NCBI GenBank assembly: GCA_000165345.1
Contig: CM000436.1
Location: forward strand, 992,001 to 1,056,000
DNA length: 64,000 nucleotides
Reading direction: 5' to 3'
In this document: one piece after another, positions 1 to 64,000 of the stretch
Layout: each line of letters begins with the position of its first letter
How positions within the stretch are numbered: the stretch's first letter is position 1
Made by a program: the position numbers and the translations under genes
Notes under the pieces: generated by a model
The model's database searches: none
What the model was told of the DNA's origin: nothing
What the model saw: the letters and a program-made list of their open reading frames with translations, nothing else

Positions 1-39
1 AAAGCTGTTCCAGTTAATGGAGAAGATTTACCAGAAAAT

Positions 40-5499
<5,460 letters not shown>

Positions 5500-5799
5500 T
5501 TTTAATTATAAATAATTGCATGCACAAGAATAAATATAAAATAACTGTGTGTGCGAGAGAGAGCGCGCCAACATTGCATGTTTTTTTTTTTTTTTTTTGA
5601 ATGGAATTGAATTGAATTATAATATAAACTTGAACAAAAGTTATTATTTATTGAAATGAAAGAAACAATTGTAATGCAATTTTTTTCTTTCGTAATTACA
5701 GTAGGAAATATTTGATTTAATTATTATAATAGAAGAAGAAAAAAATTAGAATAGAAAATATATAGAATACCATAGTTAATAAATATATTTATTTAGTGA

Positions 5800-5833
5800 T
5801 TAATAAAGCCTATAAGATAAATTTAAATTAGTT
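5800..5833. repeat. Copy 1 of a dispersed AT-rich element, TTAATAAAGCCTATAAGATAAATTTAAATTAG. Copy 2 is at 33723-33756.
   Basis: The two copies share 22 of 23 positions across AAGCCTATAAGATA(T)AAATTTA. Both lie in 3'-flanking intergenic DNA. Confidence 0.6.
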
Positions 5834-5905
5834 ATTTAATATATTAGCGAGGTTTTGAGCAGTTTATCAATATTGGTATTAATTTTAAACAATTATGTAA
5901 TGGAG

Positions 5906-8839
5906 TTACATTTTGAATTCTGAAGAGAATTTAGAATAGGTTGATCCAAATTGTAAAATAACTGATTGAATATGAGGAACAAGATCATTAATATGAACTT
6001 CTTGGGAAGAAACAGAAGTAGTTTGTTCTGTTTCTGTTTCTGATTGGTTATTATGGATGAATTTGAATTGAACAGTCTCCTTTAAAGCTTCGCTTTCTCC
6101 GATAATAATACAATAAGGAATATTATTATTGGAAGCATAGTCGAGTTGTTTTCTAAGTTTTCCATTTCCTGTAAGGGAAATTTCGCAAGAAATGTGATTA
6201 TCCCATAATAATGACGCAATTTTGAATCTATATTCAAGGAAGGAGTCACCAACATTACAAATAAGTACATCCGTGAAAGATCCTTTTGAGGAGTGATTGT
6301 GAGTTTTACAAGCCTCAAATTTTTTTTCAATTATACTCATAATACGCTCAACTCCAACAGAAAAGCCGACTGCGGGGATATTTTTCTGGGAAAACATTCC
6401 AATAAGCTGATCATATCTTCCACCTGCTGCAATACTACCAACATTTAACTCATTTGAGATTAATACGGCTTCATATATAACTCCAGTATAATAGTCTAAT
6501 CCACGAGCAAGAGAAAGATCAAAAGAAAGATAGTTAATACAGTTGTTACAACTCTTTGTATACTTGAAAAGAGTTTCCAGTTCTTCTAATGCTTTCATAA
6601 TGTTCTTATTTTCCATCATTTCTTGATTAGATTTAATTTTTTCTAAAACATCAAATGGAGTTCCTTTTAATTGAATTATTGATCCAATCTTATCAACAGT
6701 GGATTCTGATAAGCCTTTAATATTAATCATTTCATTTCTCACGCTTTCCCATGGTTCCTTATCAAGTTTGTCAATAGATGAGCAGGTTGTTTTAAATTTC
6801 TCATTGGGTACTCCTGAAATTTCAAGTATACCATCCAAGAGTTGTCTATGATTTATCTTAATCATGAATTGGCCAATCCAATTAGAAAAGGAAGATAATA
6901 CTTGAGTTGCAATCTTAATGATCTCAGAGTCAGCAACCATTGAATCATAATGACCAACAATATCCAAATCACATTGATAAAATTCTCTAAATCTTCCTCT
7001 TGCCATTTGAGGCTCATCTCTTCTGTATACTTTTCCAATTTGATATCTTTTAAGGTGGTCAAGACCAGATGTTGCAATATATCTAGCTAAAGGTACTGTA
7101 AGATCATATCTAAGTGAAAGCTGTTCTCCACCTTGATCTTTTAAGTCGTAAATCAGCTTTGAATCTTCTCCATATTTACCTAAAAGCGTATCTTTGAGTT
7201 CAAATACTGGAGTATCAATTTCTACTGCTCCATGAGCTCTATATACTTCTCTAATCATTCCAAAAACTAGATTCTTAATTGCCATCTTCTGAGGAGTAAC
7301 ATCCTGAGTTCCTTTTGGAATTTTTGGACGTCTAAGAGATTGATTTTGAGGAGTTGTAATATATTTTAATGTTGAATCAAGTTTACAGATTTGTCCATCC
7401 CGGAAAATCTCTAGTATTTTGGAATAAATATTACTTTCAACACCGTTTTTACTTGATTCAAATATTGATGAATTTAATATCAAGTTAATCATAAATTGTC
7501 TAAATTCATGGATATTCTTTGATTCATGAGAAGCTATCGAAACTTCTTTTTTACCTTTCTTTTTAGCTTTCTCAATAGTAGATAAATATTGTTGGTAATT
7601 CTTGTCAGCAAGCTTTTGAAGTGATAAAATACAAATAATTGTAAAGATTTCAATATTCTCATTAGTCAAAACCTTTAATGCATCAATCAATTCCTTAGAC
7701 TCCTCCATTGTAGATATTCTTAATATTATAGATGAGTCAAATTGTCCATTAATCATTTCACTAATTCTAGAGTTAATATGAGACAAATCTTCTATAGTTA
7801 ATGGGGTTACAGACTTTGATATCTGCTCTATATTTAAACCTTGTACTGATATTTCTGAATCTAAAGCAAATTTAGAGAAGTCATTTTCAGAGACTATTTC
7901 TTCCTTAATTGTATCTCTTAAAAATAAATCCAAAAACTCGATACTTGATTTCTTCATATAATTAAGTGAAGATATAATATTCTTAAGTGGCTCCAAAATA
8001 GGCATAATCTCAATATAATCAATCGAATTTTCAATACCTTTTGTACTTGTAGTTACATTACCACTCTTAGCATAGAATCCCTTAATACATTTGCTTAAAT
8101 TTTCTATAGAATTCTGCAAAGTACCTAGTGAACATAAAATCTCAGATAACTTCACTCCAAGACTCTTGTTCTTCCATCTATTCTCCCTTTGAATTTTTGA
8201 ATCCTCTAGAAGCCATCTAACATTCCTTGTAGTTTCAGCTAAACCACCACTAGAAATGGATGATAAGTGAGCTAAAAAGCATAATGGAAAAGACATTGCC
8301 TCCACCAGTATTGCCAAAGTACATTCTCCAAAGCTTTTTAAAGAGGAAGAAATACCCAAATAAAGAGCAAGTTGAGAAACTGTCATACTGAAACCTTTTG
8401 TAAAGGCTCTTGCATCTCTCTTTGATACTTTATGCCCTGAAATTCTTAAATATTCTCCCAGCAAATTAGTTAAAGTCAATTCATCAGTACTCAAATATTT
8501 CACCTTTACTAATGTTGAACCCTTGTTTCTCAATTGCTCTAACAGCCACATCATTAACTTCTTAGATATTCCCTTTCCGTCGATTGCTATTCCCACTGCT
8601 TTAGTTAACATTAATGCTCTTACCTCACTTAAACTCAATTCCTTACCTTCTTGAACCATCCCCATTTCATTGTCACCTGTCCAAAAATCTCCATCTTTTA
8701 ACTGTTCTAACTCTTCACTTTCTCTCAACTTTGGCTCTAACACAAACTCAGATTTATCGCTTGTAGAAATCAATGCAACATCTTCCAAAGAAATCCCACC
8801 TGATCCAATAAAAAAGCTTTCTTTTCCATTTTGTACCAT
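5906..8839 (-). CDS. Histidyl-tRNA synthetase (class II aaRS) with a roughly 480-aa N-terminal extension of unknown function.
   Basis: HisRS motifs GTQDVTP, LRYDLTVPLARY, RRDEPQ...GRFREFYQCD and motif 3 GGRYDQL plus an anticodon-binding-like C-terminus lie in the C-terminal 500 aa. ATG at 8839. An E2F-like element lies about 120 bp upstream on the gene strand. Confidence 0.85.
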   Translation of the reverse strand: MVQNGKESFFIGSGGISLEDVALISTSDKSEFVLEPKLRESEELEQLKDGDFWTGDNEMGMVQEGKELSLSEVRALMLTKAVGIAIDGKGISKKLMMWLLEQLRNKGSTLVKVKYLSTDELTLTNLLGEYLRISGHKVSKRDARAFTKGFSMTVSQLALYLGISSSLKSFGECTLAILVEAMSFPLCFLAHLSSISSGGLAETTRNVRWLLEDSKIQRENRWKNKSLGVKLSEILCSLGTLQNSIENLSKCIKGFYAKSGNVTTSTKGIENSIDYIEIMPILEPLKNIISSLNYMKKSSIEFLDLFLRDTIKEEIVSENDFSKFALDSEISVQGLNIEQISKSVTPLTIEDLSHINSRISEMINGQFDSSIILRISTMEESKELIDALKVLTNENIEIFTIICILSLQKLADKNYQQYLSTIEKAKKKGKKEVSIASHESKNIHEFRQFMINLILNSSIFESSKNGVESNIYSKILEIFRDGQICKLDSTLKYITTPQNQSLRRPKIPKGTQDVTPQKMAIKNLVFGMIREVYRAHGAVEIDTPVFELKDTLLGKYGEDSKLIYDLKDQGGEQLSLRYDLTVPLARYIATSGLDHLKRYQIGKVYRRDEPQMARGRFREFYQCDLDIVGHYDSMVADSEIIKIATQVLSSFSNWIGQFMIKINHRQLLDGILEISGVPNEKFKTTCSSIDKLDKEPWESVRNEMINIKGLSESTVDKIGSIIQLKGTPFDVLEKIKSNQEMMENKNIMKALEELETLFKYTKSCNNCINYLSFDLSLARGLDYYTGVIYEAVLISNELNVGSIAAGGRYDQLIGMFSQKNIPAVGFSVGVERIMSIIEKKFEACKTHNHSSKGSFTDVLICNVGDSFLEYRFKIASLLWDNHISCEISLTGNGKLRKQLDYASNNNIPYCIIIGESEALKETVQFKFIHNNQSETETEQTTSVSSQEVHINDLVPHIQSVILQFGSTYSKFSSEFKM

Positions 8840-8950
8840 TGGGCTTATCTATTATCCAATATTCTCTAACTTTAACCTCTTTTTTCAGAAATCTTACTTT
8901 ATTTTCCTTTTTCACACTTTTTTTTCAAAAAACTTATATTTATTGCAATA

Positions 8951-8972
8951 TTTTTGGCAAGTTGGCGGGAAC
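8951..8972. promoter_or_regulatory. E2F-like promoter element TTTTTGGCAAGTTGGCGGGAAC upstream of the HisRS gene.
   Basis: GC-rich GGCGGGAA core in an AT-rich intergenic region. It shares the extended TTTTGGCAAGTT..GGCG form with the Rpn3 promoter at 21531. Confidence 0.6.
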
Positions 8973-9570
8973 TTTTTTTTTTTGTCTACAAGTTTTTCTT
9001 TACATAAACCGGCAATTAAATACAAAAGAAAGATAATATTATAAATACACATTTTTAATCTAGTACGAACTACAATTAAACAAGAAGGTAACGAGTTAGC
9101 CAATTAAAGTTTCTAATAAATTAATTACTGAATATTATTTTGAAAATGCTTGAATATTTCTGCACTCAGTTCTAAATATTCTTCTTAATTTATAATTGTT
9201 GTTATCCCTGATATTTTGCAGTCTGACAAGTTTACTGTAAATTTATCATTCTATTTATTTTTAAAATGGCGATGAATCTCTTTGGTATTTCTTTTTAAAT
9301 AGACTTATGATAATGTGTCTTCTGCATGTCATTTGTTTATGATTTCTTGAATGATATAAAATATGATATTCCCAAAAAAAAAACCCCTTATTGAACTTAT
9401 TGCTTAGATCTCAACTCCTTTTTAATATAACCTGTCTCTTAATATTGCATTATTGAACAAATTAAAATATAAAAAATGACATTTTATCCAGTAATTATTT
9501 AACTTTGCAAAAAATGACCCCTCACTAATTGCTGAATGATAAAGTAACTCTGTCAGTCATATTTAATAAA

Positions 9571-11922
9571 CTAATAAAATTCGGAACTTCGATTGACCAT
9601 TTCAACTGGGTTTAGTGCTCTAAATGTCTTGAGTTCATTTGATTCTACCTTACTACACGTTAATGTATTCATTATACAACCAGAGAAACCACTTCTTTTT
9701 TGAACTTTTTTTATAGGAAGAAATGGATTTGGATGGGCCTTCGTGACACCATTGTTTATAATACTATTACTTTCAATTGATTTGCTCATAGCAGTTTGCT
9801 GTTTATTTTGGAAAACTTCACAATTACTAGAGTCCTTTTCCAATAATCTAGGCGCATTATGCAACGATTCAGCATGTTGAAAATCTGTATTAGTTTCAAT
9901 ATTTGTGACACCTCCTTGGTCAAATTCCAAATATTCTGGTATATCTCTTGTTAGATCTACAACATCTCTTGCTTGATCTTGAATATCCCTTTCTATTTCT
10001 GAAAAGATTCTTCCTGCTTCATCAATTGTACTATTTATTATTTTGGAGTTATTTTTCGAAGAATTAGTCTCTCCTTTAACTTCATAATTATCTACATTAT
10101 GACTAGCATGTGATTTTGGATGCTGCAAATAGTTTTCATTATTGAATGTTCTTTTCCCGTCCATATTTGGGGTGAATTCATTGCTTTTAAAATGATTTTT
10201 CACCCCATTTTCTTCCAGAGAGGACCTCCTCCTACTCTGTGACCTTGAGCGGTCAATATAGCTGTGATTATGACCCTTTGGTGAATTAGAAGAATCGGCA
10301 GCATACCCATGGTTTAGTTCTTGAAATTCCCTAGGAGTCTGAATCTTTGGAATATCCCCAATGCTTATTGAAGAATCTGGATTTGTATTGGTTGTAAAGT
10401 TAATATGTGCTTTTGCATTTCTTCCCCCAGAAATTTCATACTCAATTGCAGGTCCTGTTGGAGTAGATATTACATTAATATCAACGCCAGGCTTGATATG
10501 CAACTCAGTTACAACATTTTGAGTATCTGGATCAGCAAAAATAGTTGCTTTAGAGTTATTACTTTCACAATCTGGAAGCATATGAAAAACTATGGTCTGT
10601 TTACCAGATGGGGTAACTACAGGAAATTTCTCTGGAGAATTCCCAGACCGGTCATTACCATGTTTATTTAATCCTAGCCTAGAGCTTGCTAAAGACCTGG
10701 ATGTCAAATTACCCATTCTTGGAGTATTCAATACTGAAGTTCTGTGTTGATTAACAGGAGAAACCAATCCTTCAGAAGTCTCAACAGGTTCCAATATTCC
10801 TATTTTTGGAGGAGGGCCTCTTCCTGTACTTTTTGTAGGAGAAAGGAGATCAGGAGAAGTAGCCCTTCTGGAACCACCTGCTGAGATTGGAAGATTATTT
10901 GTGTCATTACAATGTTCAAACTCTGATGGAACTCCTAATACAGTATTTCTATGACCTGATGAAACTGGGGTCATATTTAGTGAGGATTCCCTTAACGCTT
11001 CATTTGGATTTATTTCACCATTTCTAGCATTTCTATAGTTTGATTCGAATACTTCTCCAGGAATTTGATCAGCTTGATTTGCAGATCTTCTATCTTTAAA
11101 ATTATTAATATGTTGCATTTCTAGATTTCTATCATAATATTCAAATTGATTTCTATTAAATTGATAGCCTTTGTCAAAATTGAAATCATCCCTCACTCCT
11201 TTTTCATATTGTTGTCGCGTTGGACCTCTAATTTGGCTTCTGGACCCACGCCTGGCTTTGTTAAATTTAGGACTAAGAGTTCCATTCACTCGAGCTCCAG
11301 CAGGAGAGAATGACCTACTTCTAAATTGTTCTGGATTTGAAGACTTAATAATAGTTGAAATAGTTGGTAATTCATAATGTCTTGAGTACCTAACCAAATT
11401 TGCACCATTTTTAACTAGATTATTCCTTCTTTTTTCAGCATCCAAGTCATCATATTCTTCCTCAAAAAGAAATTCTTCCTCAATTTCTCCATCGCTCGGC
11501 TCGTATTGAGCTCTAGTATCCTGCCAAATTTCACGTATAAATCGTGCCTCATCATAACTTAATGGCAGATCTTTTGATCTTCTAGGTTGTAATTCGCCAT
11601 AAACATCCCAAGGATTACGAAATTTTGGTATCCTACTTTTATCAGTCTTTCGCACCCCTTTCTTTATATCTGGCTTATAACTTAATGAATGACGTCTTCG
11701 GTGAATCATTTCCATTGGGCAACAGCTAACTTCTTCATTAACAAAATTCTGGTTTATTTCATGGTCTATCATTTCATCCTCCTCATAGTATTGATTGTTG
11801 CTATCATAATATTCTCCTTGCTCATATTCATAATAATTATCAAAATTGCCATCATCTCGTGGAAAACCGTCATTTTGATTTCGTACAAACTGATAATCCA
11901 TATATGGATTCATCTGTTGCAT
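9571..11922 (-). CDS. Hypothetical low-complexity or disordered protein (783 aa) with no recognisable domain.
   Basis: Long ATG-initiated ORF (MQQMNPYMDY...) with a Y/E/N/S/R-rich composition. Codon structure is maintained over 2.3 kb in an AT-rich genome. Confidence 0.55.
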   Translation of the reverse strand: MQQMNPYMDYQFVRNQNDGFPRDDGNFDNYYEYEQGEYYDSNNQYYEEDEMIDHEINQNFVNEEVSCCPMEMIHRRRHSLSYKPDIKKGVRKTDKSRIPKFRNPWDVYGELQPRRSKDLPLSYDEARFIREIWQDTRAQYEPSDGEIEEEFLFEEEYDDLDAEKRRNNLVKNGANLVRYSRHYELPTISTIIKSSNPEQFRSRSFSPAGARVNGTLSPKFNKARRGSRSQIRGPTRQQYEKGVRDDFNFDKGYQFNRNQFEYYDRNLEMQHINNFKDRRSANQADQIPGEVFESNYRNARNGEINPNEALRESSLNMTPVSSGHRNTVLGVPSEFEHCNDTNNLPISAGGSRRATSPDLLSPTKSTGRGPPPKIGILEPVETSEGLVSPVNQHRTSVLNTPRMGNLTSRSLASSRLGLNKHGNDRSGNSPEKFPVVTPSGKQTIVFHMLPDCESNNSKATIFADPDTQNVVTELHIKPGVDINVISTPTGPAIEYEISGGRNAKAHINFTTNTNPDSSISIGDIPKIQTPREFQELNHGYAADSSNSPKGHNHSYIDRSRSQSRRRSSLEENGVKNHFKSNEFTPNMDGKRTFNNENYLQHPKSHASHNVDNYEVKGETNSSKNNSKIINSTIDEAGRIFSEIERDIQDQARDVVDLTRDIPEYLEFDQGGVTNIETNTDFQHAESLHNAPRLLEKDSSNCEVFQNKQQTAMSKSIESNSIINNGVTKAHPNPFLPIKKVQKRSGFSGCIMNTLTCSKVESNELKTFRALNPVEMVNRSSEFY

Positions 11923-12754
11923 AGATTGTTTAAAAATGATTTAAGCCGCGATATTGTATTTTTAGGTCAGTGTAATAATTGACCTTAAATTTCAATCTCT
12001 CGCCTAATTACTTATTGATTTTAATCCCACTTTAAGTAGTAGTCTAATACTTCTTATTTTCTTAATATAATACTTTCCCTATTTTTACTCAAAACCCTAA
12101 TTATGTGTTATTTCACCACATATTAAATCTATCTTATTTAAATCGTTTTTTTTTTTCATTGCTAATCACACAATTTCCGGAGTGAACGGAGACATAGACG
12201 TATCACATTCGTCACATTGACTTTTGGTTATAAAAAAAGTAGTAATTGTGGAAAAAAAGAGAAAGTAGAGGTAAGCAGAGGTTATCTTTGCAAAACATAT
12301 AGGATATATTTAAACATATAAATTAGTAAAATCTCATTTTTCTTTGTATCTTTAGAGCACATCTTTTTAATTTTTTACTTTAAAGTTTTTTACATGTTAT
12401 ATGCACACGTCTATGATTAGATTTTTGTAATAGAGTATTTTATTACAAAAAATAATACATGCATAACTTTGCTTTAAATTCTCAGGCTTTAGTTTTAATA
12501 GAAAATATATTAAGAATTTTCAAATTCTTTTTTTTTTTTTTACATATTTTTTGCAAACTAACAAACTTTAGAGGTTAATTTGGTAGTTAAATTGTGCAGG
12601 CAGAATTGTTTAGCTGCAAATTAGAAAAAATATTTTATTTTGCTGTGTTAATTTTTTTAGTTTAATATTCTAGATTTTTTTCCTCGTCATACATAATCCT
12701 TATATTATCAAAAGCTGTTAGCATACATTTGTTTTTCTAATATCGGTAATCAAC

Positions 12755-12776
12755 CCGCCATGAGTTTTTGGCGGGA
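12755..12776. promoter_or_regulatory. Inverted E2F-like pair CCCGCCATGAGTTTTTGGCGGG about 135 bp upstream of the filamin-like gene's exon 1.
   Basis: Seen in sequence. The same CCCGCCAT.AG.TTTGGCGG architecture recurs at 63377. Confidence 0.55.
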
Positions 12777-12910
12777 ATCGTTTGTGGATGGTCTAATATT
12801 GTGCATGTAATGCAATTTAATGGCTAGTTAATTATATAGAAAAACTAATTAGGAGTATAAGAGCAGTCAAAATACTGGCTAGACAGTAATAGCTTTCTGA
12901 ATGGGAGACT

Positions 12911-15900
12911 ATGAATCTGAATCTTGCAATTGCTAATTTGGGAGTTGAGGTAAGTTTATTTATAAGTAAAATATTCCAAGGAAAGTAATCTTGCAATTGT
13001 TTAACAAAAAAGAAAATTGTTGACATATTGCTTAAATACAAGCTTTCTTATAATATAAAGATATTTATTTATTTACTTTTTTTTTTATTAGGTTTATATT
13101 TCAAGCGTTCGAGAATTTGAGCTTCCAAACAATGATGATTATACAAATAATTCAGTAAATTGTATATGTGTATTGTGGTTGCCATATGAAGATCCATTGG
13201 AAATATTTGGGCTTCAACAAGGTATTAGGTGGGATCCAATTTTAGGAAGAAGATGTACTGGAGTAGCAGTTGCAAGGCCTTGTACAAAACCTGGAAAGTT
13301 GAAATCTCTAGAATGCGATTTTACTACATATATTCATGCACTGAATATTGCAAAAGTAAAATATGTTCATAATAAAGAAATTAATACAGTTTCAAATGAA
13401 TCAGATAGTGAAGAAATCTCTTGCTCTGAAAAATCAATTGGAAAGTGTATTGGAAATGCTAAATTTGAAAATGCCTTAAAATTTTGTGTTGAATTTCCGC
13501 ACAAGCATTACAACAATGCCCAAATTTATGATGGAAAGTATTGCATTTACAACCCTAACTTGGATGAAGTTCATCGCCTCTTATCTCCCGATGAAGATTC
13601 TAAAGAACCTATGCCAATTTTTGTTTCACTGGGGTATATCTCTGAAACTTCACAGAATTCTAGGGTATTTAGGCCAGCTTCAAAGTGGAGGAGGCCGATG
13701 AATGCAATTGGAGATGGAATATATAATTTAGAGAATTCAGATCCAATTAATTGGATTGGAACAGCAGTTATAACAAAGGAAGATTGGATTAGAAGCTATA
13801 CATCTGGGAGAGTATTTCCACTAAAGCTTCTCCCTCATTATCAATTAATGTCTTTGGTTGCAGATTATCGCAAACAAATATTGGATGAAAATAACATAAA
13901 AGAAAAGGAGACAAAGTTGTCCTTCATTAATTCATTAATGAGTGAAATTGAAAAGTTTAAAGTTGACATCTCAAATTCAAGACTAAATGGTGGTGATGCC
14001 AATGCCTCAAATGAAAAATGTGATAATAATTTTGGTACTATTCAAATACAGATTAAAACATTTGTATCATATCCAATAAGAACTGAAGGAGCATTAAAAC
14101 CTCTTGTCACTGTTTATAATCGCCAAGACCTGAAGAATCAATTTTTTTTAGCAAGTCTTTGTTGTGTAGATGTTATTCTTTTAGACGATGTTCCTGCTTG
14201 GAGCGACATTGATATATGGGATATTGCTCATTCTAAAATTCACATTTGTGTAGTATGGAAGCATGAAAGAAGGATTTTGCATCAAGGAGGAAATGCCCTT
14301 GAGTTATTTCCATATAGGTGTGTAAAAATTAATGGTCTTCCAGAAAATATTGAATTTAAAGATATGAAAACAATAAAAGAAAAAAATATAAAAATGAGAT
14401 GTTTATTCTCTGGAAGGGTATTATTAACTCCAGTTCCTGGGAGTGAGCCTGATATATATATATATATGTTATTAAATGGAAAACCATTTTCCTGTATTCG
14501 TGATCCTATTTCTATGAGAAATTTTGACCCAAGTACTTCCAATTATGATAAATATTATGATTTGGATAGGGTTGATTCAAGTGTCGAAAGTGTTATTAAG
14601 GAATTTGAGACAAGAGGAAGATTTTCTGGAACTTTAAAATGTAAAGTAAGTGTTTGGCCAGACAATTCGTGCTTTTTATCAAGAAAAGAATATTCTTACC
14701 TAAATCTTCGTCCTCAAAAAGGAATTGTATATAATATATTGCATGATTATCAAACTAAAATGCCTGATCACTATTCTGCTCCAACTTTAGGACCATATGG
14801 TGTATGGGTAGGATACTCTGTTAATGATAAAAGTGATGAGTTTATTGACTCTAAGAAATTCCAAAATCTATTTGATGAAGCAATTTATCAAATGAATTCT
14901 GCAACACATGAAGAAAAGCAAGTAATACCTATTGAAGATTATTCATATAAAAAAAATGATATTCAAAGTGATAGCGATGAAAACTTTAGTAATGATAAAT
15001 ATCTTATCGATACAAAAATCAATGCAATCGAACAATTGGATCCAGAATATATTGAAGGTGATTTGAAGAGATTTAATCAAGATATAAGATCTTTTAAGCC
15101 TTATGTACCTCACATGAGTACTTTGCTAGGATCTGGAATAAATCCAGGAGTTGCTGGAGAATGGATCACTTTTATAATTCAATCTAGAGATGAAGATGGA
15201 AATAAATCGTGTATTGGAAAGAGTAAAATTCATATTCGTTTAAGATCTGTTGGATACATCAAATATACATTTACGGCTGAACCTTATGGATTAGAATATA
15301 AAAATCCAAATAATGATGCATTAATTAATGTTGATGAAAGTGAAGTATGTAAGGTTGGTGTTGATCAAATTGATGTGCCAATAGAATGGTGTTCTGTTGA
15401 ATCTTATCATGGTGTATATAATTGTAGGATGAGATGTGAGAGATCTGGCCAATATTTATTGAGAGTTACAATGGATGGACTTCCTATTGGAGGATCTCCA
15501 TATGATGTTACTATCACTCCATCAATTCCAGAAGCAAAAGCATCTTCAACCATTGGTGAAGGAACTATTAAATGCAAGGCATGCCCAACAGTTAATTATA
15601 TGATAGATATTGAAGCTATTAAAGCATGTAAAGGTAAAGTTCCTAAGTATATTAATTCTTTTATTGTAATATTATGTGATGAGTTTGGAAATCGTATTTC
15701 TACTGGAGGACACCAATTAAAGGTTAAATGTAATTCAAAAATTGGCAAAATACATGCAATATATGATAATTGGGATGGTTCTTATGTAGTTTATTATACC
15801 ATTCATTTGGAAAAAACAATACAAAATTTTGATCAAAAAATTATAGATAAGATTAATGCAATATGTTATAAGAAAAATAATTCAAATCAGTTAAAAAGTT

Positions 15901-18900
15901 ATTCATATTCTAATCCAACTACTACTACTACTACTACAAGAGCAATCGAACAAGCATTGGGTGTAAGTACCAGGGTAACTAATTCAAAGATTGATTTTAA
16001 TAGTGAGGAGCTTGGTGGATTATTTAATACAAGAAAGTTACAACATATGACAAATTTTGAATATAATGATGAACATTTTTTGGAATCAGAAGAAGTTATT
16101 ATTACAAATATTTGTGATCTAGAAATTAGTGTTTATTTGAATAATAGGCCAATATATGGATCTCCATTTACTCCATATATAGATAATTTGGTAGAAATAC
16201 GAAATTGGTATAGAATTGTGGATTTAAATTCTTCTGATAGTACTGAAAGAAAGTTTGAAAAGTTATTAGAATCTGATGATTTTGAAGGAGCAATAAAGTT
16301 GATGAAAGAGTTAGAAAGAAAATATTTGCATGATTTTAAGGTAATATTAGAAGAATTGGAGAGAGATCCAACAGAACAAGAGCAAATTTTGGATAATGTT
16401 GGAAAGATTTCAAATGAACAAGATCAATGGACTTTGTTACAAAAGAATAAACAACGTTTAGAACAAATTATTAGAGATAATAATGATCGAGAAAATTTGA
16501 TTTTAACATTTGGAAGGTTTTTATTGAAAAGATTAGAGAGTCAAATGATAAGAAGACAAAAAGTTGATTCTGATTTATCATCATATAGAATATTAAAAGA
16601 AAATAATTTGGAACCATTATGTCATAGTTTAGAAGTTGAATATAATAAATTCCAACAACAAAGAACAAGAGAATTAATACGTTTAGTTTCATTATTAGAG
16701 ACAAATAAATTAAATTCATTAGAAGAATTAATGGAATTATATCAATTAATTGCTGATGAATTAAGATCATTAGGACGTGGAAATTTGGCTAATCAATTTG
16801 ATTTAGTTAATAGATGTTTAATAGAAGAGCAACAATTAACAAATATACGTGAAAGTTTACAAAGAAAGAGTGAAGTATTAGCAAAAATGGATGAAATGGT
16901 AACAACTAGAGAGAAAGCATTAGAAATGATTTTATCAAATTATAATCAAGCAATAAAAATGGAAGAGGATCATATTGAAGAAGAAATTGAGAAAATTAAA
17001 GTTGATATTTTAAGAAAACTAAATTTTAATCCAAGTACTGGCGTACAAACTGAGGATTCATTATCATTTACAGATACTATTATTGGACCATTAATATTGG
17101 ATCGAATTTTAGGTAATGATGAAAATCAATCAAAAAATGATTTTAATAATAATAATAATAATCATAATAATTATCATAAGAGTAATTTTAATAAATATTT
17201 TTCTATTATTGATCATAATAATAGTGATTATGCAATTCATGTTATGAAAATGTATTGGAAACCTTTAATGGAATGGGATTTAAAATGTTTTGTTAAGATA
17301 TTAAAACAATGTCCAAGAATATCTATTTGTTTGAGAGAATTATTTTCATATTTTGCAAATACAAGATGGAAGAATAATGAAACACAAATGAGTATATATG
17401 GTGATTTAATTCATAAAAGTGATAATGGTAATTATTATTCATATAAAAATAATAATTTTGGTAATAATAATGAAATAGAAGAAAGTATGAATAATAATAA
17501 TAATATTAATAATAATAATAATAATATTAATAATAATGATAATTTAACATCAATTGATAATAATAATCACAAATTTTCAAATAAAGAAAATATAAAATCA
17601 ATTAGTAAATGGACAGTAGGAACACCACTTGTTACATCAGATGATCCAAATTTAAGTATTTATAGAAAAGCAATGGGTATAACCAGAAATGGATTTAAAA
17701 GATTAATCATTTCATTAAATTTATCACCAGAATTAATTAAATCAGAAAAAACTATTGAAGGATTATTTCATAAATATAGTATGGAAAGAACAACAAGTAA
17801 TATACATTATAGTAATAAAAATGTTAGAGTAATAACACAAGAATTATGGATACCTTTATTAAGAGAATTAGCATATATTAATGCATTAGTACGTTTTGAT
17901 GTATTAAGACAATCAACTTTAGGTAGTAATGCATTATTAAGATTATATAAAAATATTAATGATTTTACAGGAAAAGTTGATTATTCAGTTTGGGAAAATA
18001 ATATATCTAGTACTAATATTGGAGAAAAATTAATGATTAATTTAGAAAGTGATGATTTTAAAGGATTAAGTCAAAATTTAATTAATTCAAAAAATAAAAT
18101 AAATGATGAACAAAATAATCAAAATAATATGAATAAAAATAAAAATAATAATAATAATAATAATAGTAATAATAATAATATAGAATTAGGAGGTAATCAT
18201 AAAAATCATGTATTACAATCAGGAGTTGCAGTAACACAAGATAATATTAAAGATTTAAATAGAGTAACTGCATTTAGACATTTTTGTGAATTACATTTAA
18301 TACCATTATATAAACAAGTTTATGGAAATGAAGATTTTACAACAATGTTAATGTTACCATTTTCTAAAATATTATCATCAGAACAAGATGAATTATTACG
18401 TGGATTAGATGCTATTGATTTAAAAGATAGTGGAGGAACATGTATTAATTCTGAAGAAATTTCTGGAGATAATTCTAATAAAGAATTAATAGAAAATAAG
18501 AAAAGATATTTATCAAGCCAATCAACACATGAAAAGGTTGAATGTAAAATTAATAATTGTTTAAAAATTGTTGTATCACAATTAAAAATGAATATAGCAT
18601 CAGCAATATTTATACAATTAGCATCAAAAAGTATGAAAGAATATGAATTTGATATAACACGTGAATTAGTAGAATTTAAAAGAATATCAAATGATGATGA
18701 TATATTAAAAAATTATTATGTAACAGAATTTGATTATATTAAACCTTTACAATTACATGAATATTTAACAAATATAGGTATGATACCTGGCCATATAAGT
18801 GGTAATGAAATGCATAACGTTGTAGAGAAAGTATTATCATCTAGAGAAGAATATTTACCAAAAGAATTACCAGTTACTTATAAATATCCAAAATCATTAT

Positions 18901-19052
18901 CATTTCCAGGATATATTGAAACTTTATCAATGTGTATAGCTAAAGGTATAGTAAATAAATTATCAGGATCATTATGGAGTGAGGGAGATATAAGAACAGA
19001 AGTTATTGAACATTTGGTATTATTTAATTTATATGATACATCAAGAATATAG
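12911..19052 (+). CDS. Large filamin/ABP280-repeat-containing protein of about 1.97 k aa. Proposed structure is exon 1 12911..12949 (MNLNLAIANLGVE), intron 12950..13091, exon 2 13092..19052. The C-terminal half is Asn-rich.
   Basis: Filamin-type repeat signatures GQYLLRVTMDGLPIGGSPYDVTITP and NRPIYGSPFTPYI. The main ORF is stop-free for 145 codons before its first ATG (13608) and its frame opens exactly at an AG (13090-91) preceded by a poly-T tract. The upstream ATG at 12911 is followed after 13 codons by a GTAAGT donor (12950), and the join is in frame. The ORF-track start at 13173 is a TTG. Confidence 0.65.
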
Positions 19053-19061
19053 AAAATATTA

Positions 19062-19610
19062 TTAAAATAGAGCACCAGCTCTTTTAGCAGCATTAACAGC
19101 TGATAAAGCAATATTAGGTGTGGAAATACTAACTCCAACAGAACTTCCATTTAATATAATATTACCATGATCTTTATTTTCATCCATCATGGAATCTTGT
19201 GTAGAAATAACTCTTAATGCAGCTTTTTTACTGCTTTCTTCAATTTCACCAGCAAGAATAATTTCATCCAGAATAAAATAAGCTTTGTGGAAATTGAATA
19301 TAAGATCAAGTTCACAAACATTTCCAAAATATCGATCAAGTACTTCAACATAATGATGTATAATTTCAAGAGCAAGAAGTTCATTATCATTTTTATCAAT
19401 ACAAGCAACAAAATAAAGGCTTGCATATCTTTTAACAACAAGTGTGTGCCCTTTCCAATCGATAAAATTACATAATTTACCTTGTCTATTAATGATCATT
19501 TGCGTAACTTCTTTGATAAATCTTTTACGTTCTGATTGTTGATAAGATGAATACCATTTTTCCAATCTAGTTTTGCCTTGTCTGCTGATAAGTAGAAAGA
19601 ACCTGAACAT
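19062..19610 (-). CDS. Clathrin adaptor (AP) complex small/sigma subunit, AP-1 sigma-like, with a roughly 30-aa C-terminal tail.
   Basis: N-terminus MFRFFLLISRQGKTRLEKWY matches the sigma-adaptin signature (M.RF.LL.SRQGK.RL.KWY), and the size fits. ATG at 19610. Its stop lies only 9 bp from the stop of the convergent filamin-like gene. Confidence 0.85.
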   Translation of the reverse strand: MFRFFLLISRQGKTRLEKWYSSYQQSERKRFIKEVTQMIINRQGKLCNFIDWKGHTLVVKRYASLYFVACIDKNDNELLALEIIHHYVEVLDRYFGNVCELDLIFNFHKAYFILDEIILAGEIEESSKKAALRVISTQDSMMDENKDHGNIILNGSSVGVSISTPNIALSAVNAAKRAGALF

Positions 19611-20231
19611 AATTACTTTAAAAGAAAAGATACATATGTATTTATATGTATCTTTTTTTTTTTTTTTTTAAATCAAGTATGATTAATAAATAATAATTAT
19701 GAATACAAATATATTTTCAATATTGGGTATAATATTGAATTAAGATGAAGGAGAGGGGAAGAGATAAGATTGATAAATATTAAATATATATATATATATA
19801 TAAATGGATAATTAGGTTAGTCTTGGTTTATAATTAATAATATTATGTACAATATATTAATATATACGATCTTTGAGTATTCTTCTTTTTCTTTCTTTAA
19901 ATAAAATAATAATAAATTATTGAATGAATTACTTCAAGAAGTAAAATTCAATGTTGAATGATGGATGGGGGGCAAAAAAAGAAATATATAAGTCAATTGC
20001 AATTAATTAGAAAGTGGGGAAGGAAAAATAATAAATAAATTACATGGGAAAAAAAATAAATTTGAGAGAATATGGCGCCATATTTATTTATTCTTAAATC
20101 TAATTTAATATTTTTATTAAGAATATAAAACATGTTATATTTAATTAAAATTTCTTTTTTTTCCTGAGAAATGTTCAAGAATTAATAATATCGTTTATAT
20201 TATTTTAAATTAATTACACCAGTTATAGGGC

Positions 20232-20268
20232 TTAGGCGGGAACATTTTAAGACACGAGTTTGAGACGG
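20232..20268. promoter_or_regulatory. E2F-like GGCGGGAA element plus a GAGACGG box, about 200 bp upstream of RPS29 and in the divergent region shared with the AP-sigma gene.
   Basis: TTAGGCGGGAACATTTTAAGACACGAGTTTGAGACGG. Confidence 0.5.
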
Positions 20269-20469
20269 AATTAGGTCAGAATGAATAATTAAGGAATAAT
20301 AAATGATAAATAAAAAAGTAGTAAGGTAATAAATATAATATACAAAGCAATAAATAAATTATTAAAAAAAAACAGGCGGTAAATTAAAGGGTGTATATTT
20401 TGAGAAAAAAAGAGCAAATGTCACAAGGGAGTTTTAATTAATTAAAACAAAACTTACATTAATTTAAGA

Positions 20470-20640
20470 ATGGGCTACAGCAAGGTTTACAATTCACATC
20501 CAAAGACTTACGGTCAAGGCAGCAGATGTTGCCGTGTCTGTTACAATCATCATGGCTTAATTAGAAAGTATTCACTGAACATTTGCAGACAATGCTTCCG
20601 TGAAAGAGCAGAAGCAATAGGATTCCACAAATATAAGTAA
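20470..20640 (+). CDS. RPS29: 40S ribosomal protein S29 (uS14), 56 aa, single exon. It is absent from the ORF track because it is below the length cutoff.
   Basis: Translation [56 protein letters not shown] has the zinc-binding CxxC...CxxC core and GLIRKY motif of eukaryotic S29. ATG at 20470, TAA at 20638-40. Confidence 0.9.
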
Positions 20641-21530
20641 ATTAGTATTTTATATTGGATTGGATTCTGAATTAGTCTTCAGATCTGTAATATTGTTGAG
20701 TCTTCGTTAAAGTACGGTTTACTGGTCTAAAATGTTTATTGCGTGGAGTCTATTGAAGGTTTTGAACAAGAATAATAAATAGGAAAGTTTGTAGAAAAGA
20801 GACTTTGACCAAAGAAACAGAGCTAATGATGATGGTATTTTGTATACAGTATATGTGAATTTGATTTAGATAAGGGTATAATCATATGATTTTACCTGTT
20901 TTTTTTATATTTATATTGGATAACTAGTATTAAAGGTTTGAAGATTTTAACATATATGTATAGATTTATCAGGACTTAGCAATTAGATTTTGATTAGGTT
21001 CCTTATTTAAGGATTATTTAATCATTTTTTAATAGGAATTTACACTTTCTTTTCTCGTTAAAGATGACAGGAGTTGTGGAAATGAGTTTTTGAAGTACTT
21101 ATTTTTGTCTTTTTATTTTGTTAAGTTTTACTTAGCAATTCTACCGGTCATAGATTAGAATTTGGATTAAATATGTGTTTTTTTAATAATACTAACTTTG
21201 TTTCCTCGTTCGTGGTTTTTTTTACAAAATTAATATTTATTTTTGATCCTAATAGACTGGAATATAACTCAAGAGAAGTGAGATTGGGTTAATTTTTTTT
21301 CCTATTTTCATCTTAACTTGTACATTATATACTGAAAAGCAATAGTAATTAATTAACAGAATGAGAGTAAAAGAATACTTTAAGCTCAATTCCAGAAATA
21401 AATATATCATAGATATTGATATATCATAAGATTAAAACAAAAGAAGTAGGTACGTTGTAAGAAGAGGAAAAAATGAATTTATGATTAATTTGTATTGTTT
21501 TCCATGTAAAATAATTACTAAATAAAATTA

Positions 21531-21556
21531 AATTTTGGCAAGTTTTGGCGCCAACT
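21531..21556. promoter_or_regulatory. E2F-like element AATTTTGGCAAGTTTTGGCGCCAAC about 245 bp upstream of Rpn3.
   Basis: GGCGCC palindrome core in an AT-rich region upstream of the gene. Confidence 0.6.
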
Positions 21557-21797
21557 TTGAGTGTAATAAGATTATTAAATACCCCTCAAAGTAATTGCTT
21601 TTCCTTACAGCGGATTTAAAAATAAGCAAGAAATATTGTGAGCAGCTTAAGGAAGTGAGAATTAAAGATAATTAGGTACAAATAGTAGAGGGTCTTGTGT
21701 ATTCTCTTTATTCATAAGGAAAAACTTGAGAAATTGAGTTTGAGAAAATAAAAGTGAATAATAATAATCTGCGATTGGTAGGAAGGTGAGGATAAAC

Positions 21798-23423
21798 ATG
21801 GAAAAGGAGAAGAACCAAGATAATGTAGAAAAGACTCAAGAAGCTACAACAAAGCAGAATGTGGAGAATACTGTTGTAGTTGATAAGTTTGTTCTTGAGT
21901 TAATTTCTTCAATGGATTTAATAAAAAGAGGCGTTGAGTCTGCAGATCAAAGATTAATTGGGCGTGCTTTGAGATTATGTAGTTTGAGTAGAATTAGTTT
22001 AAAGAGGAAGTATGTATTAGAGGTTTTGGATAATATTGAGAAGATAATAAGTACTGAAGAATCAGAAGAAATAAATATTACAATATTGAAATCATTAAGA
22101 TCAAACTTAGATTTAGAGTTTTTAAAGAATGAGAATGATGTAGAAATGAAAGATGAATCAGACAATAATACAGAAGCAGAAATGAAGAAGACTATTAATG
22201 CAATAGAAAAAATGGATTGGAATTCAATGAAGCCCTGTTTAAAGGAATGCATTACACTTTTGGGCCTTTTAATCCTTATAAGAATGTATAGTGTTAGAGC
22301 AGAGAATTATATAGCAAAAAAGGAGAAGTCTTTAGAATTAAGAAGAAATAATTTCCAGGAATGTTTGGAATTCTCTAAGATTCTGTTTGATTATTGTAGA
22401 AGAAGTACAAGCCAAACAATGGATCAATTAATTTCAAAAGTTTTATATTTTTATTCAAGAATTCACGAAATTTGTGGAGAATTCACAAATATAAGAAATG
22501 ATGTTCTGGAGAGTTACAGAAATGCTGTATTAAATCATAATAATATGACCCAGGCAGCATGTATTAACTTGATTCTTAGAAACTATGTCTTGACTAAAAG
22601 ATATGATTTGGGATTAAAAGCATTGGAAAAGATGGTTTATCCAGAGAACCTTTCATCTGGAATACATCAAGCGAGATATCTTTATTACTCAGGGAGAATT
22701 TACTCTGCTCAACTTGAATATCAATCGGCTTTTAATAGTTTCACCCAGTCTCTTAGGAAGACTCCACAGACAAAAGGAAGAGGATCACTAAATTTTGCTC
22801 TTTCTGTTCAGAAGTTTGCAATTGTGGTTCAAATGCTCATGGGAGAAGTTCCAGATCGTTCCATTTTTAATTCAACCGATTTAAGAAAAGGACTGGTGCC
22901 ATATCTTGAGCTTGTGAAAGCAGTAAGATCTGGAGACATGAAAGAGTTTGATTTAAATCTCCAGAAGAGAGGAAAAATATATGAACGTGATGGAACACTT
23001 TCATTGATTAAAAGGCTAGCTCATAATGTCATTAGATCTGGGCTTAAGACTATATGCTCATCTTATAATCGAATATATCTGGATGATATTGCTAAATATT
23101 TTGGTTGGGACAATTCCCACGATGTTGAAGGAGTTGTGTCTAAAGCTATTTTAGATAAGGTTGTTGATGCAAAGATCAATGACGATATTAAATGCTTAGA
23201 GAGTCAACACAAGTGTGAAACTTACGGCTCAGAATCAATGCTCAATAATCTCCATTCTCGTATTGCTTTTAGTCTTCTCCTAAGAAGTAATGCTATCAAA
23301 GCTATGGAATATCCGCAGAACATGCCTATTAACAACGAAAATAATGATGATGAAGAAGCCAGGAGACTATCACAGGAAGAAATTGAGGCTGCTGTCAATA
23401 GCGTTGACGATGGAATGATTTAG
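21798..23423 (+). CDS. RPN3: 26S proteasome regulatory (lid) subunit Rpn3/PSMD3, with a PCI domain.
   Basis: The C-terminal half aligns with PSMD3: LEYQSAFNSF..RKTPQ, MGEVPDRSIF, GTLSLIKRLAHNVIRSGLKTICSSYNRIYLDDIAKYFGW and VVSKAILDKVVDAKIN. The ORF-track start at 21786 is GTG; the first ATG is 21798 (MEKEKNQD). Confidence 0.85.
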   Translation: MEKEKNQDNVEKTQEATTKQNVENTVVVDKFVLELISSMDLIKRGVESADQRLIGRALRLCSLSRISLKRKYVLEVLDNIEKIISTEESEEINITILKSLRSNLDLEFLKNENDVEMKDESDNNTEAEMKKTINAIEKMDWNSMKPCLKECITLLGLLILIRMYSVRAENYIAKKEKSLELRRNNFQECLEFSKILFDYCRRSTSQTMDQLISKVLYFYSRIHEICGEFTNIRNDVLESYRNAVLNHNNMTQAACINLILRNYVLTKRYDLGLKALEKMVYPENLSSGIHQARYLYYSGRIYSAQLEYQSAFNSFTQSLRKTPQTKGRGSLNFALSVQKFAIVVQMLMGEVPDRSIFNSTDLRKGLVPYLELVKAVRSGDMKEFDLNLQKRGKIYERDGTLSLIKRLAHNVIRSGLKTICSSYNRIYLDDIAKYFGWDNSHDVEGVVSKAILDKVVDAKINDDIKCLESQHKCETYGSESMLNNLHSRIAFSLLLRSNAIKAMEYPQNMPINNENNDDEEARRLSQEEIEAAVNSVDDGMI

Positions 23424-24090
23424 CTCCTCAAGCCGCAATTTCACTTATCCAAAATTCTTGAGGAAGCTCTTTTTAATTTCTTTTTCTTTAAAAAATATTT
23501 ATCAAACTTCTTTATTTACTTGAATAATAATATATTTCTTTGTTATTTATTATTAAATTACCTGTCCTCTTTTGCCACTATTCATCTCATTTATTTAAAT
23601 TAATTGTTTTATTTTATATTGTCCACATAAAATAATACATTAATTACTTTGCTTGCACACCGGTATAGATTTTCTGGCGTTTGCATGAAATAAATGCAAA
23701 AATAGTTACGTGGAGAGTAATGTTGCACTCTTGGCGGTAAATTGTGGGGTAGTTAAAATATGTAAAATAAAAGAGTAGTAATAAGTTGATAAAATAACGA
23801 TAAATAAGAAGAGAGGATTATGTTCCATGAAGATTGAGTAGCAATTGATTATTGATTGCTTTTAGTGTAGCTTAAGTTGTTGTTGGTAATTGTTTAAGTA
23901 AAGTTTTTTTCCCCCTTAAGGTTTTAATTATCGAAACAAATTAAAATATAATTGGAGAATTACATTACTATTTAATTAGTTGTGGATATTTCAAGATAAC
24001 TGGCTTTATTAAAAGATAAATAAGATAGTTTAACAATTTATATAGTAAAAAAAGAATAATTAATATTTGGTAAATACTAATAAAAAAAAA

Positions 24091-27000
24091 ATGGAAGAAT
24101 CGTATACTAAGGACAAAGAGTCTATAGCAAATGAGTTGCTTCACTACATTAATTCTTTAATTGAGCCTTTAGCTGACGAATCAGTTGATATTTCTAAAGT
24201 CAATCTAGACAACGTTCAAAATGAATTGAATTTTGGGGGAAGGAAAAGTATATCCAAAATTGAAAAAAGCAATGGGTCAAAACAGGCATGGGTGGTTGGC
24301 GTTGACGCTATTGATGATTTGAGAGATATAATTAAGCTCCTAAAAAGAGAGATTGAAGGAGGAGCAGATTCTGAAAGATATGCTGTAACAATGTTGTGCG
24401 AATGGAATGTTGTGAATACTAAATTGATTCCACTCTGGAATATATCAATAGATAATATAGAAATACAAAGTTTGATCATTCAAGTACTATTTTGGTTGAC
24501 AATTCCTCCAGATGAAAGCTGGAGATCTTTTCGTTCAAAGACAATGAAATGCAGAGCATATTTGAAAAATATGCAAAAAGTAAAGTTTTCATTATGCTCA
24601 ATTTCGTTTTGGCGAGAAATTGTAACACTATATAAGAAGCTTAAGGAAGTCATTCAAAGTCATGGCTTTTTGAAGGAAGATCATGAAGATCTTAGGAATA
24701 GGGAAGAACAAATAGCCTTTTTGAAGGAACAAGATAAAGAGCAGGAAGAAGAGACAACCAAAGAAGTTCATGAAAATGAATCAAGAGATTTTGCTGAGGA
24801 AAATGAAGAAGTTGATGAAAATAATAGAAATAAAATGAAGAGATTGGAAAGGCTTGAGATCATCCGTAATTTAAGAGATGAAATTATTATGATTAATGAA
24901 AGAGCTGAAAAGAGATGCAAACAATTTAAAAGTAGAATTGGAATGATTAAAGGATTGTTAATACAAACTTTAAAGATTCAAGATCAAGTAGTTACAGAGT
25001 CTTTAGCTAATTTCGGAGTAAGATCGGTACATTTGCTCTTAGTTAGTAAGTTAGTTCAAAGTGGAATACTTGAAATTGTTCAAGATGACAGTGAAAGTTT
25101 ATTGAATGATCAAAGGAACTTTTGTAGTATTGATGGCTCTGATGCTGCAGCTCCGTGGAGAATATTAGAATATATATATGGCCTAGTATGTAATATTCAG
25201 CCAATTGATTTTGTTAATGAACTTTTTGGGACTAAGAAAAAATTAACAGAAAATGAAATATTAAAAAATTCTTTGCTTGAGAAGATGAAAATGATTAAAA
25301 AAAGTAGCTCAAGTGGCTTTACTTCTAACTCATTAATGAATAGACATTCTAGATTCAATCCAGAATTGGCCAGAAGAAGGATTAAAGAAAATAATGGTGG
25401 GACCACTGGCCAGGTTGTTAATTCTAAGCGTGTTTCTTCACAAAGAGTGAGTAAATATAGGCATGATTTTGATGTTGATGAAATATTTGAATATATAGAT
25501 ATATTTATTGGAGCAATGCAATCAGCTGGAGGAAATATTCATTGTCTTGAGATGTATGGTTATCCTACAATAGAAGGAACTATAGCAAGCATTGATGGAG
25601 TTCAATCACAATGTTATGATGAAATAGTACAGACATTGGGAGAATTCTTGGAGAATTTTTTCAAATCTAAGCTTCCAATTTTAATTGAGAAGATATTTTT
25701 AATGCTTAGAAATGGAAGTGAAAAACATACATTATGGGATATTTCTAGGTTAATCAGTTTAATGACATGGGTACTTGCATATAAAAGAACTGTATTCTTT
25801 GAAGTTACAAAAAGTGAAAAAGATAAACAAGTCATTAAAGAAGAGTTAACTAGATTATTAATGGAGACAAAATATCTTTTAGATACTAAAGAAAATATGG
25901 CAATCGATTTTATTTACTCAACAATAAAACTCCATGCTAGAGAGAAGTTATTAAAGAATAAATCTCATAAAGTTGCTAGAATCGCAATACGTTGTTTGAA
26001 TGAGCAATTAAAGATAATACATCTAGTATCAAATTCTGAAGAAGAAGCAATCAGAGATTTGGGAGTATCTTTGATAGCTTTTATTATTAGGTTAGATGTA
26101 ATGAATTGCTTATCTTGGATATTGAAGCATTATACAAAGACTTCTCATCATCCAGAGTTATTCTTATATTCAATTGAAGTATCAAATCGTTTGATTAAGC
26201 TATTTAGTAAGCTTGGTGGAGAAACTTTAGTAAATACTCGAAGAAGAAGAAGGGACAAACCAACTAATATGAAAGATTTTAATGACGAGGATTATGATCA
26301 AGATGAAGAGCTTTCAGGATTTAGTGAAATCTATTATAATGAAAAAACTAAGTTAATGAGTTTAGATGAAATGATGGGTGATTATTGTGATGGAAGAATT
26401 GTTTCGAATTTAATGCTTATTGTAAATAATTATTCAACAAATCATTCAAATATTAATTGGCATACTGCAAGACTTGCAAGGAAAATTATTACAACTCGTC
26501 CTCCAGGAGAAGTATCTAAAGTGGGAGAAGATGGTCGTGAAGAACCCTTTATGCAATTATTTTGTGGCTTGTTCTTTCAATTGTCATATTTTATAACTTT
26601 TGCACAAATATTAAGTGATAAGAGTTTTCTTAATCATTCAAAAACTGACAAAGGAGCACAGGATATTATACTATTATCAAGACATGTAATACACCAATTT
26701 TGGGAAGTAGCCAAGGTGAATCAGTTTGTTTTTATGGAATTATTGTTTTCAAAAAATTCTGCAAGAGGACTTGGTTTAGCAGATCCAGAGAGACTTAAAT
26801 CCATTTTTACTGATTATGAGGAAGGGATAGATGCAGCAATTGTTAATAGAATGGAGACTACAGGAAATGATGATGTATTTGAAGCAAGAAGTTTTGTTAA
26901 GAATAAGATTAACAAGGAAAAGCAATCAGCATCAAATTGGACAAAGGAGGATGATGAAGAATTGCTTTCACTATATGCTCAGTACGAGGAAAATCCTAAA

Positions 27001-28989
27001 TGTATTTCAATTATTGCAAGTTTATTATCTGATATAAAGACTGAAAGGTCTGTAAAGAAGAGGTTGAGAGATTTGGGTAAGATATCTAATGAAGAAGATG
27101 AAGAAGACCAAGAAGAAGAGAAGAATATGAGTCAAACAAAAATTAATTCTGATTTGATATTTGGAATTATTGGATTTCATAATATTTCCTTAGAAGAAAT
27201 TAATGAAGATGAATATAGTTTTGATTCAAATATTATATTAAAGGAATTACTTGAGCTTTTAGAGGAATCTCTTACTACAAAGGAAATTTTTAGTGATGGT
27301 CAAATTGATGAAATTCCCATTGAGATTCCCTCAAGCTTACCAATTACATTATTGGATGATAAAAATTATAAGTTGATTATGTCATCTTTGGGATTAAAGG
27401 ATCCAAGAAAAGATCAAAGTTTATGGATGATTCCAAAAGAATTAACTATAGAAGAATACAAAAAGAATATTGATTTGTTTAGAGAATATATAGAAAAGGA
27501 TATATTTGAATTAGAGGAAATAGCTTATAATAATAATGATAATCACACATATAATTCAAGCAATTCTAACTCTGGAGTTGAGAATTTAAAGTATTCAATT
27601 AAGAATTTGAAGAATACAATACAAGATTTTATAGAGGATTCTGAGTTATCAGGTGAAATTTCTAATATAATTGATCATGAAATTCCTATAGAAAATGGAC
27701 TATTACATTTGATTTCAAGTGAACTAAAAGTAATTATTGGAAAAAATAATAATGTTGATAATTGGGAAAGAACTGAGTTGGATGATTTATGTTTTTGTTT
27801 ATCTCAAGAAAGATTGAATATTTTGGGGATAAGAAAGGAGTTTGATAAGATCTATGAATCATTGACTATGTCAAAGTTATTACATTTTCTTGGTTTTAAA
27901 AAGACAAGGATTTCTAATGATGTTGACTTTTTAGTTCATTTAGATAGAGGAATAAGAAAGAAAGATTCTAATATATTTGAAGGAGGTGAAGAAAATAATA
28001 AGACTAGCTTATTTGATGATGATTTGGAAGATGATTTATTAGGAAATGATAATATGAATGATTCTTCAATAAAGGGTTGGATTCTTGACTTTGAGAAGAT
28101 TAAACTTAATGAGTTTAAAGAGAGAAGTAAGATATTCCAAGAATTAGTGATTGGAATGACTGATATAAAGTTAAACATAGGAAAAGATTTGAGTAGGAAT
28201 AATACTTTTTCAAAAGAGACCATTTCTAGAATTTGTTTGGGGATTTATAATTTCAGAAGAAATACTAAGGATTTGAAGATTTTACATCAGATTGTAACTG
28301 TTTTGGATAAGTATTTGTTTAAACAAGGAGATCAAGGTAATAGTGACTATTTGGTAGATATTTATGATAATAATGATTTAATTAGTATTGATGAGTATAC
28401 TATTCAAATAATGGAATCTTTGAATTGTCAAAAAGACGAAAACAATAATTGGTCTATTAAAAGCTTTATTGAATCTTACACTTACGAAAGAATCAAAGAA
28501 TTAAGAGATTTATTACTTAAACTTATTGATCTGGAAATTGTTGAATTAAAAAGATTCACAGAGAAAGTCACAGGAAAGAAACTTAAAGTTAATAAGGAAA
28601 ATATTAGATCAATGAACCAAAGCAATAAAAAAAGGAAAGCCAAGACCTTTATAGAAAAGAATGAGTTAGAGGAAGAAGAGGATGATGATGATGATAATGA
28701 TGATGTTGATAATGATGATGATGTGAAAGGTAAATTGGTCTCTGAAAAAATTATGGATGGAATTGAAGATGGAATTGAAGATGATATTATAGATGACATC
28801 ACAGATAAAATTGATGATAGTATTAACGCGTATATTATTGATGAGAGTGATGATAAATGGAAGAAAAACTGGGAAAACCTTGAGAAAAGAATGCTTAGTG
28901 TGGAAGATGAATGTTCATTAAGTGAATTAGATGAAGATATTGGTAAGATTGATCAAATACCAGATAATTTATTTGGAGAGGATGATTAA
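24091..28989 (+). CDS. Timeless/Tof1/Swi1-family replication-fork-protection protein (about 1630 aa) with a long acidic, low-complexity C-terminal region.
   Basis: The Timeless middle region is conserved: HVIHQFWEVAKVNQFVFMELLFSKNSARG matches human TIMELESS [28 protein letters not shown]. The downstream DDEELLSLYAQYEENP segment matches the SPEEEAHLRELY region. The first in-frame ATG is 24091, in an A-rich context; 24067 is TTG. Confidence 0.7.
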   Translation: MEESYTKDKESIANELLHYINSLIEPLADESVDISKVNLDNVQNELNFGGRKSISKIEKSNGSKQAWVVGVDAIDDLRDIIKLLKREIEGGADSERYAVTMLCEWNVVNTKLIPLWNISIDNIEIQSLIIQVLFWLTIPPDESWRSFRSKTMKCRAYLKNMQKVKFSLCSISFWREIVTLYKKLKEVIQSHGFLKEDHEDLRNREEQIAFLKEQDKEQEEETTKEVHENESRDFAEENEEVDENNRNKMKRLERLEIIRNLRDEIIMINERAEKRCKQFKSRIGMIKGLLIQTLKIQDQVVTESLANFGVRSVHLLLVSKLVQSGILEIVQDDSESLLNDQRNFCSIDGSDAAAPWRILEYIYGLVCNIQPIDFVNELFGTKKKLTENEILKNSLLEKMKMIKKSSSSGFTSNSLMNRHSRFNPELARRRIKENNGGTTGQVVNSKRVSSQRVSKYRHDFDVDEIFEYIDIFIGAMQSAGGNIHCLEMYGYPTIEGTIASIDGVQSQCYDEIVQTLGEFLENFFKSKLPILIEKIFLMLRNGSEKHTLWDISRLISLMTWVLAYKRTVFFEVTKSEKDKQVIKEELTRLLMETKYLLDTKENMAIDFIYSTIKLHAREKLLKNKSHKVARIAIRCLNEQLKIIHLVSNSEEEAIRDLGVSLIAFIIRLDVMNCLSWILKHYTKTSHHPELFLYSIEVSNRLIKLFSKLGGETLVNTRRRRRDKPTNMKDFNDEDYDQDEELSGFSEIYYNEKTKLMSLDEMMGDYCDGRIVSNLMLIVNNYSTNHSNINWHTARLARKIITTRPPGEVSKVGEDGREEPFMQLFCGLFFQLSYFITFAQILSDKSFLNHSKTDKGAQDIILLSRHVIHQFWEVAKVNQFVFMELLFSKNSARGLGLADPERLKSIFTDYEEGIDAAIVNRMETTGNDDVFEARSFVKNKINKEKQSASNWTKEDDEELLSLYAQYEENPKCISIIASLLSDIKTERSVKKRLRDLGKISNEEDEEDQEEEKNMSQTKINSDLIFGIIGFHNISLEEINEDEYSFDSNIILKELLELLEESLTTKEIFSDGQIDEIPIEIPSSLPITLLDDKNYKLIMSSLGLKDPRKDQSLWMIPKELTIEEYKKNIDLFREYIEKDIFELEEIAYNNNDNHTYNSSNSNSGVENLKYSIKNLKNTIQDFIEDSELSGEISNIIDHEIPIENGLLHLISSELKVIIGKNNNVDNWERTELDDLCFCLSQERLNILGIRKEFDKIYESLTMSKLLHFLGFKKTRISNDVDFLVHLDRGIRKKDSNIFEGGEENNKTSLFDDDLEDDLLGNDNMNDSSIKGWILDFEKIKLNEFKERSKIFQELVIGMTDIKLNIGKDLSRNNTFSKETISRICLGIYNFRRNTKDLKILHQIVTVLDKYLFKQGDQGNSDYLVDIYDNNDLISIDEYTIQIMESLNCQKDENNNWSIKSFIESYTYERIKELRDLLLKLIDLEIVELKRFTEKVTGKKLKVNKENIRSMNQSNKKRKAKTFIEKNELEEEEDDDDDNDDVDNDDDVKGKLVSEKIMDGIEDGIEDDIIDDITDKIDDSINAYIIDESDDKWKKNWENLEKRMLSVEDECSLSELDEDIGKIDQIPDNLFGEDD

Positions 28990-29049
28990 ATATGATAATT
29001 ATAGTGGACTAATGTCCAAATTAATAATAATAAAAAATATGAATTAAAG

Positions 29050-30777
29050 TTATGACAAGTTGGGGTGTTTTGGAGCATATAATTTAGATTTCTTCTTTGA
29101 GCTTGATCCAACAAATTTGATTTCTCCACTTTTTGTTTCCATAAAACCATCTGGAAGCTCCTCAATATTGTAAGTTTCAAGAGAAGCATTGGAGAATCCT
29201 TGAAATTGGTGTTTTCTTTTCTTTCCAAAAGCAGAAAGAACTCCATTATTACTTGGATTAATTTCAAGATTATCATCATAATAAGCAATAATACTTGAGT
29301 TATTGAGAGCAACAAATATTTGATTAATTTCGTGAGACCATTCAAATGTGGTAATTAACTGGTTATTTATATTAATAAGTTGTTTATGGTTTTTATTTTC
29401 AGCTGAACCAATTAATGAATTTATTTGAAATGAAACTAAAGAACTTTTAGTACGATTACTAATATTTCTATTTTTGGAGTTATTTGAAGTCATATCTTTA
29501 ATTAATGTTGAAGATGTTACGATACTTGTTCCACATTTAGAGAGAATCAGTTTTGAGTGTTCATTTCCATCACTTGGAAGATTTTTAATGGTTTTAAGAG
29601 GATTATTGGCTTTTCTGATATCCCAGATTTTGATAGATTTATCAATAACTCCTCTACTTGCTAAATAATGATCTTGATCTTGATTGTATTTAACAAAAGT
29701 GATATCAGAAATACTATTAATATTTGCATTTTTGTCAAAATGATGTGCATCTCTAATAATAATGGAAGGAGTTTCTGAATATAAATTACCACTTCTTGAG
29801 AATATTTGAATGGATCCATCAGTACAAGAAGCAGCAACCATTTCGCCTAATGAAGAAATACATAAAGAATTGGTTTGAATAGAAGAAATGTTTAGGTTTC
29901 TTTTATCTAAACATTTCATTACAAATGTACTAGGAATATATCCATCAACTCCAAATGGATCACTATTTAGATCAAAAAGACGAATAGTATTATCAATTGA
30001 GCAAGTAAAGAAACGATTATAGTTTATAGGATCCCATTTACAACTAACAATCATATGTGTATGACCAGGATTTGATTTAACAGACTTAACATATGGATCG
30101 CCTTGTACGGTACCGGTAATAAATTCGCCATTACTTTGAAATATTCTACAAATAGAATCACCACAGGCTGCAAGAAAAAGATTTCCATTTTCATTAAATT
30201 CAACTTTTTTTATGGAATGATTTTCTAATGGACAAATTACTTTATTTGGATTCATATCATTTTCATATAAATTATTGAAATCATATATTTCAATTTCTCC
30301 ATTAATCACTCCACAAATCATTCGATTACCTTTATTAGATACAGAAATGGATGTTACAGGTTTTATTTTATTATTTTCATCTATATTTTGATTTGAATCA
30401 TCTTCAGATTTTCTGAACTGAACATATTGAGCTACTGGGTATTCAATCATTGTATTTTTTATCACACTTTCCATTTGTTTCCGCAAGTTAATAATATTGG
30501 CTAAACTATTGATTCCATCTTCTTCATCGTCATTATTATTATTATTAATATTATTATCATTATCAGATTCATCTTTGGATCTTGTTTTAAGTTTTCCACG
30601 GCTTAAACTTTGCTCAATACTTTCATTAATTCTAGAATCTTTAAGATTTTGTGAATTTGATTCATCTGAAATATCTTTATTTGATTTATTATGTCGTTTT
30701 GAAATATATTTTTCATCATCTTCGCTCTGACTTGATGATGAATAGTCTACAAGGGAAATGCTTTTATTAGATTTCAT
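29050..30777 (-). CDS. WD40-repeat protein, WDR70-like.
   Basis: WD repeats (e.g. KSIKIWDIRKANNPLKTI). Blocks SCKWDPINYNRFFTCSIDNTIRLFDL, YLASRGVIDKSIKIWDIRKANNPL and FEWSHEINQIFVALNNSSIIAYYD parallel human WDR70 segments. It has an acidic, Asn-rich N-terminus. ATG at 30777. Confidence 0.65.
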   Translation of the reverse strand: MKSNKSISLVDYSSSSQSEDDEKYISKRHNKSNKDISDESNSQNLKDSRINESIEQSLSRGKLKTRSKDESDNDNNINNNNNDDEEDGINSLANIINLRKQMESVIKNTMIEYPVAQYVQFRKSEDDSNQNIDENNKIKPVTSISVSNKGNRMICGVINGEIEIYDFNNLYENDMNPNKVICPLENHSIKKVEFNENGNLFLAACGDSICRIFQSNGEFITGTVQGDPYVKSVKSNPGHTHMIVSCKWDPINYNRFFTCSIDNTIRLFDLNSDPFGVDGYIPSTFVMKCLDKRNLNISSIQTNSLCISSLGEMVAASCTDGSIQIFSRSGNLYSETPSIIIRDAHHFDKNANINSISDITFVKYNQDQDHYLASRGVIDKSIKIWDIRKANNPLKTIKNLPSDGNEHSKLILSKCGTSIVTSSTLIKDMTSNNSKNRNISNRTKSSLVSFQINSLIGSAENKNHKQLININNQLITTFEWSHEINQIFVALNNSSIIAYYDDNLEINPSNNGVLSAFGKKRKHQFQGFSNASLETYNIEELPDGFMETKSGEIKFVGSSSKKKSKLYAPKHPNLS

Positions 30778-31188
30778 ATAAATTCAATATAATTAATATT
30801 TATATAAACTTATTGATATATGTATATATATCAATGTAATTCTTACTATTTGTACTTGTATTTAGATTTTCTAATATTGTATATTGAAAGAATATTGAAT
30901 TAAAAATTATTTGTTATTAATATATTTTTTTTTTTAATTAAATTAGTTTCACTTATTCCCGGGTATAGCTAAAATATGAAAATTCTATTAATTCCCCATT
31001 ATTACCCAATAATTAATAAATTTGTAATCGAAAAAAAAAAATATATATATATATATATATACATATTTATATTTATATTTACATTCCCACAATTAATTTT
31101 AAAAAAGTTGGCAAAAAAAGTATATAACAAAATAATTAGCTCATAATACAAATATTTAAGCCATATTATTTAAATCAAATTACTTAAT

Positions 31189-32191
31189 ATGTCTGTATTA
31201 GTTACTGTTGGTACCACCAAATTTGATTTACTAATAAAACAAGTTGATAAAGTAGAATTTCTTGATCAATTTTAGAATTGGATATAATAATTTATGTATT
31301 CAATATGGGAGGTAATGTAAAATTTCAACGCCACGTGTTTTTATTATTTATTGCATGCATGCAATAACAATAAAAACACGTGTATATTACGTAATTGTTA
31401 TTTAAAAAAATAATAATTTTTTTTAGTGGNGAATATGTTCCAATACCAAGAAAAGTTAAACATAGTAAAATTTGTGATAATATTATTGGTAATAATAATG
31501 AGAAATTTCTTGAAATTAAAGCAATACCTTATATGAAAGAGATTATATATTTAAATTATGATCTTATAATAGGTCATGCAGGGGCTGGTACAATACTAAA
31601 TTCTTTAAGAANTAATGTAAGTTTTATTTATTGGATTATATTAATAATAGTCCAATTATATTAAGTTATTCAAGTTAAAAAAANNATTATTTGAAATAAT
31701 GAAATAATTAATTTATTACTATCTTAACAATAAACTTATTTAACTTAAATACTTAGAGAAAAATGATTGTTGTAATAAACAAATCTTTAATGGATAATCA
31801 TCAAGCTGAGTTAGCAACACAACTCGATAATAATAAATATCTTATTGCTATTGATAATGTTAATGATTTAATTAACACAGTAAGTTATCTTAATAATTAT
31901 TAAAAAAATCATTCTAATTTATTAAAAATATTAACAATTTTATTAATTCCTTAATTTCATATTAATTTATATAATATTTCAAACAAACATATAATTTCCA
32001 ATCATCAATTCATTCTTTTACTTATTTTGAAGATTAAAACTATTACATCTATTTCATTTTCATATGATATCCCTAATCAAGATCAAAATACTGTTTCAAC
32101 ATATCTTATTCCTTTTCCCAAAGCTAGTAATACACACTTTAAGGAAGAAATTAATAAATTACTTTCTAATAGAAATATTTGGAAAGATTAA
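31189..32191 (+). CDS. ALG13: ALG13 (UDP-GlcNAc transferase subunit) as a 4-exon gene: exon 1 31189..31316, exon 2 31427..31616, exon 3 31757..31879, exon 4 32033..32191. Exon 1 needs a 1-nt correction in a T-run near 31270-31275, and the ambiguous base at 31430 behaves as an inserted base.
   Basis: Exon 1 gives MSVLVTVGTTKFDLLIKQVDKVEFLDQF(frameshift)LELDIIIYVFNMGGN, matching the ALG13 N-terminus (FVTVGTT.FD.LI...EF.Q.L...G...L.IQ.G.N). Exon 2 gives EYVPIP...YDLIIGHAGAGTILNSLR, matching VISHAGAGS.LE.L. Exon 3 gives RKMIVVINKSLMDNHQAELATQL, matching KPLIVV.N..LMDNHQ.ELA. Introns 2 and 3 have GTAAGT donors at 31617 and 31880, and acceptors at 31755-56 and 32031-32. Stop TAA at 32189-91. Confidence 0.6.
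31332..31382. repeat. Perfect 14-bp inverted repeat CACGTGTTTTTATT / AATAAAAACACGTG flanking TGCATGCATGCA, inside the proposed ALG13 intron 1.
   Basis: Seen in sequence: 31332-31345 is the exact reverse complement of 31369-31382. The AP2-type TGCATGCA element sits at 31352-31363 between two CACGTG boxes. Confidence 0.8.
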
Positions 32192-32345
32192 ACTAAAAAA
32201 ATTAAAATGATAAAAATTATATACTTTACTATTGTTATTCATTAAATCTTTTTTCACTTTTTTTTAATTCTCCTTTAACATACCCATAAATATTTTTTAA
32301 AATTATTATTCTCAAGTAACTTATTTTCTTTTAATAATATGCACA

Positions 32346-32373
32346 TTCCCGCCGAAACGGGTACCGGCGCGCG
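32346..32373. promoter_or_regulatory. E2F-like element TTCCCGCCGAAACGGGTACCGGCGCGCG about 270 bp upstream of the tetraspan-membrane-protein gene.
   Basis: GC-rich island in an AT-rich intergenic region, with the GGTACC box adjacent as at other sites. Confidence 0.55.
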
Positions 32374-32640
32374 TCTTGTCTATGAAAAATAGCATGGAAT
32401 AAAAAATAATAAAAAGATTGTGAATGGATAAAAGTGGAAATACGTTATTGGGTTTAAAATAATAGTTTGTAAAAAAAGGATTCAAATTAAAAAATATAAG
32501 AATAACAGTAATAATAAAATATTAAGAATGTATTTTTTATTAATAATAAAAGGAAATTGAATACAAAATTAATTTAGAAAGAATTAAATAAATTGAATAA
32601 TTTAAACAATTAATTAATTGAAAAGAAATTTAATGTCAAA

Positions 32641-33477
32641 ATGACTGAAAGTAACAGATATAAACGTTTGAGAGTATTTACAGCAGCTTTTAGTATGATT
32701 GTTGCTGGAATATGGTGGATTTTGGCACTTTTTTCGAGATCGTATCATTATTTGATAATTTCCTTTCCCATAGGTAATTATCTTTCAATGGATATATCTT
32801 TATGGAATATTTGGGCATCTTCCGATTGTAATCCAACAATGTTTAATGGTAGATTAAATTTTGATTTTTGTAGATGGGTTATTTCAAATATAGATGGTAA
32901 TTCTATTGGTGAAGTTATGAGATTTCTATGTTTAAGAGGATATGGACTCACTTCAGAAGAATCAAATTGTACAACATTTTCTAATTTATATACAGCTTCA
33001 GCAGCAATGATTTCATCTATTATAATAATTGTTGTATTATTAATTTCAGCTCCTACTTGGCTATTAGTTTTATATTTTAGAGGATCAAAAAAGAAGATTA
33101 GGCCCATTGTACTTACTCAACTACTATTAGCATCTGCAGTTTCATTACTTTCTTTATTTCTCTATACTTCTATTGGTGGGTTTCAGGCTGAATTTAATGG
33201 TTTTAGTCATTCTATTAAAACTAATCGTCTTTCCTCTCTATTCTTCAATTCTTCTACTTTGAATTCAGGTTTTTATATTTCTATTGCTGCTTCAGCTTTA
33301 ACTATTTTCCTTATTCCATGGATCAGTTACATTATCAAAAATATTGAATCTGAAGAATTTGACTCCACTACTTATGTTTCAGCTCTTAAGCAAACTTACT
33401 ATAATTACAGATTGGAGGATGAAATTGCTGAAACTGAGAGATTAATACATAAACTAAGAACTGGTCCTATAATATAA
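32641..33477 (+). CDS. Hypothetical four-pass (tetraspan-like) membrane protein, 278 aa.
   Basis: ATG ORF with four hydrophobic segments (AAFSMIVAGIWWILALF; IIIIVVLLISAPTWLLVLYF; LLLASAVSLLSLFLYTSIGG; FYISIAASALTIFLIPWISYII) and a Cys-containing first extracellular loop. It has its own upstream GC element. Confidence 0.55.
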   Translation: MTESNRYKRLRVFTAAFSMIVAGIWWILALFSRSYHYLIISFPIGNYLSMDISLWNIWASSDCNPTMFNGRLNFDFCRWVISNIDGNSIGEVMRFLCLRGYGLTSEESNCTTFSNLYTASAAMISSIIIIVVLLISAPTWLLVLYFRGSKKKIRPIVLTQLLLASAVSLLSLFLYTSIGGFQAEFNGFSHSIKTNRLSSLFFNSSTLNSGFYISIAASALTIFLIPWISYIIKNIESEEFDSTTYVSALKQTYYNYRLEDEIAETERLIHKLRTGPII

Positions 33478-34003
33478 GAGACTACTAATTGTTTTTATAT
33501 TACTTAACTTTGTTTTGTTTATTAATAAATATTTAAATAAGATTGTGGACTAAGATTATTAAGATTATTATTTAAAAAAAAGATAAATTTCTATAGTTGA
33601 TAAAAGTAACGAGAAGATTGTAATCAAATATATACAATTATCCTAAAAATATTAACTTTAAGGCTTATAAATAATAATGCCTATTTAATATTAAGAACCG
33701 CATAAATTTCAATCTTATAAATTATTAAGCCTATAAGATATAAATTTATTAAGGCTTCAAAACTTATTAAATTCAAAGTATTATATTCTTTACATTTTTT
33801 TTTTTATAGATCAAGATTCTTTAATCCTGATCAAAAAATCACCTATATTTACTAATACCATTGGGTATATTGCTTTAGCTCCAATACTAATAAAATATTT
33901 TCTTTCTATTTGTTTTTTCAAAGAAAAAGTTCCTTTTCTTCAATCTCTCTGTTTTTCTTTTCAAATTTGATATTTAATAATCTTTTTTTGACCATTTAAA
34001 TAT

Positions 34004-34014
34004 TTTGGCGGGCT
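34004..34014. promoter_or_regulatory. E2F-like element TTTTGGCGGGC about 305 bp upstream of Prp43.
   Basis: GGCGGG core in the AT-rich region upstream of the gene. Confidence 0.5.
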
Positions 34015-34318
34015 TTTGACATTTATATTTAATAATATTAATAATAATAAACTGTAATTAGTTGAAAAAAATATATAAGAGAATTAAATACAAGTAGAAA
34101 AGAAGAATTGAATAGAGAAGAAGCCCTACAATCTATTCTTAGAGTCTTTTGAACAACTCTAAAGGCCTCCCTTTTTTTTAATACAATCAATTAGACTTGT
34201 TAAAAAATTTGAACTCTGTATATATTTAAGACTAATAGTATTAATTGATATCAATTAAGGAAAAAAAAATAGAGAAAGAGATAATAAATATAAAGATAGA
34301 TAAAGATTATAGATAGAA

Positions 34319-36463
34319 ATGGGGAGTGGAAGAAAAAGAATAAAAGTAGAAGAAAATGAGAAATCAATTGAAGTTGATAAAGAATTAAATCCATGGAACA
34401 ATGATAAACCATATTCAAATAAATATTATGAATTAAGAAAATTCAGAAAATCTCTTCCAGCTTGGTCAGAAAGAAAAACTTTCTGTAAATTAGTAAAAAA
34501 GAACCAAGTTGTGATTTTAGTTGGAGATACTGGTAGTGGAAAAACAACGCAATGCCCACAATTTATATTAGAATCTGGATTAGGAGGAAATTTAAAGATT
34601 GCATGTACTCAACCACGTAGAGTGGCGGCAATGAGTGTAGCTCAGAGAGTTTCAGAAGAAATGGATGTTTGTTTAGGTGATATTGTTGGATATACAATTA
34701 GATTTGAAGATAAGACAAATGAAAATACGAGACTTAAGTATGTAACAGATGGAATGTTACTTAGAGAAGCAATGTATGATAATGATTTATCTCAATATGG
34801 AGTAATTATTATTGATGAAGCACATGAGAGAACAATCTCAACAGATATTTTAATGGGATCGCTTAAAGAAATATTACTAAGAAGAAATTTTGAATCAAAA
34901 AATCCTTTAAGATTAGTAGTAATGAGTGCAACATTAGAATCAACAAAATTTCAAAGTTATTTTGGTAATGATTCACCAGTTTTTTCAATTCCAGGAAGAA
35001 TGTTCCCTGTTGAATTAATATATAATATAAAACCAGAAAAAGACTATTTAGAAGCATCAATACAAAAAGTACTTGATATACATGAGAATGAAGCACCAGG
35101 TGATATATTATTATTTTTAACAGGAGAAGAGGAAATAGAGCAGGCAAAACAACGTCTAGAATTTTTAAGTTCACCTTTAGAAGAACAATTTGGTGAATTA
35201 GTAATAATACCATTATATTCATCATTACCTCCATATAAACAACAGAAAATATTTGATAAAACTCCAGGACCAAAATATCCTGGTGGTCCTACAGGACGTA
35301 AAGTTGTAATAAGTACAAATATTGCAGAAACTAGTGTTACAATTGATGGAATAGTTTATGTAATAGATCCAGGATTTTCAAAACAAAAAGTATATAATCC
35401 CCGTACAAGAGTAGAATCATTACTCGTTTCACCAATATCAAAAGCTTCAGCAAAACAAAGAATGGGAAGAGCTGGTCGTACAAGAGAAGGTAAATGTTTT
35501 AGATTATATACTAAAGAAGCTTTTGAATCAGAATTGGCAGATCAAACACATCCTGAAATATTAAGAAGTAATTTAAGTAATGTTGTATTAATTTTAAAAA
35601 GTTTAGGTATTAATGATTTAGTTCATTTTGACTTTATGGATCCTCCAGCACCTGAAACTTTAATGAGAGCTCTTGAACAGCTTTATTTTTTAGAGGCAAT
35701 GGATGATGAAGGAGAACTAACTAAATTGGGAAAACTTATGACGGAATTTCCAATTGATCCTCAATTGGCTAGAATGTTAATAAAGTCATCAGAATTAGGA
35801 TGTGCTTCTCAGATATTATCTTTAGCAAGTTTATTAAATGTACCAAATATATTCTTAAGACCAAGAGATAAATCAAAAGAAGCTGATTATGCAAAATCTA
35901 GTTTTGTTGATCCAGATGGGGATCATTTAACTTTGTTATATGCATTTGAGTCTTTTAGAGAAGTATTATACAAGGATGAGAATAAAGCAAAAAAATTTGC
36001 AAAGGAGAATTTCTTGAATTATAGAGCACTAATTTCAGCAGAAAATGTAAGAAAACAGCTTGAAAGAACTTATCAAAAACATATACTTAATACAGGTAAT
36101 CATATTAATTCTGATAATGATCAAATTTCAGAATCAAAACTTAATATTTCTATTAGAAAAGCAATTACCCAGGGATTCTTCATGCAAGCAGCTTGTTTAC
36201 ATAGGTCTGGGCATTATACTACAGTTAGAGATAATCAAGTAGTACATCTTCATCCAAGTTGTGTTTTAAGTTCAAAACCAGAATGGGTATTATATAATGA
36301 GTTTGTTCTGACTTCTAGAAATTTTATCAGAACAGTAACTAAGATTAGAGGTGAATGGTTACTTGAGATTTCTCCAAAATACTATAATCTTGAAGATTTC
36401 CCGGAATGTGATTCTAAGAAGAAGCTTGCTCATCTTAATTATTTTTCTAATAAAAAATTCTAA
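34319..36463 (+). CDS. PRP43: DEAH-box RNA helicase Prp43/DHX15 (pre-mRNA splicing and ribosome biogenesis).
   Basis: Helicase motifs GDTGSGKTTQ (I), TQPRRVAA, DEAHER (II), SAT (III), TNIAETS (V) and QRMGRAGR (VI). The N-terminal NPWNNDKPYSNKYYELRKFRKSLPAW matches the Prp43 N-terminus. The 714-aa size fits. Confidence 0.9.
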   Translation: MGSGRKRIKVEENEKSIEVDKELNPWNNDKPYSNKYYELRKFRKSLPAWSERKTFCKLVKKNQVVILVGDTGSGKTTQCPQFILESGLGGNLKIACTQPRRVAAMSVAQRVSEEMDVCLGDIVGYTIRFEDKTNENTRLKYVTDGMLLREAMYDNDLSQYGVIIIDEAHERTISTDILMGSLKEILLRRNFESKNPLRLVVMSATLESTKFQSYFGNDSPVFSIPGRMFPVELIYNIKPEKDYLEASIQKVLDIHENEAPGDILLFLTGEEEIEQAKQRLEFLSSPLEEQFGELVIIPLYSSLPPYKQQKIFDKTPGPKYPGGPTGRKVVISTNIAETSVTIDGIVYVIDPGFSKQKVYNPRTRVESLLVSPISKASAKQRMGRAGRTREGKCFRLYTKEAFESELADQTHPEILRSNLSNVVLILKSLGINDLVHFDFMDPPAPETLMRALEQLYFLEAMDDEGELTKLGKLMTEFPIDPQLARMLIKSSELGCASQILSLASLLNVPNIFLRPRDKSKEADYAKSSFVDPDGDHLTLLYAFESFREVLYKDENKAKKFAKENFLNYRALISAENVRKQLERTYQKHILNTGNHINSDNDQISESKLNISIRKAITQGFFMQAACLHRSGHYTTVRDNQVVHLHPSCVLSSKPEWVLYNEFVLTSRNFIRTVTKIRGEWLLEISPKYYNLEDFPECDSKKKLAHLNYFSNKKF

Positions 36464-36614
36464 TGAACATGAATAAGTTATTTTTGTTATAAAATATTAC
36501 TAGAATTAAAAAGAATTGCCTTTTTCTCTTTATTTTAAATATATTGTTTAATATATTACGTGTCAATAATTTATTTATCACACATATTCATTAAAATAAT
36601 TATGCATCAATAGG

Positions 36615-37020
36615 TTTGGCGCTCTATAAGCATAATAATATATCATACCTTTTAATAGTTTTATTTTTTTCATTAAAACTTACTTCATTTTATTGTTTCA
36701 TCTTTTTTTCATTATTTCATTAATTCTTTCTTTCTCTCCTTAATATATATTAAAGAAAGATTAAATTTTCCTTCTACTATAATAAATATTTTTTATTTTT
36801 CAATCTATTCAAAATCTTTATCTACTAACACAACGCACTATTGCAATTAAAAAATATACATTTATAGAATACAACTGGTTTGGCGCCAAAGACTATTTGC
36901 ATTTCTTTTCCTCCAGTCTATTTTATACCTGTAACAATTCAATTAGAATATTTCCTTACATGCATGCAAGTATATGCATGCATTTATGTGGACCAAAAAA
37001 TACACGTGGGAGGGGCAGGG
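36615..37020. promoter_or_regulatory. Cluster of promoter-type elements in a convergent intergenic region: TTTGGCGC (36615), TTTGGCGCCAAA (36879-36890), two TGCATGCA boxes (36959-36985), CACGTG plus a G-rich box (37003-37020).
   Basis: Seen in sequence. The flanking genes end at 36463 (+) and 37493 (-), so neither promoter is expected here. Confidence 0.5.
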
Positions 37021-37492
37021 AAAAGTTTGAAAGCAGAAAAGGTAAATTAAATATATAATTAATGAAAGTTAGATTTTAGGATTTTTTTTCACTTTTTTTT
37101 AAATCATTTTCATTTAACGCAAATAAAAAATATTAATTTAAAAACGTAGAAAAGATAAATATTTTAGTTACTTGAATTATACAAGAATATTTACAAATTG
37201 TAAATATGTGAGTATATAATCTTGTATAAAACACAAATCAATGAGTTTGTGAAAAATTATTTTTTTTAATTTGATACTGTGGATATTAACTTTTCTTATG
37301 TTGGATTAAAATTATAAGTTATAGTATGAACAGTGAAGGGAAATATCATCTTTTTGCCTTTTTTCTGTTTTGTTTTTTTAGCGTTTCTAAAATGACCATT
37401 ACTTTAGCAGTATTAAAATAATAGTATATCCTGTCGTAAACAATTTTTAAATAAAGCATAATCAACGTTTTCTTATTCACTTATTTCAATTA

Positions 37493-39298
37493 CTATTGTA
37501 CTCCAGGATATCTTCTTATACCAGGAGGGGGAGGCGGAGGAGGAGGAGGTGGAGGCGCAGCTCCTCCCAAAGAAGCACCGAAAGGTGAACCAGTATTCAT
37601 GGGTGAAGATTGCACTGGATTATTTCCTCCCATCATTGGTGGAATAGAAGTTGGGGCAGAATAAGAAGATGATGACGGAGGTAGTGGTGGTGGTGGCAAT
37701 GTAGAGGAAACTGTTTTTGGAAACCCTGAACCAGAAATGGCATCTCCTCCTGACATATATGATGAGCTTGGTCTGGGAGCTTGTGGGAATAATCCTTGCT
37801 GAGGTTTTGGAGGAGGTGGACTTGTTACAAACTGTGAATTCAAAGCCTGTGAGGGAGGAGATATTGCTGGAGAAGAGGCAGTTACCAGAGGAGCTTTTGG
37901 CATTGGAGGAACCGTTGGCATTGGAGGAGCTGCTGGCATTGGAGGAGCTGCTGGCATTGGAGGAGCTGTTGGCATTGAAGGAGCTGCTGGCATTGGAGGA
38001 GCTGCTGGCATTGAAGGAGCTGCTGGCATTGGAGGAGCTGCTGGCATTGGAGCTGCTGGTATTGAAGGAGCTGCTGGCATTGAAGGAGCTGCTGGCATTG
38101 GATGGAGAGGGGACTTTTGAGAATGAAGACCTTGTTCTGATGGAGAAAAGGCCTGGCCAAAGTGGTGCTGGCCATTGGCAGACAATAGTGGAGGAGAAGA
38201 AGAGGAGCTCTCGCCCTTAAATTGAAATTGGCTTGGAGTCTGGGCTCCAATAGTTCCAGAATTTTGTCCCCCCTGTTCTTGGAGAGAGGGCTCCTGAGTC
38301 GGATGTTGATTATTCATTGCAGATTGGAAGTCATTACTGAGCTCAGAGCCAATATGTTGTTGTTGTTGCTGGTGTTGTTCGTTTCCTGATATATTGGTAA
38401 GAACCTCCCATTTACCTTCCGAGTTTTCTCTAAAGAGAGTAACAACATCCTCTCCACTAGAAGCAGCTAAAACTGTTCCTGTTACACTCCAAGATACCCT
38501 CCAGACTGGCTCATTAAAGTTAAGTACTTGGCTACTATGCCAACCTTGTCCATCAGCATCTTGAGTCCAAATGACTACAATTTTATCATCACCGCAAGAA
38601 GCAATAGTCTCAGCAAGAAGATCTACAGATGGTCTCCAAGCAACATCTCTTACCCACTCAGAGTGAGCAACATCCAAAGTCTGATTCATCTCAGAAAGCT
38701 CCTTTGTTTGTGGATCCTGCTTCCAGATACGTATCTGGTTATCACACCCTCCAGAAACAAGTCTTATAGTTTGGGAAGATGGATTTGACGGTGAATTACC
38801 TACAGAGTTAGTTGCTGGAGCCCAAGATACTGAATTTGCTCCATTTGGGTGTCCAAATACCTGCTTCTTTGTCCAGCTCCTAGTTTCTGGACTATATGAA
38901 CAAACAGCTACCGAACCATCCGAAATAGCACAGGCAAATTGAAGCCCAAAATCCCATGGACACCAACAAACACCATTAATTGAAGATAAAAAATCATCAC
39001 AAGAGTAAACAATTTCCCATCTTGATCTTTGAGTTTCTTTCCAAACTAGAACCTTCTTATCATATGAACAAGAAGCTAATACACTCCCAAATGTGGGGTG
39101 AGCCCAACAAACCTGCCAAACTGGCCCTTCGTGACCTCTTAATTCTGCCAAGAAAGTTGGCTGATCCGTAGAGACATCAAATATTCTTATTGTGTGATCT
39201 GATGATGCTGTTGCCAGTCTACGGCCATAATAATCTAATTGTGTGTCATGCACTGGACCAGTATGGCCAGTATCAAAAGTTCCAATAACTTCCGCCAT
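37493..39298 (-). CDS. SEC13: Sec13 (COPII / nuclear-pore WD40 protein) fused to a roughly 300-aa Gln/Pro-rich C-terminal extension. The extension contains about 10 tandem heptad PMPAAPS repeats and a terminal poly-Pro tract.
   Basis: The N-terminal 300 aa match Sec13: DTGHTGPVHDTQLDYYGRRLATASSDHTIRIFDV...LRGHEGPVWQVCWAHPTFGSVLASCSYDKKVLVWKE. The C-terminus has QHQQQQQH, then (PMPAAPS)n, then PPPPPPPPPPPPGIRRYPGVQ. ATG at 39298. Confidence 0.8.
   Translation of the reverse strand: MAEVIGTFDTGHTGPVHDTQLDYYGRRLATASSDHTIRIFDVSTDQPTFLAELRGHEGPVWQVCWAHPTFGSVLASCSYDKKVLVWKETQRSRWEIVYSCDDFLSSINGVCWCPWDFGLQFACAISDGSVAVCSYSPETRSWTKKQVFGHPNGANSVSWAPATNSVGNSPSNPSSQTIRLVSGGCDNQIRIWKQDPQTKELSEMNQTLDVAHSEWVRDVAWRPSVDLLAETIASCGDDKIVVIWTQDADGQGWHSSQVLNFNEPVWRVSWSVTGTVLAASSGEDVVTLFRENSEGKWEVLTNISGNEQHQQQQQHIGSELSNDFQSAMNNQHPTQEPSLQEQGGQNSGTIGAQTPSQFQFKGESSSSSPPLLSANGQHHFGQAFSPSEQGLHSQKSPLHPMPAAPSMPAAPSIPAAPMPAAPPMPAAPSMPAAPPMPAAPSMPTAPPMPAAPPMPAAPPMPTVPPMPKAPLVTASSPAISPPSQALNSQFVTSPPPPKPQQGLFPQAPRPSSSYMSGGDAISGSGFPKTVSSTLPPPPLPPSSSSYSAPTSIPPMMGGNNPVQSSPMNTGSPFGASLGGAAPPPPPPPPPPPGIRRYPGVQ
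37899..38102 (-). repeat. 21-bp tandem repeat (about 10 copies, GCTGCTGGCATTGGAGGAGCT and variants) encoding the PMPAAPS heptads of the Sec13 tail.
   Basis: Direct tandem periodicity of 21 bp. The ORF-track entries 37717..38220 (+) and 37882..38250 (-) are frame shadows of this repeat. Confidence 0.85.
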
Positions 39299-39456
39299 TA
39301 TTGGTGATTGCTTCTTTTTGGAGCTTGTATTCCAATATATATATAAATATATATATCCGGATTTTTTTTTCTACTTTTTATTTATTCTCTTTCCGCTCCC
39401 CCATTTTCTTCCTCTTTCTTTTTTCTCCGGGAAAGTGGGGAACGCGTATTCACAAG

Positions 39457-39483
39457 AGCGCGCCAAAAGATTAATACGGTACC
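39457..39483. promoter_or_regulatory. E2F-like element GAGCGCGCCAAAAG plus GGTACC in the divergent promoter between Sec13 (-) and the centrin-like gene (+).
   Basis: GC island at 39421-39483 within an AT-rich 640-bp divergent intergenic region. Confidence 0.55.
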
Positions 39484-39941
39484 TTTCCACGTAATATAAT
39501 AATAAATTTATATACTCATTTTTATATTAATGAAATAGAAAAAATAATCATTGTAGAATTGAATATTGTTCCAGAATTTTAATTGGCACAAGGTATACTG
39601 TTGAATTTAAAATCTTGGTGATACGTCTGTATCTTTCAACATACTTTAATTCTTAATTAAACTATGAACTATTAAGATAGATATCAAAATTAATATTAAT
39701 TTATGAATATATGTGTGCATATATATACCAATATTATTGAGTAATACTTTATTTTCTTTGAAATCTCAACTTTATTTGAAATACTTTAACCAGGGATTCT
39801 ATTTGAATCTTATTATTACCAAGAGCTGGATCTATAAATATTATTTAATAAATACAAATCCAGAACTTCAAGGCTTTCATCTAACTTTGAATTGAATTAA
39901 TTTTTTTAATTTAACATCAAATTCTTCTCTTAATAAAAGTT

Positions 39942-40634
39942 ATGGATTTGGGTGAACTGAATAAGGAGCAAATTGAGGATGCTCGTTCTGTTTTTCAAGC
40001 GTTTGATACTGATAGAAATGGCCTTGTTGATAAGAGAGAACTTAAAGCTGCATTAAGGGCTTTAGGCTTTGATGTTAAAAAGAAAGATATTGAATTAGTT
40101 TTTACTGGATGTTTTGGGAATAGTTATTTAAGTATGAGTTCTGGTTCTAATAATAAAGCATTAGGAAATTCTATCGGACCCTCTCATATGAATGAATACT
40201 TGCCAAACATTGGTGGAAAAGACTTTGAATTTGATAGAGGAGTCAACTTTGAAGAGTTTTGTCAAATTCTAGTTTATTTAATGACAAGTCAAAATCTATT
40301 TGGTGTTGGGGCATTCTACGGAACCTCTGATCCTTCTCATGAAGTCTCTCCAGAATATGTTAAAAGAGTTTTTTCTTTATTCGATATTAATAACACCGGA
40401 AAGGTTGGAATTAGAAGTTTAAGAACTCTTGTTTCACAAATTTCTAGAGAACCTCTTTCTTTAAGTATGAGAAATTCTATTGAAGCTACAGATACCACCA
40501 TATTTTCAGATGATGATCTTACACAAATGATCAAACATATTGATAGAGATGGTGATGGATTTCTTGATTTTGAAGATTTTTATAGAGTTTTCCAATATTG
40601 TCATTCCAGTACACAAAATGACATAAATTTCTAA
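39942..40634 (+). CDS. Centrin/caltractin-like EF-hand protein with a roughly 50-aa low-complexity insertion in the N-terminal lobe.
   Basis: EF-hand loops DTDRNGLVDKRELKAALRALGFD and DRDGDGFLDFEDFYRVF, with centrin-like spacing and a MIKHID..DGDG C-terminal hand. The insertion is GNSYLSMSSGSNNKALGNSIGPSHMNEY. Confidence 0.65.
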   Translation: MDLGELNKEQIEDARSVFQAFDTDRNGLVDKRELKAALRALGFDVKKKDIELVFTGCFGNSYLSMSSGSNNKALGNSIGPSHMNEYLPNIGGKDFEFDRGVNFEEFCQILVYLMTSQNLFGVGAFYGTSDPSHEVSPEYVKRVFSLFDINNTGKVGIRSLRTLVSQISREPLSLSMRNSIEATDTTIFSDDDLTQMIKHIDRDGDGFLDFEDFYRVFQYCHSSTQNDINF

Positions 40635-40817
40635 TTCAATAAAGACAAAACAAAAATAATATTATAATACCTTAATCATTTCTAGGCTCATTTATCCACT
40701 ATTTGAAACTAAGTATATATATGTTAGTAAAATTATATAATTAAAATACCTTATAAAGGCTTAAAATCTTGTCATTCCTGTAGAAAGGTAATAGATCGAA
40801 TTTCTATATTAATATTA

Positions 40818-42191
40818 TTAGAAAGTACTCGAAGTAATATTAAGTGAAGGTAATGAAACTATTGATTTTGTTCGAATTGTTGTTCTATTATACATTAACA
40901 ACTGTGTTTGATTAATAGTTCCAGATCTCATCCCAACAGAAAGTCCCATTTTCATCATTTGTATCATTTTTGGTCTATCGGTAACGTCTAGTGCTAGAGA
41001 AGGCCAGAATTGAAAATCACTCCAACTACTTGGAGTCAAGTAATGTCTGAAAGTTGCTTGTGGAAATGTCTCAACAGCTTCTTTAAGTTTTGAAAGCCCT
41101 CTAATATTAAAATGTAAAATATCAAAAGCTCTATTAATATGATAGCGAATATTGATATCTGGTGAAAACCATAACCAATTTGGTTTTATTGGTTGTGTTT
41201 CTATAAAATCAACAACAACTTTATCTATTGTAACATTTTTGAATTCCATGCAATGTCTAATAGGATCAATTAAATTAGCATTTCCTCTAATTCCACCATC
41301 CATATAATAACTCCCTCCCACATATATTGGTCTATATACTAATGGATAAGCTAAACTGGCAAAAACTGCATCCAAAAGTTCATCATCAGTACTATTCCAG
41401 CCATACCATGTTTTTGGTAATCCATCCTCTATTCTAGTAGCTGTAATTGTAACTGATCTAGAGGAGTTTCTCTTATTGGAACCAAATTTATTTTTAAGAA
41501 TCTTTCTTGGTGCTGCAATTCCACATAAATGTTGAAAAACTGCATCTGGATCAATCATTTTTTTTAATAACATTTGTATCCAGTTACCAATATTTTTTTT
41601 AAGAGGTACCTGACAATCAGAAAGTATTCCTTGTTGTGCTGTCCACCAATAATTCCAAAGCTCATTAACCCATTCATATATTGATTTTTGAAATAATGCA
41701 CTATAGGCTCCAATTGCTCCCACACTTACACCAGAAATAACATCCCAATTAATGATCTTCCCTTCATCTCTATATCTTGTAATTAATCCTCTTAAAGCAG
41801 CAACTTCCCATGCTCCTCTGTTTGAACCTCCACTTAAAACCAATACATAACATTTATCTTTATCATAGTCTTCAAACTTTGTTTCATTAAGAAATAACCT
41901 CCCTACCAACTTATTATGAATTTTCAATGATAAATCTTCAGGAAAGACGTCAGGGAATTCAGTTGTCATCAAATTATGTGGATATACTGTCCAAAGTTCC
42001 ACATACTTTTCTAACAAAGTTTCATTAATATCCTGTGGTAACTCCTCCTTAAGAACTTGTCTAATGAAATCTGGTTCAAACAGCTCAGATGGATATGGAG
42101 TCTGAGCTCCCCATGGTTCAAATCCGCCAATAAAAGAAATATACCCAAATAATAATGCAAATAAAGTCAAAAGTGAAGACTTTGAAAACAT
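40818..42191 (-). CDS. Secreted patatin-like phospholipase, with an N-terminal signal peptide.
   Basis: Signal-like MFSKSSLLTLFALLFGYISFIGG. Patatin motifs: oxyanion LSGGSNRG, nucleophile elbow G-V-S-V-G (ISGVSVGAIGAY), catalytic Asp in YMDGGIRGN. Confidence 0.75.
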   Translation of the reverse strand: MFSKSSLLTLFALLFGYISFIGGFEPWGAQTPYPSELFEPDFIRQVLKEELPQDINETLLEKYVELWTVYPHNLMTTEFPDVFPEDLSLKIHNKLVGRLFLNETKFEDYDKDKCYVLVLSGGSNRGAWEVAALRGLITRYRDEGKIINWDVISGVSVGAIGAYSALFQKSIYEWVNELWNYWWTAQQGILSDCQVPLKKNIGNWIQMLLKKMIDPDAVFQHLCGIAAPRKILKNKFGSNKRNSSRSVTITATRIEDGLPKTWYGWNSTDDELLDAVFASLAYPLVYRPIYVGGSYYMDGGIRGNANLIDPIRHCMEFKNVTIDKVVVDFIETQPIKPNWLWFSPDINIRYHINRAFDILHFNIRGLSKLKEAVETFPQATFRHYLTPSSWSDFQFWPSLALDVTDRPKMIQMMKMGLSVGMRSGTINQTQLLMYNRTTIRTKSIVSLPSLNITSSTF

Positions 42192-42245
42192 TATTCAAAG
42201 TTTTCCTATTTATTTTGATCTTGACTTTTTTTTAATAGGAACAAG

Positions 42246-42258
42246 TTTGGCGCCAAAA
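42246..42258. promoter_or_regulatory. E2F-like palindrome TTTGGCGCCAAAA in the divergent region between the patatin gene (-) and a Ser-rich ORF (+).
   Basis: GGCGCC palindrome about 55 bp upstream of the patatin ATG (minus strand) and about 220 bp upstream of 42474. Confidence 0.55.
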
Positions 42259-42473
42259 CTGGAAATATTTATTATATAAGAAATATGTATTACTATTAAT
42301 TATATTTGTATATTTATATATTAATAAATAAATATATGAAAGGCTTAAGGCCTTAATTAATGCAAATAATAGTATTAATACAATACGAGTATATGTTATT
42401 TTTTCATCTAGAACCTTTTTTCTTTTGCTAATTTTAGAGATCCAGAGAATTAATTTCTCATAACAAGCTAAGA

Positions 42474-42884
42474 ATGGGTGAATCAAGATGGATGAAACAA
42501 ACACATTCCAAAATTAGAGTTGGCCCTGAATACCAAGCAGTAGTACCAGATCTAATAGTTCCTGAAAAGAAAACTCAAGATAAAAAAGATACTGAGTTTG
42601 GCGTACCTAATGGAACTAAATCTTCTTCTTTTTCTTCCTCCTCATCCTCTTCCAGCAATGCTGCTAGATCTTCAATCGGTACCAATCAGAATCATAGATT
42701 AAAAATTACTACGCAAAGCTTGGCTACTAGTAATAAATCTTCAAGATCTGAAAAAGATTTGTCACGAGACAGTAAAATCACAACTTTTGAATCTAGCAAT
42801 AAGCCAAAGAGCTCTATAAAGACTCAGAAAACAATATCAAAAACTAAAACCAATAATAAAACTAGCTCAAAATCTTCTAAATGA
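42474..42884 (+). CDS. Hypothetical Ser/Lys-rich low-complexity protein (136 aa); the coding status is uncertain.
   Basis: ATG ORF with an E2F-like element about 220 bp upstream. There is no domain and the composition is biased, so it could be spurious. Confidence 0.35.
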   Translation: MGESRWMKQTHSKIRVGPEYQAVVPDLIVPEKKTQDKKDTEFGVPNGTKSSSFSSSSSSSSNAARSSIGTNQNHRLKITTQSLATSNKSSRSEKDLSRDSKITTFESSNKPKSSIKTQKTISKTKTNNKTSSKSSK

Positions 42885-43298
42885 ACCTTTTTTTTCTCAA
42901 TTTTGATTTACTTTGTAAATTTATACTACAATTATAGCCAATAATACATATATTATTTATATATATCAATTATACCTATCTTTTACTATCAAAGTATTCA
43001 CTTTTATAATATTTATCATTTAAAGAGTAATTCATACAACTTTCTATTAGTCGCACACACACATTTGCTTGTAAATTAATTTTCGCATGTAATTTGACAC
43101 ATTTGATTATTCTAAATTTGTTAAATTAACTTCAACTACGATCCAGAAGGTAGATATTATGCATACCTTGGCTTGTAATTTTTCTAAATAATCAACCATT
43201 TTTACCTAAATAAGCTTATATATCAATATTTATCTTTATATTCTAAATGTGGAAGAAGAAAAATATTTCAAACTAGAATATATAAACAAAAATGCGAA

Positions 43299-43333
43299 TT
43301 TGGCGCCAAAATGGGTATCGTTTGAGACGCGCC
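43299..43333. promoter_or_regulatory. E2F-like palindrome TTTGGCGCCAAAA followed by GAGACGCGCC, about 500 bp upstream of the RRM-protein gene.
   Basis: GAATTTGGCGCCAAAATGGGTATCGTTTGAGACGCGCC. Confidence 0.5.
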
Positions 43334-43813
43334 TAAATTAATATAATTAAATAATGAAAAAAAAAAGGGAAAAATAAGTTAACAAAAATAATTAAAAATA
43401 ATATAGAATTGTTAAGGAAAAAATAGAGAATTTTCTTACATTGATTAAATAATTTACATACTTAGGTTCTAATTAATATAATAGGAAATATTACCACATA
43501 CAAAGTCTTTAACCAACTATAGTGTTTGAAGCCAAACTTTATGTTAAAACAAAAATTAATTCGTTTTAGCTAAAGTATATAAGAATAATTTATAGCATCA
43601 TAATAAAATACTTGGATATACGAAAATTACTTTAAGGAAGTATTAAAGACAAGAGAAGATCTTTTGGAAAAGTAAAGAGAGTTATCTGAATTTAGTTTTC
43701 CTTTATATTTAAGAATTTAATTAGAAATTAAACATTAATTTCCATTAATTACAAAGAATTCAAACTAATTTCAGTTGAGTTTGCATCGTTTTTATATTAA
43801 TAAAACTAATCAT

Positions 43814-45292
<1,479 letters not shown>

Positions 45293-45362
45293 ATATATTC
45301 CTCTTTTTTTGAATTATTTAGTAGTAAACTTTAAGTAATTAGTAACGATTTAGGAACTTGTA

Positions 45363-46813
45363 TTAATCTAATGTGTTGATGCTTTCAAGGTTTATTGGCA
45401 TTTTACACTCATCTTGATTATTATGTACTTTGTATTTGTGATCATCTTGATGATTTTCAGATAAAAGATAGCAGGAAATAGCCTTAACAGGAGCGGATAC
45501 ACATAATTTAGGCTTAATTTCATCATTTGAATCTTCTTCATTGATTATTCTTCTTTTAAAACAAAGTTTAAAAACCCCAACATTATTAACTAAAACAATA
45601 AGTATAACCAAACAGCCAAAAAATGCAGCAATAGACATAGATTGACCAATCTTATATACTTCTTTAATAAATTTACTAGAAGCTTCAAGATGCAATACTG
45701 TTAAGCTGTTTGAATCTTGTTCAATATTAATATCTTCTCTAGTAGCTAATTTAATTCTATTAATAGCATTAACAAAGTTTTCATTATTTAAAGATGGATT
45801 AATAAAGTGACCAGAATGTATATTGTACATATAAAAACTTGAATTATGTTTATTAACTTTATTTGGTAAGAAGAATAAAATTAAATCCATAATATGATAT
45901 AAACTAAATTCTTCCGATCTGAATCTAATTAAACGTAAAAGAAATAGAGTAATATCTCCAAGTTTCATTATATGCCAAGTTGCAGTTTTTGGAAAGTCAC
46001 CATGTACTAAAGGAGTATTATTTCCATAAAGTCCAACCTTAACAATTCTTTTATTAGGATCTAAATGTTTATGGAACATCCAAAGTTCTAAATAATCAAC
46101 ATCTAATCTTCCTGATAAATTCAGTTCTGTTATATCTGATGAAGATTTTCCTCTAGTTTTACTGGTTTTCATAATAAATGTATCTTCAATAGGATGCTTA
46201 TCAAGAGTCTGATTATCTAAACTAGTAAAATCTCCTTGATTAGTTTCAAAACAAAGACAATTTCTTCCACATCTTCTTACTGGTGCCTTTTTATATCCTA
46301 ATATACCTTGACTTCTTAATACTAGAAAGAATTGATTGTCATCTAGAAATTCAATTTCATCATTTACTCCTCTTTTATTAAATATTTGATTTCCGGTAAC
46401 ATCAGGTACAGTAATTGGACAAATTAGTATAGATGGTGCTTCAAAATAAGGTTGTATACCAGTTGAGGCTAACATGGATACAAACCATCCAGTTTGAGCA
46501 AAAATAATGAATAATAAGCCGCATATGAAATATAATGGAAACCATACAATAAGTTTAATAAAGAATGCAAAATTCTCAGCTTTTCTTGCTTCAATAGATT
46601 TACCAAATGATCCATCTAAAATAAATAAATAAATATATATATATATATGCAAGTCAATAAAAATTAATTAGAAGATTAAAGAATAACTTTATCATTATAA
46701 TTTAATGATAAAATCTCTATTTCTAAAAACTTACATGGTACTACAAAATTTCGAAATGATGAATAAATACTGATAATTACTTCTTTGATTGTATGTATAA
46801 TCTTGCTAATCAT
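45363..46813 (-). CDS. Two-pass transmembrane protein (TM segments near both termini, large middle domain) of about 440 aa. Proposed structure is exon 1 46735..46813, intron 46616..46734, exon 2 45363..46615.
   Basis: The main ORF is open for 59 codons upstream of its first ATG, and the ORF-track start is TTG. Upstream, ATGATTAGCAAG...GTAGTACCAT|GTAAGT provides ATG 46813 plus a GTAAGT donor (46734-46729 on the minus strand). The poly-Y tract TTATTTATTTATTTTAG acceptor ends at 46616 and joins in frame (…FVVP-Y-GSFGKSIEARK…). TM segments are FAFFIKLIVWFPLYFICGLLFIIF and SIAAFFGCLVILIVLV. Confidence 0.55.
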
Positions 46814-47185
46814 ATTAAATAATTTTTAAGATTGATTGCTTTTTTTTTTGTAATGAAATAACCAGATTAATTATTTTATAATTCTTTTTTATGGAATACT
46901 TTTTTTTTTAATTTTTATTTCCTTTTTTCTTATATCTACAAAGATTGAAGAAAAAAGAAATTTATTTATTAGAATGCAAGCAAGTTAATATGTTTATTCC
47001 AAAGTAATGCTTGAAATTTAATCCATTACTTAAATTAGTGTCATTTTATATTCATTCACAGAAATATAAATATATATCTTTATATATAAATATTACCTGT
47101 TATTTAGTTTTTTTTAATAATTTTCAATCAATTCTCTTTTCAACATATTTATTACATGATCATTTTACAATTTAATAAAGGGCAC

Positions 47186-47219
47186 GGCGCCAAAATTTTG
47201 GCGCCGTTGGCGGTACCGG
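47186..47219. promoter_or_regulatory. Perfect 20-bp palindrome GGCGCCAAAATTTTGGCGCC (double E2F-like site) plus GTTGGCGGTACCGG, in the divergent promoter between the 46813 (-) and 47478 (+) genes.
   Basis: Seen in sequence. It is the only GC island in the 660-bp divergent intergenic region. Confidence 0.65.
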
Positions 47220-47477
47220 ATAATATAAAAAGATGTAAAATGTCAAAAAAAAACGCTGCAATTTGTAAGGGAAGAAAAAAAAGTATAAAAACTTAAAAAA
47301 TAAGAAAATATTTGAATGTAAACTTATAACATATATAGATATATGTACATATGTATATAGGTTGGAATTCTTTAATTATTTTTTAAATTAAGATTAGAAC
47401 AAGATAGAAAATAGAGAATTTGGGAAAAGAATAAGAATAAGAAAAAAGGAAAGTATAATATTGGAGTCAAAAAAAAA

Positions 47478-50775
<3,298 letters not shown>

Positions 50776-50894
50776 TATATTAAAGTTAAGTTTTACTTAC
50801 TATTAGTTTTCTAATTATATATTTTAATTAGATTTGATCTTTTGACTTTTCTTCTCTTAGAGAGAGAGAGAAAAATGTTAATGTAAATTCTGAT

Positions 50895-52993
50895 TTATTT
50901 TTTAAATGTTTGTGGTAGAAAGGGATCTCTAATTCCAGTATTAGGATTAGTAGGAGTAGGATTGATTCCGNTTCCAGAAGTTGTATGATGAGGATTAACT
51001 CTGACTCCTGAAATAATGGGAGTAGGGTTCATACTCATCATATCAGGAGTGGGTGTAGTAGGATGAGGATTGATTCTGATTCCTGAAACAATTGGAGGAG
51101 GATTAACTCCAGTTCTGGGAGTTTTGGAAGGACTAATTCTGATACCAGAAGCAAAAGACTGGGGATTGGTCCCAGTACCGGAAGTGGTTGTAGGATGAGG
51201 GTTGACTCCAATTTTGGGGATTGTGGAAGGACTAACTCTAACACCTGATGCATAGTTTTGAGGATTTGTTCCGAGTTCAGAAGTAGGTATAGTAGGAGGA
51301 TGAACTCCAATTCCAGGGGCTGTGGGCGGAGTGGCTCTGACACCTGAGGCTGTTGGTGGAGTGACTCTGACACCTAAGGCAAAGGACTGGGGATTGATTC
51401 CAGTGCCGGGAGTGGCCGTAGGGTGGTGACTCACTCTGACTCCAGGAATAGATGTGGGAGGGTTTATTCCAACGCTTGAAGTGACAATGGGAGGATTCGC
51501 TCCAGTTCTGGGAATGACTGTAGTTTGGGGGCTCGCTTTGACTCCAGGAGTGGGTTTGGGAAGAAGATTGATTCCAGTTTCAGAAGCGACTGTAGAAGGG
51601 TTTACTCCAATTCCAGGTGCGACTGTAGGAGAATTCACTCCAATTCTAGGGGAAATTTGAGGGTTCANTCCAACTCCAGAAACGACTTGAGGGTTCACTC
51701 CGATTCCAGTAGTAATTTGAGGGTTCACTCCGANTCCAGAAGCAATTTGAGGGTTTACTCCAGTTCCAGAAACAACTTGAGGGCTAATTCCAGCTCCAGG
51801 AGTAATTTGAGGGTTCACTCCGATTCCAGTAGTAATTTGAGGGTTAATTCCAACTCCAGGAGTAATTTGAGGGTTCACTCCAATTCCAGAAACTACTTGA
51901 GGGTTTACTCCAATTCCAGGAGCAATTTGAGGGTTAGTTCCAATTCCAGTAGTAATTTGAGGGTTCACTCCGATTCCAGAAGCAACTTGAGAGTTTACTC
52001 CAATTCTAGGGGAAATTTGAGGGTTTACTCCAGTTCCAGGTGCGACTGTAGGAGGATTCNNTCCAACTCCAGNANNNNNTTGAGGGTTTACNNNAACTCC
52101 NGAAACNACTTGAGGGNTNANTCCANCTCCAGNANNNANTTGAGNGTTNACTCCNANTCCAGTNNTAANTNNANNNNNAANNCCNACTCCTANNNNTAAT
52201 TNNNNGNTTCANTNNGAATTNCANTANTAANNNNAGNGTTCACTNNNANTCCAGNANCTTCTGCTAAAGATGAAGATGGATTATTTTTATTAGTATTTGG
52301 TTGTTTCTGAATATAATAAGGATGTGAAATAATATTTCTACTAGTTGTTGTAATATTTGAATTCATATTTGAACTTATCTGAGAAGAAGAAGATAATGAT
52401 GAATTTATTATACCTGTTGGAACATTAAGATTACTTGAAATCATGTTATTTTTAACTTGTATTTGATTACCAATCAAATTCTGTAAATAATTTTGTTGTA
52501 ATTGCTCTAATTGTGATTTATTAATTTGTGAATTAATTACCATAGAAGATACTCCTTCATTCATATTATTCATCATCATCAAATTAGAATGACAAATATT
52601 TGAATTATCAACTTGGATAAATTGTTTCTCAAGTCTTTTCGATTCTATTTCTCCTTGTTCCTGTTCCACTTCTTTTACTCCATTTGTTTGTGTTCCAGTT
52701 ATTCCAATTCCTTGATTATAAATAATTGAAAATCTCTTCACATGTTCTGTGAATAATTCTTGTATTAATTTAAAATCTCTCTCTATCAATTTTAAACTTG
52801 TAAATATTTCATCTCTTGGCTTATTTTTTAATTCCTTCAATTTCTCTTTTAATTGCATTAATGGTGTAATATTTGTATTTAAAGAAGATAAAAGTCCATT
52901 CTCATTTTTATGATAGTTAATATTATTATTATCACTCTTATTAATCGTCTTATTTAATGTATCTCTACGTACCTTTTCTTCCCTTCTAATCAT
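50895..52993 (-). CDS. Probable single gene encoding a coiled/Asn-rich N-terminal region followed by more than 25 tandem decapeptide repeats [G(V/I)NPQ(I/V)(T/V)(T/S)G(I/V)]. The repeat region (about 51590-52260) is riddled with ambiguous bases, so the frame is unverifiable.
   Basis: ORF 52190..52993 (ATG at 52993, MIRREEKVRRD...) runs into N-rich sequence. ORF 50895..51968 is opened by GTG inside the repeats and ends ...RDPFLPQTFKK*. Both are on the minus strand with no intervening stop outside the N-rich stretch. Confidence 0.45.
51590..52260 (-). repeat. 30-bp tandem coding repeat (GGAGTGAACCCTCAAATTACTACTGGAATC-type units) with many N calls.
   Basis: Direct 30-bp periodicity (ttgagggttcactccgattccagtagtaat...). 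Plus-strand ORFs 51454..51660 and 51525..52199 are shadows of it. Confidence 0.8.
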
Positions 52994-53312
52994 TTTTTTT
53001 TTATTTTTTTTCTCCTAGTTCTCTCTATCACTTATTTATTAATTCAAAATCTAATTTAATCCAATCCAATCCAATTCAATCCGAAATGAACTCATTTATT
53101 ATTAATAATCTCAACAATTTTAAGAACTTAAATGTGTGTGTGCGTATAGTATTTATATCTATATCTTCTTTATACTAATAAACACCAATTTATTCATGTT
53201 ATTTCACTTGTTTCTTTCTCTTTTCTCCTTGTTATATATATATTCGTAATTTTCTTTCTTTTCTTTTATTCTTTTTCTAATTAATCTAAAATTACTTAAT
53301 AAAGCGTGATCT

Positions 53313-53337
53313 TGGCGCGCGCGCCAAAGCAGGTACC
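53313..53337. promoter_or_regulatory. Palindromic E2F-like element TTGGCGCGCGCGCCAAA followed by GGTACC, about 320 bp upstream of the repeat-protein gene.
   Basis: It is the only GC island between 52994 and 53400. Confidence 0.6.
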
Positions 53338-53410
53338 TATTAATTTATTTAGACAAGATAATAAATATAAATATTTAATAATAAATTTATACACGTATGT
53401 ATTATTATTA

Positions 53411-53530
53411 GTAATAGTAATAGCAATAGCAATAGCAATAGTAATAGCAATAGTAATACTAATATTAATACTAATACTACTACTAATAATAATAATAGTA
53501 ATAATAATAGTAATAATAATAAGTAATATT
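53411..53530. repeat. Non-coding hexanucleotide microsatellite (AATAGY)n degenerating into (AATAAT)n.
   Basis: gtaatagtaatagcaatagcaatagcaatagtaatagcaatagtaatactaat.... The ORF 53306..53548 is its translation artefact. Confidence 0.85.
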
Positions 53531-54240
53531 AATATAATCGTGATATAATTAATGATATCGTTATAATGATTTAAAAATTTTCAAGAATTAAATTTAAAAA
53601 ATGAAAAAAATAAAAATCTATATAAATTAAAATACGCTATATATAAGCAAACAATTGAAAGCATGCTTTGAGTCGAGATTTCTTTAAAATGACAAATAAA
53701 TCATTGTATTAATGATTTTTTTGTTCATAACAAGTTATTTCGTATTAAGTACTGCAATAAAAAATTATTAATAGTTGATTGGAAAAGATTATCTACTTTA
53801 TCAACATATTGTAGGTAGTCTTACCAGTTATTCTATGATTAATAAACGTGATCGTTGGTAACTTTTGATTTAATTGAGAATTTCTCATTTCCCTTATTGA
53901 CTAAAAAGTTACTTCTATTGCACGCTTACATTATACAAAATAAATTAAATGACTTATTATTATTATTATTATTATTACATTCAATTTATGATTCCAGAGA
54001 AAATCAGCATTCTATTTGTCACGTCTTTTGTTCAAATATTGTTTAGGTTTTAGTTATGCTATTACTTATTCAATATTATTTAATTCTTTCAAATACTTAT
54101 TGGCGTATACCCAAGAATGCTATACTAATTATTATACTTCAAGATTATATACTTCTTCCTTTAATTAGGAAGTAGAAAGAATTGCTTTCTAGTAATCTCT
54201 TTCTTGTTATCTTGAAACACATTTTCTTTTTTTCTCTTCT

Positions 54241-56976
54241 TCATTCTCTTGGATGAATCCAACTTGTATCTTCTCTTAATCTTTTAGTCTTAATTGGTCC
54301 TTCTTCTAATAATATCCCATCTGAAGTCGTTCCAGATATAGAATTCATATGTGGTGACTCTAATACATTAGTATCTTTTTCATTAGAATTCACTTGTTTT
54401 ATTGTATCTAAAGGTCTATTTGATATTTGTTCTTGTTGAGAATTACTTGTATCAACAATATTCTCTATATTTGTATTATGAAATTCTTCCAAACATGTAT
54501 AAGCCATAAAAGCTGGATAAGATTGTGTTGCTGTTAATTGTAAAGCCCAATTTGAATCTTCTTCAAATTTATTTGCATAATAACCTATAAAGTCTAATGT
54601 TAATTGTTCCTCCATATCAGCAGCTTCTGAAACCATATTCTCATTTGTTAACAAAAATGTTGTTGTTAATGTATTTACTGGATTTCCTCCTAATCCACCA
54701 TGATTACCACCTTCCCCTCCCATACTTGGAGCTGGTCTTATTACAAATATTAATTCTCCTCCATGACTTGAAAATATATTTGAAAGCTTATAAGCTGTCA
54801 ATCCACCTTCTACATATATTATTTCAATTCTCCATCCCAAAATATTGGATATTGCATCCATTAAATTACTCCTTTCTTTTATATAATATTCACTCAGAGT
54901 TTGATTTCTTCTCTGTTCTTCGTAATACTTATCCCTCAAAACTGAATAACTTTCATTTCCATCAATAAACTCTCCAGTATCTTCTTTTCCATTTGTTTCT
55001 ATTGTAACAAAATTATTATGACTCAAATTTGTTTCTCCTGATGGTTTTGATGATAATTCATATATCTTAAGCTTCTCATTTAAAGAAACTAATTGAGATT
55101 TTAACTCCTTATTATATTCCTGAAGACTATTTGATGATTCTAATAATGAATCTCTTTCTTGAGTTAACGTATCGTATGCTACTCTTATACTCCAATATGT
55201 TTTAATTTCCTCGTTCCTCAATTTTAACTCACTCTCTAAATGAGTGATTATTTTCATCTTCTCATCTAAATCCTTCTTTTGAGCTTCTATCTTCATCATA
55301 CTTACATTCTCACGTTCTTCTAAATCCTGTTGTATATCAATACTTTGTTTCATTTCACTTCTCTCCTTACTTCCCTCAACCTCTTTTTGTGAATTATCAT
55401 TTAGTGAATGATAATTTATATTACTCCCTTCTTTATTTACATCAATTCCAAATACTTCTTTTCTGGACTCTCCAACCTTTCCATTAAGTGAAACTTCTCC
55501 TCGTATTAATGCTGACTTACTTTCCTTACTTAAACATTCTTTCAATACCTTAATCTCACACTCCAAGCGTTTACTACTCTCAGTCATTTTCTGAATCTCC
55601 TCAGATTTTGAACTTAATTCATCCTCATAATACTTAATCTCCCTTTGACAAACTTGTAACTTACTCTCCAACATATCAACCTTGTTTTCTAATTCTGTTT
55701 TGGATGTCTCAATAACAGTTTTTGAAACTAAAACATCCTGGTATCGTCTTTGAAATTCAAATATTGCACTCAAAACACTTGTTGGTGATATAACATTCCT
55801 CTTCTTTTCATCGGATACTCGCGTTGTTGTAGTTTTATTATCAGAGTCCAAATGATTATCAGTACAAGAATCACTATCATAAATTGAATTACGATGAACA
55901 GAATCAGTTTGTGATTCCATTCCCAATTCATCTGACTCATCCTTTATCTGACCACCAGTACTCTCCCTATTAAGAACTTTCAGATTATGAGTATATCTAT
56001 ATGCCATAGTCTCCCATTGTTTAATCTGTTGACTTAAAGTCGAATTCTCTTGCTCTAATTCTACCATCCTCTTTAACCAACCCTCAGCTTGTTCTAATCT
56101 TTGTGACTGTTGTTTTACCAATCTTTCCTGATTACTCCACTTTTCTTGAAGCTCCTGATAACTCTTTTCTGAATTTTCTAATACCAATAATCTATTCTTA
56201 TACTGTTCTATTAAAGATCTATAATTCTTACTTACTAATTGCTCATTCTCTGCCATCTTGAGCAATTTTTCCAACTCTGTTATTCGGTACTTATTATGCA
56301 TACATTCTTCATTTAAACTTTGAATCTTTAACTCCTTTTCCCCAATTTCTCTTGAAAAATCTTCCTTTAACTCCTTCTCCTTCACTTCCAGCATCTCCTC
56401 CAATTGTATACATCTATTTTCCAACTTAGTCTTCTCGATCTTATTACTATCTAATAATGACTTATATTCTTCTTCTTTTTTCATAAATCCTTTCTCAATC
56501 TCAATTTTCTCATGTACCTTTTGATTTACCTCTTTAACCTTCTCTTCCATACTTCTAATTAATTCCTCATTCTTTTTCAATACTTCTCTACTACCTTCCT
56601 CTAAACTTCTTCCTCTCAACTCTAATCGAGTCTTTTCTTCTTGTAATTCTTCATTTCTCTTCTCTAATTGATAAATTCTTCTTTCATTTTCTGATTTATA
56701 TTCCTCATATTCTTGAATGATTTCCTGTAACTTATTTTTAACTGACAAGTACTCTGACATCTCCAAATATCTCGAATTCAATTCCTCTAATTCCTTCTTG
56801 TACTCTTCATTAATTTTCTTCACCTCTACTAATTGTCTACTTAAACCCTCAACTGTATTATTCATTTCATATTCAATACTTTCATCCACACTTTCATCTT
56901 TAAGTATCCCATCTAGCCATTGGCATATTTCTAGAGCATATCGCTTTGCTCTTCTATTATGGCCTATTTCTGCCAT
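54241..56976 (-). CDS. MAD1: MAD1-like spindle-assembly-checkpoint coiled-coil protein, with a roughly 75-aa extension beyond the conserved C-terminal domain.
   Basis: Coiled coil of about 700 aa. The C-terminal domain ILGWRIEII..YKLSNIFSSHGGELIFVIR...SYPAFMAYTCLEEFH aligns with human MAD1 CYTLTGYQIDI..YRLTSLYAEHPGDCLIFKA...SIPAFLSSLTLELFS. The ORF-track start at 56982 is TTG; the first ATG is 56976. Confidence 0.65.
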   Translation of the reverse strand: MAEIGHNRRAKRYALEICQWLDGILKDESVDESIEYEMNNTVEGLSRQLVEVKKINEEYKKELEELNSRYLEMSEYLSVKNKLQEIIQEYEEYKSENERRIYQLEKRNEELQEEKTRLELRGRSLEEGSREVLKKNEELIRSMEEKVKEVNQKVHEKIEIEKGFMKKEEEYKSLLDSNKIEKTKLENRCIQLEEMLEVKEKELKEDFSREIGEKELKIQSLNEECMHNKYRITELEKLLKMAENEQLVSKNYRSLIEQYKNRLLVLENSEKSYQELQEKWSNQERLVKQQSQRLEQAEGWLKRMVELEQENSTLSQQIKQWETMAYRYTHNLKVLNRESTGGQIKDESDELGMESQTDSVHRNSIYDSDSCTDNHLDSDNKTTTTRVSDEKKRNVISPTSVLSAIFEFQRRYQDVLVSKTVIETSKTELENKVDMLESKLQVCQREIKYYEDELSSKSEEIQKMTESSKRLECEIKVLKECLSKESKSALIRGEVSLNGKVGESRKEVFGIDVNKEGSNINYHSLNDNSQKEVEGSKERSEMKQSIDIQQDLEERENVSMMKIEAQKKDLDEKMKIITHLESELKLRNEEIKTYWSIRVAYDTLTQERDSLLESSNSLQEYNKELKSQLVSLNEKLKIYELSSKPSGETNLSHNNFVTIETNGKEDTGEFIDGNESYSVLRDKYYEEQRRNQTLSEYYIKERSNLMDAISNILGWRIEIIYVEGGLTAYKLSNIFSSHGGELIFVIRPAPSMGGEGGNHGGLGGNPVNTLTTTFLLTNENMVSEAADMEEQLTLDFIGYYANKFEEDSNWALQLTATQSYPAFMAYTCLEEFHNTNIENIVDTSNSQQEQISNRPLDTIKQVNSNEKDTNVLESPHMNSISGTTSDGILLEEGPIKTKRLREDTSWIHPRE

Positions 56977-57381
56977 TTTCAATTACTATATATTTTAATA
57001 TTTATATTTATTATTTATTTCGCCTTCCTATAATAATCCTTCATTCATGTAACTTATTCAAAACCACAAAAAGTTGATTAATCCTATTATCTCTAACACT
57101 TTCCAAAAGTACTTATCCCACTCCTCTTTGTATAACCTTCCACTTTTAATTATTCAAAAGCCAGTAATAATAGTATTTTGTAAAACCAATTTTTTCACAA
57201 ATAGTTTAATTCCTTCAAATAATACAACTACAAACTCCACACTCTCTCTTCTTCTTATATTCCTATTATTTTCAACTTCCTCCTCTCTAGAATATAATTC
57301 ACTCAAGAAAAAAAAAGGATTAACTACTATAGATTTACATCATTAATATTAGCTTGAATATTATTTTTAATAAAAAAAAAG

Positions 57382-57394
57382 TTCCCGCCAAAAC
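57382..57394. promoter_or_regulatory. E2F-like element TTCCCGCCAAAAC about 400 bp upstream of the MAD1-like gene (minus strand).
   Basis: GGCGGGAA core on the gene strand. Confidence 0.45.
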
Positions 57395-57461
57395 TTGTCC
57401 ATTTAATTTATATGAGTAATAACCGGTATAGAAGAAAAAAAAACACGTAATACGCATGAAA

Positions 57462-58361
57462 TTAAAAAGTGATACCAATAATTGTGCATATATTTGAAAT
57501 TATTTTATTTTGGAATTCATTTTTAATTTTCAAAAATTTGATTATATTTTCATTTTCACTTAATAAACGTGTGTTTTTCTCAGATAAAAATTCCATCGTA
57601 TTTTTTCCCTTGAGTTTTACTTCCCAATTAGAATTATCATTATCATATTCTTGATTTTGAGTGTAATAATTACAAGAGTTTTGAGCTAATTCATAACTTT
57701 CTCGTATTTTATAGATTTCCCTTAACTCATTGATCCTTCTTTCATAGTCATGCATTATTATTTCTTGCTTATCACAGTTCCTTTTTAATGTGTAATATTC
57801 TAAATATTCCTCATAACTTAATCCGAACTTCTGCATAGTATTCCTAAATTCAGTATAATGATTAATTTCTAGATTTCTTCCTTTATTACTAATCTGATGT
57901 TCTTTTCCGAACATTAGCTGCAAAGCTAAGTAGTTGAGAGTTTTTTTAATATCATATAATTTTATATGCAAACTCCTTTCTTCATTCCAAATACTTTTCA
58001 TAGTATTAGAGATTTCCTTTTCCTTCTTTTCTACTAATTTCCCATTCGCTTCTTTCAAATTTTCTAACTCTCCAAATAATTTCTCCAAATTCTCCCTTAT
58101 AGAAACTTCCTCGAATGAGCACCCAATCTCATGATCTTCAAGTGCCAAATATATATTCTCTACTATCCTCTTTAATTGATTATATTCATTAGAAAAATTG
58201 CTTCTATATTTATCTACCTCATCCACTCTTTCTTCTTCCTCTTCAACACAATTATCTGAATCTAGTCCAAAGTCCAATGAATTTAAAGATACACTCACTG
58301 TTCTTGGACTTGTGCCTGAATATTCTATTGTATGAGAACTTTGGGCTATTAATTCCTTCAT
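57462..58361 (-). CDS. Hypothetical coiled-coil protein, 299 aa.
   Basis: ATG ORF with heptad-rich composition (LEKLFGELENLKEANGKLVEKKEKEI...). There is no recognisable domain. A GC element lies about 220 bp upstream. Confidence 0.5.
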   Translation of the reverse strand: MKELIAQSSHTIEYSGTSPRTVSVSLNSLDFGLDSDNCVEEEEERVDEVDKYRSNFSNEYNQLKRIVENIYLALEDHEIGCSFEEVSIRENLEKLFGELENLKEANGKLVEKKEKEISNTMKSIWNEERSLHIKLYDIKKTLNYLALQLMFGKEHQISNKGRNLEINHYTEFRNTMQKFGLSYEEYLEYYTLKRNCDKQEIIMHDYERRINELREIYKIRESYELAQNSCNYYTQNQEYDNDNSNWEVKLKGKNTMEFLSEKNTRLLSENENIIKFLKIKNEFQNKIISNICTIIGITF

Positions 58362-58582
58362 TTTTACTTATAATCAAAATATATGTATTTTAAATTAGTC
58401 AAGTGACTAGCTTTTGCATGCAACATATATTTATATTAAGCACTTATTTATAACTCCAACACTCAAATAGAGCTTTTGCTGTCTTTCTTTATATTTAAAC
58501 ATCCAAAAATTCTTCTATCCCTCATTTTTAATATTTTTTAGATGCATCTCCGCCCATACCTAATTTAATTTATTTGTTTGAC

Positions 58583-58608
58583 ACGTGTGGCGCCAAAATA
58601 CCCGGTAC
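58583..58608. promoter_or_regulatory. CACGTG plus E2F-like TGGCGCCAAAA plus GGTAC in the divergent promoter between the 58361 (-) and 59302 (+) genes.
   Basis: GACACGTGTGGCGCCAAAATACCCGGTAC. A second box, AGTACCGTCTC...AAAGGTACC, lies at about 58980-59030. Confidence 0.55.
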
Positions 58609-59301
58609 TTTGCTATTTTAATAATTGTTAAAATCTACTTGAAGAGAAAAAATGAAAAATAGTTAGTTACAATTATTTCACAAAGTTAGCAAAGTTTTTT
58701 GTATATCAAATATAAATAGCTTTTATAATCCTATAATAATCAAAACCTTAATTGATATCAATAAAACACGGGGAATTCAATAGTATTGATTCCTCTACCT
58801 CCTCCAAACAAATAAACTCATAATACTATTTGAAAACTCCTTTTTATCCCCTAAACAGTAATTAATGTTATCAATCTATCTAACCCCTCCAAAATACACA
58901 TTTTCTACGACTTAAAACGGATCAATATTCTTTTCATGTATCATTTGACTCCAAAAAAATAATTAATAATTGTAATCCACAAGTACCGTCTCTTAATAGA
59001 CATATCAACTACGCGTCAAAAAGGTACCAAAATAAAAATATAAGAAAATTAACCACTTCTTTGATATGAAATTTAACTTCCAAAGATTAAGAAATAAGTA
59101 TATAAGTAAGTACTGAACACTATCAGATTTCAGTAATACTTTCTAATTTAGACTTGCTTATCTCTTTAGTAAGTCTTGGAAGCAAATTCTTGCATTATTT
59201 AAGTTTTAAAGGTGGAGCATAAACCCATAATAAACACTCTAACGCCCGTACAAGGGCATGAGCTCTCGCATTTGCAGCACTGCTCTGTCTCGGGAGGTAG
59301 T

Positions 59302-59994
59302 ATGTCAGTACTACCTCCTCAATTGGGATCAGCTCTACAATTAGGAGCAGTTATGCAAGCAAATGCAAATAATGCAAGTCCTGGATTAGTGACTCATAGG
59401 ACTCCCAGCCATTCTGTGCCAGGAGGACAATCCCCAACTGTCTCTCAAACGCATAATATTAGTCAACAATCCAGTTCTAGCATATTAGTACCACAAGCTC
59501 ATTTTGAAAGTAATTCATCTTCCAATTTATTGGTGGATATATTATGTGAAGTCGCAGATTTTAGTGTTGATTTGGCTTTAAGACTATCTCAAAGAACTGG
59601 CACCCAATGGAGGCCAAAAATACTCAACCATAATAAACATTTGAAAAGACCAATAACTAGACAACCATTAGAGGATCCAAATAAACCAAAAAGACCTCAT
59701 AATGCTTATACACTTTGGTGTGAACATATACGCCAAAAAGTTCGTGAAAAAGACCCAACTAGATCATTACATATTAAAGACCTTGCAGAAATGTGGAAAA
59801 ATCTTCCTGAGCTCGAAAGATCACCATGGGAAAGAAAAGCACAAGATGTTAAACAAAAGTATCTTGTAGATATGGCAGCTTATCGTACAACTTCTGGGTC
59901 TCCTGGACACCCTCAAGCTTCTTCAGGAACACCTCCGCCTAACTCAATGCAGCAACTTTCTGGAATCCCAAATCAAAGAGAGTTTTATTCGTAA
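59302..59994 (+). CDS. HMG-box DNA-binding protein (about 230 aa from the first ATG). The ORF is open from a GTG at 59212, so a short 5' extension or a 5'UTR intron cannot be excluded.
   Basis: HMG box KPKRPHNAYTLWCEHIRQKVREKDPTRSLHIKDLAEMWKNLPELERSPWERKAQDVKQKYLVDMAAYR. The region is visibly GC-richer than its flanks. Confidence 0.7.
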   Translation: MSVLPPQLGSALQLGAVMQANANNASPGLVTHRTPSHSVPGGQSPTVSQTHNISQQSSSSILVPQAHFESNSSSNLLVDILCEVADFSVDLALRLSQRTGTQWRPKILNHNKHLKRPITRQPLEDPNKPKRPHNAYTLWCEHIRQKVREKDPTRSLHIKDLAEMWKNLPELERSPWERKAQDVKQKYLVDMAAYRTTSGSPGHPQASSGTPPPNSMQQLSGIPNQREFYS

Positions 59995-60237
59995 TTTTCC
60001 AAAGTTGATACTTATATTTCTTTTAATATATTTAGGAGATAACCATATTAATCCCATTTCGATTTCAAGACTAACATTTATTTATATTCATGCTGTTTTA
60101 CCCCATATATAGATATATATAATATATAGTTTTTTATCAAATAATTATATATTTGATAACTATCATTGTATTTAGTACACTATTTTCTTTGTAAATTTTG
60201 TATATTATTTTATTGTCTTTTATTTATAATTGTTAGT

Positions 60238-62886
60238 TTAACACATATCATACATTATCTTTGTGATTGCATATCTTGACAATATCATGCTTGTTCCTAT
60301 TGGATTTGAACTTGTATGCTTGCTTAAAACTCCTTCATCTAATATAAATAAGTTTTCAGCCCCAATCAACTTAAGACAATCTGTCTCTACAACTTGCCCT
60401 ATAGCAGTTGTACCAACAAATTCATTTCCAGGTTTTACATTCTTCTTTATATATTCTCTGATTTGTTCAGGATAAGTTGGAAGTTTTGGAAGAATTAACG
60501 GTAAGGACTTCCATAAACTTGGCTCGTTATTCTTACTTCTATCTTCCCTCTCATTAATGATTGTTTCACCTTTTCTAAGACCAAAAAAATTATACCTTGA
60601 ATCAATTCTATTATTAATTGAAGCTGAAGCATCATATTTCATCAAAGTTATATCATCTTTTTCCTCATCTCTTCGTGATTTATCAAATTTATGCATAATA
60701 CTATAATATGAAGACTGCATTCCTTCATTTTGAAATCTAAATTTATCATGTATTTCCTTCAAATAATTAAATCTACCGTTATTACTTTTTGTTTGATCGT
60801 TAGATAAGTCACCTCTTTTATCAAATATCTCCAAACCTTTTCGCACATTAGCTACCTTTTCTTCCTCTTCTTCTTCTTCTTTCTGATCAATTTCTTGTCT
60901 CTCAGCTTCTAGATTATTAAAATTCATATTTGAATCATTTTCCTTTTCTTTAATATGCCCATAATTTTGATTTTGGCTTGCATAATAAAGTGATATATTG
61001 CTCAAATTACATCTCTCATGATTCATTTCTGTTCCAATTGCTCTTGAAGTACTTGTATAATTATGATTAGAATTACCAAAGTCTGCAAAATTTAAAAGTA
61101 ATTTCCTTTCCACATGGTCACCAAACAAGTTCACTCTTTTATGAGTACTATTATTTGGTACTAATAAAGTAGATATATTTATAGATCTAAATAATCTAAC
61201 GAGTCTTCTAAAGCCTGCCTCCAATATTAATAAATCATTAATATCTTCCAATAGTCCCAACCTTATTTTTGGTCTCTTGTTATTTTCATCCCATAATACC
61301 TCCCCTTCACTATATGGATTTGGAACTCGAATAGTTACACCACGAATTAGTGCTGAACATTCTTTACCGATGTTTTGTTCCGAAAAAACTTCACTAATAT
61401 TATTAGTAAAACCTTCGAATTCTGAAATACTCACAGACTCACAACCTTGTATAATATCATCCCTTTCTTCTTGTTTCTTGCATTTAGCTCCAAACTTACG
61501 CTTTGAAAAGAGTGCTTCCGAGCTAGGAATACGAACATTATCAGTACTTAATCCTCTAAAGAAACCAAATATACTTAGACTAGGATGATCTCTTAATCCT
61601 TTTCCAACATATTCATTTTCAATAATTGGATTTTTTATACCAGGACTTGAAATCTGAATATCTTCTTTACTTCCAACTCCACTTCTTTGAAGTATCATTG
61701 GAGTATTTAATGCACCAGCTGATAATATTATTTTTCCTTTTCCAGATTTGATACAGTATTTTTCAATTTTTGAATAAACTTCTTCTTTCATTCTTGAATA
61801 ATTATACCCTCCAGTTAACCTTTTTCCTTGAATACATTCCGCAAACTTGTCATTTTCTCTTTGATCTTTATCTAAACTTGAAAATATGACTTTATCCACA
61901 TGAAAATTAAGTATCTTAAATAATTTTTTATGATTAACTAATCTTGGATCAATTTTTAAAAGTCTAGTTGCACTTCTTCTTTCAAAACTTCTTCTAAATC
62001 CATAAGTTAAGAATGTATATGGAACATAATGAGAAGATGTGAAGTACTCTGGAGCACCGCTATTGAAAGATTCTAGGTTATTATCTTGATTGGTTGCCAT
62101 ATAATCTTGGTAATATTCATTTTCTACAATATCTGTTTTCCATTCCAAATTGTTATCTCGAATTCCAAATGAACTTACATATCCACTTTCTGTCATTTCA
62201 TTTTCAAATAATGAATCTTCTGGTGCTAAGTCTTCTTCATTTGTATCTCCAACGTGGAATGTTCCTGTTTCATTAAATGCTCTCTCTAAAGCTATTACCC
62301 ATGATGTTCTTACATTTGGTTGTACAATATCTCCAACACTTTTCACAAATTCAAAAGATTCTTGTAATCTTTGTGGATCAAAATTTAAACCTAATGATTT
62401 ATAATATTCTCCACTATATACATCTTCGGGAATAAATGGAGTATTGCCATAACTTGTCTTTCCTCCTTCAATACTTGAATCAAATATCATATATCCATCT
62501 TCAGATGTATATATATTAATATCGTTTTTATCAATGATGGGATTATAACTTGAATTCAATTTTTTATTATTTTCATTATTATTTTTTTTATTATCTTTAG
62601 TCTGTTTTTCATCATTCAATTCATTTTCTTTATATTCTCTTCCTTTATCCACAATCAAAATACTAATTTCGTCCCCTCTTCTGGTATATTTTTCTAGTAA
62701 GCTTCTTGCTGTTATTAGTCCATTTGCACCTGCACCAACAATTATATAATCAAATTTGATACCACTTGGTACTTGATCATTGTCATTGTAGGTTTCAATC
62801 CCATATGTATTTCTTGATTTTAAAATTATTGAAATAATTACCAACAAAATTGTCCTTTTTAATAAAAATATAACAGAAAAGGCCAT
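60238..62886 (-). CDS. Secreted GMC-family (glucose-methanol-choline) FAD-dependent oxidoreductase with large lineage-specific insertions.
   Basis: Signal-like N-terminus MAFSVIFLLKRTILLVIISIIL. FAD Rossmann motif DYIIVGAGANG. GMC C-terminal signature GTTAIGQVVETDCLKLIGAENLFILDEGVLSKHTSSNPIGTSMIL. ATG at 62886. Confidence 0.8.
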   Translation of the reverse strand: MAFSVIFLLKRTILLVIISIILKSRNTYGIETYNDNDQVPSGIKFDYIIVGAGANGLITARSLLEKYTRRGDEISILIVDKGREYKENELNDEKQTKDNKKNNNENNKKLNSSYNPIIDKNDINIYTSEDGYMIFDSSIEGGKTSYGNTPFIPEDVYSGEYYKSLGLNFDPQRLQESFEFVKSVGDIVQPNVRTSWVIALERAFNETGTFHVGDTNEEDLAPEDSLFENEMTESGYVSSFGIRDNNLEWKTDIVENEYYQDYMATNQDNNLESFNSGAPEYFTSSHYVPYTFLTYGFRRSFERRSATRLLKIDPRLVNHKKLFKILNFHVDKVIFSSLDKDQRENDKFAECIQGKRLTGGYNYSRMKEEVYSKIEKYCIKSGKGKIILSAGALNTPMILQRSGVGSKEDIQISSPGIKNPIIENEYVGKGLRDHPSLSIFGFFRGLSTDNVRIPSSEALFSKRKFGAKCKKQEERDDIIQGCESVSISEFEGFTNNISEVFSEQNIGKECSALIRGVTIRVPNPYSEGEVLWDENNKRPKIRLGLLEDINDLLILEAGFRRLVRLFRSINISTLLVPNNSTHKRVNLFGDHVERKLLLNFADFGNSNHNYTSTSRAIGTEMNHERCNLSNISLYYASQNQNYGHIKEKENDSNMNFNNLEAERQEIDQKEEEEEEEKVANVRKGLEIFDKRGDLSNDQTKSNNGRFNYLKEIHDKFRFQNEGMQSSYYSIMHKFDKSRRDEEKDDITLMKYDASASINNRIDSRYNFFGLRKGETIINEREDRSKNNEPSLWKSLPLILPKLPTYPEQIREYIKKNVKPGNEFVGTTAIGQVVETDCLKLIGAENLFILDEGVLSKHTSSNPIGTSMILSRYAITKIMYDMC

Positions 62887-63376
62887 ATCTATTTATTTAA
62901 ATATATTAATATATATATTTATATATATTATATATTACTACAGATATCTTGTTTGCTACTTTATTTCCTCTCCTTTTTTTCCATTATATTTACTTAATTT
63001 CCTGACAAATTTGTTTTTCCTCGTTCCCTCATACTTTAATTAATTTAATGCAATTGACACGTAATGATTGCATGCGCATGCAAATTTGCAAGTTGATTTT
63101 TTTCTTTTCATGTGGACAATTTTTTGCATGTGCGAGGATTACATTAGTAAATTTATTATAATTAAAGGCTAAATCTGACTTTTAAGTGTTTTTTTTAAAT
63201 TTCCCTCTAAATTTAAATATTGGAATAATTTAAGAAAAATATTAGTTATTATTATTATTGGTATAAATAACTAATTATTAATTATAATAAGTTGATTATA
63301 TAAAAAAGATTGTCATAATGTCAATTTTACTATTATTAGTACCAAATAGTTTTGTGCCCCACTGTGGAACTCACAA

Positions 63377-63408
63377 CCCGCCATAGATTTGGCGGTAAGC
63401 ACCGTCTC
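63377..63408. promoter_or_regulatory. Inverted E2F-like pair CCCGCCATAGATTTGGCGG plus CCGTCTC, about 125 bp upstream of SF3b3.
   Basis: Same architecture as the 12755 site. An AP2-type TGCATGCGCATGCA box lies at 63069-63086 in the same divergent region. Confidence 0.55.
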
Positions 63409-63523
63409 AATAAAAAAGTCTTGAATTAAGTAACAAGGGCAAAATTGACAAAGTAAATTGCATCATTGGGTATTTGGACAACAAGACTAAAAGTGTATTT
63501 CAGAGGTCTTATGGAAAGTCAAG

Positions 63524-64000
63524 ATGCCTCACTTTTACTCTTTAACTCTGGAGTCCCACGGGTCCATCTTGTCAGCAATCCAGGGGAGTTATAGTGCAGC
63601 AAAGGCCCATGAAATAGTTGTGAACAGAGGCAGAAGTCTTGAATTGTTGAGATTGGATGTGAATGCAGCCCAAATTCAGAGTATTTGTTTGATGGATACT
63701 TTCTCTTTGGTTAGAAGTATTAGCAATTTGAGATTGATTGGATCAGGCAAAGATCTAATAGTTGTAACAAGCGACAGTGGAAATATTGTAATTTTGGATT
63801 TTAACAAAGACAAAAACCAATTTGAAAGGATCCACTCTGAGCCATATGGCAAATCAGGATGTAGAAGAATTGTTCCAGGTCATTATCTTGCTGTTGATCC
63901 AATGGGCAGAAGTATAATGATTGCTGCAATTGAACGACAGAAGCTTGTTTATACTTTAACACGTAAAAATAAGGATGCAGATATTCTAGATATCTCATCT
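63524..64000 (+). CDS. SF3B3: Splicing factor 3B subunit 3 (SF3b130/Rse1), N-terminal 159 codons. It runs off the window end and is not in the ORF track.
   Basis: [42 protein letters not shown]... and ...[71 protein letters not shown] align almost residue-for-residue with the human SF3B3 N-terminus (MFLYNLTLQ..QEIVVSRGK..GSDSGRIVILEY...[40 protein letters not shown]). Confidence 0.85.
   Translation, partial: [159 protein letters not shown]

Follow-up and report, generated by a model that had tools for sequence, protein, structure and literature searches.

A 13-codon first coding exon and a 142-nt intron at the start of the Cryptosporidium parvum FLM1 homologue cgd8_4030

The filamin-repeat gene cgd8_4030 (legacy identifier; CPATCC_004261) on chromosome 8 of Cryptosporidium parvum in all likelihood consists of two exons, with translation starting at the ATG at 12911, a 142-nt intron separating 13 initial codons from the long open frame, and a 1999-aa product homologous to FLM1. 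We assign a probability of roughly 0.93 to this reading, for which a public gene model already exists. Positions here and below are those of the window, that is, the whole 64,000-nucleotide stretch of DNA that was analysed. Judging from the sequence and its comparison with deposited proteins, the first exon and the intron are real and are part of the current C. parvum annotations, and the present result amounts to a correct rediscovery that adds little that is new.

The start codon occupies positions 12911-12913, and the donor that terminates the 13 codons reads GAG|GTAAGT at 12950; on the acceptor side, ten T residues at 13077-13086 are followed by ATTAG|G. The initial annotation had proposed both this arrangement of ATG, 13 codons and GTAAGT, with an in-frame join to 13092, and a poly-T/AG acceptor at the point where the large frame opens, and both are seen in the sequence. 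The long frame opens with an in-frame TAG stop codon at 13089-13091, the AG being positions 13090-13091; because the acceptor AG is part of this stop codon, exon 2 begins at 13092, in phase 0. The resulting junction, 12949|13092, is phase 0 and in frame, whereas reading through the intron leads to a stop after 25 codons. Joining the two exons yields a protein of 1999 aa with the N-terminal sequence MNLNLAIANLGVEVYISSVR. The intron thus combines an extended GT donor, a pyrimidine tract followed by AG, restoration of the frame and a position that is conserved in orthologues, as expected of a GT-AG intron. The description of the first exon as a 39-nt micro-exon is accurate for its coding part, but the term is loose because the first exon also includes a 5' UTR.

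Under the proposed model, transcription would start between the E2F-like promoter block at 12767-12793 and the ATG; translation would begin at 12911 and run through 13 codons up to the point where the spliceosome would remove the 142-nt intron (12950-13091), and the reading frame would resume at 13092 for 1986 further codons. The predicted 1999-aa product would comprise a C2-like domain, the filamin repeat and a coiled coil.

Table 1. Coordinates, within the window, of the elements of the gene model, of neighbouring signals and of two other intron-containing genes
Feature	Positions	Strand	Remarks
Exon 1, coding part	12911..12949	+	13 codons, MNLNLAIANLGVE; A at position -3
Intron, GT-AG, 142 nt	12950..13091	+	donor GTAAGTTT, T10 tract 13077-13086, acceptor ATTAG
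Exon 2	13092..19052	+	1986 codons and stop codon
ATG-less stretch, 173 codons, omitted by the 2004 model	13092..13610	+	most of the predicted N-terminal C2-like domain
First in-frame ATG	13611..13613	+	codon 174 of the open frame, residue 187 of the spliced protein
Filamin/ABP280 repeat, PF00630	15105..15503	+	Pfam, E 2.7e-15; residues 672-804 of the exon-2 translation
Out-of-frame upstream ATG and 11-codon uORF	12901..12936	+	stop codon 12934-12936; overlaps the main ATG
Antisense ORF, 69 codons, TTG start	12832..13041	-	spurious; interrupted in C. tyzzeri and C. meleagridis
Inverted E2F-like pair	12754..12775	.	CCCGCC 12754-12759, GGCGGG 12770-12775
Putative promoter footprint TTTGGCGGGAATCGTTTGTGGATGGTC	12767..12793	+	conserved in C. 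ryanae; followed by ATGCAATT at 12810-12817
Alg13-like glycosyltransferase gene, 198 aa	~31187-32191	+	three introns of 115, 140 and 153 nt; unique solution
443-aa gene	45363-46813	-	79-nt first coding exon from ATG 46813; donor GTAAGTTT at 46734

By themselves, the splice signals are only suggestive, because 2.4% of dinucleotide-shuffled versions of the upstream 500 nt contain a phase-correct ATG followed by an open frame and GTAAGT, and because GTAAGT shows no enrichment across the window (27 observed vs 21 expected). The weight of the case rests on the 173 stop-free codons and on the comparative data rather than on the splice signals. The initial annotation had counted 145 ATG-less codons and placed the first in-frame Met at 13608, as Met146; the actual count is 173, with the first in-frame ATG at 13611, and this miscount led to the case for an upstream exon being understated.

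Among the close relatives of C. parvum, namely C. hominis, C. tyzzeri and C. meleagridis, exon 1 reads M[N/S]LNLAIANLG[V/I]E, with no change in the ATG, the GTAAG donor or the TTATTAG acceptor. The intron is 142 nt long in C. parvum, 141 nt in C. hominis, 138 nt in C. tyzzeri and 137 nt in C. meleagridis; these length differences of 1, 4 and 5 nt, none of them a multiple of 3, together with the read-through stops, exclude that the intron is coding. The segment 13092-13610 contains no indels among the four species, and 26 of its 47 variable sites fall in third codon positions, comparable to the downstream coding part (52 of 90). Because divergence among these close species at the locus is only 3-12%, the comparison with C. 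ryanae counts for more. Over the N-terminal 613 residues, the C. ryanae protein (KAH8740580.1) shares 55% identity with that of C. parvum, and exon 1 of its gene consists of 19 codons (MNQSEVIDTGLKVASLGVE), ending in ...LGVE|GTGAGT. The C. ryanae intron, of 185 nt and with the acceptor AATAG|TTATAC, is unrelated in sequence to the C. parvum intron and lies at the identical phase-0 codon boundary, before [V/L]YIS. Over the last eight codons of exon 1, the two species differ by four synonymous changes (GCT/GCA, TTG/CTT, GGA/GGT and GTT/GTA), a signature of selection on the protein. The idea of a hidden first exon is thus borne out by the exon and intron being found in four other Cryptosporidium species, as well as by the identity of the product to deposited 1999-aa proteins.

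As an aside on the C. ryanae gene, the deposited model (VHLK02000047.1, 2501-8592) implies 230 nt of intron in total, of which only 185 nt belong to the 5'-end intron, and the C-terminal 30 residues of the model are not matched in other species. These features suggest either a frameshift or a small 3' intron that has been annotated wrongly.

Orthologues were obtained by exact look-ups and by a search of 50%-representative proteins. A homologue search with the N-terminal 613 aa returned no matches, although the collection contains Cryptosporidium relatives, and a profile search with eight sequences retrieved a single 163-aa coccidian-like fragment. In Eimeria, Cyclospora, Toxoplasma, Neospora, Besnoitia and the gregarine Selenidium, only residues 33-99 (CICVLWLPYEDPLEIFGLQQGIRWDPILGRRCTGVAVARP) of the N-terminal query found a counterpart. 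The most conserved motif, WLPYEDPLEIFGLQQG...GRR...ARP, is encoded within 13092-13610, and the motif WLPxEDPLE...QG...GxR of the coccidian and Selenidium homologues lies upstream of Met174. In a multiple alignment, the junction LGVE|VYISSVREFELP corresponds to a continuous segment of alternating hydrophobic residues in the homologues. All six genera possess a continuous equivalent of LGVE|VYISSVREF: the equivalent of this strand is LFDLEISLERVYYEPP in Selenidium (a complete, transcriptome-derived ORF), CCLQLYVGAIRHLEVTP in Cyclospora and ATLRLHIASITNLQTS in Toxoplasma. The structure model of the C2-like domain (residues ~1-300) is of low confidence (mean pLDDT 49); taken with this alignment, LGVE of exon 1 is predicted to begin the first beta-strand of the domain, such that exon 1 is not a dispensable leader. 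A start at Met 13611 removes the most conserved motif of the protein and is predicted to split the C2-like domain.

The intron resembles others in the window. Reconstruction from annotated ranges and product lengths yields four other introns, of 115-153 nt, three of them with the donor GTAAGTTT. The donors of the Alg13-like gene are, in order, GTAATGTA, GTAAGTTT and GTAAGTTA, and the 443-aa gene (45363-46813) contains a 119-nt intron with the acceptor TTTTAG and exon 2 from 46616. The 142-nt intron, with its GTAAGTTT donor and T10ATTAG acceptor, fits this pattern. The published mean for Cryptosporidium introns is ~99 nt, with 22% G+C (PMC4637869).

Two further features of the intron deserve mention. 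An exact 13-nt direct repeat, AATCTTGCAATTG, occurs in exon 1 (12920-12932) and in the intron (12987-12999), 67 nt apart. C. hominis, C. tyzzeri and C. meleagridis have the two copies unchanged, and the repeat is absent from C. ryanae; a rough hand estimate puts the chance expectation of a 13-nt repeat in 500 nt at ~0.01. Furthermore, intron divergence (1.4-5.8%) is about as low as that of coding sequence, compared with 4.1-11.9% in the 988-nt intergenic region, although this contrast is of doubtful significance because it involves few sites and very close species. Given the conservation and the AATCTTGCAATTG copy, the intron could hold a regulatory element. That it is more than a spacer, harbouring an element that affects, for example, the efficiency of splicing, or an internal start that gives rise to a C2-truncated isoform, nevertheless seems to us very unlikely.

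These observations bear on two competing explanations of the locus. The stop-free run of 173 codons, in a segment where the five other frames carry 7-21 stops each, weighs against the single-exon model of 2004, under which the mRNA starts downstream of 13092, translation begins at Met 13611 to yield 1813 aa, and the upstream signals are fortuitous. The same is true of the coding mode of evolution of 13092-13610, which encodes the motif best conserved across Apicomplexa, of the 13 out-of-frame ATGs between 13092 and 13611, which would hinder scanning to 13611, and of the predicted C2-like domain, which such a start would cut mid-way. Although the single-exon product persists in GenBank and RefSeq (EAK89552.1 / XP_627294.1, named 'apicomplexan specific coiled coil protein', matched by exact look-up), one C. 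hominis model (CUV07955.1, 1807 aa) likewise lacks exon 1, and the arrangement of splice signals arises by chance in ~2% of shuffles, all later annotations have dropped this model. The contention of the initial annotation that ORF-based annotation misses the exon is, then, correct for the 2004 C. parvum model and for CUV07955.1, but not for any of the later annotations. We consider the likelihood of the single-exon model to border on the negligible.

The second explanation retains the spliced mRNA as the main form and adds a Met-13611 isoform, lacking the first half of the predicted C2-like domain, that would be produced either from a second promoter in or after the intron or through intron retention. 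Internal transcripts are reportedly frequent in C. parvum (bioRxiv 10.1101/2025.01.17.633476), and both the reduced divergence of the intron relative to the intergenic region and the 13-nt copy of exon 1 sequence, invariant in four species, would be compatible with such a promoter. However, the intron contains no E2F-like or other recognisable promoter motif, neither its sequence nor the repeat is kept in C. ryanae, the contrast in divergence carries the reservation stated above, and translation of the isoform would face the same out-of-frame ATGs ahead of Met 13611. On balance, the coexistence of the two forms appears scarcely probable, and we retain the two-exon gene with a single start at 12911 as the preferred model.

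Within this two-exon model, three other pairs of start and donor were considered, namely ATG 12760 with GT 12784 (GTGGAT), ATG 12788 with GT 12791 (GTCTAA) and ATG 12911 with GT 12944 (GTTGAG). All three were rejected because the donors are poor, because they do not correspond to the annotated junction and because the boundary in C. ryanae is that of 12949|13092. The antisense ORF at 12832-13041 was also rejected as a gene; as the initial annotation had suspected, it is spurious, with only 47 codons left in C. tyzzeri and 40 in C. meleagridis. Separately, the uORF that begins at 12901, 10 nt before the main start, has T at position -3. All three close relatives, C. hominis, C. tyzzeri and C. 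meleagridis, share this ATG, and in the last of them the sequence reads ATG-TAA. This uORF would matter only if the transcript began upstream of 12901, in which case it would lower initiation at 12911.

Around the gene, the window matches GenBank CP141125.1 at 11140 of 11142 positions, and seven products encoded in the window are exact matches to C. parvum proteins, including histidyl-tRNA synthetase, PRP43, a centrin-like protein and a patatin-like hydrolase. Another of the seven is the 783-aa neighbour CPCDC_8g4020, and the identifier cgd8_4030 follows cgd8_4020 in the gene order of a published supplement. The window has a G+C content of 22-38% and tightly packed, long intron-free ORFs, as in the C. 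parvum genome; no tRNA was found in it. A literature search did not find cgd8_4030 in the main text of papers, and one supplement lists only its dN/dS (0.078).

The 1999-aa product is identical, by exact look-up, to QOY40168.1 (CPATCC_004261), WKS79665.1 and WRK34166.1, all of which bear the name 'Filamin/ABP280 repeat containing protein'. The annotated gene range of 6142 nt coincides with 12911-19052 and leaves exactly 142 nt for an intron. The introns of the CPATCC annotation have been stated to have 100% RNA-seq support, a figure that applies to the annotation as a whole and not gene by gene (PMC8744675), and the 2015 re-annotation with RNA-seq raised the fraction of intron-containing genes from 4.3% to 10.8% (PMC4637869). 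Gene models of close species may be copies of one another. A scan of metagenome contigs detected neither the spliced junction nor, as a control, the genomic donor; this collection contains no copy of the locus, and the result is therefore uninformative. The corrected model entered the public record with the RNA-seq-based re-annotations of 2015-2022, while RefSeq XP_627294.1 and UniProt Q5CVH5 are still the 1813-aa version, without the first 186 residues. Because the truncated model lacks half of the predicted C2-like domain and the best-conserved motif, tagging, expression and modelling should make use of the 1999-aa version. With respect to strain variation, an Asn-rich repeat at residues 1386-1399 (~17209-17250) differs in length: compared with the window, the C. 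parvum entry KAL5367146.1 (1992 aa) is shorter by 7 residues of NNNNINNNNNNINN.

Upstream of the gene, the initial annotation had noted an inverted E2F-like pair about 135 bp before the ATG, and such a CCCGCC/GGCGGG pair indeed ends 136 nt before it. The pair is the sole site of this kind in the 988-nt intergenic region that separates the gene from the divergent cgd8_4020. The E2F-like core with its T-rich and A-rich flanks reads TTTTGGCGGGAATC at 12766-12779, and the site is conserved in C. ryanae, where the corresponding block, TTTGGCGGCAACACGTTTGTGGATAGTC ... ATGCAATT, lies at a similar distance from the ATG and the remaining upstream region has diverged. In the window, GGCGGGA occurs 5 times against 0.24 expected, always in intergenic sequence, and all 8 GGCGGG/CCCGCC hexamers fall within the 27% of the window that long ORFs do not cover. 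Among the upstream motifs of C. parvum, E2F-like ones are the most abundant (PMC3734150); they also predominate in open-chromatin peaks, and many of these peaks are bidirectional promoters (bioRxiv 10.1101/2025.01.17.633476). Because the site is unique in the region and the block is kept in C. ryanae, the inverted pair is probably a working, if ordinary, promoter element. Two additional boxes, GTTTGTGGAT(G)GTC (12780-12793) and ATGCAATT (12810-12817), are shared by C. parvum and the distant C. ryanae.

With respect to the protein, a phmmer search of PDB sequences gave a match at E 6e-71 to 9ya0 chain FA, 'FLM1, TGME49_271780', and no match to FLM2 at E < 0.01. Collinear BLASTP blocks link residues 27-83, 356-526, 524-1441 and 1541-1612 of the C. 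parvum protein to residues 838-895, 1167-1336, 1413-2305 and 2316-2386 of the Toxoplasma gondii protein, respectively. On the strength of these matches, the C. parvum protein is a collinear homologue of T. gondii FLM1. A Pfam scan identified one filamin repeat and no conventional actin-binding domain. In Toxoplasma, FLM1 is a filamin-domain protein at the core of the preconoidal ring P2, and FLM1 and FLM2 together form the top of the linkers that lead to ring P3; FLM1 has no conventional actin-binding domain, and lytic growth is lost when it is depleted (PMC12819142). By homology, the C. parvum counterpart is most likely also a structural subunit of this ring, and the link to FLM1 makes a role of the Cryptosporidium gene in the invasion apparatus plausible.

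Taken together, the components of this locus can be compared with several known systems. The proposed gene model does not differ from that of CPATCC_004261, with which it shares the protein, the gene span and the intron. The intron shares its signals and its length with the short GT-AG introns that are found near the 5' end of intron-poor Cryptosporidium genes, with no notable difference. The promoter element resembles the Cryptosporidium E2F/DP-like motif (GGCGGG, TTTGGCGGGAA) in its core, its T/A flanks, its intergenic location and its placement in a divergent, possibly bidirectional, promoter, but differs in that it forms an inverted pair 10 nt apart that is followed by the conserved box GTTTGTGGAT. 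Finally, the C. parvum protein is ~25% identical to T. gondii FLM1 and is collinear with it in the C2-like motif, the second N-terminal block, the filamin region, the coiled coil and the C-terminal blocks; in contrast, FLM1 of T. gondii comprises 2777 aa, with ~790 extra N-terminal residues ahead of its C2-like domain, whereas the C. parvum protein starts with the predicted C2-like domain.

Follow-up and report, generated by a model that had tools for sequence, protein, structure and literature searches.

We describe a near-perfect palindrome in the first intron of ALG13 of Cryptosporidium parvum, in which two CACGTG copies at the ends and a central TGCATGCATGCA are joined by AT-rich filler, its motifs possibly acting in gene regulation and its arms probably being kept as mirror images by copying of the DNA. 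The element lies in a stretch of 64,000 nucleotides from C. parvum chromosome 8 (the window). The gene carrying it, at positions 31189-32191, is almost certainly C. parvum ALG13 (cgd8_4083/CPATCC_004267) read from an error-containing assembly, as judged by alignment and database comparison.

The first-pass annotation had proposed a four-exon ALG13 gene in an intron-poor genome with a homology visible only once the transcript is spliced, and both statements agree with the Pfam and PDB matches and with the CPATCC_004267 annotation. The product matches Pfam PF04101 (Glyco_tran_28_C) with 70.6 bits (curated cut-off 22, E=2e-19), a match reached already with the partly mis-framed model of that annotation as a query. 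Over 31100-32250 the window and C. parvum CP029787 share 99+% identity, and the spliced reference coding sequence is an exact match to P0001, for which PF04101 is also precomputed, with a product identical to QOY40174.1 (198 aa). In the PDB only yeast Alg13 is matched (2KS6 and 2JZC, E about 2e-13), the named database homologues are ALG13 of fungi, animals and oomycetes, and the model of bacterial PssE/Cps14G reaches 101.8 bits, which is under its cut-off of 120. By sequence, the closest characterised relatives are Alg13 proteins rather than MurG or other GT28 members. As in yeast Alg13, the protein shows a GT28 C-terminal domain with GHAGxG and LMDNHQxELA motifs, and the N-terminal VTVGTT loop, GHAGxG and N-x-S-LMDNHQ-x-ELA form invariant columns in the alignment with Cryptosporidium, fungal and oomycete ALG13s. 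It is predicted to be the soluble catalytic subunit through which, in partnership with ALG14, dolichol-PP-GlcNAc receives its second GlcNAc.

The four-exon model is already known and not new. The locus was named with its three introns, and the discrepancy between the IOWA-ATCC annotation CPATCC_004267 (three introns, four exons, 198 aa) and the Iowa-II model cgd8_4083 (121 aa, two introns) was described before; ALG13 is there without a listed TM domain and ALG14 is cgd7_4933 (PMC9713705). RNA-seq is stated to support 100% of the introns in the IOWA-ATCC annotation (PMC8744675). Three introns of 110-153 nt had been read from the window, of which the number stands while the lengths are 115, 140 and 153 nt, the value of 110 nt for intron 1 being wrong because the donor had been placed 5 nt too far downstream of the true one at 31311/31312. 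GTAAGT donors, claimed for two introns, are present in introns 2 and 3, the donor of intron 1 being GTAATG. In the reference reading exon 1 encodes MSVLVTVGTTKFDLLIKQVDKVEFLDQLLECGYNNLCIQYG plus 2 nt, and the position of intron 1 is conserved in all ten Cryptosporidium lineages examined (Table 1).

Table 1. Exons and introns of ALG13 and sequence elements of intron 1, in window coordinates
Feature	Position	Strand	Description
ALG13 exon 1	31189..31311	+	123 nt in window, 125 nt in reference; alignment to CP029787, aligns to yeast Alg13
Intron 1	31312..31426	+	115 nt; donor GTAATG, acceptor TTTTAG
ALG13 exon 2	31427..31616	+	190 nt; GHAGAGT motif
Intron 2	31617..31756	+	140 nt; donor GTAAGT
ALG13 exon 3	31757..31879	+	123 nt; NKSLMDNHQAELA motif
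Intron 3	31880..32032	+	153 nt; donor GTAAGT
ALG13 exon 4	32033..32191	+	159 nt including TAA stop; C-terminal PFP...IWKD tail
Quasi-palindrome, 51 nt	31332..31382	.	near-perfect; exact-repeat search and folding
14-nt arms	CACGTGTTTTTATT 31332-31345; AATAAAAACACGTG 31369-31382	.	exact inverted repeat
Inner perfect palindrome TTATTGCATGCATGCAATAA, 20 nt	31348-31367	.	
TGCATGCATGCA	31352..31363	.	two overlapping copies of the ApiAP2 'AP2_1' site TGCATGCA
ATTACGTAAT, 10-nt palindrome	31386..31395	.	close to the main element on its 3' side; candidate binding site or branch-point region

The palindrome is real and exceeds chance expectation. The exact 14-nt inverted repeat around TGCATGCATGCA that had been noticed on first reading is present, and it is the only exact inverted repeat of at least 14 nt with a spacer of at most 40 nt in the window, compared to a mean of 0.19 in shuffled sequences. 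The sole asymmetry within the 51 nt is an AT (31346-31347) facing a C (31368). As an imperfect inverted repeat able to form a hairpin, the element is predicted to fold with 22 bp and -22.7 kcal/mol (z = -7.1; z = -6.3 for the whole intron), making it second in folding energy among 21,315 windows of 55 nt in the 64 kb, at 31% GC. Within the neighbouring 10-nt palindrome, TTACGT[AC]A is shared by C. parvum, C. hominis, C. tyzzeri, chipmunk genotype I, C. ubiquitum and SRR31860986.

The arrangement of two CACGTG around a central TGCATGCATGCA, with AT-rich filler in between, is conserved at +141 to +200 from the ATG across the C. parvum-to-C. canis clade, recurring in C. hominis, C. tyzzeri, C. 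meleagridis, chipmunk genotype I, one further Cryptosporidium species and C. canis, with hairpin z-scores ranging from -2.9 to -12.3 across lineages. The fillers differ among species yet are mirrored on both arms. The reverse complement of the C. parvum 51-mer is exactly the C. hominis 51-mer, as seen in four hominis-type assemblies and two C. parvum sequences, which makes the orientation a handy fixed marker between both species. C. meleagridis has a perfect palindrome of 52 nt, and two isolates of C. canis each have a perfect palindrome, one of 64 nt and the other of 44 nt; what distinguishes the two (a G/T substitution, (AT)n length and T-run length) is mirrored on both arms. C. ubiquitum shows a clean deletion between the two CACGTG copies, and the palindrome is absent from C. 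felis and C. bovis, leaving as remnants GCATGCAA in C. felis, CACGTG with TTACGTAA in C. ubiquitum and CCACGT in C. bovis. Intron 1 measures 68-87 nt without and 103-119 nt with the element. Lost or absent in these three species, the element is dispensable there. C. muris and C. andersoni (both gastric) and C. baileyi were absent from the matches of both protein searches, so that the comparison reaches back to C. bovis. With a palindrome in no more than three or four independent lineages, statistical power is low. A metagenome scan for CACGTG-N5-25-TGCATGCATGCA-N5-25-CACGTG returned 44 contigs, all being unrelated, GC-rich and non-palindromic low-complexity sequence of (GCAT)n, (CA)n or (CG)n type.

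These comparisons lend good support to arms that are probably kept symmetrical by copying at the DNA level, and the symmetry looks more like such copying than like selection on a hairpin. Intrastrand template switching, or hairpin-templated repair, at the quasi-palindrome would keep the arms mirror images, and this would account for the mirrored changes, the perfect palindromes of C. meleagridis and C. canis, the reversed orientation of C. hominis relative to C. parvum and the C. ubiquitum deletion. Hairpin-loop 'small inversions' are known in plastid non-coding DNA, and small inversions in plastid DNA are reportedly tied to hairpins. The template-switch mechanism is documented (PMC7202029, PMC9435742). 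The intron-1 element shows the features of a template-switch hot spot, i.e. joint complementary arm changes, perfecting of the palindrome and inversion of the spacer. Like the quasipalindrome hot spots of E. coli, yeast and human, it has inverted arms, a short spacer and one-step perfecting, and it shares with these hot spots and the plastid inversions a spacer exactly reverse-complemented between sister species and a deletion between the repeat ends. It differs from the hot spots in being located in an apicomplexan nuclear intron and traced over a whole genus, and in the conservation of its core and end motifs, which a mutational mechanism alone does not predict. The palindrome thereby offers a small and clean case study of arm-to-arm copying, inversion and clean deletion in a nucleus over a well-sampled genus.

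Looking at what is conserved within the element, we consider it a putative regulatory cluster of promoter-type motifs, a reading to which we assign slightly less than an even chance. The AP2_1 motif TGCATGCA is bound by cgd2_3490 and cgd1_3520 (PMC3734150, PMC4117751), and TGCATGCATGCA agrees with the AP2_1 consensus [T/C]GCATGC[A/G]. In the window TGCATGCA has 6 matches, all outside long ORFs, compared to 0.47 expected, and CACGTG likewise occurs 6 times compared to 1.0 expected, an enrichment resting on these six occurrences only. Four of the six CACGTG copies are non-coding, two of them in the intron-1 element and the others at 37003, near two TGCATGCA, an E2F site and a G-box and conserved in C. 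meleagridis, and at 58582, where it adjoins TGGCGCCAAAA. Over about 2.4 kb from -700 to +1700 relative to the ALG13 ATG, TGCATGCA and CACGTG are confined to intron 1 in the 10 lineages; no TGCATGCA is present within the 700 nt upstream of the ATG, including the whole upstream spacer of 411 nt. Intron 1 of C. parvum and C. canis shares 61% identical columns and a block of 14 nt, TTGCATGCATGCAA, compared to 28-29% identical columns and blocks of at most 7 nt for introns 2 and 3. The comparison shows CACGTG and TGCATGCATGCA to be under constraint, which favours the regulatory reading.

According to this reading, TGCATGCATGCA would be bound by an ApiAP2 factor specific for TGCATGCA, e.g. cgd2_3490 or cgd1_3520, CACGTG would bind some further factor, and jointly with the TGCATGCATGCA sites this would tune ALG13 transcription. 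Selection would act on the motifs and not on the stem, a step with weaker support. Since each site is itself palindromic, an inversion of the element would leave the presented sites unchanged. The role would be at most modulatory or lineage-specific, because three species do without the element, C. ubiquitum having lost it and C. felis and C. bovis being devoid of it. The AP2_1 element of Cryptosporidium and other Apicomplexa (cgd2_3490, cgd1_3520, PF14_0633/AP2-Sp) has a core identical to the intron-1 site, and the copies in the window resemble it also in being over-represented in non-coding DNA beside other promoter motifs. Described AP2_1 sites are located upstream of start codons, whereas the candidate site of ALG13 is found in intron 1, 165 nt past the ATG, at the centre of a palindrome. 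The var intron of Plasmodium falciparum is an intron-located promoter/regulatory element in Apicomplexa; both would be regulatory elements within an intron of the gene influenced, putatively so in ALG13, the ALG13 element being far smaller and having another motif content. As a caveat to the regulatory reading, the element is in the transcribed region at about +165, and motif surveys in Cryptosporidium covered upstream DNA. CACGTG does not feature as a motif in the papers on C. parvum motifs, nor in the review or the survey of P. falciparum ApiAP2 factors, and the other literature matches to it are primers.

Template switching by itself could maintain a palindrome without function, which is a further caveat. 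In the corresponding alternative, which we regard as doubtful but serious, a functionless palindrome is re-perfected by template switching and tolerated since it is folded out of the way, its motifs persisting as self-complementary cores. Consistent with this are the perfect palindromes with mirrored indels in C. meleagridis and the two C. canis isolates, the inversion between C. parvum and C. hominis, the clean loss in C. ubiquitum and the absence in C. felis and C. bovis with ALG13 remaining intact throughout, and the insert-like difference in intron length. However, template switching keeps complementarity and not sequence, yet the 12-mer centre and the 6-mer ends have outlasted a complete turnover of the fillers, with introns 2 and 3 at saturation. 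Remnant motifs also remain in species without the symmetry, and both motifs are enriched in the window, with all TGCATGCA and most CACGTG copies outside long ORFs and several near promoter motifs.

Combining the regulatory reading with arm copying leads to a more far-reaching model, which we put forward tentatively as one that more probably fails than holds, according to which the intron-1 palindrome is a functional, self-homogenising regulatory module, TGCATGCA flanked by two CACGTG, in a genome almost stripped of introns. If this were true, intron 1 would have been retained because it carries the control element of its gene, CACGTG would be a new Cryptosporidium cis-motif, and hairpin-mediated template switching in the nucleus of an apicomplexan would have left a natural record in the flip that separates C. 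parvum from C. hominis. A conserved cluster of promoter-type motifs within an intron is of interest in an organism of which gene regulation is poorly understood, and if functional it would provide a compact target of ~50 bp for ApiAP2 testing with existing CRISPR tools and nominate CACGTG as an additional motif.

It is unlikely that the element acts as RNA, i.e. as a hairpin in the pre-mRNA modulating splicing, by a shorter distance between 5' splice site and branch point or by a masked site, or as an intronic ncRNA released from the transcript. The high stability of element and intron and the arms co-varying across lineages would fit such a role, as would the C. parvum minimum-free-energy fold, in which the 5' splice site GUAAUGUA is paired with UAUAUUAC; both structure and arm co-variation have an equally good explanation in processes acting on DNA, and the pairing of the 5' splice site is missing in C. 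canis. In C. parvum, 23 intronic ncRNAs were described and suggested as a possible explanation of intron retention (PMC9465071). The intron-1 element is likewise a stable, genus-conserved structure in one of few introns, differing from these small ncRNAs in being known as a DNA sequence with a predicted fold and in having no snoRNA boxes, C/D or H/ACA, as judged by eye. Perfect Watson-Crick stems with one-step mirrored differences, including microsatellite length, are unlike the stepwise compensatory evolution of RNA, and the inversion between C. parvum and C. hominis together with A.C mismatches shows that the sense strand is not preferred. Splicing evidently takes place without the hairpin in C. 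ubiquitum, C. felis and C. bovis, and Cryptosporidium has neither RNAi machinery nor canonical miRNAs. No Rfam family matched the window at the gathering threshold; a permissive scan of 31100-32300 returned miRNA-precursor look-alikes below threshold and on the minus strand only, a generic hairpin effect.

We regard it as very improbable that the cluster is an internal or bidirectional promoter, a start in intron 1 yielding either an antisense RNA or a 121-aa product that begins at MKEIIY in exon 2. In Toxoplasma, GCATGC(A) is a mark of transcription start regions (PMC10470533), models of 121 aa starting in exon 2 are annotated for Iowa-II and C. tyzzeri, and the upstream spacer of ALG13 contains neither TGCATGCA nor CACGTG nor an E2F-type site. 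However, a 121-aa product would be devoid of the N-terminal VTVGTT loop that is invariant across ALG13s, exon 1 is in frame and conserved in 10 of 10 lineages, and the supplements of PMC7840661 contain no lncRNA for cgd8_4083, cgd8_4080 or cgd8_4090. The broken exon 1 of the old assembly accounts for the 121-aa model.

In exon 1 the window is two bases short of the finished C. parvum chromosome, with a C missing after 31269 and a G missing after 31278, and over 7 kb all differences from the reference (poly-A length, the two missing bases and four Ns) fall within one N-containing stretch, 31031-31685. For the N at 31430 the reference has a T (GGT, Gly), in frame with the donor at 31311/31312; in exon 2 the N at 31612 is an A (AAT, Asn), and in intron 2 those at 31684-31685 are AA. 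The tail of exon 1 truly reads ...LDQLLECGYNNLCIQYG, the aligned yeast counterpart being QYGFVRLIIQFG. Two repairs suggested by the first-pass annotation do not hold: the reference shows two missing bases instead of a +1 correction in the T run, and the N at 31430 does not have to be removed, its T keeping the frame once the donor is set correctly. That repair (one T added, N removed, donor after GGTAAT, 5 nt downstream of the reference donor) gives an out-of-frame LELDIIIYVFNMGGNW with no match among orthologues, and an alternative acceptor with N=A was ruled out on the same grounds, i.e. orthologues and reference. The interpretation of the frame problems as sequence-quality artefacts rather than pseudogenisation is well founded, an intact gene being present in at least three assemblies of C. 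parvum and in nine further Cryptosporidium lineages. That the frameshift is real and ALG13 a pseudogene in the source strain, as the in-frame TAG at 31273-31275 of the window as given might suggest, has a negligible probability, both absent bases lying in the one part of the 7 kb where window and reference disagree, a part that also contains the four Ns, the remainder of the gene being 100% identical and the intact 198-aa protein being encoded by those C. parvum assemblies. CPATCC_004267/cgd8_4083 and the window copy are the same locus with no biological difference. The two missing bases and four Ns presumably account for the truncated 121-aa Iowa-II model, an assembly artefact worth knowing as it would also explain why ALG13 was once thought to be missing.

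We found the region 31100-32250 to be 99+% identical to CP029787, the C. parvum chromosome record (GCA_031892065.1) of the finished assembly used as reference, in a window of 22-38% GC in which long uninterrupted ORFs are tightly packed. Applying the splice sites GGGAG/GTAATG...TTTTAG/TGG, AATAAT/GTAAGT...CTTAG/AGA and AACACA/GTAAGT...TGAAG/ATT to this reference yields four exons (125/190/123/159 nt) and three introns (115/140/153 nt), and the translation is identical to the 198-aa ALG13 protein (P0001). The product contains PF04101 (E=2e-19) and the invariant VTVGTT, GHAGxG and LMDNHQxELA alignment columns, its PDB relatives being yeast Alg13 only (2KS6, 2JZC). All three intron positions are kept from C. 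bovis through C. parvum, and all fetched Cryptosporidium loci share the gene order TIMELESS-like, WD40 (minus strand), ALG13, 278-aa membrane protein and DEAH helicase. The gene model is already known: C. parvum ALG13 (Atcc_004267/cgd8_4083, 198/121 aa) was overlooked in the first annotation owing to its introns and is modelled with two introns and 121 aa in Iowa-II and with three introns and 198 aa in IOWA-ATCC (PMC9713705), an annotation whose introns have 100% RNA-seq support (PMC8744675). At codon 9, C. hominis (L006-L008, L014) has VTVGSTKFD, with Ser replacing the Thr of VTVGTTKFD, the nucleotide-binding loop sequence that is invariant in C. parvum and all other species.

The frame of exon 1 is interrupted in the window. 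A +1 correction in the T run, proposed by the first-pass annotation, is not needed, as alignment to the reference identifies two missing bases, C after 31269 and G after 31278 (CAACTTTTAGAATGTGG against CAATTTTAGAATTGG). The correct tail of the exon is LDQLLECGYNNLCIQYG, which aligns to yeast QYGFVRLIIQFG and is kept in all orthologues. The frame repaired earlier was wrong and open by chance (LELDIIIYVFNMGGNW), and for this reason the intron-1 donor was placed 5 nt too far downstream and the N at 31430 was deleted to regain frame; this N stands for T, completing a Gly codon (GGT), and is in frame. Over 7 kb, window and reference show no substitution at all; what separates them is the poly-A length at 31031, both missing bases and four Ns, and everything lies within 31031-31685. 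The intact protein is found in at least three assemblies of C. parvum. Both results uphold the first-pass view that these are sequence-quality problems rather than pseudogenisation, although the details of that repair were wrong, and a real pseudogene is essentially excluded. The 121-aa model, starting with MKEIIY in exon 2, is the expected annotator outcome with a broken exon 1. Elsewhere, 71 of the 75 Ns of the window lie in 50546-52257, with a dense block at 52060-52257, and ORFs 50895..51968 (-), 51525..52199 (+) and 52190..52993 (-) may be broken by an assembly error of the same type.

Exons of ALG13 and forms of the intron-1 element across lineages
Feature or lineage	Window coordinates	Element	Remark
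ALG13 exon 1	31189-31311		
ALG13 exon 2	31427-31616		
ALG13 exon 3	31757-31879		
ALG13 exon 4	32033-32191		
C. parvum (window, L001)	31332-31382	CACGTGTTTTTATT-AT-TTATTGCATG/CATGCAATAA-C-AATAAAAACACGTG	
C. hominis (three assemblies, one SRA contig)		C. parvum 51-mer, exactly reverse-complemented	
C. tyzzeri		orientation as in C. parvum	plus one T, one A>G
C. meleagridis		perfect 52-nt palindrome	
Chipmunk genotype I		decayed palindrome, 19 bp	
SRR31860986 lineage		CACGTG-TCAGTTT-TGCATGCATGCA-AGAAACTTGA-CACGT	other filler, arms still mostly complementary
C. canis isolate 1		perfect 64-nt palindrome	filler GCAAATATATATATATTTTT
C. canis isolate 2		perfect 44-nt palindrome, distinct from that of isolate 1	filler TCAAATATTT
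C. ubiquitum		single CACGTG, then normal right flank	
C. felis		GCGCATGCAA alone left	
C. bovis		CCACGT alone left	

Within intron 1, the exact 14-nt inverted repeat noticed earlier is confirmed, with arms at 31332-31345 and 31369-31382. Between them lies a perfect 20-nt palindrome, TTATTGCATGCATGCAATAA (31348-31367), the sole asymmetry of the 51-nt element being AT (31346-31347) opposite C (31368); a second palindrome, ATTACGTAAT, follows 3' of it at 31386-31395. No other exact inverted repeat of at least 14 nt with a spacer of up to 40 nt occurs in the window (dinucleotide-shuffle mean 0.19), the folding energy of the element ranks second among 21,315 overlapping 55-nt windows despite 31% GC, and intron 1 folds with z = -6.3. 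Of all 55-nt windows in the 64 kb, that of 59293-59320, GGAGGTAGTA-TGTCAG-TACTACCTCC, within ORF 59212..59994, forms the most stable hairpin (-24.9 kcal/mol).

The protein searches returned no gastric Cryptosporidium species. Among the lineages compared, hairpin z-scores against shuffles are weakest in chipmunk genotype I (-2.9) and strongest in C. canis (-12.3). Besides the inversion, intron 1 of C. parvum and C. hominis differs at one position, and the differences between the C. canis isolates (G/T, (AT)n length, T-run length) are all mirrored on both arms. We infer, with good support, that the symmetry is kept by a single-step DNA process, intrastrand template switching at the quasi-palindrome, which would generate mirrored arm changes as well as a reverse complement between sister species in one step, because independent mutation and selection hardly yield microsatellite lengths that change identically on the two arms within a species, or an exact reverse complement between sisters otherwise separated by one intron-1 difference. 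Small inversions associated with hairpins have been reported in plastid non-coding DNA. Bacteria, yeast and humans all provide well-documented cases of template switching at quasi-palindromes (PMC7202029, PMC9435742). The two CACGTG copies are direct repeats as well as inverted ones, and deleting between them gives exactly the C. ubiquitum state, deletion being the other classic fate of repeats of this kind.

Introns 2 and 3 of C. parvum and C. canis have 28-29% identical columns and shared blocks of at most 7 nt; intron 1 has 61%, with the blocks TTGCATGCATGCAA, CCACGTG and CACGTGTA kept and the element fillers wholly replaced. Because template switching keeps complementarity but not particular words, the centre and ends of the element appear to be under sequence-specific constraint. 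Motif remnants persist without symmetry in C. felis (GCATGCAA), C. ubiquitum (CACGTG+TTACGTAA) and C. bovis (CCACGT). TGCATGCA, the AP2_1 site to which cgd2_3490 and cgd1_3520 bind (PMC3734150, PMC4117751), is enriched 13-fold in the window and CACGTG 6-fold, four of the six CACGTG copies being non-coding: two in the intron-1 element and two (37003, 58582) beside recognised promoter motifs. The copy at 37003 adjoins two TGCATGCA, an E2F site and a G-box and is kept in C. meleagridis; that at 58582 abuts TGGCGCCAAAA, is fused to an E2F site (CACGTGTGGCGCCAAAA) and lies 160 nt from the TGCATGCA at 58415-58422. From -700 to +1700 of the ALG13 ATG (~2.4 kb) in ten lineages, TGCATGCA and CACGTG are confined to intron 1, and the 700 nt upstream of the ATG, whole spacer included, contain no TGCATGCA, CACGTG or E2F-type site. 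Literature searches did not find CACGTG as an apicomplexan motif, and only microsatellite-like matches came from scanning metagenomes for the composite pattern.

Motif conservation, remnants, enrichment and confinement to intron 1 point, tentatively and as our best reading, to a promoter-proximal motif cluster in intron 1 that would act on the DNA level, its palindromic form being a mutational by-product. Since each site is its own reverse complement, inverting the element would change no site, and the flip between C. parvum and C. hominis would be functionally silent. A functionless, self-perpetuating palindrome, which we regard as somewhat unlikely, fits the losses of the element and its insert-like size behaviour (introns of 68-87 nt without and 103-119 nt with it) but leaves the motif conservation unexplained. 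It is doubtful that an RNA hairpin affects splicing or yields an intronic ncRNA: the stability of the fold and the 23 intronic ncRNAs reported in C. parvum (PMC9465071) fit this, whereas perfect Watson-Crick stems, mirrored single-step changes, absent strand bias, the lack of an Rfam family, of RNAi machinery and of canonical miRNAs, and the normal gene structure in hairpin-less species argue against it. An internal promoter producing the 121-aa form is highly improbable, as this form lacks the invariant N-terminal loop and the assembly error accounts for it; the lncRNA supplements of PMC7840661 have no entry for the ALG13 locus.

Neither the palindrome nor its behaviour in evolution is described in the literature searched. 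The element nevertheless belongs to kinds already known, being both an ApiAP2 motif cluster and a quasi-palindrome with the dynamics of template switching. It is a neat example and a testable lead for Cryptosporidium gene regulation rather than a surprise.

Further motif-bearing sites occur in the window. The region 36464-37492, ~1 kb without a long ORF between the convergent DEAH helicase and Sec13-like protein genes, carries a promoter-like cluster of TTTGGCGCC (36878), TGCATGCA (36961 and 36975), CACGTG (37003) and the G-box GGGAGGGGCAGGG (37008), of which C. meleagridis has kept CACGTG and G-box (L011:7804) and C. tyzzeri the TGCATGCA pair (L012:7808/7822). The region probably holds a small gene or ncRNA that has escaped annotation. 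The adjacent Sec13-like WD40 protein (37493-39298, -) has a long, proline-rich C-terminal half with PMPAAPS-type repeats, and the orthologous region of C. bovis is rich in GGT/GGA repeats on the opposite strand. TGCATGCA also occurs between convergent genes at 5517-5524, 18 nt past the ORF 40..5499 stop, and the copy at 58415-58422 precedes the ATG of ORF 57462..58361 (-) by 54 nt. In the divergent spacer separating ORFs 45363..46652 (-) and 47478..50552 (+), two E2F-like GGCGCC sites in inverted arrangement make up a perfect 24-nt palindrome (47184-47207, ACGGCGCCAAAATTTTGGCGCCGT), which looks like a symmetric bidirectional promoter element.

Follow-up and report, generated by a model that had tools for sequence, protein, structure and literature searches.

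Why should a kilobase of DNA that lies between two convergent genes, where only 3' untranslated regions (UTRs) would be expected, carry a cluster of promoter-type motifs? The locus in question is a 1,029-bp gap in a 64-kb window (the whole stretch of DNA analysed, to which all positions refer) of Cryptosporidium parvum chromosome 8, between the tail-to-tail genes PRP43 (cgd8_4100, plus strand) and a Sec13-like WD40/Pro-rich gene (minus strand, assigned cgd8_4110 by position). The two ORFs end at 36463 and 37493, as a sequence-only reading of this DNA had claimed, and a gene-ID search confirmed the PRP43 identity of cgd8_4100 in published papers. The gap is the longest among eight convergent gaps in the window and is 2.5 to 100 times the length of the remaining seven (9, 60, 70, 183, 243, 342 and 406 bp). 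Its orthologs measure ~950–1,030 bp in six species and are shorter in C. felis (~430 bp), C. ryanae (~308 bp) and C. andersoni (~155 bp), and no gene is called inside it in any of the nine assemblies examined. Immediately past the PRP43 stop, positions 36475–36593 align between C. parvum and C. ubiquitum (blastn, E = 2e-8), with a local conservation peak at 36524–36564.

The sequence-only reading had described two E2F-like boxes, two TGCATGCA boxes, a CACGTG/G-rich box, a mini-ORF and splice-like sites in this interval, and all of these are present where it placed them (Table 1). The TGCATGCA boxes, which belong to the ApiAP2 AP2_1 type, occupy 36961–36968 and 36975–36982 and are followed by ATGTGGAC (36986–36993), CACGTG (37003–37008) and the G-rich GGGAGGGGCAGGG (37008–37020). 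Relative to dinucleotide-preserving shuffles of the 64-kb window, the excess over chance ranges from 6- to 80-fold per motif: 14 copies of TTTGGCGC against 0.17 expected (80-fold), six of TGCATGCA against 0.47 and six of CACGTG against 1.0, with no shuffle equalling the observed count of any of the three. Nearly all copies of the cluster motifs elsewhere in the window lie upstream of genes, including 10 of the 11 other copies of TTTGGCGC, which are in gaps 5' of start codons (the eleventh is within a CDS), and both further copies of ATGTGGAC (23621 and 63110). [quoted passage not shown] With a published vocabulary, counts far above chance and a distribution mostly upstream of genes, the cluster is indeed promoter-type and out of place in a pure 3'-UTR interval. 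It is not unique among convergent gaps, since the gap at 5500–5905 carries the same vocabulary and constitutes a second case.

Table 1 Features of the gap between PRP43 and cgd8_4110 (window positions)
Feature	Positions	Strand	Evidence
PRP43 3' flank, probably 3' UTR and end-processing region	36464–36600	+	blastn, conservation peak
E2F/DP box 1, TTTGGCGC	36615–36622		motif position
Spacer, pyrimidine-rich on the plus strand, poorly conserved	36640–36870		identity and skew
E2F/DP box 2, palindrome TTTGGCGCCAAA	36879–36890		motif position
Two ApiAP2 AP2_1 boxes and fused ATGTGGAC	36961–36993	+	motif positions, conservation
CACGTG, G-box (GGGAGGGG) and purine-rich (GA) tract	37003–37041	+	motifs; GA tract kept across species
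Block-conserved core lacking an ORF; proposed 5' part of a non-coding transcript	37024–37290	+	identity, blastn
AT-rich block B, TAAATTAAATATATAATTAATG, TATA-like; spans the donor-like site of the sequence-only reading	37043–37064	+	cross-species identity
Imperfect hairpin (TTATACAAGA ... TCTTGTATAA)	37177–37229		repeat-pair search; weak evidence
Tail, moderately conserved, reaching the cgd8_4110 3' flank	37291–37440	+	identity, collinearity

Comparison of the orthologous gaps, which had been proposed as a check, bears out part of the cluster. E2F box 1 occupies the equivalent place in six species, as GGTTTGGCGCTC in C. parvum, C. tyzzeri and C. meleagridis, AATTTGGCGCGC in the chipmunk genotype, AATTTGGCGGGAAA in C. 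ubiquitum and ATGGCGCCAA in C. canis, and the AP2_1 plus ATGTGG composite, GCATGCA-TT(T/A)ATGTGG, is kept in seven of seven species including C. felis. E2F box 2 is partly conserved: C. tyzzeri and the chipmunk genotype share it with C. parvum, C. meleagridis has a degenerate version, and the C. ubiquitum and C. canis gaps lack it. CACGTG does not stand up to the comparison, as no species but C. parvum and C. meleagridis has it at the cluster and even C. tyzzeri lacks it. The G/GA-rich tract that follows the AP2_1 boxes (35–50 nt) is kept in six species though its sequence varies. The gap holds over-represented motifs that are clustered within a few hundred base pairs and kept at orthologous positions, two of the properties used to recognize a Cryptosporidium promoter module. 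The spacer between the E2F boxes is less alike, with identities to C. parvum of 0.81 (C. meleagridis), 0.47 (chipmunk genotype), 0.41 (C. ubiquitum) and 0.40 (C. canis); its plus-strand GC and AT skews are -0.33 and -0.14, and a switch in skew at the AP2 block is conserved.

Downstream of the cluster lies a conserved AT-rich body of ~260–430 nt, comprising the core and a tail to ~37440. It is restricted to one lineage, being common to C. parvum, C. ubiquitum and C. canis and absent from the orthologous gaps of C. ryanae and C. andersoni. The core matches C. ubiquitum and C. canis by blastn (E = 2e-32 and 3e-9, respectively), and its mean identity to these two species is 0.55–0.76, compared with 0.3–0.5 in other intergenic DNA and 0.26–0.56 in other 3' flanks across the same species set. 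Conservation is concentrated in blocks: B (Table 1), C (37126–37147), D (37166–37190) and F (37243–37260). Core identity to C. parvum is 0.90 for C. meleagridis, 0.74 for the chipmunk genotype, 0.68 for C. ubiquitum and 0.57 for C. canis, against 0.93, 0.77, 0.66 and 0.43 at four-fold degenerate sites of PRP43, so that it only equals these sites for the first three species and exceeds them only for C. canis (0.57 versus 0.43). Given this equality in three of four species, the constraint is promoter-grade and block-wise rather than extreme. The tail has identities of 0.83, 0.62, 0.55 and 0.39 for the same four species, and its collinearity with C. ubiquitum runs on to 37492.

From AATTAAAT onward, block B does not differ between C. 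parvum, the chipmunk genotype and C. ubiquitum; it matches C. meleagridis at 22 of 22 positions counted from TAAATT and is partly kept in C. canis. It occurs once in the window, and a search for relatives in metagenomes returned 40 AT-rich chance matches with flanks lacking similarity. The hairpin at 37177–37229 has arms that are 89% complementary; the chipmunk genotype shows one compensatory and one disruptive change, and C. ubiquitum and C. canis carry different palindromes at the site. Repeat pairs had suggested an ancient tandem duplication within the gap, which was rejected because local alignment scored the same as shuffles.

The sequence-only reading found no convincing ORF, and our results agree. 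The core has stops in every frame, and the longest ORFs in the gap (53–56 amino acids, with TTG starts) are not conserved across species. A 9-codon ORF at 37393–37422 was also rejected, its ATG being lost in C. tyzzeri and its frame shifted in the chipmunk genotype. The gap therefore lacks coding potential, as Li et al. 2021 specify for C. parvum lncRNAs.

Promoter-type motifs that are kept in orthologous gaps and followed by conserved, ORF-less sequence make an unannotated non-coding transcript the best reading of the locus. From sequence comparison, we lean towards the view that the gap is more than two 3' UTRs and contains an autonomous promoter driving an unannotated non-coding or antisense transcript. 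An RNA polymerase II promoter module would here precede a non-coding transcription unit: E2F/DP and ApiAP2 factors would bind the predicted boxes (36615, 36879 and the two TGCATGCA fused to ATGTGGAC at 36961–36993), transcription would start on the plus strand at ~37020–37110, past the G/GA-rich tract, the AT-rich block and a T-tract, and the transcript would cross the core to ~37290–37440, heading for cgd8_4110 and probably overlapping its 3' end. The product would be a lincRNA or a natural antisense RNA, a class already catalogued in C. parvum, and might act through interference with cgd8_4110 in cis or in a sequence-dependent manner in trans. A minus-strand antisense RNA of PRP43 may also arise from E2F box 1, which lies 150 nt beyond the PRP43 stop, and the promoter would then be bidirectional. 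The plus strand is assigned by analogy and by composition: the plus-strand order of motif cluster, G-box, GA tract and AT block matches the sense-strand order of the cgd8_4110 promoter, and sense strands over the 150 nt upstream of start codons in the window are purine-rich (GC skew +0.20), a skew that was noisy in a control across other gaps. Counting against the transcript, short conserved blocks parted by variable spacers would fit protein-binding DNA equally well.

Published data are consistent with such a promoter. The E2F/DP1 and ApiAP2 GCATGC motifs occupy the first two ranks among the upstream motifs of C. parvum lncRNAs, and TTGTCCACATK is a fifth (PMC7840661); all three are present and conserved in the gap, the published criterion counting motifs at ≤100 bp upstream of a mapped start. 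Open-chromatin peaks from ATAC-seq mostly contain E2F and poly-T motifs, and more than half were called bidirectional (PMC11761812). Among the lncRNA entries in the listed part of Li et al. 2021 (PMC7840661), there is no match to the locus sequence, to antisense RNAs of its neighbors or to the gene names.

An alternative that we regard as unlikely, but that survives best, is that the gap produces no independent transcript and is filled by long 3' UTRs belonging to cgd8_4110 and PRP43, which may overlap, with the AT-rich blocks serving as cis elements of the 3' UTR or 3' flank (RNA-binding-protein sites or end-processing signals). The '3' regulatory module' offered as an alternative by the sequence-only reading is likewise a live rival. 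The core is AT/U-rich, has short conserved blocks with variable spacers and lacks conserved RNA structure, no gene is called in the gap, and extensive overlap of C. parvum UTRs regardless of strand has been described, a statement made of short-read data (PMC11761812). However, this explanation leaves the conserved E2F and AP2_1 plus ATGTGG sites, which elsewhere lie upstream of genes, unaccounted for. The poor conservation of other 3' flanks in the same species also argues against it, as do the 150–300 bp in total that suffice for C. ryanae and C. andersoni and the start of the core >200 nt past the cgd8_4110 stop.

It is somewhat less probable still that the promoter fires only leftwards, yielding an antisense RNA over the PRP43 3' end while the core is an untranscribed upstream regulatory region. 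On the minus strand, purines predominate in the left half of the gap (GC skew +0.33, AT skew +0.14) in six species, as they do in 5' leaders, and the distance of E2F box 1 from the PRP43 stop falls in the typical start zone of antisense lncRNAs (PMC7840661). At 63070–63117, moreover, ATGTGGAC followed by GCATGC faces the gene, an order that would suit leftward firing here. Yet conservation is lowest in the left half of the gap, the G-box, GA tract and AT block face right by analogy with cgd8_4110, and the noise in the skew control applies equally to this orientation.

With a similarly low probability, the AT-rich, unstructured core of ~260 nt (37024–37290) would be the functional element itself, either a sequence-dependent, trans-acting lincRNA or a DNA element, rather than a mere by-product of an antisense promoter. 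The core may have been gained as the gap grew from ~150–300 bp to ~1 kb, possibly in the lineage of C. parvum, C. hominis, C. meleagridis, C. ubiquitum and C. canis. As a lincRNA, its perfectly conserved 15–22-nt blocks may be pairing or protein-binding sites; as DNA, it may be a holocentromere CENH3 site or a replication origin.

That the gap is a chromatin or DNA element and not a gene at all, namely an intergenic CENH3-enriched window or a replication origin, seems improbable. On the holocentric chromosomes of C. parvum, 58 intergenic CENH3-enriched 400-bp windows have been reported (bioRxiv 10.1101/2025.09.30.679541; Kimball et al. preprint), and GA-rich motifs typify such sites. The gap has GA-rich tracts at 37008–37041 (plus strand) and 36725–36745 (minus strand), together with conserved AT-rich blocks that have neither RNA structure nor coding potential. 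Against this, GA repeats also occur at many non-CENH3 sites (bioRxiv 10.1101/2025.09.30.679541), and CENH3 sites are H3K4me3-poor, whereas the gap resembles a promoter.

A structured housekeeping RNA missed by Rfam in Cryptosporidium (RNase MRP RNA, telomerase RNA or a snoRNA) is very improbable and already largely refuted. The size range is compatible, and the Rfam annotation of C. parvum has U1–U6, U3, SRP and RNase P and no MRP or telomerase RNA (PMC9465071). No Rfam family matched anywhere in the window at gathering score; at E ≤ 10 there was only noise in the C. parvum gap (E ~9) and nothing in those of C. canis or C. felis, and ARAGORN found no tRNA. Sliding RNAalifold with column-shuffle tests gave a structure conservation index (SCI) of 0–0.2 on both strands, and minimum free energy (MFE) z-scores ran from +1.2 to -3.8 over six species (-0.4 and -1.3 in C. 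parvum), inconsistently between species. By eye, the alignments show no conserved C/D box pair or telomere-template permutation, and an essential RNA at a syntenic site would persist in C. ryanae and C. andersoni, from which the element is absent. Other candidates rejected on the same alignments were H/ACA snoRNA, U1-like and yeast-type point-centromere (CDEI CACGTG) elements, whose boxes, like those of C/D snoRNAs, are absent or unconserved, and a telomerase template (CCTAAA permutations), with one partial match that is lost in C. meleagridis.

Lastly, the small spliced protein-coding gene that had been suggested, with exon 1 MHLCGPKNTRGRGREKFESRK starting at 36978, a donor AAAAG|GTAAAT at 37041/37042 and a T7-AG acceptor at 37374–37382, has all its parts in C. 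parvum but is refuted by the comparative data: the mini-ORF has a 1-nt frameshift in C. tyzzeri, and in the chipmunk genotype, C. ubiquitum, C. canis and C. felis it runs into a stop within 2–11 codons, C. ubiquitum has GATAAAT and C. meleagridis GTTAAAT at the donor, neither the chipmunk genotype nor C. ubiquitum has the acceptor AG, tblastx matches the conserved blocks in all frames, stops included, with no frame preference, and two gap ORFs have no exact record in the assembly collection.

If the gap is transcribed as we propose, it would add one more lineage-restricted non-coding gene to a 9-Mb genome in which ~10% of genes have antisense partners of unknown function. No established view is altered, and this kind of RNA is already known in C. 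parvum. The locus would make a useful test case, with a compact promoter of defined E2F and ApiAP2 sites and the little-studied ATGTGGAC box, a body in discrete conserved blocks that can be mutated singly, and single neighbors, the COPII-type Sec13-like gene and PRP43, as candidate targets. For annotation in Cryptosporidium, convergent gaps well above ~400 bp in which promoter motifs are conserved deserve a search for an overlooked non-coding gene.

The closest known systems are the lncRNAs of C. parvum (Li et al. 2021, PMC7840661), a set that has grown to 766 in the annotation of the telomere-to-telomere CpBGF assembly (PMC12179316). Like these, the proposed transcript would be non-coding, AT-rich and at the 3' end of a sense gene, with E2F/DP1, ApiAP2 GCATGC and TTGTCCACATK motifs close upstream, and some of the published lncRNAs are also conserved in relatives. 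Unlike theirs, its transcription is predicted, and the conserved body is intergenic rather than over a neighbor's CDS. The intermediate-size ncRNAs (is-ncRNAs; Li et al. 2022, PMC9465071) are similarly intergenic, reach ~530 nt and belong to no known family, and for one subset conservation extends no further than the five species nearest C. parvum, a range similar to that of the gap core. In contrast to the core with its low SCI, however, they were chosen by RNAz-type conserved structure or small-RNA depth (PMC9465071).

The promoter and 5' leader of cgd8_4110 (39299–39500) share with the gap the order of E2F box, G-box, GA-rich tract and AT/TA-rich block, as well as block-wise conservation across C. 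ubiquitum and C. canis. There, a conserved ATG and ORF come next, with identities of 0.8–0.9 that extend partly to C. ryanae, whereas the gap cluster has no ORF after it and carries AP2_1 boxes. In compact genomes, that of yeast among them, 3' nucleosome-depleted regions contain promoters that fire antisense or cryptic transcripts. The gap resembles these promoters in lying between convergent genes, in being probably bidirectional and in its putative ncRNAs, which would overlap the 3' ends of both neighbors; the sequence downstream of its promoter is itself conserved in blocks, a feature that cryptic transcripts do not typically show.

On C. parvum chromosome 8, PRP43 and a convergent gene for a Sec13-like protein are separated by 1,029 bp, an anomalous length in itself (the window's other seven convergent gaps measure 9–406 bp), and no protein gene has been called between them in nine Cryptosporidium assemblies. 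We consider the chance slightly better than even that this gap holds an autonomous promoter firing a non-coding plus-strand transcript. The Sec13-like gene was named cgd8_4110 from its position, without a direct name match; the next gene beyond it is the centrin-like cgd8_4120.

Features of the PRP43–Sec13 locus and of a second convergent gap (window positions; identities are relative to C. parvum)
Feature	Position	Strand	Remarks
PRP43 (cgd8_4100)	34319-36463	+	ORF identical to C. parvum Iowa II EAK89557, CPATCC_004269
PRP43 four-fold degenerate sites			identity: C. meleagridis 0.93; chipmunk genotype 0.77; C. ubiquitum 0.66; C. canis 0.43
Left spacer	36601-36870		identity: C. meleagridis 0.81; chipmunk genotype 0.47; C. 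ubiquitum 0.41; C. canis 0.40
E2F box 1	36615-36622
E2F box 2	36879-36890		palindrome
AP2_1 boxes	36961; 36975		second fused to ATGTGG box (to 36993)
Core	37024-37290		identity: C. meleagridis 0.90; chipmunk genotype 0.74; C. ubiquitum 0.68; C. canis 0.57
AT-rich 22-nt block TAAATTAAATATATAATTAATG	37043-37064		nearly invariant as far as C. ubiquitum
T-tract			after AT-rich block
Further conserved blocks	37126-37147; 37166-37190; 37243-37260		variable spacers between
Sec13-like gene, 601 aa	37493-39298	-	Sec13-type WD40 N-terminus, long Pro-rich tail
cgd8_4110 upstream region	39299-39500	-	ACGTG, TTTTGGCGCGC, GTTCCCCAC, TTTCCCGG, GA tract, (TA)n block
TTGCATGCA	5516-5524		second gap
GTGTGTG	5547-5553		second gap
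GAGAGAGAG	5555-5563		second gap
E2F-like GCGCGCCAA	5563-5571		second gap
18-T run	5581-5598		second gap

On re-checking, every motif coordinate in the sequence-only reading proved correct. Compared with dinucleotide-preserving shuffles of the 64-kb window, TGCATGCA (6 copies versus 0.47 expected), TTTGGCGC (14 versus 0.17) and CACGTG (6 versus 1.0) reached counts unmatched by any shuffle, and 10 of the 11 TTTGGCGC copies located outside the gap lie upstream of start codons. That reading had recognized a promoter vocabulary here: AP2_1 (TGCATGCA), E2F ([A/T][C/G]GCGC[G/C][A/T]) and the G-box (G.GGGG) match the published Cryptosporidium set (PMC12246861, Table 3), whereas CACGTG is not listed there. 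In reverse complement, ATGTGGAC is 'motif5' (TTGTCCACATK), described upstream of C. parvum lncRNAs (Li et al., PMC7840661, Table S3), and its two copies elsewhere in the window are both in gaps upstream of genes. The C. canis locus (L008, ~8575–8620) carries an inverted pair around an AP2_1 box, GTCCACAT ... TGCATGCA ... ATGTGGAC (compare window 36975–36993), and in the part of the Li 2021 catalogue consulted the composite GCATG-N-(A/T)TGTGG(A/T)C is present in at least two lncRNA sequences, Cp_lnc_62 among them; the pair and this recurrence hint at a bipartite site for a putative factor. The window's only E2F copies within a CDS, GGTGGCGCCAGC and TTTGGCGCCTCC (44872–44907), lie with CACGTG (45039) inside ORF 43775–45292, in its Gly/Arg-rich 3' part, and may mark an internal promoter, an antisense promoter or no more than a coding coincidence.

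The syntenic locus was taken from nine species via PRP43 orthologs. The gap spans ~950–1030 bp in C. parvum, C. tyzzeri, C. meleagridis, the chipmunk genotype, C. ubiquitum and C. canis, and is shorter in C. felis (~430 bp), C. ryanae (~308 bp) and C. andersoni (~155 bp); the last (L011 8137–8290, 155 bp) is mostly two ~40-nt copies (ACTTTTAGCTRTTTTAATATTA...TTTGTACAATAT). Motif conservation in orthologous gaps, which had been named as a check, was borne out: the position equivalent to E2F box 1 is occupied in six species, and the composite GCATGCA-TT(T/A)ATGTGG(A)C (second TGCATGCA plus adjacent box) is conserved in seven of seven, including C. felis. E2F box 2 persists in C. tyzzeri and the chipmunk genotype as in C. 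parvum; its C. meleagridis counterpart is degenerate, and the C. ubiquitum and C. canis gaps lack it. Next after the composite comes a G/GA-rich tract conserved in composition alone. By blastn, C. parvum 37039–37492 aligned collinearly with C. ubiquitum (E 2e-32) and 37037–37183 with C. canis (E 3e-9); only the promoter block (36943–36991) aligned with C. felis, and the gap gave AT-rich noise alone against C. ryanae and C. andersoni.

The core, a block-conserved sequence without an ORF, merely matches synonymous-site identity in the nearer relatives, with C. canis the one species where it is higher. Other intergenic DNA of the locus averages 0.3–0.5 identity against C. ubiquitum and C. canis. 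These alignments indicate genuine constraint on the core, block-wise in pattern and no more than 'promoter-grade' in strength; the promoter of cgd8_4110 itself is better conserved (0.8–0.9). There is a small but appreciable chance that the gap produces no transcript of its own and that the conserved sequence represents long 3' UTRs or 3' cis elements.

On the plus strand the gap runs from motif cluster through G-box and GA tract to AT-rich block, the same succession as in the genuine cgd8_4110 promoter read on its sense strand. No other non-coding stretch observed at the locus is as well conserved as the ~200 nt upstream of that gene, which share 0.8–0.9 identity with C. ubiquitum and C. canis and whose TTCCCCAC core persists as far out as C. 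ryanae. Across the window, the 150 nt ahead of start codons are rich in purines on the sense strand (GC skew +0.20, AT skew +0.12), and 3' flanks are without skew. At the AP2 composite the skew switches in six species, from a purine-rich minus strand on the left to a G-rich plus strand on the right; this is compatible with a bidirectional promoter, though weak evidence because the measure is noisy on other gaps. Set beside the minus-strand purines and the plus-strand motif order, a leftward-only antisense promoter, with the core as its upstream regulatory DNA, has a small chance of being correct. The gap is highly unlikely to be a chromatin element, for example an intergenic CENH3 site.

The body of the gap is non-coding and unstructured. 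Rfam gave no match at gathering score in the whole window, and relaxing the cut-off to E<=10 for the gaps of C. parvum, C. canis and C. felis brought up noise alone; no tRNA was found in the window; RNAalifold structure-conservation indices of the gap were 0–0.2 on both strands, and folding-energy z-scores were inconsistent between species. A positionally fixed essential RNA (for example, MRP or telomerase RNA) was rejected because it would not be lost from the syntenic gaps of C. ryanae and C. andersoni, where the element is missing; an overlooked structured housekeeping RNA is extremely improbable. Against a protein gene, the conserved blocks turn up by tblastx in several reading frames of either strand, interrupted by stop codons, and a short ORF at 37393 lacks its ATG in C. 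tyzzeri and carries a frameshift in the chipmunk genotype. The spliced small gene proposed from sequence alone is refuted by the alignments and keeps almost no probability: its mini-ORF has a 1-nt frameshift in C. tyzzeri and early stops in four other species, at its donor GT, C. ubiquitum has GATAAAT and C. meleagridis GTTAAAT, and its acceptor AG is missing from both the chipmunk genotype and C. ubiquitum.

Several observations concern the Sec13-like gene. The exact 601-aa protein is absent from a 15-billion-protein collection in which PRP43 and the centrin-like neighbour are both present. Ortholog lengths of 601, 616, 623 and 624 aa, varying in a PMPAAPS-type repeat, suggest repeat-length polymorphism, and in the C. 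tyzzeri assembly an N falls just within the gene's 3' end. The C. canis model looks mis-split: it is shortened to 316 aa (L008 9959–10965, -), a 261-aa plus-strand 'gene' (L008 9137–9922) is annotated antisense to the Pro-rich half, and the conserved ...RRYPGVQ* terminus lies near L008 9125.

A second convergent gap (5500–5905, 406 bp) carries the full promoter vocabulary, TTGCATG included, directly after the stop codon of a 1819-aa plus-strand gene; a promoter at the 3' end of a gene is therefore no isolated case in the window. This one is probably a promoter for an antisense transcript of the minus-strand gene at 5906–8839.

As an autonomous E2F/ApiAP2 promoter, the PRP43–Sec13 gap would start its non-coding plus-strand transcript at ~37020–37110, across the core towards, and probably into, the cgd8_4110 3' end; a partner on the minus strand, antisense to PRP43, may begin near E2F box 1. 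Transcription, start site, strand and function are what we infer for this putative RNA, and the earlier suggestion of an unannotated transcript is plausible, with comparative support. The locus has no match among the entries considered from part of the Li 2021 lncRNA FASTA and tables; a lncRNA model there in current CryptoDB, if present, would make the finding already known. The element belongs to a known class. Stranded RNA-seq defined 396 C. parvum lncRNAs, 92% of them antisense, whose top two upstream motifs are E2F/DP1 and ApiAP2 GCATGC (PMC7840661), and the CpBGF telomere-to-telomere annotation holds 766 (PMC12179316). One group of novel intergenic is-ncRNAs is conserved solely in the five species nearest C. 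parvum (PMC9465071), and E2F and poly-T motifs dominate sporozoite ATAC-seq peaks, more than half of which were called bidirectional (PMC11761812).

Follow-up and report, generated by a model that had tools for sequence, protein, structure and literature searches.

The proline-rich tail of Cryptosporidium Sec13: a published apicomplexan extension with lineage-specific repeats and an invariant C-terminal motif

Introduction

Elsewhere in eukaryotes the Sec13 propeller serves two assemblies: the COPII outer coat, together with Sec31, and the Y-complex of the nuclear pore; in each setting the open propeller is completed by a blade supplied by a partner (Sec31, Nup145C or Sec16). The PPP motifs found in Sec31, Sec16 and TANGO1 bind a site on Sec23. 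Canonical Sec13 (yeast, human; about 300–320 amino acids) extends no more than a few residues past blade 6.

Stancheva et al. (2020; PMC7594496) have shown that a disordered region of Sec31 (residues 749–1174 in yeast, lying between the helical domains of the protein) drives coat assembly via PPP motifs, a Trp-Asn (‘WN’) active fragment and charge; the active fragment contacts Sec23-Sar1 and stimulates GTP hydrolysis. Orthologous regions are without sequence similarity to each other, and an unrelated PPP-rich region, that of Las17, can substitute (PMC7594496).

In Plasmodium, Toxoplasma, Neospora, C. parvum and C. muris, Kehrer et al. (2018, Sci Rep 8:11249, PMC6062611) described a poly-proline extension of Sec13 itself: large, unordered, proline-enriched (73–115 prolines), directly C-terminal to the last WD repeat, and called by those authors reminiscent of SEC31. 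The genes concerned include PBANKA_1445400 (P. berghei), PF3D7_1230700 (P. falciparum), TGGT1_201700 (T. gondii) and cgd8_4110. The extension could not be deleted in P. berghei, where it is essential; its replacement by the divergent tail of P. falciparum was tolerated, and the authors left undecided whether the coat or the pore role needs it (PMC6062611). Immunoprecipitation of PfSec13, as cited in the same paper, brought down Sec31, Sec23 and Sec24b. Apicomplexan Sec13 proteins range from 601 to 822 aa, with the exception of a 385-aa entry for Eimeria tenella (PMC6357402). PfSec13 has also been proposed as a Sec13-Nup145C fusion (Dahan-Pasternak et al. 2013, J Cell Sci 126:3055, as cited in PMC5333908 and PMC6062611).

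Results

A complete Sec13 gene with an uninterrupted reading frame

The window (the whole stretch of DNA that was analysed, 64,000 nucleotides) carries on its minus strand an ORF that is the Cryptosporidium parvum Sec13 gene, cgd8_4110; the annotation of the latter (one exon, 601 aa; PMC6357402, Table S8) agrees with the window ORF in length (601 aa, 1806 nt), chromosome (8) and exon count. A full-text literature search on the locus tag cgd8_4110 matched no paper.

37493..39298, minus strand: complete Sec13 coding sequence, single exon, 601 aa, ATG to TAG (stop codon at 37493..37495)
38384..39298, minus strand: open six-bladed WD40 beta-propeller of Sec13, aa 1–305 (phmmer, Pfam, AF2, Foldseek)

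A preliminary description of this locus had claimed an in-frame join between the WD40 part of Sec13 and a proline-rich tail of about 300 aa, and this join is real: the 601-aa ORF is uninterrupted, no stop codon falls between the WD40 part and the repeat tail, and six Cryptosporidium species share both the frame and the C-terminus to which it leads. The ORF and its repeat far exceed chance. Across the tandem repeat two further reading frames also stay open, so that an open frame there is weak evidence by itself; conservation of the frame between species is the decisive evidence for the long ORF and its translated tail. The gene contains no N bases, its locus is 100% identical across 7806 bp in a further assembly (GCA_031892065.1, CP029787.1), and the identical protein is found in three assemblies; these say little about length among isolates, however, because the window assembly contains N bases scattered through it, as consensus builds typically do. 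The exact protein is absent from the protein cluster collection, and an exact-match scan of metagenome contigs with the repeat flank matched nothing.

The gene is, as had been remarked, richer in GC than its neighbours (0.458 for the ORF, against 0.23–0.40 for the other long ORFs, one excepted; 0.41–0.54 within the gene, against 0.18–0.33 in its flanks). Amino-acid composition alone accounts for this excess: GC1 and GC2 both stand at 0.56, whereas GC3 is 0.257 (neighbouring ORFs, 0.12–0.28) and is alike in the propeller (0.259) and tail (0.256). We rejected a foreign origin as the source of the high GC because the excess sits at codon positions 1 and 2, with GC3 resembling that of the neighbours.

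The propeller is that of Sec13

Searches of the PDB with phmmer match Xenopus and human SEC13 at E = 1e-89 over query residues 1–305, and place the protein nearer to Sec13 (chains at 1e-72 to 1e-89) than to its paralogue Seh1 (1e-26 to 1e-40); Pfam returns a WD40 match at 7.8e-24. The AF2 model, computed from an alignment that left out the C. canis ORF, has a pLDDT above 90 over approximately residues 10–305, with 24 strands between residues 16 and 304. The best 34 Foldseek matches are all Sec13 chains, those of Sec13 alone giving TM-scores on the target of 0.89–0.95. Whilst the propeller is 40–47% identical to those of yeast and human Sec13 and superposes on Sec13 chains with TM-scores of 0.92–0.95 for the leading matches, the window protein then runs on for 296 residues; in the AF2 model the tail contributes no blade of its own to the propeller.

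A five-part tail, predicted to be disordered

The tail (296 aa in frame, residues 306–601; 25% proline) is made up of five parts: a Gln-rich polar start, an array of MPAAP[S/P] hexapeptides, a Ser/Pro-rich segment bearing a pair of PPPP tracts, 11 prolines in a row and, at the end, the invariant PPPPGIRRYPG[V/I]Q. The features are as follows.

38102..38383, minus strand: polar, Gln-rich, mildly acidic start of the tail, aa 306–399 (sequence and charge map)
38355..38379, minus strand: period-3 array encoding QHQQQQQH (TRF)
37888..38107, minus strand: tandem repeat, 18 bp x 12.3 copies, MPAAP[S/P] hexapeptides, aa ~398–470 (TRF)
37565..37887, minus strand: Ser/Pro-rich non-repetitive segment, aa 471–578 (motif positions; AF2 pLDDT 41–52)
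37808..37819, minus strand: first PPPP tract, aa 494–497 (motif scan)
37685..37696, minus strand: second PPPP tract, aa 535–538 (motif scan)
37523..37555, minus strand: 11-proline run, aa 582–592 (TRF, period-3 AGG array)
37496..37534, minus strand: C-terminal motif PPPPGIRRYPGVQ, aa 589–601 (alignments including six-species MAFFT)

Counting from the NIS landmark (residues 305–601), 74 of the 87 prolines in the whole protein fall in the tail, and Gln makes up 20% of the first 95 of these 297 residues (305–399, QHQQQQQH included). The order of the parts, Gln-rich to repeat to poly-Pro, is as the preliminary description gave it; its repeat unit was misread, the supposed 21-bp repeat encoding (PMPAAPS)x10 having in fact a period of 18 bp and 12.3 copies (TRF score 333, 89% matches, 3% indels), with hexapeptide units in register and a single unit of five residues. 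The Ser/Pro-rich segment can be partly aligned to the chipmunk genotype I and C. canis orthologues, for example at SPPSQxxNSQF and PPPPKPQQGLFPQ.

Structure prediction points to intrinsic disorder throughout. Beyond residue 313, AF2 assigns no secondary structure and a pLDDT of 28–69; within aa 306–399 (pLDDT 37–57) a short helix at 307–313 is the only element predicted. Searched alone, the tail matches no Pfam family at E up to 10 and has no meaningful match among PDB sequences. It has only eight tryptic sites, and standard proteomics will thus under-sample it.

Conservation and turnover within the genus

Six species were compared: the window (C. parvum), chipmunk genotype I, C. canis, C. serpentis, C. 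andersoni and C. muris. All six have an uninterrupted ORF ending in GIRRYPG[V/I]Q, so that the tail is kept in frame throughout the orthologues, and the gene order patatin / EF-hand / Sec13 / DEAH helicase is kept. Estimates of dN/dS for the tail (0.29 against chipmunk genotype I, 0.23 against C. canis) indicate relaxed purifying selection, compared with 0.03 for the propeller in the chipmunk genotype I comparison; the dN of the tail is ~19 times that of the propeller.

In the equivalent place within the gene, the other Cryptosporidium orthologues have different arrays (21 bp x 5.9 plus 15 bp x 4.3; 72 bp x 4.6; 24 bp x 9.2), and Sec13 varies from 601 to 673 aa inside the genus. The length variation anticipated for this region is therefore seen at the level of species, every lineage bearing a different array.

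Poly-proline aside, a single tail run of at least three residues is invariant in the six-species MAFFT alignment: the 11-residue PPPPGIRRYPG, extended to PPPPGIRRYPG[V/I]Q at the very end of the protein. The Sec13 tails of Plasmodium-like, coccidian-like and Cardiosporidium sequences lack this motif. Its first six residues, PPPPGI (aa 589–594), fit the consensus for ligands of GYF domains (PPG followed by a hydrophobic residue, in a proline-rich context), as a pattern match alone. An ALG-2 type-2 motif, [P/hydrophobic]-P-x-[P/hydrophobic]-G-[F/W]-large residue, in which an F-to-A change abolishes binding in Sec31A (PMC4346919), was considered for the same position and rejected, Ile standing where Phe or Trp is required after Gly. 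A model of the tail built on composition alone leaves the motif unexplained.

Comparison with Sec31 and with other apicomplexan tails

The tail resembles the Sec31 disordered region in being long, disordered in prediction and proline-rich, with tracts of at least three prolines (three of them, at aa 494, 535 and 582), and in belonging to a subunit of the Sec13/31 outer-coat unit; both also vary in sequence between species, and both can be replaced by foreign sequence. Saying this, the Sec31 region lies between helical domains, whereas the tail forms the extreme C-terminus of Sec13. The tail also differs in lacking PPAP and PAPP motifs, and Trp is found in the tail of none of the six Cryptosporidium proteins, leaving no WN active fragment. 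Sixteen of its 297 residues are charged (8 K/R, 8 D/E), net charge per residue over 20-residue windows runs from -0.15 to +0.10, and there are no clusters of positive charge, the sole basic pair being the RR at 595–596. The most conspicuous element, the MPAAP[S/P] array, is without a PPP motif, and the Pfam and PDB searches detect no sequence similarity between tail and Sec31. The description of the tail as ‘Sec31-like’ thus holds for predicted disorder, proline content and the three PPP tracts, and fails for the WN fragment, positive clusters and sequence similarity; judged by the features that Stancheva et al. set out, the tail reads as a poor mimic of Sec31.

Against the long-tailed SEC13 proteins of Kehrer et al. 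(2018) we see no difference in kind: the architecture is the same (the propeller leads straight into a disordered stretch, rich in proline and several hundred residues long), the 87 prolines of the window protein (74 of them in the tail) lie inside the published range of 73–115, and the AF2 model is in keeping with the disorder reported. Long, proline-containing tails are present, too, in Plasmodium-like, coccidian-like (30% Pro) and Cardiosporidium Sec13 sequences. The notion that the fusion is an unusual architecture is accordingly withdrawn; with tails in Plasmodium, Toxoplasma/Neospora, Cardiosporidium and all of the Cryptosporidium Sec13 proteins, a proline-rich tail is the normal state of apicomplexan Sec13.

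Discussion

By analogy with Sec31, we lean towards a tail that acts as a flexible, multivalent proline-rich arm, adding to the contacts that Sec31 makes with Sec23/24. The PPP tracts would dock onto the Sec23 site of the inner coat, a step that we infer purely from the motifs, and the extra low-affinity contacts per Sec13/31 unit would lend avidity to coat assembly. The tail would probably supplement Sec31 rather than replace it, since C. parvum Sec31 (cgd4_260, 1359 aa; PMC6357402) is, on its length, long enough to have a disordered region of its own; the GTPase-stimulating job of Sec31 would lie beyond the tail’s reach, because the Trp-Asn element is missing. Composition and motif valency would matter and exact sequence would not, and for that reason each lineage might bear a different repeat.

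That the long ORF is an artefact of annotation or assembly, with the true Sec13 ending at ~300–340 aa through a stop or splice ahead of the repeat, is vanishingly improbable. In its favour are the C. canis model OJ252_1225, annotated at only 339 aa, a C. hominis model lacking the extension according to Kehrer et al. (PMC6062611), and the alternative frames that stay open through the repeat. The C. canis locus, however, holds one unbroken 635-aa ORF ending in GIRRYPGVQ, so that it is the short model that is in error, and we reject it as a sign of a dispensable tail; similarly, the ‘CQQLL’ repeat mentioned by Kehrer et al. in their discussion of C. hominis is an alternative frame of the 18-bp array (ORF 37882..38250), which indicates a frameshift in the C. 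hominis assembly. With a gene free of N bases, and with frame and C-terminus shared by six species, the artefact is effectively refuted. A real tail might still be neutral, a slippage-prone expansion of low-complexity sequence that an essential protein tolerates at its end and that has no specific role. The change of period and unit from lineage to lineage (18; 21 and 15; 72; 24 bp), the spread in protein length, the raised dN and the want of a fold or family match are all as such an account would have them; we nonetheless think it improbable, given a tail dN/dS well under 1, an invariant C-terminus, retention in frame in all six species and also across Apicomplexa, and the failure of P. berghei to tolerate removal (PMC6062611).

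Two further accounts give the tail a specific role, and we regard each as unlikely. In one, it serves Sec13 at the nuclear pore, either as a fusion of the Sec13-Nup145C type (a seventh blade plus a helical domain) or as a disordered element that links, or lends cohesion to, a reduced pore scaffold in Apicomplexa. Sec13 is a genuine pore component elsewhere in eukaryotes, as the PDB matches illustrate, and few scaffold nucleoporins have been identifiable in Apicomplexa (PMC6062611). The fusion proposed for PfSec13, so far as it is described in the papers citing it, shares with the window protein a Sec13 of about twice the usual size through additional C-terminal sequence; the Cryptosporidium tail differs from that proposal in having neither similarity to Nup96/Nup145C nor a predicted beta-blade or helical domain. 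The Sec13-Nup145C constructs in the PDB (3jro, 3jrp, 4ycz) align to query residues 9–303 only, the tail alone matches no Nup96/Nup145C family (Pfam) or chain (PDB) at E up to 10, and AF2 places neither strand nor helical domain in the tail and hence no inserted blade; on these three counts we reject a Nup145C-like fold. FG-nucleoporin character is likewise rejected, there being two FG dipeptides in 297 residues, and P. berghei SEC13 is located mostly away from the nucleus (PMC6062611). In the other account, the functional core is PPPPGIRRYPG[V/I]Q, a putative Cryptosporidium-specific docking motif for a proline-recognition module such as a GYF domain, which might recruit an adaptor to the COPII coat or pore; the remainder would be unconstrained spacer, with the upstream minisatellite setting the reach or valency of the arm. 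The motif is the sole invariant island outside poly-proline over six species that span the deepest sampled split, and PPGI conforms to the consensus of Smy2-class GYF domains, in which PPG is followed by any hydrophobic residue but Trp (PMC10187677). Yeast Smy2, a GYF protein, takes part in forming COPII vesicles, and it requires its GYF domain to suppress sec24-20, by way of a partner that was left unidentified (PMC2239301); human Sec31A, moreover, has a similar PPPPGF site, bound by ALG-2 (PMC4346919). The GYF fit is nevertheless a match of pattern only, the ALG-2 motif fails at the residue after Gly, and conservation over two deep lineages carries moderate statistical weight; being absent from the Plasmodium-like, coccidian-like and Cardiosporidium tails compared, the motif cannot explain a tail found across the phylum.

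The finding of a long Sec13 tail is thus correct, and was already published in 2018. The additions to published work are modest, namely the invariant C-terminal motif and the turnover of the repeat from one lineage to the next. The 18-bp array, its exchange for unrelated arrays, the invariant C-terminus and the C. canis annotation error are all absent from Kehrer et al. (2018). Whether it is the coat or the pore that needs the apicomplexan extension, essential in P. berghei, is a real question, and one that the window does not make newly testable. For Cryptosporidium, the short gene models of Sec13 in C. canis and, it would seem, in C. hominis are errors of annotation or frameshift; the corrected repeat, an 18-bp hexapeptide array, is a candidate length marker in C. 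parvum; and the 11-residue C-terminal motif, invariant in the genus, offers a direct target for mutation. Were that motif indeed a docking site, Sec13 would, besides Sec31, carry regulated inner-coat or adaptor contacts in Cryptosporidium.

Sec13 and its proline-rich tail

The minus strand of the window carries a single 601-codon ORF (37493..39298), running from ATG to TAG, whose closest database relatives are without exception from Cryptosporidium. Together with 3 kb on either side, the locus matches a 1.34-Mb chromosome record (GCA_031892065.1 CP029787.1) at 100% identity, and the ORF has exactly the length tabulated for C. parvum Sec13, cgd8_4110 (chromosome 8, 1,029,493-1,031,298; 601 aa in one exon without introns; PMC6357402, Table S8). 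As far as C. muris, the genes keep the order patatin / EF-hand / Sec13 / DEAH helicase. The EF-hand gene (39942..40634, plus strand), which adjoins Sec13 at each of the four Cryptosporidium loci compared, encodes a 230-aa protein with a long internal insert; by eye, its N-terminus looks centrin-like and, again by eye only, the protein does not look to be of the penta-EF-hand (ALG-2-like) type.

Amino acids 1-305 are Sec13: a phmmer search of all PDB chains gave E-values of 1e-89 to 1e-72 to Sec13 from Xenopus, human, Dictyostelium, Arabidopsis and yeast, with alignments spanning query residues 1-305; Seh1 chains were weaker in the same search (only 1e-26 to 1e-40). In an AlphaFold2 model built from a 71-sequence alignment, we see a propeller of 24 strands with pLDDT >90 throughout. 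The top 34 Foldseek matches of this model are all Sec13 chains, taken from nuclear-pore, COPII and GATOR2/SEA structures (TM on target 0.89-0.95 for chains of Sec13 alone). The tail (aa 306-601, 37496..38383) runs on from the propeller without a stop, bearing out the in-frame fusion proposed in the preliminary description.

Features of the Sec13 tail
Polar stretch, 20% Gln, including QHQQQQQH
37888..38107, minus strand, tandem repeat with an 18-bp period, 12.3 copies, 89% identity
Ser/Pro-rich stretch with two PPPP tracts
Run of 11 prolines, followed by the terminal sequence
Terminal sequence, GIRRYPGVQ

The period of the repeat, earlier taken as 21 bp, is 18 bp; the array encodes the hexapeptide MPAAP[S/P], the sixth codon switching between TCA and CCA, with one unit of five residues. 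The tail is 25% proline, lacks tryptophan, and contains three PPP tracts, two FG dipeptides and only 16 charged residues in 297; a motif and charge scan found no Trp-Asn, positive clusters, PPAP or PAPP. Beyond a short helix (aa 307-313), AlphaFold2 gives no secondary structure (pLDDT 28-69). Searched alone with E-values allowed up to 10, the tail matched nothing in Pfam; in PDB it matched just two sequences, both low-complexity chance matches.

The gene is indeed richer in GC than its surroundings, as had been remarked (0.458, against 0.23-0.40 in all but one of the other long ORFs and 0.18-0.33 in flanking DNA); the cause, however, is amino-acid composition, because GC1 and GC2 both stand at 0.56 while GC3 (0.257) falls within the neighbours' range (0.12-0.28) and is equal in propeller and tail. 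A 357-aa ORF (50895..51968, minus strand) behaves similarly (GC a high 0.454, GC3 an ordinary 0.25); it consists of G[I/V]GVNPQ[I/V]xx decapeptides in series, and the underlying tandem array has a 30-bp unit (13.5 copies, 51634..52039). Most of the 75 N bases in the window lie beside this array (52060..52257), which makes the assembly uncertain at this point and the start of the ORF provisional. Elsewhere, tandem repeats rich in purines at 1136..1471 (unit of 51-57 bp, alternatively 93 and 150 bp) sit within a 1819-aa ORF (40..5499, plus strand) and presumably encode a Lys/Glu-rich repeat, and a (TAGTAA) hexanucleotide microsatellite (~23 copies, 53409..53549) occupies apparently non-coding DNA.

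Translation and turnover of the tail

An open frame is weak evidence of translation here: the 18-bp repeat leaves a further two frames open as well (ORFs of 167 aa at 37717..38220, plus strand, and 122 aa at 37882..38250, minus strand). At the level of sequence, we regard conservation as decisive: the orthologue comparison suggested in the preliminary description finds the tail in frame to PPPPGIRRYPG[V/I]Q in full-length proteins from chipmunk genotype I (616 aa), C. serpentis (601), C. andersoni (673) and C. muris (642). The annotated 339-aa C. canis Sec13 (OJ252_1225) is a faulty, shortened gene model, since its locus (sequence L002, 3001..4908, from JAPCXB010000045.1) holds one uninterrupted 635-aa ORF with the shared ending GIRRYPGVQ; over the tail region, in antisense, lies a spurious gene model of 214 aa that matches nothing in Pfam. 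Against chipmunk genotype I, Nei-Gojobori dN/dS comes to 0.29 in the tail but 0.03 in the propeller; against C. canis, the tail value is 0.23. By these values the tail is a coding sequence under relaxed purifying selection.

Kehrer et al., in discussing the C. hominis Sec13 model, mention a 'CQQLL' repeat (PMC6062611). The minus-strand ORF at 37882..38250 reads QCQQLLQCQQLL; 'CQQLL' is the same repeat, an alternative frame of the 18-bp array, which points to a frameshift in the C. hominis assembly. With only 8 Lys/Arg among 297 tail residues (aa 305-601), very few detectable tryptic peptides are expected, and absence from standard proteomic data sets is thus no argument against translation.

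In the four species compared, the arrays differ by lineage and keep the same relative position in the tail.

Tandem arrays in Cryptosporidium Sec13 tails
C. parvum (window): 18 bp x 12.3
Chipmunk genotype I: 21 bp x 5.9 + 15 bp x 4.3
C. canis: 72 bp x 4.6
C. muris: 24 bp x 9.2

Since length also differs among close relatives (C. serpentis 601, C. muris 642, C. andersoni 673 aa), the site is a coding minisatellite hot spot, and the length variation guessed at earlier exists at least between species. Poly-proline aside, only one run, PPPPGIRRYPG at the C-terminus, is invariant across six species; it was not found in the Plasmodium-like, coccidian-like or Cardiosporidium Sec13 tails recovered by HMMER search.

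Discussion

The architecture, which the preliminary description held to be unusual, is the norm for the phylum, and the gene itself is already on record: Kehrer et al. list the extension for Plasmodium, Toxoplasma, Neospora, C. parvum and C. muris (PMC6062611), published apicomplexan sizes are 601-822 aa save for a 385-aa Eimeria tenella entry (PMC6357402), and an exhaustive HMMER search (1.84 billion representatives) recovered long-tailed Plasmodium-like, coccidian-like (30% Pro) and Cardiosporidium proteins. The 87 prolines of the window protein compare with the 73-115 of extension-bearing Sec13 proteins (PMC6062611). Repeat unit excepted, the original observation was largely correct; the interpretation put on it is reasonable as an analogy, but it is neither new nor, for this phylum, out of the ordinary.

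That the tail is neutral low-complexity sequence is contradicted by its dN/dS of 0.23-0.29, its retention across the phylum, its invariant C-terminus and the failure of attempts to delete the extension in P. berghei (PMC6062611). A part in the nuclear-pore role of Sec13 seems to us unlikely. PfSec13 was earlier proposed as a Sec13-Nup145C fusion (as cited in PMC5333908 and PMC6062611); for the window protein we reject such a fusion, Pfam, PDB sequence search and AlphaFold2 all being against it, with PDB alignments of the propeller only and a tail devoid of family match or structure. The C-terminal PPPPGI might, with similarly low probability, be a docking motif: as a pattern match, it is a candidate GYF-domain ligand, agreeing with the GYF consensus, in which PPG is followed by a hydrophobic residue (PMC10187677), and the yeast GYF protein Smy2 takes part in COPII budding by way of a still unidentified ligand of its GYF domain (PMC2239301). 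An ALG-2 type-2 motif, as in Sec31A, was rejected at this C-terminus, Ile standing where Phe/Trp is required.

The Sec13 propeller, then, bears a translated, disordered, proline-rich arm which, by analogy with Sec31, would most likely supply extra multivalent low-affinity contacts linking the inner layer of the COPII coat to the outer one. To bind Sec23, the disordered region of Sec31 uses charge, PPP motifs and an active fragment with Trp-Asn; between orthologues this region shows no similarity in sequence, and the unrelated, PPP-rich disordered region of Las17 can replace it (Stancheva et al. 2020, PMC7594496), findings consistent with replacement of the P. berghei extension by the divergent P. 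falciparum tail (PMC6062611) and with repeat turnover in Cryptosporidium. The likeness to Sec31 drawn in the preliminary description is reasonable in so far as the tail is disordered and proline-rich with three PPP tracts, but the Trp-Asn and charge contacts of Sec31 have no counterpart in it, nor does it have PPAP or PAPP; the tail could for this reason raise avidity, but could have no stimulating effect on GTP hydrolysis. At 1359 aa (PMC6357402), C. parvum Sec31 would be long enough to retain a proline-rich region of its own and, judging from this length alone, the Sec13 tail is probably a supplement to Sec31 rather than a replacement for it.

Follow-up and report, generated by a model that had tools for sequence, protein, structure and literature searches.

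The window, i.e., the entire 64,000-nucleotide stretch analyzed, has a GC content of 28.6% and consists of densely packed long open reading frames that mostly lack introns. The encoded products are eukaryotic housekeeping proteins, among them HisRS, proteasome Rpn3, a DEAH helicase, centrin, a patatin, a CBF/Mak21 protein, an HMG-box protein and an AP sigma subunit. The Rpn3 and centrin-like proteins show 100% residue identity to C. parvum entries (QOY40171.1, QOY40178.1 and others), and orthologues of the window genes carry chromosome-8 locus tags. Based on the exact protein identity, the window is assigned to Cryptosporidium parvum, chromosome 8. Two genes absent from the list of open reading frames were added: the 56-aa ribosomal protein gene RPS29 (20470-20640), too short for the 100-aa list, and an ALG13-like (Glyco_tran_28_C) gene with introns and a few N bases at ~31189-31903. 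According to the gene models of this ORF map, 47.5 kb of the window are coding and 16.5 kb intergenic. The intergenic GC content was measured as 23.8%, in agreement with the ~75% AT background given in the preliminary description.

Two regions of elevated GC content belong to protein repeats. Within the gene at 50895-52993, a tandem array of 30-bp (10-aa) units spans positions 51634-52257 and accounts for local GC values of up to 47%. N bases are scattered through the last 200 bp of this array, which suggests a consensus over a repeat that is polymorphic in length or sequence. The second GC-rich island (37493-38300, 45% GC) encodes the Pro/Ala-rich repeat tail of a 601-aa WD40 protein, composed of PMPAAP units and poly-Pro, and is not a regulatory feature.

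At positions 47186-47219, in the divergent promoter between a 429-aa gene (minus strand, ATG at 46652) and the CBF/Mak21 gene (plus strand, ATG at 47478), lies a composite of short GC-rich boxes. It comprises two GGCGCC boxes (47186-47191 and 47200-47205), a third box TTGGCGG (47207-47213) and an overlapping GGTACC (47212-47217). The first two boxes together form a perfect 20-bp palindrome in C. parvum (47186-47205). The composite forms GGCGCCAAAATTTTGGCGCC at 47186 and TTGGCGCGCGCGCCAA at 53312 had been pointed out beforehand, and both are present exactly as described. The palindrome ATGATCAT (47156-47163) is located 23 bp upstream of the focal boxes, and the block CGGATAATATAAAAAGATGTAAAATGTC (47218-47245) follows downstream; both are kept in the same four species, C. 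parvum, C. meleagridis, C. ubiquitum and C. canis. Together with the focal boxes they make up a promoter module of ~100 bp.

The focal boxes are members of a family that recurs throughout the window. The pattern TTGGCG[C/G] was found 25 times on both strands, compared to 1.20 +/- 1.24 matches expected from dinucleotide shuffles, and none of 100 such shuffles attained this number. Intergenic DNA contains 23 of the matches (0.44 expected; highest shuffle 4) and coding DNA two (0.71 expected), a density ratio of ~33-fold. Equal frequency in coding DNA, which the preliminary description had named as speaking against promoter boxes, was thus not observed. The palindromic form TGGCGCCA is present six times in intergenic DNA versus 0.01 expected. 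For comparison, we used the syntenic regions of C. meleagridis, C. ubiquitum, C. canis, C. felis, C. bovis and C. muris in addition to C. parvum; the intergenic bias recurs in all six of these other species. A further 8.9 kb of C. parvum sequence to the right of the window has boxes in 3/3 new promoter regions and none in coding DNA. Many near-identical 10-12-mers in a single window could also represent a dispersed repeat, the remnant of a mobile element, or an effect of chance or composition. This explanation has next to no probability, as the observed counts were unmatched in any of 100-300 shuffles and the sites are orthologously placed in seven species. In addition, an all-against-all BLAST of 160-bp flanks revealed similarity confined to the motif; the boxes are therefore not a dispersed repeat.

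Alignment of 36 oriented intergenic instances yielded the consensus tTTTGGCG[C/G][C/G]AAa. In each box, a 6-bp CG core ([C/G]GCGC[C/G] or GGCGGG) is flanked by T-rich sequence on the 5' side and by A-rich sequence on the 3' side, and asymmetric GGCGGG forms make up about half of all boxes. Every GC island named in the preliminary description carries a GC box, with the qualification that the box at 23672 is just a weak variant (TTCTGGCGTTTG). At least one box is found upstream of 22/24 assessable genes and in 15/16 5' intergenic regions, RPS29 and the ALG13-like gene included. The distance from a box to the nearest ATG ranges from 58 to ~850 bp, which is wider than the 50-500 bp initially given.

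Several boxes are located in divergent promoters. An outward-facing inverted pair, CCCGCC...TTGGCGGGAA, occupies 12754-12777 between a 783-aa gene (minus strand) and a filamin-domain gene (plus strand), and both the pair and its downstream block GTTTGTGGATGGTCT are kept in C. canis. A second outward-facing pair, CCCGCCATAGATTTGGCGG (63377-63395), separates a GMC-oxidoreductase-like gene (minus) from a CPSF_A/RSE1-type gene (plus). The inverted pair had been described as one element seen twice. Both copies exist, at 12754 and 63377, but their spacers are not the same, with two bases of difference (CCCGCCATGAGTTTTTGGCGG and CCCGCCATAGATTTGGCGG), and the literal pattern matches neither. The palindromic TGGCGCCA at 20073-20080 lies between the AP-complex sigma subunit gene (minus) and RPS29 (plus). 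Between the WD40 gene (minus) and the centrin-like gene (plus), the plus-strand box GCGCGCCAAAA is followed by GGTACC 13 bp away (39458-39483); both elements are kept in five species, and the longest conserved run of that intergenic alignment is GCGCCAAAA. The site TTTGGCGCCAAA at 42246-42257 lies between the patatin gene (minus, 58 bp) and the ELM2 gene (plus, 225 bp), and a box is found at the same place in 6/7 species, C. bovis being the exception. Finally, the plus-strand box TGGCGCCAAAA with GGTAC at N9 (58588-58608) is positioned between a 299-aa gene (minus) and the HMG-box gene (plus) and is kept in five species.

Further boxes precede individual genes. The histidyl-tRNA synthetase gene, which lies on the minus strand, has the plus-strand box TTGGCGGGAA (8962-8971) at 125 bp upstream. 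RPS29 is preceded by two additional plus-strand boxes, GGCGGGAA (20235-20242) at 235 bp, kept in C. ubiquitum and C. canis, and GGCGGTAAA (20375-20383) at 95 bp, which reads GGCGGTTAT in C. ubiquitum. The box TTGGCGCCAA (21545-21554), 251 bp upstream of the Rpn3 gene, is kept in C. ubiquitum and C. canis at an unchanged distance to the ATG. In the Timeless promoter, 358 bp upstream of the gene, the plus-strand box TTGGCGGTAA is directly followed by the G-box TGTGGGG (TTGGCGGTAAATTGTGGGG; 23731-23752), and both are kept in C. ubiquitum, C. canis and C. muris. The composite TTCCCGCC-N6-GGTACC-GGCGCGCG (32346-32373) upstream of a 278-aa gene (plus) is kept in C. ubiquitum and C. canis, and the DEAH-box helicase gene has the plus-strand box TTTGGCGGGC (34004-34013) at 312 bp upstream. 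The RRM-protein gene is preceded by the plus-strand composite TTTGGCGCCAAA-N-GGTATC-N-TGAGACGCGCC (43299-43333), which retains its cores, a spacing of 26-27 bp and the GGTAYC in 6/7 species, out to C. muris; the C. felis version is divergent, with a spacing of 22-23 bp and GGGTTC. For the repeat-containing gene 50895-52993 (minus), the box TTGGCGCGCGCGCCAA with GGTACC at N6 (53312-53337, plus strand) was located at 320 bp upstream, and box and GGTAY are kept in five species at 5-10 bp from each other. The minus-strand site TTCCCGCCAAAA (57382-57393; TTTTGGCGGGAA in the sense of the gene), 408 bp upstream of a 911-aa gene (minus), is likewise kept in five species.

Several palindromic boxes had been assigned to divergent promoters. 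Palindromes are indeed found in four such promoters, but also in three of the head-to-tail type. Boxes of the asymmetric GGCGGG form (TTGGCGGGAA) stand alone in head-to-tail promoters, and two divergent promoters contain them as inverted pairs that face outwards. By a hand count, and thus tentatively, 11 of 14 asymmetric boxes have the same orientation as the gene they face (p ~0.06).

A location 5' of genes, as originally proposed for the boxes, does not hold for those at 5563-5571 and 36615/36879, which are found between convergent 3' ends. The first, GCGCGCCAA, is a minus-strand box in a 3'-3' gap, where it probably serves as promoter for a transcript that is unannotated or antisense. The second gap, between the helicase (plus) and WD40 (minus) genes, contains the plus-strand box TTTGGCGCT (36615-36623) and a perfect TTTGGCGCCAAA (36879-36890), the latter followed by two TGCATGCA sites and a G-rich box (36960-37020). 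Together, the elements at 36879-37020 resemble an orphan promoter cluster within a convergent gap of 1 kb. Searches of this gap (36463-37493) for a non-coding RNA gene or a small open reading frame behind the boxes returned no tRNA, no plausible ORF and no Rfam match, either at the gathering threshold or at E <= 1. The cluster may drive an unannotated lncRNA. In C. parvum, lncRNAs arise mostly at gene 3' ends, and the 100 bp in front of them contain E2F as well as TGCATGCA motifs (Li et al. 2021, PMC7840661); for this reason an lncRNA promoter is the likeliest reading for the boxes in both convergent gaps.

The only promoter region devoid of boxes is the divergent promoter at 30778-31188, which has 15% GC and separates the WD40 gene from the ALG13-like gene. 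No box at all was found there, and the orthologous regions of C. ubiquitum and C. canis are likewise box-less. The two coding matches to TTGGCG[C/G], at 44873 and 44903, encode the conserved peptide WNFGAS. One of the corresponding stretches, TTTGGCGCC (44900-44908) in the RRM-protein coding sequence, specifies Phe-Gly-Ala, and four species of the AT-rich genus retain its GC-rich codons, GGC and GCC. Selection may therefore act on the DNA of TTTGGCGCC itself, in the role of a promoter that is internal or antisense.

Across the genus, the cores stand out from their surroundings. In four 7-species intergenic alignments, 18/42 core positions are invariant compared to 68/2637 non-core positions (odds ratio 28, Fisher p = 4e-17). 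Nearly all conserved intergenic runs of at least 5 bp are box cores, including the longest ones (GGCGCCA, TGGCGC, GCGCCAAAA, TGAGACGCGCCT). Boxes at orthologous positions were also identified for the sites at 12754, 20235, 20375, 21545, 23731, 32346, 53312, 57382 and 58588. This pattern of invariance indicates that the box cores are under purifying selection across the genus.

At the focal composite, both GGCGCC cores are present in 7/7 species and are 13-14 bp apart in all of them, while the sequence of the spacer varies; 10 of the 24 invariant columns in the alignment of this region lie in the two cores. The long palindrome is lost elsewhere, as illustrated by C. meleagridis (GGCGCCAGAGTTTGGCGCC) and C. 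bovis (GGCGCCACGGAGTGGCGCC). Since both cores are kept as the spacer changes, the 20-bp palindrome is incidental to two adjacent sites and is not a selected structure. The perfect symmetry of the focal element in C. parvum, together with the palindromic nature of several other boxes, might otherwise suggest that the boxes act through structure, i.e., as DNA cruciforms, RNA hairpins or terminator-like elements. Such a role is very improbable: orthologous promoters keep just the two 6-bp cores and the unconserved spacers show no compensatory pattern, about half of the boxes are asymmetric, and most are located 5' rather than 3' of genes.

The boxes are the already described E2F-type promoter motif of C. 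parvum. Oberstaller, Joseph & Kissinger (2013, PMC3734150) reported the E2F-like motifs 3 (DTTGSCGCCH) and 4 (TTTGGCGGGAAV) as the most abundant upstream motifs in this organism, from which the motif was originally described, and it had been noted earlier by Bankier 2003 (chromosome 6) and Mullapudi 2007 (PMC1779779, as a motif with GGCG core). The window boxes share organism, sequence and upstream location with motifs 3/4 and are instances of that family. Exact matches in the window amount to 9 intergenic positions in 5 distinct boxes for DTTGSCGCCH, 3 for TTGGCGGGAA and 7 intergenic ones for WSGCGCSW, although the literal IUPAC strings of motifs 3/4 miss some conserved boxes by one flank base (47186, 47200). 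[quoted passage not shown] 2025, 10.1101/2025.01.17.633476). Xiao 2025 and Li 2021 thereby account for three features of the window, namely boxes in shared divergent promoters, poly-T tracts and boxes in 3'-3' gaps. With the motif published in these studies and in Oberstaller 2013, the present finding is correct and not new. The claim that E2F-like promoter boxes are typical of Cryptosporidium is borne out by the assignment of the window to C. parvum, by a consensus that matches both the canonical E2F/DP site and the published motifs 3/4, by the intergenic, promoter-proximal location and by conservation throughout the genus. Their density, in turn, had been called striking, but boxes at 22/24 genes are normal for a genome in which E2F-like motifs are over-represented upstream of genes in 163/200 expression clusters, comprising 2,379 genes (PMC3734150). 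The conservation in seven species and the fixed spacing of the double box are shown here, and no mention of either was found in the published C. parvum motif work examined.

The boxes are very probably E2F-type cis-regulatory elements of C. parvum promoters, and E2F/DP proteins are the expected binders. The canonical eukaryotic E2F/DP site (TTTSGCGCSAAA / TTTGGCGGGAAA) shares with the boxes a symmetric 6-bp CG core and T-rich and A-rich flanks; examples cited in PMC3734150 are the E2F4-DP2-DNA structure (Zheng 1999) and the Arabidopsis sites TTTCCCGCC and TTTGGCGGG. Palindromic and asymmetric variants, as well as paired sites in some promoters, are common to both. In animals and plants, the site is the mark of a pRB-controlled regulon for cell cycle and DNA replication, whereas in C. 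parvum the boxes precede ~90% of genes of any function and pRB is absent. [quoted passage not shown] Points against an E2F reading are the reported lack of pRB and of most DREAM-type E2F interactors (PMC3734150), the two box clusters in 3'-3' gaps and the box-less divergent promoter. Binding data for a Cryptosporidium E2F or DP protein were not found in the literature searched.

Functional promoter elements could also be read by something other than E2F/DP, such as another CG-recognizing factor, or could act as an intrinsic signal in which a GC core within poly(dA:dT) excludes nucleosomes. The motif precedes ~80-90% of genes at all expression times (PMC3734150), so that it does not explain stage specificity and leaves room for a general, non-specific promoter role; in this respect it resembles a general promoter mark more than a specific regulator. 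A/T runs are in 2-fold excess within 30 bp of the window boxes, matching the poly-T beside E2F in the ATAC-seq peaks, and the 2025 review states that most regulatory components are without experimental validation. Nevertheless, we consider a reader outside the E2F/DP family unlikely. The consensus equals the canonical E2F/DP site position by position, T and A flanks included, and Cryptosporidium is the sole apicomplexan genus reported to have retained E2F/DP and the sole one with such an abundance of the motif (PMC3734150, 2025 review). Moreover, an AP2 binding study reports no tested AP2 domain that binds the motif.

If E2F/DP is the reader, the winged-helix domains of the heterodimer would recognize the CG core with its T-rich and A-rich flanks. 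Bound E2F/DP would then mark or open a nucleosome-free promoter region and drive transcription. Palindromic TTTGGCGCCAAA boxes, often placed in divergent promoters, could be read in both directions. We infer that one site serves two genes there, as the preliminary description had suggested, which fits the prevalence of bidirectional promoters among the ATAC-seq peaks (10.1101/2025.01.17.633476).

A second short element recurs next to the boxes. In 6 of the 18 core clusters of the window (the 18 include a chance match to the loose pattern at 11945), the A-flank of the box is adjoined by (C/G)GGTAY(C), often within CGGTACC. The elements are located at 32360-32365, 39478-39483, 43314-43319, 47212-47217, 53332-53337 and 58604-58608. 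The gap between box and element is 5-13 bp, with N6 at 32348, 43302, 47200 and 53320, N9 at 58589 and N13 at 39459. Given a background of 2.4% per random intergenic position, this corresponds to P = 3e-6 for N4-14 and P = 3e-7 for N6, both tests being chosen post hoc; SGCGCC-N6-GGTAYC, again a post hoc choice, was observed three times versus 0.00 expected. In an unbiased 5-mer screen within 30 bp of the boxes, GGTAC/GTACC was the top non-homopolymer (9.7-fold, p = 6e-4), a value that alone fails Bonferroni correction over 277 k-mers. Stronger support than from this screen comes from the fixed spacing and, independently, from conservation: at 6/6 loci the GGTAYC is kept in other Cryptosporidium species (up to six) with varying spacer sequence, and the promoter of the RRM gene retains it even in C. 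bovis and C. muris. In 5/6 cases, the element is found towards a plus-strand gene. The additional 8.9 kb of C. parvum sequence shows the co-motif in 0/3 new box clusters, where only three clusters are available for an element of ~30% frequency.

GGTAYC is absent from the 25 motifs of Oberstaller 2013 and is mentioned neither in the AP2 binding study nor, as a GGTAC co-element, in the texts of Xiao et al. 2025 and Li et al. 2021. Full-text literature searches for GGTACC or GGTAC with Cryptosporidium returned cloning-site mentions only.

We tentatively propose, with somewhat less than even confidence, that roughly every third E2F box is part of a composite element not described so far, with (C/G)GGTAY(C) on the A-flank side. 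A partner factor binding to GGTAYC could confer specificity on the ubiquitous E2F mark; alternatively, GGTAYC could be a direction-setting core-promoter or initiator-like element. In Plasmodium, the ApiAP2 domain of AP2-G recognizes a GTAC core. By analogy, an ApiAP2 domain might bind GGTAYC, which is only a lead. In mammals, the tandem CDE/CHR element bound by DREAM consists of an E2F-like site followed by TTYGAA 4 nt further on. The arrangement box-N6-GGTAYC may be likened to it, since in both cases a short element accompanies an E2F-type site at a small fixed distance; the second element, however, is TTYGAA in mammals and GGTAYC in the Cryptosporidium window. A CHR-like partner (TTYGAA) was not found within 10 bp of any box core in the window.

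For the biology of Cryptosporidium, the importance of the boxes lies in a single motif that is seemingly used at most promoters, which has been known since 2003-2013 and is reinforced by the ATAC-seq data of 2025. The present analysis introduces no new concept and makes a modest addition, namely purifying selection per site in seven species, the conserved spacing of paired boxes and the candidate partner element GGTAYC. If GGTAYC accompanies the boxes genome-wide, it would offer a concrete handle on how different promoter outputs are obtained from a near-universal motif.
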